Below, piece after piece: positions 1 through 32,000 of a DNA stretch of 32,000 bases. Numbering within the stretch: the first letter of the stretch is position 1; every line of letters begins with the position of its first letter. The position numbers and the translations under genes are program-made. The stretch is from contig CAZECW010000157.1 in assembly GCA_964510585.1 (NCBI GenBank), positions 1 to 32,000 of the forward strand, in the 5' to 3' direction. A model generated the notes under the pieces. It had not been told where the DNA came from. It ran no database searches and saw only the letters and a list, made by a program, of their open reading frames with translations. The stretch comes from an uncultured archaeon (GTDB lineage: Archaea > Asgardarchaeota > Jordiarchaeia > Jordiarchaeales > Jordiarchaeaceae).

Positions 1-75
1 CTTAATCTCTTTGAATCGGGGGAGGTGGCGGAGGTTTTCAAGGTTTGTGCCTTCAAAAACTTCTTCGACTGACAT
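1..75 (-). CDS. 5' end of a gene running off the window (MSVEEVFEGTNLENLRHLPRFKEIK...), product unknown
   Basis: ATG at 75 preceded by GAGGGT (SD-like). Frame is open to base 1. Divergent from the PhoU-family gene. Confidence 0.45.
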   Translation of the reverse strand, partial: MSVEEVFEGTNLENLRHLPRFKEIK

Positions 76-250
76 ACCCTCATTTAGACGAAAAGGGGTT
101 AGTTAACTTAACTCCCAAAAACATAATTATTACATTGTGCCTTATATGCATAAGTATATAAATACTATCTAAGCGAAAAATTACAGCAAGTTACATTAAT
201 ATGTATGAGCGTGTAGCAGTTAACACACCATAATTAAGGATAGTAGTTTT

Positions 251-1309
251 ATGCAAAAGGATGAAAAGGACGAAAATTTGGAGTTCCGCAAAATACAAAC
301 CTTGGGAAAATCGTCATATGTTATCTCGTTACCCAAGGATTGGGTTGATAAGAATAAGATAAAAAGAGGGGATAAACTAGCAGTTTATAAAAGCCCTGAG
401 GGCACTCTTGAGATATCATATGTGAATCAGAAGGCTTCCCTTAGGGGCGTTATTCCCGAAGTTACAGAAATAGTGATTGATGATTTAAGTAAGGATGAGT
501 TGGAAGCTGTTATCATTGGAAACTATCTCATGGGTTATGATAATTTTAAATTGATTACTAGGAGAAACTATATTGATTCTACTCAGAGAAAGGTGATAAC
601 GAATACGCTGAACGCTTTATCCGGTTTGCAGATTGTTTCGGAGTCTCCTAAAGTAGTGGAGATAAAAAATCTTTTTGAGCAATCCAGCTTTAACGTGAAG
701 GAGGTTGCCAGAAGGCTTGGCCTACTTATTTCTCTTATGCTAAAAGATTTGGTTCAGGCTTTGAAAGAAAAAAATCTTGAAGCTCTTTCTGACATAATTG
801 CGCAGGATGAAGAAATTGATAGCTTGTATCTGTTGATGAGAAGACTTCTTATAATCGGCAGTAGAAATGTTGTTGCTGCCAAAAAAATTGGCATCGAGGA
901 TAACGCCCTCTGCGTCACTTGGAGTGTCATTTTTAAAAAAATTGAAAGTATCGCGGATCATGTGGTAAAGATATCTGAAACATTAAAGACAATTTTTTCA
1001 AGCGAAATCGAAATCCCTGAGGAGATTCGTCTATCATTCTTGAAGGTGGGAGAGGGTGTTGCTAAAATTTCTGAAAGGATATTCCTGTCTTACTTCGAAA
1101 AGGATGCCGAGGAAAAGCTGATAACAGTGGAGGAGATTAGGACATTTTCGAAACTGAAAAATGAGTTCACACAAAAAATAATCGAACAGGATATAGATAA
1201 GCGATTACTTGTTTTGTTAGAGAATATCTGTTTTAGATTCGAAGAAATAGCGAATTACTGTTTTGACTATGCAAGAGATCTTATACACTACAGGTTGTAT
1301 TTTCTTTAG
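251..1309 (+). CDS. phoU: Archaeal phosphate-uptake regulator (N-terminal AbrB/SpoVT domain plus PhoU helical domains)
   Basis: N-terminal RKIQTLGKSSYVISLPKDWV..KRGD is the AbrB-type signature. Two PhoU repeats follow (DEEIDSLY...ESIADH; EEIANY). Confidence 0.88.
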   Translation: MQKDEKDENLEFRKIQTLGKSSYVISLPKDWVDKNKIKRGDKLAVYKSPEGTLEISYVNQKASLRGVIPEVTEIVIDDLSKDELEAVIIGNYLMGYDNFKLITRRNYIDSTQRKVITNTLNALSGLQIVSESPKVVEIKNLFEQSSFNVKEVARRLGLLISLMLKDLVQALKEKNLEALSDIIAQDEEIDSLYLLMRRLLIIGSRNVVAAKKIGIEDNALCVTWSVIFKKIESIADHVVKISETLKTIFSSEIEIPEEIRLSFLKVGEGVAKISERIFLSYFEKDAEEKLITVEEIRTFSKLKNEFTQKIIEQDIDKRLLVLLENICFRFEEIANYCFDYARDLIHYRLYFL

Positions 1310-1325
1310 TATGAGAAACATTGAC

Positions 1326-1367
1326 ACCCTCTGCGACTAGAAGTCGGGGACCTTTTCGCCGACGGTT
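1326..1367. other. Short GC-rich hairpin CGACT-AGA-AGTCG(GGG), possibly a degraded IS200/IS605 subterminal hairpin or a terminator
   Basis: Inverted repeat just after the phoU stop in an otherwise AT-rich spacer. No transposase nearby. Confidence 0.25.
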
Positions 1368-1780
1368 TTATAATTATCATGTTTGAGGATATAAGGGCTC
1401 ATCCTAGTTTTGTAATTGAGATTGGGAATAATGTGTTTTGGACATAAGTAATTTTGTAAAAGTAATTAAAAGGTTTTTAAATAATATTTTTATATTTTTA
1501 TTTTAAAATTTTAAATTATAAATTTTTTATAGTAATAAAGTAATAATTATTTTAAAAAGCATTTTGGCATAAAAAAACTTGGTTAATACATTGTCATTCT
1601 CCGATTCATTGAATTTTTCGCATTAATTTATGTTATTTTATTCAAGAAAGATGTGGTTAACCCTCTTTTTATGGAAAGATTCCGCACCCAGCTAGTGGAA
1701 AAGCGCAAAAACGCTTCAAGCGAATGAGTAACAGGATTGCCAAAAAATGCATACAATGAATTTTGGATCCTCGTAAGGAG

Positions 1781-1800
1781 TGTTTCCTAATTAAGAAACA
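1781..1800. promoter_or_regulatory. 20-bp near-perfect palindrome TGTTTCCTAATTAAGAAACA, candidate operator
   Basis: Reverse complement differs at only one symmetric pair. Lies about 100 bp upstream of the mat start. Confidence 0.35.
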
Positions 1801-1899
1801 TAGGAATATGTTAAAAACGTTCATAAATACAAACCTTATATTTATTTATTTTAGGTGTTGTTGACTATTTTTCTCAGAGAGCCTTGGAGGCGGAAGTTT

Positions 1900-3105
1900 A
1901 TGAATATTATAGTAGATGAGTTGAAACAGGTACCTCTTTTTGAGCAGAGGATGGAGATATGTGAGCGTAAGGGTGTAGGCCACCCGGATACTATTTGTGA
2001 CTCTGTTATGAATGAGGTTTCCATAGCTCTTTCCAAGGTGTACATGGAGAAATTTGGAGCTATTATGCATCATAACGTGGACAAGAGTTTACTTGCTGCT
2101 GGTGAAACGGAAACCAAATTTGGTGGGGGGAGGATTAAGAAACCCATGCTTATGGTGTTTGGAGACAGAGCTACATTTGAAGTGGGTGGTGTTGAGATTC
2201 CTGTTATGGAGATTACAATTAACTCTGCTAAGAAATGGTTTAAAGAGAATATGAGATTCGTGGATCCTGAAAAACATTTAAAGTACCAGATTGAGCTTAA
2301 AAGGGGATCGCAGGCGCTAGTTGACATATTCGAGAGGAAGGGGAAGTATCTTGGTGCGAATGACACGTCAGCTGCGGTGGGGTTTGCACCAATGAGTACT
2401 ACTGAAAAGATAGTGTATGAAACTGAGAGATTTCTCAACTCTAAGGAGTTTAAAAGGTCCTTTCCCGAGACTGGGGAGGATATTAAAATTATGGGATTTA
2501 GGAAGGATAATAATCTTAAAATTATTGTGGCGATGGCCTTTGTAGATCGTTTCATTGATTCTGAGGAAGATTATTTTAGAAAGAAAGGGGAAGTTTTGGA
2601 AGAAGTTAAGCAGTTTGTTAACTCTAAGGTAGACATGTATGATGTTGATATAGTTATAAATGCTCTTGATGTAAGAGGCAGGGGGGTTAATGGGGTGTAC
2701 TTGACGGTTTTAGGGACTTCGGCTGATGGTGCGGATTGCGGTCAAGTGGGTAGGGGAAATAGGGTTAATGGAGTGATTCCGTTAAATAGGCCTACCTCTT
2801 CAGAGGCTGCTGCGGGGAAAAATCCTGTAAGTCATGTGGGTAAAATATACAATTTGTTGAGTTACAGAATAGCGAGTGAGATTCATAAAAAGGTTTTAGG
2901 ATTAAAGGAAGTCTACGTATGGCTTCTTAGCCAGATAGGGAAACCTATTAATGAGCCTATGATTGCCTCAGTTCAAGTCATTCTTGAACCAGGGTTGAGT
3001 TTAAGTGCTGTTTCTAGGGACATTGAGGAGGTAGTCAGGTCAGAATTTGATAATTTACATAAATTTGTGGAAGATTTAGCCTATGGTCGCATTTCTGTCT
3101 GCTGA
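1900..3105 (+). CDS. mat: Archaeal S-adenosylmethionine synthetase (methionine adenosyltransferase)
   Basis: Motifs ERKGxGHPDTICD, HHNVDK, GANDTS, GEDIKIMG, GQVGRGNRVNG, GKNPVSHVGKIYN. ATG at 1900 with GGAGG at 1886-1890 is preferred over the track start 1855. Confidence 0.96.
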   Translation: MNIIVDELKQVPLFEQRMEICERKGVGHPDTICDSVMNEVSIALSKVYMEKFGAIMHHNVDKSLLAAGETETKFGGGRIKKPMLMVFGDRATFEVGGVEIPVMEITINSAKKWFKENMRFVDPEKHLKYQIELKRGSQALVDIFERKGKYLGANDTSAAVGFAPMSTTEKIVYETERFLNSKEFKRSFPETGEDIKIMGFRKDNNLKIIVAMAFVDRFIDSEEDYFRKKGEVLEEVKQFVNSKVDMYDVDIVINALDVRGRGVNGVYLTVLGTSADGADCGQVGRGNRVNGVIPLNRPTSSEAAAGKNPVSHVGKIYNLLSYRIASEIHKKVLGLKEVYVWLLSQIGKPINEPMIASVQVILEPGLSLSAVSRDIEEVVRSEFDNLHKFVEDLAYGRISVC

Positions 3106-3207
3106 ATTCTTAGAATTTTTTGAGGGTTCCATCACGTCGCAAACCGTTAAAATTATTACCGTGTGGGGATAGTATTTTCTTTGGAAAGAGAGGGTTCACT
3201 TTAATTA

Positions 3208-6200
3208 ATGATTCATTTATATGAAGGGTTTTTAATGGGTAACACGTCCAGCGGGTACCCTAAGCCAGTAGAAGAAGCAGTGAAAACGTATAGGGAAGGG
3301 AAAATCAAAAAGGCAGTGGAAAAGCTTGAGCGTTTACTGGTAGACAAGGATAGTACAGTCAGGGCCAGCGCTGTCCAAGTTCTAGGCAAAATGGCTGAGG
3401 AAGGAGTATACGAGTCGAAAGTTTTGGAGACGCTAGTCAAGCTCCTTTACGATTCAGACTACACGGTGAAAAGGAACGCCGCCTCTACTATAGCAAGTTA
3501 CGCGGGGAGAGGTAAATTTGAAGGTAGGGCTGTTGAACCCCTAATTTCACTATTGGATGAAGAGGGAGAAATTAAATTATTTGCGGCTTTGGCAGTTGCT
3601 TACTATGCTGAGGTAGGTATGACAGATTTAAGAGCGGTAAAGTCCCTAATTAAACTTCTATTGGACGGCGAAACTAAAGTTAGGAGAAACGCCGCACTAG
3701 CAATATTACGGTATGCTGAGAAAAACTTGGTGGACAGAAATGCTATAGATCCTTTGATCAAACTTCTTGAGGATCAAGATGTTGAGGTAAAAATACATAC
3801 GATAAAAGCAATTGTTGAATATTTGGAACTGGGGATAGTGGATGAGAGAATCTTAAAGCCTATGGTTAGTTTAATGGGTTCCGAAAATGGTGAAATTCGC
3901 AGAAACGCGGTTTATGTTGTTACTAAATACGCCTCGAAAAACATTGTAGATGCTGACGCTTTGAATTTTATTATAAACCTATTAAGTGAAAACCAAGTTG
4001 AAACGAGGCGTATTGCCGCTGAGGGAATTGATAATTATTTAGAAAACGGCATTTTCTCTAGCGATGCACTCGAACCCCTTATTAGACTTCTTCAAGATGA
4101 AGACAATGAAACCCGCCTAATAGCCTCTCACATTGTAGCAGGCTATGCTGAAAAGGGTCTAGTCAAAGCAGAAGCTCTGAACCCCTTAACTTCACTTCTA
4201 GGTGATGAGAATGAAAAAATTAGGTTAAACGCCACTAAGGCAGTGGTCAGATATTTGGATAAGGGGCTAATTGAAGAAAGAGCCCTAGAGCCTCTTTCAC
4301 ACCTTCTTACAGATAGTAATGCCGAAATAAGAAAGGGAGCCTTAGAGGCGATTACTAAATATGCAAAATTGGGATTGGTGAATGAGGCCGCTCTCAATCC
4401 TGTTATTAAATTATTATTTGAGGGAGACGAAGAAATTTATCTTAACGCTTCAGAGGTTATGTTACATTATGCAAGGAATAATATTTTTGAGCCCTCCGCA
4501 GTGGATCAGTTAGTACTACTTCTTAGTAACCCCAATCAAAATATTCAGGCCAATGCAGCAATTACAATCGGGCTATATGCTCAGCAGGGAATGGTGAGTG
4601 ATGGGGCAATAGATCCCTTGGTCAACCTATTGGAAAGCAAAGAAAAAAATATCCGTTTGAATGCATTGATAGCCATCGGGCTGTACGCAAAAAACAAGCT
4701 ATTAAATGGAAAAGCTTTGAAGTTTACTATTAGTTTGCTTGAAGAACCTGATGTTGATATCCGCAGAGCTGCCTCAGCCACATTGGCGTACTACGCTGAA
4801 GGGGAAATGATGGAGGTTAGCGCTCTAAAACCCCTGATAGCTCTTCTTAGTGATGAGGATAATGCAACCCGTATTAACTCAGTAGTAGCGGTAGCGTCGT
4901 ATTCTGAGAAAGCTGTAGTTGATGAAGGAGCGCTTGTTCCTTTAATCAAACTTTTATCTGATGATGACAAAAGGATTGTTATAAATTCATTATCAGCGCT
5001 GGTACGCTACGCAGAAAGTAAGTTGGTACATAAAAATGCTTTAGACCAAATTGTGAAACTTTTGACAGATGAAGATGGAAATGTCAGAGCCAGAGCCTCA
5101 CTTGCCGTTGCTAGGTATGCGGAAAATGGAATTACCAGTGAAGTGGCTGTTGAACCACTAATTAAATTAATTGAGGATAAAAATGATGATGTCCGTGAAG
5201 CGGTCTCGGCAGCAATAGCGCGATATGTTGAAAAGGGGGTAATAGGAGAAAAGGCTCTGATTTCCGTAACTAAACTTACTAGTGATGATAATGTTAATAT
5301 TCGTAGAAATGCCGCCATTGCTATTGGGGAATTTGCGAGCAGAGACATTGCCGATGAAGGCCTAATTGGGCCCTTGATGAGTTTGTTAGAAGACGAGGAC
5401 AGCGTTACACGTACAAATGCGGTGTTCACAATTGCCAAGTATGCTGAAAAAGAGATAATTAAGGAAGAGGTATTAGGATATTTAGATAGAATTATTAGCG
5501 ATGAGAATGTACATGTCCGTGCAAACGCTGCCCTTGCGATAGGTTTGTACGCTAAAAGAGGGTTAGTGATTAAAAGCGCCCTTCCAAAATTAATCGAACT
5601 TTTAGATGATGAAGACGATAATGTACGAAGAAACGCTGTGCAAGCTGTTAGTCATTATGCAGCAAACAATGTTACAGACAATTCCGCTACAGAACATATT
5701 GTAAGGCTTTTACAAGACAAGAATACAGATATAAGACAGGGAGCTATTGATGCCCTCGGCCAATACTTGGAGAGGGGAATTATTTATGAAAGAGGACTAG
5801 AACAATTAATTAGTTTGCTCAACGACCCTGACAATTCTATTAGAATGAGCGCCGTAGCAGCAGTGGGATTGTATGCAGTAAAAAATTATGTAGACATAAG
5901 AGCCCTAAAGTCCCTGATTACACTCCTAGAAGATCAAAACTACGCTATACGTGCTGGAGCCGCTGGTATAATAGCCCAATACGCGGGGAAAAACCTAGTA
6001 AATGAGGAGGCCTTAAAACAGCTGGTCAAACTGCTTTCTGACAAGTCCAGTGATGTGAGAATGAGGGCTGTAGCAGCAATAGGACTCTACGCAGAGAAAA
6101 ACCTAGTCCATGAAGAGGCCATCGAATCTTTAATCAAACTGCTCTCGGACGAGAATAAAACGACCCGTACAACCGCGGCAATATCCCTAGTTTTATATGC

Positions 6201-9200
6201 AATAAACGGATTAGTTCACAGTTCTGCTCTACCGGCTCTAGTTAAAATATTGGGTGATGAGGATGCCAATGTTAGAGCAAACGGAGCTCTTGCCGTTGGA
6301 ATTTACGCGGAGAAAGGATTGTTAAACGAAACCGCAGTTAACCCCCTCACAAAACTGCTCAGTGATGAGAATATAGATGTTAGAACTAGGGCGGTTATTG
6401 GAACTATTAGATATGCGGAGAAAGGTCTGGTTTCCAATAAGGCGTTAGAACCCCTCTCCAAAATGCTTCTTGAAGAGAATATTGGTATAAGAAGAAACGC
6501 CTTAACCGCTATTATTTTGTACACTGTTAATGGACTATACTATAAAGACGCCTTGAAACCACTTACAAAACTCCTCAGTGACGAGGATGTTGATACAAAG
6601 TTGAGAGCTGTGACCGCACTAGATCGCTACTCAGAAAAGGGATTATTTAGCGAAGAAGCTTTGAAGTTCTTGCCACAACTTATTAGTAATGAAAATCCAG
6701 AAATTCGATTTAGAGCTTCTAGTATAATTGTTAGATACGCTGAGGGTGGACTCCTCGAAGAATCCGCATTGGAACCATTGATCAAGGGGCTGATGGATTA
6801 CAATGCAAATGTACGCGTAAACTCCGTACTTGCATTAGGATTGTACGCCCAAAAGGATTACCTTAAAAAAGAAGCGTTAGAACCACTTATAATTCTTCTC
6901 GATGACAAAAGTTTGGACATATGCATCAAATCTTTAGACGCTATAGGTACCTACGCTGAGAAAGAGCTCTTTGATGATAGGATATTTCTATATTTGACTA
7001 ATCTCCTCCGCGATGAAAATCCAGTTCTTCGTAGCAGAGTAGTTGATGTAATTAAATTATATGCAGAGAACAAACTGTTTGATAATAGGTTACTTGAGCC
7101 ATTAATAGCCCTGCTTGTGGTGGAAGATCCTAATCTCTTATCAAGGGTTCTAAAAGTATTTATGACCTATGCTGAAAATAATCTGGTTTATGAAGAGGCG
7201 CTAAAGCGCCTTATAGATTTATTGGGAAATAAAGATAGCAGTATACGTACAAATGCCGCAGCTATTATAGGACTCTACGCAATTAACGGGATTATTGATG
7301 AGAAAGCTCTAGAGCAATTATCAAGAAATCTTAGAGACGCTGACAAAGACGCTAGATTAAATTCTGCAACTACCATCTTAAGATATGCTGAAAAACATAT
7401 TTTTAGTGAAAAGGTAATCGACCCACTTATAAATCTACTCAGCGACGAATACGAGGATATACGTGTAATTTCCGCACAAGCTCTATCACTTTACGCAGAG
7501 AATAAAATGGTTAACAAGAAGGCGCTGAAGCCATTAGTGAAGCTCCTCGAGGAGGAGAACTTGGATATTCTCATTAATGCCTCCTCCGCTATTTCGCAGT
7601 ATGCTGAAAGAGGATTAATTCAAGAGGAGGCTTTAGAGTTTTTAATAAAATTGCTGGGAAAAGGAGACGATAAACTTTCTACAAAAGTCTCAGAAGCGAT
7701 TATACACTATGCCGAGAGAGGGAAATTTAACTCAGCCGCCCTAAAACCCTTGGTGAATCTGTTATCCGACAAAAACCCTAAGAATCGTTACAACGCAGCA
7801 GCCGCCTTAAATATCTATGCAGATGGGGATTTATTTATAACAGATTCTCTCGAACCTTTGACAGAACTACTCAAAGATGAAGACCCTGAAATGAGAAGAG
7901 TTTCTTCAGAGACCATCACAAAATACTCAAAAAAGGGTTTACTGTATGAAAAAGCTCTAAAGCTCTTATCAAACTTACTTAGTGACGAAATATTTGAGAT
8001 ACGTTATAACGCCGCCCAAGCGGTAAATGAATATGCAAAAAATGAAATTTTAAACGAGCAAATTTTGGAGTCAATAGTACCCCTCCTAGAAGATCAAGAC
8101 ATTTCTCTATGTAACATTGCGATCAAGACCATAATATACTATGCTGAGAAACAGATGCTTTCTGAAAAAGCATTAAAACCCCTGTCAAAACTACTAAGTA
8201 ACGAGAATGGGGAGATACGGGCAAACTCGGTTTATGCGATAGTAAAATATGCGGAAAACAAACTTTTTTACAAAGAAGCTATAGAACCCTTAATATCTCT
8301 ACTAGATGACGAAGATATTAACATTCGCATCAATTCCACAACCGCATTATGGATGTACGCAGAAAACCGCTTGGTTGATCCTAAAGCTCTCAATCCACTC
8401 ATTGCTCTGCTAGAAGATCAAGATGCGGCAATCAGAAGAAACGCAGTAATAACCTTGTTAAAATATGCGGAAAACAATTTAATTGACGAGGGGGCTTTAG
8501 AGAAGGTGATTAAGCTTCTTGCCGACCCCCATACAGAGATCAGGGACAATTCAGCAATAGTTATATCCCTATACGCTAAGAGCGGCATCCTTAACGCCAA
8601 GGCCTTAAATCCATTAATCACTTTGCTTAGTGATGATGACAGCTTTGTTCGAGGAAACGCGGCGAATGCGATTTCTAACTATGCTGAGAAGGGAATTGTT
8701 GATATCAAGGCAATTGAACCACTAATTAAATTACTGTCAGATGAAAACTTGTACACTCGTGGAAACGCGGCCGCGGCAATAGCCAAGTATGCTGATAACG
8801 CACTCCTAAACAGGAAGGCCTTAGACCCCCTCAATAAATTACTCGTCGATGAAAATGACGATGTCAGAATGAGAGCGGTGGATGCTGTTGCCCGTTATTC
8901 AGAGATAGGCTTGGTTGATGAAGCTGCTTTAGAAAATTTAGTAAAATTACTTGATGAAGAAAGATCGGATATTAAAGTGAGGGCTGCCGCCGCAGTAGGA
9001 TTCTATGCAGAGAAAGGATTAATCTGCGAAGGAGCGTTGGAACCTCTAGTTAGGATGCTTAAGGAGAAAGACACTGATCTTTTATGGACGGCAACCTTCG
9101 CTATTGGAAGACACGCTGTGAAGGGTGTTGTCTCTAGCGAGGCCATACCTCCTTTAATCGAATTACTTGGTAGCGATAATAATGCGATAAGAAAAAACGC

Positions 9201-17320: not shown

Positions 17321-18097
17321 ATGGTAATGTCGCTCTATCCCTTGCGCACAAAAATCCTAATCCAAGGTGACGACCTCGCCACAGTAATTATAGAAGAGGC
17401 GGAAAAACAGAACATCCTCTTGGAAACCGGAGATATAATAGTTATCTCATCTAAAGTGGTTGCCCGTTTAGAGGGAAGAATGGTGAAGCTCAGCGAGGTT
17501 GAACCCTCGCAGGAAGCCTATAGAATAGCTAAAGAAGTTCAACTGGAACCAGAATTCGTAGAACTCGTACTTAAAGAATCCGAAATTGTCTTTGGAGGAG
17601 TTTATAGAGCACTACTTACCCTAAAAGACAACATTCTCCAAGCCAATGCAGGAATCGACAGCTCAAACATTCCTCAAGGATATGCAGTACTCCTTCCCAA
17701 AGATCCCACAAAAAGCGCACACACCATTAAAAGACAAATACAAGAAAAAACTGGACGCAAGGTGGGAATAATAATTGCAGACAGCAGAACCCAGCCACTG
17801 AGACTTGGAAATACTGGAATGGCAATAGGCGTAGCGGGATTCAAGCCGGTAATAGATGAGAGAGGAAAAAAAGACCTCTACGGAAAAATCCTAAAGATCA
17901 CTAGAAGAGCAGTGGCAGACAATCTTGCATGTGCCGCTGAGATATTGATGGGCGAGGGAAGTGAACAAACGCCCATCGTAATCATAAAGGGCGCACCAGT
18001 AGAAATGACAGAAGAGTACATTGAAGAATCTCAAATGATAATCCCAAAGGAAGAATGCATGTATTTCGGAACACTTTTCCCCAAAAAAGGTAAATAA
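17321..18097 (+). CDS. cofE: CofE-family (COG1478) gamma-glutamyl ligase: F420-0:glutamate ligase or FolC2-type folate glutamylase
   Basis: GDIIVISSKVV, ANAGIDSSN, DSRTQPLRLG, ADNLACAAEILMGEGSEQTPIVIIKG. Confidence 0.82.
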   Translation: MVMSLYPLRTKILIQGDDLATVIIEEAEKQNILLETGDIIVISSKVVARLEGRMVKLSEVEPSQEAYRIAKEVQLEPEFVELVLKESEIVFGGVYRALLTLKDNILQANAGIDSSNIPQGYAVLLPKDPTKSAHTIKRQIQEKTGRKVGIIIADSRTQPLRLGNTGMAIGVAGFKPVIDERGKKDLYGKILKITRRAVADNLACAAEILMGEGSEQTPIVIIKGAPVEMTEEYIEESQMIIPKEECMYFGTLFPKKGK

Positions 18098-18143
18098 CAC
18101 CCAAAATACAACCTTAGTTAAAAAGATTAATTCGTATCCTGAA

Positions 18144-18899
18144 AGACCTGTCCAAATAAGGGTGATTTTATAAACTTGTTGGGGGTAGTTTTTTCTCATG
18201 TGGTTTAATGGTTTTGATTTCTGGGGTTTCGTTTTGGGTTTGGGTGTTTTCCGCCGGAACAAGGTTCCCGTGGAGCTCAAGGTTCTGGGCGTGGTTAACT
18301 ATATCTTCATGAGCAGCTTCCGCAGAACCGCCAAGGTACTCTCCCTTTTTAAAAAATCAGCAAGAGCTCCGTGCACTACTGGGTAGCCCGGTTCAAGGAG
18401 AAGGTGAAAATAGGGGTGAAGCCCAAGGTCCGGGGAACCGTTGCCATAGACGAAACCGCGACCAAGACCAACGGGAAACGCTTCTACCTCTACGCCGCCC
18501 TCGACTTAGAGAGAAACGAGGTGATCTGGATGCGGGTCTATCTACCCCGCCCGGAACCATCTCACCACCAGGGATTTCGTAAAAAACGTGCTGAAATACT
18601 GTGAGAACAAGCCCCGGTTCCTTTTTGGATCGGGGACCCTGGTATAACGACGTCTTCCGGGACCTCAAGTTGAGCTACGCCCACGAGACCTTCGGCGAGA
18701 GGAGCAAGGTGGAGGCGGTTTTCTCCTCCTACAAGCAGCGCAGCAGGGTATACTTCAACAACTTCAACCTTCAGAGCGGAGCCGAAGAAGGGAGACCCCG
18801 CACAGTGGTCAAAGAGAGCCCTACAACTGGCAAACCTATTCGCAGTAAGCTTCATTCTATACTACAACCAACTAAGATAACGCTTATTTGGACAGGTCT
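18144..18899 (+). mobile_element. IS6-family insertion sequence (756 bp), decayed
   Basis: Perfect 17-bp terminal inverted repeats AGACCTGTCCAAATAAG (18144-18160 and 18883-18899). Flanking 9-bp direct repeat TATCCTGAA (18135-18143 and 18900-18908). GC-rich core. Confidence 0.9.
18198..18880 (+). pseudogene. IS6-family DDE transposase with four frameshifts
   Basis: Pieces join to ..SKSSVHYW..VAIDET..YAALD..VYPARN..DRGPWY..VEAVFSSYKQR..LANLFAVSFILYYNQLR*. Shifts near 18356, 18540 (TCTA duplication), 18635 and 18768. Confidence 0.87.
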
Positions 18900-19018
18900 T
18901 ATCCTGAATTAAATTTGTTCTTATTGCTTCTCCTTTCTTTTCACTTCTTTTGCATTAACGGAGATGGTTTTTACAATCATATCAATAGTGATAAAAGGGA
19001 AAGATTGAAATTTCCTTT

Positions 19019-19897
19019 ATGTCTACTGTTAACCATAAAGCGAATCAATTATGGTGTATGCTTTTGAAAAACTATGAAATAAACTGGGAAATAGGAGATA
19101 TAATAAAGGTAAAGCTATACAAAAAAGGCTTGGATCTAAAAAAATTAGATCTCAAAGAACCACTCATTATACAGGGATTTTCAGGCATTGGAAATGTGGG
19201 GCTCATTGCGGTTCGTCACATGTTGACTGAAGCAAGAGCACGGCCTCTATTTGAGGTTATGAATTTGGATATGCCTTCGGTGGCTTTTGTGGAAAACGGC
19301 TTATTTACAGATTGGAGTAATATTTTTTCAGTTATGGTGTATCTGTGGAGGAGGCCAAAAGGAAGGGATGTTCTATTCTCTTGTTCATATACTCAACCTT
19401 TGACTCCCCTGGGCAGCAATATTATTGCCCATGTGCTTTTGAGGAAACTCAGCGATATGGGTGTGGAGGATTTAGTTTCTTTGGGTTGTTTCGGAACCAA
19501 CAACTATGTTAAGAATCCTAAGGTATATGTGTCCGCTACCAGTAAGAAGGTGTTAAATGAATTTGAGAGTATCCCTAACGTGATTGCTTTAAGGGATGGA
19601 AGGATATCTGGTTTGAATGGCGTAATGCCTTTATTGGCATCCAGCTATGATATGCTGGGGGTTTCCCTTCTTGCTGAAGGGCTGTCTCGTATTAGTTTTA
19701 ATCCACGCTCTTCCAAGGCATTGATTGAGGTTTTGAATGCACATTATGATTTGAATATTGATACAGGGGCTCTAGATGTTTATAGCGAAAAGTTAGAAAA
19801 GGAAATTGAGAAACTGAGGATGAGGTTACCCACCGAGCCGGAAGGTATCATAGAGCCTCGCGCAGGTCAAGACCAAATAGATTCGTACTACACATAA
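19019..19897 (+). CDS. PAC2-family proteasome assembly chaperone-like protein
   Basis: LKEPLIIQGFSGIGNVGLIA, VSLGCF, ISGLNG and LDVYSEKLEKEI pattern. True start may be TTG 19130. Confidence 0.83.
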   Translation: MSTVNHKANQLWCMLLKNYEINWEIGDIIKVKLYKKGLDLKKLDLKEPLIIQGFSGIGNVGLIAVRHMLTEARARPLFEVMNLDMPSVAFVENGLFTDWSNIFSVMVYLWRRPKGRDVLFSCSYTQPLTPLGSNIIAHVLLRKLSDMGVEDLVSLGCFGTNNYVKNPKVYVSATSKKVLNEFESIPNVIALRDGRISGLNGVMPLLASSYDMLGVSLLAEGLSRISFNPRSSKALIEVLNAHYDLNIDTGALDVYSEKLEKEIEKLRMRLPTEPEGIIEPRAGQDQIDSYYT

Positions 19898-20047
19898 TTT
19901 CTTGTTCTACTTTTCTTTGGGAATAGCATTATAAAATATTTTTGAACTATTTGTTACCTATAGGTACAGTTTGTTTGCCCGTAGGTTTGGGTAAAAAATA
20001 GTGTGTTAGGGATGGGGTGGTTTCGGTTGGCCTTTGGATTTTTATTT

Positions 20048-20704
20048 TTACTTGTAGTTTTTAGCTACCTCTACGTTTTCTCCTTTTATTTCGATTAGGC
20101 CGTGGGATTTTAGCTCTGAAACGTATGTTTTCAGTTGGATTAGAGTTATTCCAAGTGCTTTGCTGAGTTCTTCGAAGCTTCTGCTGCCAGCGTCCCTTAG
20201 TATGTAGAAGATTTTATATTTGAGGTCTTTTTCGAAAACGCTTCTTATTCTTTTTTCTCTTTCCTCGGAATGGTTTAATTGGGTTTGTAGTTCTTTTATT
20301 TTTATTTCTCTGTCGGATATTGTTTCTTGGGCTTTTTGGAGTAGGGTTTCTTTTGCTTTTATTTCTTGTGCTTGTTTTTCATTTATTTCTTCCAGTATTT
20401 TGATTTTGTTTTGTAGATCTTTGTTTTTGTGTTCTATTTCTTGGATTTTGTTTTCTAACTTGTTTATTTCCTTAACTTTTTCTTCTAAGGTGCGACTTAT
20501 TTGCTCTATTTTTGCCTTTAGCTCTTCTTTTGCTTTGTTTTCCTCGACTATTCTTTTTTGAAGTTCACCTATTTTTTGTTCCTTTTTTTCTAGTTCTTCG
20601 TCTTTCTTTTTTATTTGGTCGCTTAGGTCTTGAACCTGATTGTTTAATCGTTCTAACACTTTCTTTTGACTTTCGGTTAATGACATCCCTAATAGCACTC
20701 CCAC
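20048..20704 (-). CDS. Long coiled-coil protein with C-terminal winged helix
   Basis: About 140 aa of E/K/Q-rich heptads, then KYKIFYILRDAGSRSFEELSKALGI..VSELKSHGLIEI. Likely start ATG 20686. Confidence 0.82.
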   Translation of the reverse strand: MGVLLGMSLTESQKKVLERLNNQVQDLSDQIKKKDEELEKKEQKIGELQKRIVEENKAKEELKAKIEQISRTLEEKVKEINKLENKIQEIEHKNKDLQNKIKILEEINEKQAQEIKAKETLLQKAQETISDREIKIKELQTQLNHSEEREKRIRSVFEKDLKYKIFYILRDAGSRSFEELSKALGITLIQLKTYVSELKSHGLIEIKGENVEVAKNYK

Positions 20705-20924
20705 TTTTCGAAGAAGATTTGTGTAATATTCTATTTAGGGTCTATTAATCCTTTTTCGAGTTTTTATAGAATGAGTTTTTATATTTAATAATATTATTAT
20801 ATTTAACAATTTTTTATGTATTGTAATTATAATTTTTAAAATATTATTAAAAAGGTGATGCTTAAGTTTTATATAGTTGTTTCCATTTCTTTTGGAATAG
20901 TAACTTTCTCATTGGAGGGTCTAT

Positions 20925-21842
20925 TTGCCCGATGGAGTCGCCCTAGTCTGTACACGAGCCACCTTGAAAAATGAAACCGAGGTTAAGGTTTGTGATTCAA
21001 GACAGAAAAACGGCAGAACTACACTAACATCATTCAAGTTTTCTTGGGACGTAAATATAACGGGCAAGAAAATGCGGATTCGAATTGATAATTTTAATCG
21101 CTTTGATGACAAGCGTATGCTATACAGGGGGTTTACGGAGGTAATAGTTTCGCTAATGCCTTTCATCTATAATTTAGCACAGGAGAGCAAGAGACAGGAT
21201 TTTGAAAAAATCCGTTCCTATCCTTCTTTACGTGAATTTTTGGGAGATTTGAAAACTATTTCTTCAGCTGTTCTTTTAAATGATGTTTCTAATTTTTGCG
21301 AGTTGGATGAATCTATTCTGAATTTAAAAAAACTGCAAATAGTGTTTGGTAAAGAAATTCTAAATCTGAAACCAGAAAAACGGTTAAATATTCTTATCAA
21401 AGAGTGGAAAAAATATTTTGGCCAAGTCATTGACCTCTTTACAAATAGTCAGATTAGTATGATTTTTTTGGAGTACTATATCGATCTAAATTCAATTTAT
21501 GATCCTGACAGATTAGAGGGCTTTAAGGAGATAATGAAGGAGGTTAGATCCTATAACATTATACCCATCATTTCAATAAAGGGTGATGAAGCCCCTGAGA
21601 AATTTGAAAAACTACCCTTAGACTTGGTGGTTCTTGATAGTCAGTCCCTTCAGCTTTATGAGTTAATTGTAGACATGGCAAGAGAAAAGGATGTCAAAAA
21701 TTTCACTCTTTTTGATATTGTGAGATATCTTCGGGGGGGAACAGCTAATTCGCTAAATGATGTCACTCAAAGAAGCCTGGACTTGCTGGTGGATAACGGC
21801 TTACTCGAAAAGAAGGATAACAGGTACCAAGTGATTCTTTAA
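20925..21842 (+). CDS. Hypothetical protein with probable C-terminal winged helix
   Basis: 305-aa ORF ending FTLFDIVRYL..TQRSLDLLVDNGLLEKKDNRYQV. The rest is not recognised. Confidence 0.72.
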   Translation: MPDGVALVCTRATLKNETEVKVCDSRQKNGRTTLTSFKFSWDVNITGKKMRIRIDNFNRFDDKRMLYRGFTEVIVSLMPFIYNLAQESKRQDFEKIRSYPSLREFLGDLKTISSAVLLNDVSNFCELDESILNLKKLQIVFGKEILNLKPEKRLNILIKEWKKYFGQVIDLFTNSQISMIFLEYYIDLNSIYDPDRLEGFKEIMKEVRSYNIIPIISIKGDEAPEKFEKLPLDLVVLDSQSLQLYELIVDMAREKDVKNFTLFDIVRYLRGGTANSLNDVTQRSLDLLVDNGLLEKKDNRYQVIL

Positions 21843-21902
21843 AAAGGTGTAAAATCGTTTTTTAAAGGAATATGGAATGATTAACTCTTCTGTGACGGTA
21901 AC

Positions 21903-23024
21903 CTATTCAAATGTTCTGTCGAATGCTAAATCTAATATTTCGAGTATTTTTTGAGGGGGAACCACAATGTAGAACATGTCTGGTTCGAAGTGAGAATGAT
22001 AAAGTAACCCCGTTCTGAGCAAGTCTTTTAGCGATTCGTCTAACTCTCCCGGGTCTGTTTGCACCTTTAATTCTTCGTAAAGTAAGTCGTACTCCCTTTT
22101 TATTTCGTTAAGAGACATGTAAGGTTCGTAGAGATATTTTTGAAAAACTCTTGCAATTTTTTGTAAAAGTAGATGGGTCATCAAGCTGATTTGTGCTAAT
22201 GAGTCTATTATGGAAAGCTCATCATGCACGGTGAAAATATCTGAACTTGCTTCTTGAATGTGAATAGGTAGTATGTCTGCACCACGCAGGGAAATGGGAT
22301 ATATTCTTTTTAATATTTCGATAATTGTGCTCGGCCGCCCAATATCAAACTCCAAAACGATGTCAGTTAAAAAACGAATTATAGATGGACGAACAAGAGA
22401 GGGGAAAGCTATGGTTACCCTCTGATGCGTTATATCCATCAATTCAGTATTGGAATATAGATCTAGGAAAAGGGTGAAATCTAGTTGTAAGCTTGTTCCA
22501 TATTCTCTCCTGATTTTTCTAGCATAGCCTACTTTTGCAGTTGATATAGTAGTTATGCCGAGTTCTTTAGATTCTTGAAGGAATTTTCTATGAATTTGCT
22601 GATTGTTTTCATCGACATCATCCAGTATAATAACCAATTTATTATTTATAGACCTTCTCAACCTACGAAAAATATTCCATAATTCGGGCAAAGTAGCACC
22701 AGTAGGAATCACCCCCAAGTGCGCAGCATCACATATGGAAGAATTAATTTGGTACATTATTTCTCTAAAACGCTTATAACAAAAATTAACAAAAACGGGA
22801 GTGAACTCAAACTCGCTTTCATTAAGTGTAGCTACAGCGTATCTGGAAAGCACCGTTTTCCCTATTCCGGAAGGCCCGCAAATCAAAAGATTATTGTTTT
22901 CATTATCAGATAGTATTTTCTGGAGTTCCTGAAGCTCCTTTTCCCTATGACAAATTTTTGGAGGAATATAAAAGGGATCATATATCGCAGCTACCCTTTG
23001 AGAAATCATTGCAATAAACCTCAA
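21903..23024 (-). CDS. cdc6: Divergent Orc1/Cdc6-family AAA+ protein
   Basis: DPFYIPPKICHREKEL (typical N-terminal box), Walker A GPSGIGKT, Walker B ILDDVD, C-terminal wH (LKDLLRTGLL). Confidence 0.8.
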   Translation of the reverse strand: MRFIAMISQRVAAIYDPFYIPPKICHREKELQELQKILSDNENNNLLICGPSGIGKTVLSRYAVATLNESEFEFTPVFVNFCYKRFREIMYQINSSICDAAHLGVIPTGATLPELWNIFRRLRRSINNKLVIILDDVDENNQQIHRKFLQESKELGITTISTAKVGYARKIRREYGTSLQLDFTLFLDLYSNTELMDITHQRVTIAFPSLVRPSIIRFLTDIVLEFDIGRPSTIIEILKRIYPISLRGADILPIHIQEASSDIFTVHDELSIIDSLAQISLMTHLLLQKIARVFQKYLYEPYMSLNEIKREYDLLYEELKVQTDPGELDESLKDLLRTGLLYHSHFEPDMFYIVVPPQKILEILDLAFDRTFE

Positions 23025-23355
23025 CCGTTTATATTTCTATTTTTTGTTTAGTATTTAAACCCCACAAAAAATACTTTTAAAAATATGAGAATAGAGGGGG
23101 GAGACACTTGACCGAAAGTATTACGAAAAGGGGTTTATTTTCAGTCTAAAATGTGTAAGCAAATGTGGTTTTAATCAGAAAACGGTTTTACCTAAAAAGT
23201 CAGTTTGGGAGGAGCGTTGGAAATAAATTTAATAAGTTAAGTTTTTATATAAATTATTAATAAATAAAAAGTATAGTGGTTTGACTGTGGCAAAAAATAT
23301 TTAGCACCATTCAGTTTAAGTATTACAGTAACACCACAAATGATGGTGCAGTAAG

Positions 23356-24063
23356 ATGTCCATAAGTGAACAAACTTCGGAAAAAATCAAAACATTACTA
23401 CAAAGGATAGAGGATACCACTAAGCTTGAAGGACTAGCGGTAATAACAAGAGACGGAGTAAGAATTGCTAGTTCAGCTTCTGCTTCCGTTGACGCGGATA
23501 TGCTATCTGCAGCCTCGGCAGCCATGATTAGCACAGGCGAAATGGCTTCCATGCAACTAAATTACGGAAGCCTATCAGACATAATAATCAGGGGGGACAA
23601 CGGGCACATTCTACTCACAAGAGCTGGACCCAACCACATGTTGGTGGCAGCAAGCAAGGACACCTCACAACTAGGCCTTAATCTAGGTGTTATGCGGAGA
23701 TACGCTAAATCGATTTCAGAAATGATTGGAGTTGCACCTGAAATACTCCCCTCACCCAAAATACCCGCGGCAACAACTATGCCTACACCACCAACACCCA
23801 AGCCGGTTATCGCAACTTCTACAGTTAGACCCCTAAAACCACCCCAAATAAGTGAAAGTGCACCAACCCAACCTCGGGCTCCAATACCACAAGTACAAGT
23901 TCCAACACCCCAAGCAGCAGTAGCTCAGACAACCGCAGAAGATCTATCAAATGACGAGAAGGGAGCTATTTTTGAGGCGCTTAGAGCCTTGGGTTTAGAG
24001 GATATGGTTAAGATGCCGGGTTCTAAACTTGAGGCAAAGAGAGCAGAGGGTGAAAGAATTTAA
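23356..24063 (+). CDS. Roadblock/LC7-domain protein with Pro/Thr-rich linker and short C-terminal helix
   Basis: EGLAVITRDGVRIAS..LSAASAAM..IIIRGDNGHILL..LGLNL Roadblock pattern in aa 1-125. Confidence 0.88.
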   Translation: MSISEQTSEKIKTLLQRIEDTTKLEGLAVITRDGVRIASSASASVDADMLSAASAAMISTGEMASMQLNYGSLSDIIIRGDNGHILLTRAGPNHMLVAASKDTSQLGLNLGVMRRYAKSISEMIGVAPEILPSPKIPAATTMPTPPTPKPVIATSTVRPLKPPQISESAPTQPRAPIPQVQVPTPQAAVAQTTAEDLSNDEKGAIFEALRALGLEDMVKMPGSKLEAKRAEGERI

Positions 24064-24129
24064 AAAGGGCCTTAAAAGCTAAAAGCACCTTTTTACGGTA
24101 CAACACGCAACTGATTTAACCTGACGACT

Positions 24130-24151
24130 CTAATTCTGGAAATAGAATTAG
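24130..24151. other. Perfect 8-bp inverted repeat CTAATTCT-N6-AGAATTAG between convergent genes (terminator or operator)
   Basis: Direct reading of the sequence. Confidence 0.3.
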
Positions 24152-24205
24152 TTGCAGACTAACCCAAAAAGTATATACATGTTCTAATTTTTAATTCTCG
24201 TTTTT

Positions 24206-24355
24206 TCACTCAACTTCTATCCACAAAATTTCTTCATCCAACGCGCATACCCCATTTTCGTAAAATTCACAAATAGTGCAGCATATCTCGTGATTATCAC
24301 AAGTTTCAATCATAAAGCATTCGTCGCAACAGTTAAGCTTAATGTAGTTCGCCAT
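24206..24355 (-). CDS. Small acidic Cys-rich protein (49 aa, 8 Cys), missed by the ORF track
   Basis: MANYIKLNCCDECFMIETCDNHEICCTICEFYENGVCALDEEILWIEVE*. AGGAG at 24371-24367 upstream. Confidence 0.65.
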   Translation of the reverse strand: MANYIKLNCCDECFMIETCDNHEICCTICEFYENGVCALDEEILWIEVE

Positions 24356-24474
24356 AAAGATCGAATCTCCTAATGCGAATAGCAATTCTGAGATGTTAAT
24401 ACCTAAGTGAAAAGAAATTTAAAAAGTTATTTTAGAATCAAGATACTTGAAAAAAAGGAGAATCTAGAGCTCGT

Positions 24475-25077
24475 TTATGGTAAACTATTTTTTTCAGTTA
24501 ATTTAGATCCACATTTGGAGCATTTATTGTTAATCTCAGATATACAATTGGAATGTGTATACTCCCCACATTTTGGACATACCACGACTCCGCGATTTCC
24601 CCCTATAACTGCACCGCAAACCGTACACTTAAGTAACTCTATACCACAATAAGGGCAGAAATCTAGATCTTTCAATAAAAGCTTACTGCACTCCGGGCAA
24701 GTTAAGTTTGCAACGTTTCCATCCAAACTTAGTTCTTCGCTGAGTATTAGTGACTTGTTTATAGCTCTGCTTATTAGGTCTTGGTAATTGTCTCTGAGTC
24801 GTATCAATCTTTTCAAGGCAGAAGGCTTTATCAGGGCTACCTTCTCAGCCAAGGTATAAGCATCCTGCAAAATTTCGTTAAGAACGCTAATATCGGGAGA
24901 AGAACTAATTAGTACGTGTATGCTCTTCTCGGTTTCCTCAAAAAGTTCAACGAACTCCCCACTAAAACCTTCGGACTTTATTACCCTAAACAAGTCACTA
25001 ACCGCCTTTTTGTAAAAAGTTCTCAGATCCAAAACCAAAACTACCTTTAAAGCTTTCCAAGTAATAGTAAGCAGCAA
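24475..25077 (-). CDS. Helical N-terminus plus zinc ribbon plus C4HC3 RING-like finger (prokaryotic RING-type)
   Basis: CPEC-x10-CPYC, then C-x2-C-x12-C-x2-C-x4-H-x2-C-x7-C-x2-C. Confidence 0.8.
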   Translation of the reverse strand: MLLTITWKALKVVLVLDLRTFYKKAVSDLFRVIKSEGFSGEFVELFEETEKSIHVLISSSPDISVLNEILQDAYTLAEKVALIKPSALKRLIRLRDNYQDLISRAINKSLILSEELSLDGNVANLTCPECSKLLLKDLDFCPYCGIELLKCTVCGAVIGGNRGVVVCPKCGEYTHSNCISEINNKCSKCGSKLTEKNSLP

Positions 25078-25163
25078 AATCTTCTAAATTTGACTGGGGA
25101 TTCATAGTTGAAAACGGGTTCTATTACGCATCTGAAGGATGAAGGCGGTTTTTGTAAGTGTGA

Positions 25164-25952
25164 TCAATCTTGTAAACTATTTAAAAAGTTTATAATAGTC
25201 CGGTTGAATTCTTCTGGCTGCTCAATCATTACCATGTGGCCTGCCTTTTCAACTATTTTCAGAGAGGAATTCAAAATCTTTTCATTCAGGTAACGAGACC
25301 ACTTCACGGGGGTCAATTTATCTTCTGAACCAACAATAATCAGGGTAGGTACACCAATCTCAGAAATTTTGTCTCGCACATCAAACTTGTTGCACGCTGC
25401 AAAATCTGAATATGCCACCTTTGGATTGCATTTTAAACACTCCTCCTTTACCAGATCCACAAGTTTTGGATCCGCACTCTCCGCGAAGGCCATACTGCCA
25501 ATAGCTAAATCAACGCTCTCCCTGAAATTAGTCTTCAAAGCCTCAAGTATAGTGGGAAGCACACCCAACTTGGCTCCTGTTCCCACCAGAACCAAACCCC
25601 TCAAAAGCTCTGAATAATCTAGGGCCAACTGTATGCAAATCGCACCACCCAAAGAATGCCCCACTGCAACCATACTTTCAATACCCAAGCCCCTCACAAA
25701 CTCCGCCACATAATCAGCAAAAAGCTTCACAGAAACCTCACCTTCAAGAGGATCAGACATACCATGACCCGGCAAATCTAAAAAAATCAAATTATAATTA
25801 CCGGATAGTGCCCTCTGCAAATCCCAAGAAATATGACTACCCATAGAACCGTGAATAAAAACAACCGGTAAACCCTGACCAACAGACTCATAAAAAATCT
25901 TTTTACCCCTAATAATCAGAAATGGCAAGACAAACCCTCCTAACCAATTCAT
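25164..25952 (-). CDS. Alpha/beta-fold hydrolase
   Basis: FIHG, DLPGHG, nucleophile GHSLG, GSEDKL and AGHM give a Ser-Asp-His triad. Confidence 0.92.
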   Translation of the reverse strand: MNWLGGFVLPFLIIRGKKIFYESVGQGLPVVFIHGSMGSHISWDLQRALSGNYNLIFLDLPGHGMSDPLEGEVSVKLFADYVAEFVRGLGIESMVAVGHSLGGAICIQLALDYSELLRGLVLVGTGAKLGVLPTILEALKTNFRESVDLAIGSMAFAESADPKLVDLVKEECLKCNPKVAYSDFAACNKFDVRDKISEIGVPTLIIVGSEDKLTPVKWSRYLNEKILNSSLKIVEKAGHMVMIEQPEEFNRTIINFLNSLQD

Positions 25953-26252
25953 AAATCAAGTTGAAACATTTTTAGCACAAATAATATTCGACACGTTCCA
26001 TCTTTTGAAAGAGATATTTCCATTGTGACTCCTACTGGAGAACAGCTTTCCAAACAAAGGCATTATGTCTTTAACTCTACCACGCCATCCCAGTAGGAAG
26101 ACGACTATTTTCAGCACCCTCATCACCATGTTTTCAAGGCTATTAAAGCTAAGCCTGACACTTTAAGGTTGTCCACATAATTCGTATAATTATTAGATAC
26201 TATTATTGTGAATCTTCTCATCCCTACCATGGAAGTGACGTCTTTGTAGATA

Positions 26253-26549
26253 TCACCGAATACCAGCAGTTAAAATCAAAGCCAAAGCTGTCAAAGTACC
26301 AATCTTCCTCTCTTTCATCTCGTTTCTAACATAAAAAAATTTTCCAGACTTAACAATTGAAATTACATGCCGTTTCTTCTTATACGCCTCAAGATAATCT
26401 TCACGCACGATAATTTCATCAAACTCCACCCTACCCAACTCCCTCAAAACATCATCCTTAGAAGACTTAATAAAATCAGCCCGCCGCTCAACAGGAAAAG
26501 GGGTATCACTCAAACTATCCAACAAATCTGCAGTCAAAAACACAACCAA
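26253..26549 (-). CDS. Hypothetical ~98-aa protein (track ORF 26253-26681 is over-extended into the tRNA gene)
   Basis: TTG at 26549 follows GGAGGG at 26561-26556, with an AT-rich TATA-like stretch further upstream. Confidence 0.58.
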   Translation of the reverse strand: MVVFLTADLLDSLSDTPFPVERRADFIKSSKDDVLRELGRVEFDEIIVREDYLEAYKKKRHVISIVKSGKFFYVRNEMKERKIGTLTALALILTAGIR

Positions 26550-26632
26550 AACAAACCCTCCAAACAATAAACACTTAATAAAAACAATTAAGACATAAAG
26601 TATTATAGTTATCCCCAAAAAGCGAGTTGAGT

Positions 26633-26638
26633 AAAAAA
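26633..26638 (-). terminator. Oligo-T (T6) terminator of the tRNA gene
   Basis: TTTTTT on the minus strand, 10 nt after discriminator C73. Confidence 0.6.
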
Positions 26639-26648
26639 GGTGATTGAG

Positions 26649-26846
26649 GGCCCAAGCCGGGATATTCATGAGACCAGCCAAAGGCTAATCCTCAAATTGA
26701 AATCCCGAACCTAGCCAAACTGGCTAAGGAACCCGGGTCAAGGGATGTCTATCACCCTGGAGACACATCCAACTTCGGTCCACAGTCCCCGAGGATAAAC
26801 CAGTGAGCCCAGCGTGTAGCCACGCTGCGACTACCCCACTTGGGCC
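26649..26846 (-). tRNA. tRNA-His: tRNA-His(GUG) with four introns. Exons 26846-26831, 26802-26780, 26746-26732, 26701-26696, 26662-26649.
   Basis: Spliced 74-mer: G GCCCAAG UG GGGU AGUGGUUUA UCCU C GGGGA CUGUGGA UCCCU UGAC CCGGG UUCAAUU CCCGG CUUGGGC C. Perfect 7-bp acceptor plus G-1:C73, perfect T stem, GUG anticodon. CCA is not encoded. Each junction sits in a BHB-type motif. Confidence 0.92.
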
Positions 26847-26880
26847 TCTTCTTACGCTGAGCTTGATATCACGCATGGGA

Positions 26881-26895
26881 ATATAAAATTTTTTC
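26881..26895 (-). promoter_or_regulatory. BRE/TATA promoter of the tRNA gene
   Basis: GAAAAAATTTTATAT on the minus strand. It predicts a start near 26858 and a ~12-nt leader before G-1. Confidence 0.65.
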
Positions 26896-27005
26896 GGATT
26901 TTATCGTTTCTATTTTAAAATTGTGAGAAGAAATTTGATTTATTTTTTAATTAGTTAGAAGGTAAGGGAGCTAAGTTTGTGATTTTGTTGTCGTACTTTT
27001 TGGGT

Positions 27006-27584
27006 TTAGGGTTTGTGCCAGGTGAACATGTAGTATTTTGGTTCCCCTGTAGGGGATACTGTTGCTACCACGAATTTTTTGCGGACGCTGGTTGCGAGAC
27101 GCCCCGCCCTTACTGTTTCTATGGGGCTGAGTTGTGTTCCTTTGGGGACGACTGATACTATGAGTGGGGCGTGGTCTATGCCGGGTCCGTGTTCGTAGAC
27201 GGAGAAGTCTGCTCCGAATTTGAGTCCGGGTCTGACTACGTATCCTTTTTCTCTGAGGTCTTTGTAGACTGCATATTTGGTTTTGAAGTCTATGTAGGTT
27301 TGTTCTGCTTTTTCCAATAGTTCTTCGGGAGTTATGGTGTGGTTGTCTTGGGCATCGGTGAGTGTAATTTTTTCTTTTTGGAGTAAGTATAGGGCTTCTA
27401 GTAAGGAGAGTTCGAGGGGGCGTGTGAATTGGGGTGATTTTGGTTTTCTTATTCCTAGGGGTTGTCCGTAGAAGCCTTCGGCGTAGAGTTGGGAGCCTTC
27501 CTCAGGATTCCATACTATTACTCTATTTCCAGAAATTAGTTCCGCTTTTTTTTTGGTTGGTGCTGTTTTTTCGGTTGCCTCCAC
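27006..27584 (-). CDS. endA: tRNA-intron splicing endonuclease, catalytic alpha subunit with crenarchaea-specific-loop-like insertion
   Basis: LSLLEALYL, VYKDLREKGY, GLKFGADFSVY, catalytic Y130/H138/K169. Loop GFYGQPLGIRKPKSPQFTRPL. Confidence 0.95.
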   Translation of the reverse strand: MEATEKTAPTKKKAELISGNRVIVWNPEEGSQLYAEGFYGQPLGIRKPKSPQFTRPLELSLLEALYLLQKEKITLTDAQDNHTITPEELLEKAEQTYIDFKTKYAVYKDLREKGYVVRPGLKFGADFSVYEHGPGIDHAPLIVSVVPKGTQLSPIETVRAGRLATSVRKKFVVATVSPTGEPKYYMFTWHKP

Positions 27585-27630
27585 TTGTTTTGTCCCCTTT
27601 TCAATTTTTGGTATCTTTTTCCTATTCTAT

Positions 27631-28281
27631 TTATCCTAGTCTTGCTACGGCGATTATGCGTACTGCGTTTGCGGCTTTTCCAGCAGTGTCTACAGCATCC
27701 TCCAAATTGCTCACTACGCTCAATAGGCGTATTAGGGTGCGGTTGTCTATGTCTAGTTCGAATAGGGTTTGTTCTATGGCTCGGTGTATTTGGTCCATGA
27801 ATCTTTCTACTTTGTCTACTTCCTCGGCGGCCTTTTTGGCTCGTTCTGCGTCTTCCACTATGGTGAATATGGAGTCTCGGAGTGTTTCAACGGAGTTTAT
27901 GGTGGTGTTTACTAGGTTTCTTAGGTCTTCTTTTAGGGCTTCTTTGGGTTTCCAGTTTTTGAGTCCTTTTAGTCTAAAGGCGGTTCCTTCAGCGTAGTCG
28001 GCGATTTCATCGGTTGTGAGTACTAGGCGCATTAGGTCTTCTCGCTGTATTAATGTTGCGGCGACGCTTAGCTCGTCTAGTAAGGCTAGTTTTATTTCTT
28101 CAGCTTCGTTTTCGGCTTGTGATATTTTTAGTATTATTTTTTCCATCTCGGCTTCGTTTCCCTCAAACCATGCTTCCAGGAAGGGTGCCAGCTCTTTTAC
28201 TGCAAATAATATTTTTCTTATGTGGTCCTGGATTATCTCTAGGACTATTCTCTCCTTGTTTTTGTTTAGGTCAATAGTCAT
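27631..28281 (-). CDS. DUF47 / PhoU-like phosphate transport regulator
   Basis: ENEAEEIK..REDLMRL...DEIADYAE and ERFMDQIHR..LEDAVD repeats. Confidence 0.85.
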   Translation of the reverse strand: MTIDLNKNKERIVLEIIQDHIRKILFAVKELAPFLEAWFEGNEAEMEKIILKISQAENEAEEIKLALLDELSVAATLIQREDLMRLVLTTDEIADYAEGTAFRLKGLKNWKPKEALKEDLRNLVNTTINSVETLRDSIFTIVEDAERAKKAAEEVDKVERFMDQIHRAIEQTLFELDIDNRTLIRLLSVVSNLEDAVDTAGKAANAVRIIAVARLG

Positions 28282-28538
28282 TGGTTTCCTTCCTCTTTCG
28301 TGGCTGTCTTATCTTTAAGCCGAATACATTTAAATAGATTCCTATCAGGGGAGAATTAAATTTGACGGTAAGTGTTTGGAATTGCAAGTGATGAAAAGCC
28401 GGGGGGAAATATTTCCAATTTTTGTGTTCTTTGCCATATGGGAGTTAAAGGTGTTTGGGTTTTTGTTATTAATTTTGCATATAGTAAGATTTATAGGTTT
28501 TCTCTAATAACTTTAGTTTTGTTTTGGAGGATTTCTAG

Positions 28539-29408
28539 ATGTATATGTTATTGTTACTTGCTACTTTATCTGTATTTGACGGTGTAAATGCGTTTTTTCA
28601 AGCTCTTTTTAATGGTATTATGTTGTGGATTTTTACATATGGTTCTGCTGGTTTATTTGCCGCAATGCTTTTACAAGCGGTGGCTGCTCCGATCCCTAGT
28701 GAGTTTATTTTGATGCTTGGTGGAGCCGCCTTCTCCCTCCAGTACTATGTAACTTTTTTTACTCCATTGATGGTATCGACTCCTGAGGCTTTTAATTTTT
28801 TCACATTAGTTCTCTTTGCGCCTTTGGTTTTTCCAATTTTTAATTTTGATTATGGAATCTTTTTGGCGGGTTTAGTGGGAGGTACCGGGGAAGTGGTGGG
28901 TGGTGTTATAGGTTTTTACATTGCAAGATTTGTCGGGAGGCCGGTTATTGAACGCTGGGAGAACAAAGCCATTGTTATGGAGAAAGAGGAGCATACATCT
29001 GATGGTGGGAGAATAAGGCGAACTTTTGATAAAATTGTTATTTATATTTTGGGAGACGCGGTTCTAATAGCTGACCAGTGGATTACGAGATACGGGTTTT
29101 GGGCCGTTCTCGTTACCAGATTAACTCCACTTATACCCTTTGACTTTATTTCTTATGGTGTAGGCCTAACCAAGGTGAAATTTAGGACTTTTATCATTCC
29201 CACGGTCATTGGAGGATACCCCCGGGCCTTTATGTACTGTTTTTTTGGAGCTAAACTCCTACTCTATCTCAACTATGCAACTTTTGGTAATCCCTATACC
29301 CTTTTCTTTATCATAGTGGCAATGGTAGTTGCACTTTTAGCCGTAATATACGAGTTTGTAATTAAGAGAAAATACTTAGCGCCCAGAGATGGAACAATAA
29401 AGAGATAG
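28539..29408 (+). CDS. DedA/TVP38 (VTT-domain) membrane protein
   Basis: APIPSEFIL, FYIARFVGR and RLTPLIPFDFISYGVGLTKVKF motifs; multiple TM segments. Confidence 0.86.
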   Translation: MYMLLLLATLSVFDGVNAFFQALFNGIMLWIFTYGSAGLFAAMLLQAVAAPIPSEFILMLGGAAFSLQYYVTFFTPLMVSTPEAFNFFTLVLFAPLVFPIFNFDYGIFLAGLVGGTGEVVGGVIGFYIARFVGRPVIERWENKAIVMEKEEHTSDGGRIRRTFDKIVIYILGDAVLIADQWITRYGFWAVLVTRLTPLIPFDFISYGVGLTKVKFRTFIIPTVIGGYPRAFMYCFFGAKLLLYLNYATFGNPYTLFFIIVAMVVALLAVIYEFVIKRKYLAPRDGTIKR

Positions 29409-29428
29409 ATTCTACAGTTAACCAGGAC

Positions 29429-30424
29429 TTAGAGCAGTTTAATACGGCTACCCACATTATTCTTTTTTGCCAGCTGATAGACAACATTGGCGGCTGCTAT
29501 GTCTTGAACCGCCATTCCTGTGGAGTCGAATAGTGTAATCTCTGTCTCGGTTTCTCTGCCCACATTCTTTCCAATTAAAATGTCTCCGATTTCTGCGTGC
29601 ACATCGTCTTCTTTAATTATGCCTTGTGCAAGAGCGTGTTGAATTTCTCCAATCACGCGGCACTGTTTGAAACTGTCCACCACAATTTTTGCTCTTTTCA
29701 TAATTTTAGGGTCTAACTCTTGTTTTCCGGGAGCGTCTGCCCCAATTGCATTGATGTGTACGCCGTCTGGAATCCATTCATCCATAATAAGGGCTTTATT
29801 GGAGGGAGTGGCTGTTACAATTATGTCTACGTCACTCACGGCTTCTTTTGGGGTGTTTACTGGTTTAACCTCGATACCTAGGCGTTCACTCATTTCAGCG
29901 GCATATTTCTCGCTGCTAGTACTGTGGATATTGTACACTTTTACTTGTTTGAGGGGAAAGATTTCGCTTAGCGCTAATACCTGCATCCTTGCTTGTGTAC
30001 CTGCACCTATCACCCCTACCCTCTTGGAGTCTTTTCTGGCAAGAACACTCGCAGCCACCGCTCCCGCCGCGCCAGTTCGCACCGCTGTTAGATAGGTTCC
30101 ATCCATAATTGCAAGTGGTAGGCTAGTCTTAAGATCCATAAGGACGATTACCGCTACTCCAGACGGCAATCCCATTTTGGGATTGTCATAGTACCCAGAC
30201 GCTATTTTTGTCCCTATAAGTCCGAGGTCCTCTACGTACCCTGATTTTACGTCCACCTCACCTCTGTATTTTTCCACGCTTAAGTGTACTACGGGAGCCA
30301 GTTCAACTCGTCCCTTGGCAAAAGCCTTGTATGCTTCTGCCACCGCCTTGATGGCCTCACTCATTGGAAGACAAGATTTGACTTCTTCCTGTGAAAGAAT
30401 TATTACCTCAGACATTTTACTCAC
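29429..30424 (-). CDS. Ornithine cyclodeaminase/mu-crystallin family, likely archaeal alanine dehydrogenase
   Basis: LTAVRTGAAG, VGVIGAGTQA, HINAIGADAPGKQELD, FDSTGMAVQD. Confidence 0.9.
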   Translation of the reverse strand: MSKMSEVIILSQEEVKSCLPMSEAIKAVAEAYKAFAKGRVELAPVVHLSVEKYRGEVDVKSGYVEDLGLIGTKIASGYYDNPKMGLPSGVAVIVLMDLKTSLPLAIMDGTYLTAVRTGAAGAVAASVLARKDSKRVGVIGAGTQARMQVLALSEIFPLKQVKVYNIHSTSSEKYAAEMSERLGIEVKPVNTPKEAVSDVDIIVTATPSNKALIMDEWIPDGVHINAIGADAPGKQELDPKIMKRAKIVVDSFKQCRVIGEIQHALAQGIIKEDDVHAEIGDILIGKNVGRETETEITLFDSTGMAVQDIAAANVVYQLAKKNNVGSRIKLL

Positions 30425-30589
30425 GTGACAACTTCTTCTTTAGGAAAAACATAAACAAATAACAGGATTAACCCATAAAAATTTATATTGTATCTGCTAT
30501 CAGAAACTAGTGTTCTCAAGTAATGGTAGAACCATGTTTCAGCAGAGTAATAAAATTTGCCAAGGTAAGCTGAATATTTCATTATTGGG

Positions 30590-31735
30590 GTGAATAGCAT
30601 GGCAATAAAGGAGATATTGGGTGATTTTCCGATTATTGAGAAGGTTAATTACTTGAATAGTGCAAGTATTGGATTGGTTCCCGAGACTGTTATCGAGAGA
30701 ACCAAGGAGTTTTTTGTGGATTTAACTAGGGGTGGCACATTAACTTTGGATGAGGAGAAGGAAGCGCTGGTTTATGATGGTCTCAGACAGGAGGGAGCAA
30801 AACTTTTGGGGTGTGACCCAGACGACATAGCTATTTTTAACAGTGTTTCTGAAGCTATGAATTCTATTGCGTTGAGTTTAGATTTGAGGGAGGGCCGGGT
30901 GGTATCCACAGGAATCGAGTTTCCAAGTGTTACCTATCCTTGGCTGAGAATTGCTCGAAAAGGGAAAATTGAGGTTAAGCTAGTTGAGGCTAAAAACTGG
31001 AGTATTTCAGTTGATGATTTGCTCAGTGAAATCAGTGAGGAAACAAGAGTTGTTGCTTTGAGTCATGTGGAATACTTAAATGGCCAAAAATGGGATGTCA
31101 AGAAAATTGCTAAGCAGGCCCACAAGGTGGGGGCTATACTGGTTGTGGATGGGATACAAGCTGCGGGCTACCTACCTCTGAATGTTAGGGAAATAGCCGC
31201 CGATGTTTATATTACTGGAAGCTATAAATGGCTTATAGCTCCTTTCGGAACCGCTATAGCATACATTTCAAAAAAATTGTGTGATGAGTTGGAACCTGCC
31301 CTTGTGGGTTGGAGATCAACAGAGGATATGTGGAATTTTAATGCCCGAGAGTTAACATTTGCGGCTAAAGCTAGGAAATTTGAATACAGCACGAGTGCAT
31401 ATGATGCGAAGCTTGGGCTTGTGGAATCAATAAAATATCTAAGAAAAGTGGGGATAGGAAAAATATATGAACATAACATGGCGTTAAATAAGATTCTGAG
31501 CCAAGAACTGGATTCGATAAAAGGCGTTAACATAATAACGCCTCAAGATAGGGGTTCCATAGTTACATTCTACATTGAGGGTAAGGATAGCAAAAATGTC
31601 GCTGAAAAGTTACGTAAATTAAAGAGACCTGTGGAATTAAGTATAAGGTTGAACATGATTAGATTGTCTCCTCACCTATACAATACAGAAGAGGATATTC
31701 TTCAGTTTTTAGAGAGCTTAAAAAAGGCCGTTTAA
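30590..31735 (+). CDS. Class V PLP-dependent aminotransferase/lyase
   Basis: YLNSASIG, EFPS, DGIQAAG, GSYKWL (PLP lysine), IRLSPHLYN. Confidence 0.9.
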   Translation: MNSMAIKEILGDFPIIEKVNYLNSASIGLVPETVIERTKEFFVDLTRGGTLTLDEEKEALVYDGLRQEGAKLLGCDPDDIAIFNSVSEAMNSIALSLDLREGRVVSTGIEFPSVTYPWLRIARKGKIEVKLVEAKNWSISVDDLLSEISEETRVVALSHVEYLNGQKWDVKKIAKQAHKVGAILVVDGIQAAGYLPLNVREIAADVYITGSYKWLIAPFGTAIAYISKKLCDELEPALVGWRSTEDMWNFNARELTFAAKARKFEYSTSAYDAKLGLVESIKYLRKVGIGKIYEHNMALNKILSQELDSIKGVNIITPQDRGSIVTFYIEGKDSKNVAEKLRKLKRPVELSIRLNMIRLSPHLYNTEEDILQFLESLKKAV

Positions 31736-31768
31736 AAATAAGCCACCCAAAAATTGTGTGAGGGAAAG

Positions 31769-32000
31769 TTATTTAATTTCCATAATTTTTTTCCTGAAAT
31801 CATCCAAATCTACTTCGTATATTGTCCGGCTCTTAAGTGTGATAATATTTTTTTCTATCCCTATGTATCCATTTTCTTCCAAGATTTTGAGGTTTCTTCG
31901 AAGTTGTTCTTCACCCATTTTTTCCTTGAGAAAGTTTAGCTCTTCCCTCTCTATCGGAGCTCCTTTTTCAAGAATCAAGGCCAGAATCACTGCCAGTGTA
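31769..32000 (-). CDS. 3' end of a gene entering from beyond the window; C-terminal winged-helix-like
   Basis: Frame is open upstream of track start 31990 to the window edge. EEQLRRNLKILEENGYI is a wH-like pattern. Confidence 0.58.
   Translation of the reverse strand, partial: TLAVILALILEKGAPIEREELNFLKEKMGEEQLRRNLKILEENGYIGIEKNIITLKSRTIYEVDLDDFRKKIMEIK

Follow-up and report, generated by a model that had tools for sequence, protein, structure and literature searches.

A probably functional tRNA-His(GUG) gene interrupted by four introns in a Freyarchaeia-type Asgard archaeon

The locus, its spliced product and its splice motifs

The window, that is, the whole 32,000-nt stretch of DNA that was analysed, lies on contig C157 of genome G000, a metagenome-assembled draft of 3.78 Mb in 217 contigs with ~40% G+C, ~96% completeness and an estimated contamination of 4.8%. 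DNA of the window is matched in public hot-spring metagenome runs. The reverse strand of the window carries a tRNA-His locus of 198 nt (26649-26846) in which five exons, whose lengths were read directly, alternate with four introns that add up to 124 of the 198 nt (Table 1). When the five exons are joined, the resulting 74 nt are called as tRNA-His(gtg) by ARAGORN. Hand numbering of the spliced product identified G-1, a 7-bp acceptor stem, U8, A14, G18G19, U33, the GUG anticodon and G37, followed in the 3' part by a 4-nt variable loop, G53-U54-U55-C56, A58, C61 and the discriminator C73. The features expected of a tRNA-His are therefore all present, with GUG as the anticodon, G-1 opposite C73, a canonical cloverleaf and the conserved tertiary nucleotides. 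The CCA end is not encoded in the gene. By the same hand numbering, the inserts fall at positions 15/16, 37/38, 53/54 and 59/60.

Table 1. Features of the tRNA-His locus and the neighbouring endA gene. Coordinates refer to the window; an arrow marks the cut within a bulge.
Feature	Coordinates	Strand	Length (nt)	Description	Central helix	Bulges (5', 3')
endA	27006..27584	-		Catalytic alpha-type subunit; Pfam PF02778 + PF01974		
TATA-like box TTTTATAT	26881..26888	-		Preceded by an A-rich stretch; 3' end 35 nt upstream of G-1		
Exon 1	26831..26846	-	16	G-1, acceptor 5' strand 1-7, U8, G9, D-stem 10-13, A14, G15		
Intron 1	26803..26830	-	28	At 15/16; 7-bp intron hairpin; relaxed motif	GGGU/GCUC	AG↓U, AC↓U
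Exon 2	26780..26802	-	23	U16 to G37: D-loop 3' part, D-stem 3' strand, anticodon-stem 5' strand, GUG		
Intron 2	26747..26779	-	33	At the canonical 37/38 site	CUGU/AUAG	GG↓A, AC↓A
Exon 3	26732..26746	-	15	A38 to G53: anticodon-stem 3' strand, 4-nt variable loop, T-stem 5' strand		
Intron 3	26702..26731	-	30	At 53/54; 8-bp intron hairpin; relaxed flanks	CCCG/CGGG (uses C48-G51)	GG↓U, AU↓U
Exon 4	26696..26701	-	6	Micro-exon UUCAAU = U54-U59, T-loop		
Intron 4	26663..26695	-	33	At 59/60; long intron helix	UUCA/UGAA	AU↓U, UA↓U
Exon 5	26649..26662	-	14	U60, T-stem 3' strand, acceptor 3' strand, discriminator C73		
3' trailer CUCAAUCACC, then T6	26633..26648	-		T6 = 26633-26638, 10 nt downstream; oligo-T terminator		

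An earlier note on this DNA, made from the sequence alone, had proposed that excision of four segments leaves a 74-nt tRNA-His(GUG) with G-1 and C73, and the ARAGORN call on the joined exons agrees with that proposal. The four intron positions and the intronic share of the locus that it gave were reproduced from the sequence, and its four central helices and their bulges proved exact on re-reading. The note had also assigned the gene a TATA box and a T6 terminator of its own. Both elements are read in the sequence and are conserved in the orthologues described below; TTTTATAT is listed here as the putative promoter of the tRNA-His gene.

Splice motifs were scored by a helix test in which the four exon nucleotides ending two bases before the 5' junction were compared with the four intron nucleotides at the same offset from the 3' junction. 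The BHB register, two 3-nt bulges each cut after the second base, was deduced from the canonical 37/38 case. All four inserts display a fully paired (4/4) central helix flanked by two 3-nt bulges in this register, a condition found at 2.2% of random sites in the genome. When both boundaries of an intron were shifted equally by up to 8 nt, so that intron length was kept, introns 1-3 had a 4/4 helix solely in the register given here, and one additional shift, -5/-5, also gave 4/4 pairing for intron 4. With boundary sliding allowed, we estimate that four such helices would arise together by chance with a probability on the order of 1e-5.

The motifs differ in their flanking structure. The interior of each of the four introns folds as a hairpin. 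For intron 2 the outer helix is the anticodon stem, and the helix on the intron side is weak in G000 and strong in two related species (G001 and G004). For intron 4 the T-stem serves as the outer helix only after intron 3 has been removed. Introns 1 and 3 are without an exon-exon outer helix and represent relaxed forms; additionally, the 5' cut site of intron 3 lies in a larger loop with no clean 3-nt bulge. Judged by sequence, introns 2 and 4 appear to approach the strict hBHBh' form. RNAfold of the full precursor gave central-helix probabilities of 0.0, 0.0, 0.50 and 0.69 for introns 1, 2, 3 and 4, respectively. We judge the values for introns 1 and 2 to be uninformative for a motif recognised by protein; nearest-neighbour models treat protein-stabilised bulges poorly.

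No copies of any of the four introns were found elsewhere in G000 and thus they are not members of a mobile family. A search by eye for a C/D-box-like guide within the introns revealed none. Introns 3 (26702-26731) and 4 (26663-26695) share a hairpin core, TTAGCC(AG)TTTGGCT(A)GGT, with 16 of 19 aligned positions in common (shuffle p ~0.001), a likeness that is weaker by eye in G005. This core is a weak hint of either duplication within the gene or convergence.

Conservation, uniqueness and alternative readings of the locus

The locus was compared across the genus, with G000 as the reference and five other species (G001-G005), all close kin. An orthologue with four introns at the same positions was identified in all five, with 77-95% identity over the BLAST-aligned stretches; G002 aligned in the 3' half only. 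The spliced orthologues are called as tRNA-His by ARAGORN in six of six species. Every central helix is fully paired (24/24 helices, 96/96 pairs), including that of intron 1, which is 4/4 in all six species with substitutions that preserve pairing. The alignment of orthologous loci suggested in the earlier note has thereby been carried out, and the four introns are retained with all helices paired. Substitutions in the central helices all keep the pair (G:U to G:C, G:C to G:U, U:A to U:G and U:G to C:G). Among these six close-kin genomes such changes are one-sided only, with no double compensatory changes in the central helices; two double compensatory changes are present in the acceptor stem of G002.

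Compared with G000, four species retain 97-100% identity in the exons and G002 81%, and intron identity ranges from 57 to 91%. Exon 1 is identical in five of the six species, G002 being the exception. The 6-nt exon UUCAAU is likewise identical in five of six and reads UUCAAC (U59C) in G002, while the introns on either side of it diverge. The TTATA core of the promoter is kept in six of six orthologues, and the trailer CTCAAT with its T-run is also conserved among them. The same CTCAAT trailer (window positions 26641-26648, directly after C73) follows the tRNA-His gene of Atabeyarchaeia-2, a member of a different class; it may represent a processing signal or chance.

Compact, intron-less tRNA-His genes are present in other Asgard families (G015, G060 and G103). 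Full-length comparison of the spliced sequence gave 80% identity with the tRNA-His genes of G015 and G060, and its alignment with the G103 gene was also colinear. A MAFFT alignment of the unspliced locus with these compact genes, made blind to the motifs, placed insertions in the D-loop, at 37/38 and in the T-loop, and fused both T-loop introns into one gap. The tRNA-His of G036, from another Asgard family, contains a single 25-nt intron at 59/60 with the helix UUCG/CGAA, and that of Atabeyarchaeia-2 contains one intron in the D-arm. In the sister family (f2, Jordiarchaeaceae-like), no tRNA-His was found by mature-sequence BLAST, three patterns or a covariance model; the covariance-model matches in that family were to tRNA-Gln, one being called as tRNA-Leu by ARAGORN, and one that is unassigned. 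An Atabeyarchaeia-1 gene annotated as 'His GTG, possible pseudo' (G021:C1:366154-366350, L054, 197 nt) was considered as an orthologue and rejected, as it apparently has A73 and is without G-1:C73. The published isotype call of that gene may be wrong, judging from these positions.

A second tRNA-His in G000 was sought by four types of search, namely ARAGORN with introns allowed, BLAST with the mature sequence, an nhmmer His profile and a His covariance model built from the compact Asgard tRNA-His genes. None of the four found another in this ~96% complete draft. The next matches of the nhmmer profile in G000 were a Glu-like tRNA and then a Gln tRNA. The covariance model gives the known Atabeyarchaeia-2 His gene 42.8 bits but detects no tRNA-His in the closed genome G005. 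HisRS is encoded in G000. The locus is most likely the only detectable tRNA-His of this 217-contig draft, with a second copy on missing DNA being conceivable.

The unspliced locus itself is poorly visible to standard tools. ARAGORN made no call on it, the Rfam tRNA model made none at the gathering score, and 401 nt around the locus gave no match to Rfam when E values as high as 10 were allowed. Even the His-specific covariance model with filters off reached a best score of only 7.3 bits. The prediction that default scanners would miss the gene is thus supported, and is further in line with the published tRNAscan-SE/R2DT table of G005, which is without tRNA-His. These failures explain why the gene has been overlooked and are not evidence against it. 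In the whole of G000, only ~7-10 tRNAs are visible to Rfam or ARAGORN, indicating that heavy interruption of tRNA genes is the rule in this genome.

These observations bear on three alternative readings of the locus. In the first, it would be a decaying tRNA-His pseudogene that has accumulated insertions, with the working copy on unassembled DNA or itself unrecognisable. A draft of 217 contigs leaves room for such a copy, and in related genomes tRNAscan-SE attached a 'possible pseudo' flag to some genes with several introns. However, decay is difficult to reconcile with exons that stay 97-100% identical in four of five sister species while the introns drift, with the retention of 24 of 24 splice helices, or with the conserved promoter and terminator. 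Furthermore, the orthologue is present in the complete genome G005, where the covariance model revealed no additional His gene, and no additional one was found in G000 either. We therefore consider a pseudogene very improbable.

The second alternative concerns the number of introns. Introns 3 and 4 together with the 6-nt exon could form one T-loop intron of ~66-69 nt, in which case TTC, the first letters of intron 3, and AATA, the last letters of intron 4, would restore the T-loop. The merged MAFFT gap is compatible with such a parse, since intron 3 begins with TTC as does the exon. Yet the resulting T-loop has 8 nt and the boundaries have no paired central helix (GGGT vs CTCA), and on these grounds the single-intron parse was rejected. 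With two separate introns, in contrast, each intron has a perfect 4-bp helix in six of six species and UUCAAU is conserved between them, and the tRNA-His of G036 has its lone intron at exactly 59/60 with the same type of helix. We consider a single T-loop intron very improbable as well, slightly more so than a pseudogene.

The third alternative is an artefact of assembly or binning. In one other run (X2), which may be the source sample, a single 2,275-nt contig is identical across the locus, and in a second (X3) three overlapping contigs display zero differences. A ~93%-identical relative in runs X13 and X17 keeps the same intron architecture; these runs are labelled metatranscriptomic, and their multi-kb contigs are DNA-like, with no joints. 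A chimeric contig or collapsed repeats might be suspected in a metagenome-assembled genome with the contamination estimated here, but the identical contigs in these two hot-spring runs, one of them possibly the source, together with the relative, the lack of joints or loose ends inside the gene in any matching contig and the orthologues in five other assemblies, one of them closed, indicate that the locus is not misassembled and leave the artefact a negligible chance. The misassembly that the earlier note had named as a danger to its proposal was therefore not encountered in the contigs of other runs.

Together the results lead us to conclude, with a probability of roughly 0.88, that the locus is a functional tRNA-His(GUG) gene with four BHB introns, and the sole detectable one, of a Freyarchaeia-type Asgard archaeon.

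Splicing machinery and the predicted order of excision

The tRNA-His gene is preceded on its strand, at a distance of 159 bp, by endA, a gene for the splicing endonuclease. The best solved match of the encoded protein is chain B of Aeropyrum pernix EndA. The catalytic His is kept, and the loop FYGQPLGIRKPKSP aligns with the crenarchaeal loop YYGQPLDVEKPRG, a type of loop characteristic of enzymes with broad specificity. A second EndA paralogue is encoded on contig C126 by a 198-aa ORF; it contains both Pfam domains and has Ser in place of the catalytic His, which suggests that it is a structural subunit. The two paralogues would fit an (alpha-beta)2 enzyme, with the heterotetramer and its specificity predicted from sequence. 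PMC5829648 describes (alpha-beta)2 and epsilon2 endonucleases as the types that cleave non-canonical introns. The ligase RtcB is encoded on contig C58. G000 thus encodes both RtcB and an endonuclease of a type that, by its predicted specificity, is suited to non-canonical sites.

The adjacency of endA and tRNA-His is found in every same-genus assembly that joins both genes (four of the five relatives, with a contig break in G004) and is absent from the sister family. This adjacency is probably plain synteny and we read no function into it.

The RtcB gene (G000 C58:3702-5036, + strand) has one in-frame TGA, located inside an insert of ~10 aa between the PD and AHxGYGxPIGG motifs. Deletion of 30 nt at C58:3762-3791 (L013:1561-1590), a candidate intron, restores '...SVTLPDAHQGYGFPIGG...'. 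At the boundaries of this segment, CCCG and CGGG pair 4/4 and the bulges read AC↓A and AA↓G. The mRNA of the ligase responsible for sealing such splices may itself contain a BHB-type mini-intron.

For the tRNA-His gene we propose the following pathway. Transcription would run from its own TATA promoter to the oligo-T terminator and produce a precursor of ~220 nt. The two-subunit alpha-beta endonuclease would cut after the second nucleotide of each 3-nt bulge, and RtcB would ligate the exons and probably circularise the introns. RNase P, a 3' nuclease and the CCA-adding enzyme would then produce the finished 74-nt body with its encoded G-1 and C73, which would be the substrate for aminoacylation. 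Introns 1 and 3, whose motifs are relaxed, would need an enzyme of broad specificity.

The motifs of introns 3 and 4 overlap. U54 is the third nucleotide of the 3' bulge of intron 3 and also takes part in the first pair of the intron 4 helix. Residues C49-G51 pair either with the 3' end of intron 3 or within the T-stem that completes the motif of intron 4. Because U54 and C49-G51 are shared, the two motifs cannot be canonical simultaneously. Cutting of both introns ahead of any sealing would set the hexanucleotide free. If intron 3 left first, a textbook hBHBh' motif would form for intron 4. Given this overlap and an intervening exon of just 6 nt, we predict with moderate confidence that cutting and sealing are probably sequential, with intron 3 spliced before intron 4. 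It is a more tentative and rather doubtful extension of this model that the micro-exon forces a strict cut-and-seal order, and that the gene belongs to a set of essential tRNAs, comprising His, Glu and perhaps Phe and Cys, that lack annotation even in the curated complete Freyarchaeia genome.

A precedent for such an order may exist. Tocchini-Valentini, Fruscoloni and Tocchini-Valentini reportedly described, in PNAS in 2009, the ordered processing of a multi-intron pre-tRNA in which one excision lets another BHB form. The tRNA-His precursor would resemble that case in that the T-stem, the outer helix of intron 4, stacks only after intron 3 leaves. It differs in that the overlap spans a 6-nt exon that would not be retained unless one splice was sealed before the other intron was cut, and in that the order given here is a prediction.

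Relation to known multi-intron tRNA genes

Interrupted tRNA genes with several introns are an established feature of this lineage. Valentin-Alvarado et al. (2024, Nat Commun, PMC11291895) reported that 92-95% of the tRNA genes are interrupted, more than half of them by several introns and many at non-canonical sites. Their Supplementary Data 4 lists four introns for Freyarchaeia Arg-TCT and Ile2-CAT and, after R2DT curation, for Leu-GAG and for Atabeyarchaeia-2 Trp-CCA. One of the genomes compared above, G005, is the published complete Freyarchaeia genome, a single contig of 3,576,204 bp and a relative within the same genus: its tRNA-Val(GAC), tRNA-Val(CAC) and tRNA-Thr(GGT) lie at the coordinates given in Supplementary Data 4 for 'SRVP_Freyarchaeota_curated_circular', exactly or within 1 nt. 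The phenomenon described here is thus the same one in the same genus, and a count of four introns lies within the tabulated range.

A second survey, by Goswami et al. (bioRxiv 10.64898/2026.10.13.758758, October 2026), is a motif-free census that covers Freyrarchaeaceae, Jordiarchaeaceae and Atabeyarchaeaceae and finds 2.2 intervening sequences per gene, with a maximum of five. The authors report two EndA paralogues in most genomes, D-arm insertions that are often missed and T-arm insertions with strong BHB motifs. The lack of intron copies in G000 agrees with their finding for Asgard archaea. The earlier note had inferred that four introns might exceed the known range. That part is not supported, in view of the four-intron genes already tabulated for the genus and the five introns in the 2026 preprint; the gene model itself, in contrast, is upheld by the sequence, by the five sister species and by the encoded machinery.

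The tRNA-His gene is a new example within the known four-intron class of Freyarchaeia, and it leaves unchanged the picture of extremely interrupted Freyarchaeia/Atabeyarchaeia tRNA genes published in 2024. What it adds is modest. The points that we have not found described are the 6-nt exon, the overlapping T-loop motifs and the tRNA-His itself, for which the published Freyarchaeia table has no entry. The Arg-TCT coordinates in PMC11291895 imply longer exons, of 8-9 nt. The table of that study has 38 Freyarchaeia entries and is without His, Phe, Cys, Glu, Pro-TGG, Ala-GGC, Ser-GCT and Leu-CAG. The tRNA-His orthologue at 1,921,594-1,921,790 of G005 is unlisted, the nearest entries being at 1.888 and 2.242 Mb. 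An essential gene is thereby supplied to the only complete Freyarchaeia genome, whose curated tRNA table has no tRNA-His. Several further essential Freyarchaeia tRNAs are probably still hidden by their introns. Goswami et al. inspected only genes detected by tRNAscan-SE and state that a gene disrupted beyond recognition is invisible to their census. Because genes such as this one would not be seen in that way, published intron counts for the lineage are probably still underestimates.

Similar genes are known from the Thermoproteales (Sugahara et al. 2007, 2008; Marck and Grosjean 2003; PMC4090602), where multi-intron tRNAs are alike in having BHB or relaxed introns at non-canonical positions. 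Several introns per gene likewise occur there, together with an alpha2-beta2 endonuclease (PMC4090602). In contrast to the Thermoproteales introns, which belong to sequence families common to several genes, the four introns here have no genomic copies. The split and permuted tRNAs of Nanoarchaeum, Caldivirga and Cyanidioschyzon (PMC3978253, PMC3728597) rely on the same BHB recognition and ligation chemistry. Unlike in those genes, the exons of tRNA-His are all colinear on one strand within 198 nt and form one putative transcription unit, with no need for trans-splicing or permutation. With its four introns, strict as well as relaxed motifs, a 6-nt exon and overlapping motifs, the gene provides a compact test substrate for the Asgard splicing endonuclease.

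Two further loci in G000 were noted in the course of the analysis. At C140:32250-32600 (- strand) lies a tRNA that is invisible to the scanners, with the acceptor GCTCCGG...CCGGAGC-A-CCA, and that is Glu-like by eye. It has several inserts, one of them at 59/60 with a UUCA/UGAG helix; Glu is among the tRNAs missing from the published table. The second gene, at C175:7100-7400 (- strand), resembles tRNA-Gln(UUG), encodes its CCA and is interrupted in the T-arm region; ARAGORN missed it, and the His model gave it 36.5 bits.

Follow-up and report, generated by a model that had tools for sequence, protein, structure and literature searches.

Overlapping splice motifs around a six-nucleotide exon in the four-intron tRNA-His gene of an Asgard archaeon

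How would a tRNA precursor be spliced when two of its introns lie only six nucleotides apart? The question is raised by a locus on the minus strand of the window (the whole 32,000-nucleotide stretch of archaeal DNA analyzed here), where a tRNA-His(GUG) gene is broken by four introns of the bulge-helix-bulge (BHB) kind and the exon between introns 3 and 4 is no longer than UUCAAU. An earlier note on this DNA had proposed that the splice motifs of these two introns exclude each other, that intron 4 needs an outer helix that is contiguous only once intron 3 is gone, and that the RNA itself would thus encode an order, with intron 3 removed and its exons ligated before intron 4 becomes a clean substrate.

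A tRNA-His gene in five pieces

Given the unspliced DNA, neither ARAGORN nor Rfam finds a tRNA anywhere in the window. The division into exons and introns (Table 1) was read by hand and with a scan for BHB motifs, and the joined exons were then given to ARAGORN. Together, the five exons make a 74-nt sequence that ARAGORN calls as tRNA-His(gtg), and with it the micro-exon that the earlier note had placed at 26701-26696 is borne out. The spliced product has G-1 opposite C73, U8, A14, G18G19, A21, and a T loop, UUCAAUU, of the UUCRAUU type, and its anticodon arm, GGGGA-CUGUGGA-UCCCU, sets GUG after U33 in a 7-nt loop on a 5-bp stem. The G-1 at 26846 precedes G1 and the C at 26649 follows the acceptor 3' strand, and the two pair in all six species in which the gene was found. 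The D stem is short, with three pairs only (G10-U25, G11-C24, and G12-C23) and a U13/U22 mismatch; a register with ATCC as its 3' strand was rejected because it leaves an extra base before position 27. The first intron has a central helix of GGGU with GCUC and bulges of AG/U and AC/U, and its intron hairpin is shifted by one bulged base. The interval from 26649 to 26846 is about 52% GC, versus 42% for the genome.

By sequence alone, the borders of introns 3 and 4 can slide, as each end of intron 3 has a TTC and each end of intron 4 a T, so that the size of the six-nucleotide exon rests on BHB geometry. Two other pairs of cuts for intron 3, at 26729/26704 and at 26728/26705, were tried and rejected, as they produce wrong T loops.

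The flanks of the gene have features of their own. The 3' trailer CUCAAUCACC (26639-26648), which is followed by a run of T, shows near-identity among four species, and all six retain its start; this is more conservation than expected for a trailer. Judged from its letters, the six-T run itself is likely a transcription stop. A listed open reading frame of 142 amino acids (26253-26681, minus strand), which begins with TTG, extends over the 3' end of the tRNA gene, and Pfam gives no match for it; its real start, if it is a gene at all, is probably further downstream.

Table 1. Features of the tRNA-His(GUG) locus, in window coordinates
Feature	Position	Strand	Basis or remark
endA, catalytic alpha subunit of the splicing endonuclease	27006..27584	-	Pfam PF01974, PF02778; about 160 nt upstream of the tRNA, same strand
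tRNA-His(GUG) gene, G-1 (26846) to discriminator C73 (26649), CCA not encoded	26649..26846	-	ARAGORN on spliced product; only His candidate; kept in six species
Exon 1: G-1, acceptor 5' strand, U8, D-stem 5' strand, A14, G15	26831..26846	-	
Intron 1, 28 nt, position 15/16, relaxed BHB	26803..26830	-	position confirmed by spliced product
Exon 2: D loop, D-stem 3' strand, anticodon-stem 5' strand, anticodon loop to G37	26780..26802	-	
Intron 2, 33 nt, canonical position 37/38; central helix CUGU with AUAG; outer helix is the 5-bp anticodon stem	26747..26779	-	
Exon 3: A38, anticodon-stem 3' strand, variable loop UUGAC, T-stem 5' strand CCGGG	26732..26746	-	
Intron 3, 30 nt, position 53/54	26702..26731	-	
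Exon 4, 6-nt micro-exon UUCAAU (DNA TTCAAT), T-loop positions 54-59	26696..26701	-	identical in five species, UUCAAC in the sixth
Intron 4, 33 nt, position 59/60	26663..26695	-	
Exon 5: U60, T-stem 3' strand CCCGG (26661-26657), acceptor 3' strand, C73	26649..26662	-	
Run of six T after the conserved trailer CUCAAUCACC	26633..26638	-	read directly, conserved in alignment; likely transcription stop

The host genome (3.78 Mb in 217 contigs, 96% complete) belongs to an organism whose DNA occurs in hot-spring metagenome runs. A scan for GUG anticodon arms with tRNA context found no second tRNA-His candidate in this 96%-complete genome, so the gene should be functional and all four introns must go. 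We read the locus as the only tRNA-His(GUG) gene of this hot-spring Asgard archaeon (Jordarchaeia/Freyarchaeia group), and as a functional one. Across the whole genome, only seven tRNAs are matched by Rfam and 10 by ARAGORN, which fits the heavy interruption of tRNA genes published for this lineage (PMC11291895; 10.64898/2026.10.13.758758).

When 40 relatives were searched with BLAST, the five other species of the genus all proved to have the gene (76-95% identity), and in the alignment all four intron positions and the micro-exon are common to the six species. Invariant columns make up 81% of the exons versus 46% of the introns, and the acceptor stem of one species (G002) has compensatory changes. 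Within the introns, little or no variation is seen in the bases that are critical to the motifs (CGGG for intron 3; for intron 4, UUGAGG and UCUCAUGAA), whereas the hairpin interiors and bulge bases vary. Covariation among the six sequences supports the helices neither way: the critical helices never vary, and shuffled alignments score as high as the real one in 119-357 of 500 trials. Strain or species variants of the locus, seen on contigs from further hot-spring metagenomes, have their substitutions (26712, 26818, 26906, and others) mostly in introns, in agreement with the six-genome alignment. None of the runs listed for this DNA is on record as RNA. Two runs labelled as metatranscriptomic (probably DNA) and two DNA runs gave only unspliced contigs over 26560-26960, with no joints, and are uninformative on expression and order.

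Beyond the genus, a covariance model of the two-intron T arm, run against 151 Asgard genomes, had full-length matches only in this genus; the shorter matches outside it are other tRNAs whose T arm is cut by one intron at most. Among these is the tRNA-His(GUG) of another Asgard family (L027, G111:C21, about 51700-51841). Its only intron is at 59/60, with positions 15/16, 37/38, and 53/54 uninterrupted, and over the variable loop and T stem its exon sequence matches the gene described here exactly. The 59/60 intron may be older than the 53/54 intron, or it may have been gained twice. In the sister family, represented by five genomes, a tRNA-His pattern search found nothing, and the covariance model matched only other tRNAs.

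Two motifs that share the micro-exon

The outer helix that had been drawn for intron 3, U43-A46 with U55-A58, is present as UUGA (26741-26738; positions 43-46) paired with UCAA (26700-26697; positions 55-58). The central helix is formed by CCCG (26737-26734) with CGGG (26707-26704), and the bulges are GG/U and AU/U. There is no contiguous helix on the intron side; an 8-bp hairpin lies behind a 2x2 internal loop. All six species have four of four central pairs, 2-4 bp in the exon-side helix (h1), and 0-1 bp in the intron-side helix (h2), and none of these values is changed by removal of intron 4. In two sister species, the outer helix is down to 3 and 2 bp; G002 naturally carries U44A, a change that breaks the pairing of UUGA with UCAA. 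The UUGA of the variable region also occurs in a tRNA-His without intron 3 (in G111) and so is ancestral tRNA-His sequence.

The central helix of intron 4 is formed by UUCA of the micro-exon (26701-26698; positions 54-57) with UGAA (26668-26665), as the earlier note had it, and is flanked by bulges AU/U and UA/U. On the intron side, UGAG (26694-26691) pairs with CUCA (26672-26669), and this helix continues into a hairpin. The outer helix is the T stem itself (positions 49-53 with 61-65), in which CCGGG (26736-26732) pairs with CCCGG (26661-26657), and it is interrupted by intron 3. In all six species, intron 4 has four of four central pairs and an h2 of 5-7 bp, and its h1 goes from 0 bp in the precursor to 5 bp once intron 3 is removed, so the claim that the T stem becomes contiguous only after that removal stands.

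The core of the strict motif, a 4-bp central helix with two 3-nt bulges on opposite strands, is thus present in introns 3 and 4 of all six species, but both outer helices, as in the strict hBHBh' form, are not found together for either intron in the precursor. Before splicing, intron 3 has only an exon-side helix, which makes it hBH-like, and intron 4 has only an intron-side helix, the HBh' form, so that each is a one-helix motif.

Residues U55-A57 and C49-G51 are claimed by both motifs, which therefore cannot form at once, and here the mutual exclusion of the two folds that had been proposed is upheld. This does not make the arrangement a special device. A BHB motif needs about five exon bases after one intron and six before the next. 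Any exon shorter than about 11 nt between two BHB introns will consequently produce overlapping motifs as a matter of geometric necessity, and the overlap seen here is not beyond chance.

Other T-arm introns of the same genome show how such motifs are built when they occur singly. In a targeted scan, a single 59/60 intron was found in at least 16 tRNA genes, all with a 5-bp T stem as the outer helix, and a single 53/54 intron in at least six, of which four of six lack any exon-side helix and rely on the intron helix. From these four, the exon-side helix appears to be dispensable for the enzyme of this organism. Genome-wide, the combination of a 53/54 and a 59/60 intron gave 17 raw matches, of which only the His gene is tRNA-like, in a scan that required a TTCRA T loop and perfect central helices and can miss others.

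What the overlap would cost in energy was estimated by folding. Unconstrained minimum free energy folds of the precursor and intermediates are uninformative, as the mature sequence itself gives no cloverleaf in this way, and constrained ensembles were used for that reason. Constrained ensemble free energies were calculated with the acceptor stem enforced, at 37, 60, and 75 °C, for the six species; being nearest-neighbour energies, they leave out protein, tertiary contacts, and base modifications. At 60 °C, formation of the intron 3 motif (outer helix, central helix, and bulges) costs 2.2-3.8 kcal/mol in the precursor and 2.0-5.0 kcal/mol after removal of intron 4; there is thus no gain, and the motif becomes harder to form in four of the six species. 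The strict intron 4 motif, with the T stem, costs 2.4-7.9 kcal/mol in the precursor at the same temperature (at least 5.2 in five of six species) and about 1.1-3.1 kcal/mol after removal of intron 3, a fall of about 3-5 kcal/mol in five of the six. The exception is G003, in which the strict motif already costs only 2.4 kcal/mol in the precursor and there is almost no energetic gate. In the relaxed HBh' form, without the T stem, the intron 4 motif costs 1.8-2.8 kcal/mol in the precursor and 0.7-2.1 kcal/mol after intron 3 is removed, again at 60 °C. Over the calculations taken together, the precursor cost of this relaxed form spans 1.8-4.0 kcal/mol, and that of the strict form goes from 5-8 to 1-3.5 kcal/mol in five of six species. 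In the genome of the window (G000), the intron 3 fold is favored over the relaxed intron 4 fold by 0.4-1.8 kcal/mol at 60-75 °C, and at 37 °C the relation is reversed.

By these calculated energies, removal of intron 3 would clearly make a better substrate of intron 4, and removal of intron 4 would do nothing for intron 3. Equally, the relaxed intron 4 motif is predicted to be as accessible in the unspliced RNA as the intron 3 motif, and it is a plausible substrate. The constrained folding that had been suggested as a check on the ordering thus supports one part of the idea, in that the cost of the strict intron 4 motif drops in five of six species, but not the other, as the relaxed form is already cheap in the precursor. 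To say that intron 4 "needs" its outer helix is too strong.

The endonuclease and the order of the cuts

How far a relaxed motif would serve depends on the enzyme, and a candidate is encoded next to the tRNA gene (Table 1). The best solved relative of the window's EndA is that of Aeropyrum pernix (3p1z_B, E = 2.8e-45, full-length alignment). In the crenarchaeal L1 loop, YGQPLGIRKPKSPQF lines up with YGQPLDVEKPRGADF of the A. pernix chain (3p1z_B), the loop lysine included, and the IDHAP motif (in which the His is replaced by Ala in the 3AJV variant chain) and the VRKKF motif are aligned as well. The genome has two PF01974 matches, C157 (the window) and C126, and therefore two paralogous subunits. 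An (alpha-beta)2 EndA that has the L1 loop is the type described for Asgard archaea, and in vitro the A. pernix enzyme accepts strict motifs as well as the relaxed HBh' and hBH forms (PMC5829648). The EndA of the window, by its sequence, is of this broad-specificity Aeropyrum type, which it resembles in the loop lysine and in the presence of a second paralogue (3P1Z, 3AJV; PMC5829648, PMC3241643); it differs in that substrate range was measured for A. pernix and is predicted for the Asgard enzyme. By analogy with the A. pernix biochemistry, and given the 53/54 introns that lack an exon helix, cleavage of relaxed motifs by the Asgard EndA would be expected. As a separate observation, among genomes of the genus whose contigs reach that far, endA lies 140-290 nt upstream of the four-intron tRNA-His gene on the same strand, and the pairing recurs in four other genomes (L003, L004, L005, and L006).

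Which intron leaves first cannot be read from the sequence. What follows more directly is that introns 3 and 4 must be cut in separate steps, because the productive folds exclude each other and the sites are 6 nt apart. We propose that the (alpha-beta)2 endonuclease, together with a ligase, would remove the four BHB introns from the tRNA-His transcript, and that in the T arm the pre-tRNA would switch between two folds. In fold A, intron 3 would be presented by UUGA with UCAA and CCCG with CGGG, and the T stem would be unformed; in fold B, intron 4 would be presented by UUCA with UGAA and the intron helix. The two introns would then leave in separate rounds of cutting and joining. We lean toward intron 3 leaving first, and take this to be the most likely main route, as a kinetic bias and not as an obligatory order, because this type of enzyme also cuts relaxed motifs. 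Its motif would be equally available with or without intron 4 and would be wholly transcribed ahead of the partner strand of intron 4, and its removal would let the T stem form, turning intron 4 from a relaxed HBh' into a strict hBHBh' substrate. Of the ordering in the earlier note, the separate steps and the completion of the strict motif are retained; the order itself would be a kinetic preference at most.

Several alternatives have to be weighed against this route. A decayed pseudogene or a structured RNA of another kind, with the micro-exon an artefact of a forced tRNA model, might be suggested by the failure of standard tools to find a tRNA here. Either seems very improbable, however, because splicing yields a complete tRNA-His, with G-1:C73, U8, A14, G18G19, and a standard T arm, because the 96%-complete genome has no other tRNA-His candidate, and because six species preserve the architecture, with acceptor-stem changes that are compensatory and with exons that vary less than introns. 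It is also rather doubtful that there is no preferred order or that intron 4 goes first, as would be the case if the folds exchanged fast at growth temperature and EndA took either, with intron 4 the better relaxed substrate. Folds A and B differ by only 0.3-1.8 kcal/mol with a sign that changes with temperature, the relaxed intron 4 form is cheaper than the intron 3 motif at 37 °C, and the contiguous intron helix of intron 4 (5-7 bp) has no counterpart in intron 3, which offers only an exon helix of 2-4 bp; further, the tRNA-His with only a 59/60 intron in another Asgard family hints, without showing, that intron 4 predates intron 3. Against this, the intron 3 motif would become no easier to form after intron 4 had left, and harder in four of six species, it would be fully transcribed before the partner strand of intron 4, and fold A is favored at 60-75 °C in G000.

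A strictly obligatory order, in which intron 4 is no substrate until intron 3 is cut and its exons are joined, and in which only the intermediate lacking intron 3 and retaining intron 4 would occur, is unlikely. In its favor, intron 4 possesses the strict hBHBh' motif only once intron 3 is out (in six species, h1 is 0 bp before and 5 bp after), and in five of the six the calculated cost of that motif is then lower by about 3-5 kcal/mol. Every single 59/60 intron found in the genome has the 5-bp T stem as its outer helix, and there is precedent in nested introns, the last BHB of which cannot assemble until the other introns have been excised (Sugahara 2007; Tocchini-Valentini 2009; both through PMC3978253). 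On the other side are the predicted accessibility of the relaxed HBh' form of intron 4, which equals that of the intron 3 motif in the precursor, the broad-specificity type of EndA (PMC5829648), the other introns of this genome that would be spliced without an exon-side helix, and G003, where the energetic gate is almost absent. A bolder form of the idea, that the T arm is a true two-state RNA switch enforcing intron 3 and then intron 4, a built-in checkpoint conserved with endA across the genus, we likewise consider improbable. If it were true, the elbow of the tRNA could not form until both cuts had been made. Asgard archaea would then have their first demonstrated case of obligatory recursive tRNA splicing, and no shorter exon would be on record for such splicing.

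Relation to known interrupted tRNA genes

Splicing of pre-tRNAs in successive steps is known from other archaea. In Thermoproteales, nested and multi-intron pre-tRNAs are spliced stepwise, according to work cited in PMC3978253 (Sugahara et al. 2007; Tocchini-Valentini et al. 2009, PNAS 106:20246). As described there, those genes are like the one here in having several BHB introns, with one motif full only after another intron is removed, and in rounds of splicing that are driven by refolding. They differ in that here the neighbours are 6 nt apart and not nested, the host is an Asgard archaeon, the introns number four, and the relaxed motif of the later intron is already present in the precursor, for which reason the order would not be forced. 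In the red alga Cyanidioschyzon merolae, several BHB motifs in pre-tRNAs are processed in a reproducible order that follows calculated stability, even without a structural block (Soma et al. 2013, as treated in PMC3978253). That system is eukaryotic, with a different endonuclease and with motifs that, in the same account, fold independently, whereas the motifs here overlap.

The same phenomenon is on record for other tRNA genes of the same lineage. In Freyarchaeia, Jordarchaeia, and Atabeyarchaeia, 92-95% of tRNA genes are given as containing introns (Valentin-Alvarado et al. 2024, PMC11291895), and the supplementary table of that paper has four-intron genes for Arg-TCT and Ile2-CAT. When the rows of these two genes are read as all intron begins followed by all intron ends, the internal exons come to 7-9 nt. 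Splicing Ile2-CAT and Arg-TCT from G005 at the published coordinates gives valid tRNAs, which confirms this reading of the table. It also shows that the coordinates of G005 match those of the complete Freyarchaeia genome that was published. At 6 nt, the micro-exon here is slightly shorter than the 7-nt exon in that table. A more recent preprint gives up to five introns per tRNA gene, with many T-arm introns at canonical BHB motifs (Goswami et al. 2026, 10.64898/2026.10.13.758758). In the searched text of these two sources (PMC11291895 and 10.64898/2026.10.13.758758), neither the order of splicing nor an overlap of motifs is worded.

The literature already has examples of multi-intron pre-tRNAs that are spliced in order and of Asgard tRNAs that are heavily split, and the concept is not new. 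The locus is real and conserved, and it takes a known kind of gene interruption to an extreme; the ordering is reasonable but is not compelled by the sequence. With the general idea established in Thermoproteales, the mechanistic gain is incremental. What the gene does illustrate is that an essential, single-copy tRNA can be split over five segments, the smallest of just six bases, and be missed by standard gene finders, and with this the reach of protein-dependent tRNA splicing in the closest prokaryotic relatives of eukaryotes. It also offers a compact, conserved test substrate for two questions, whether the exon-side helix is required by an Asgard EndA and whether the splicing order is governed by refolding.

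There is a gain for annotation as well, in that a missing histidine tRNA is filled in. The published tRNA table of the complete Freyarchaeia genome (PMC11291895) has no tRNA-His. The four-intron orthologue (L005) lies at G005:C1:1921594-1921790, and the four-intron gene appears to be the tRNA-His that is missing from that table.

Finally, introns 3 and 4 resemble each other in part. In G000 and its closest relatives they contain a common hairpin core (26711-26727 in intron 3 and 26674-26689 in intron 4), consisting of UUAGCC, a loop of 3-4 nt, and GGCU. This likeness, which fades in G005 and G002, hints that one of the two introns may have arisen from the other.
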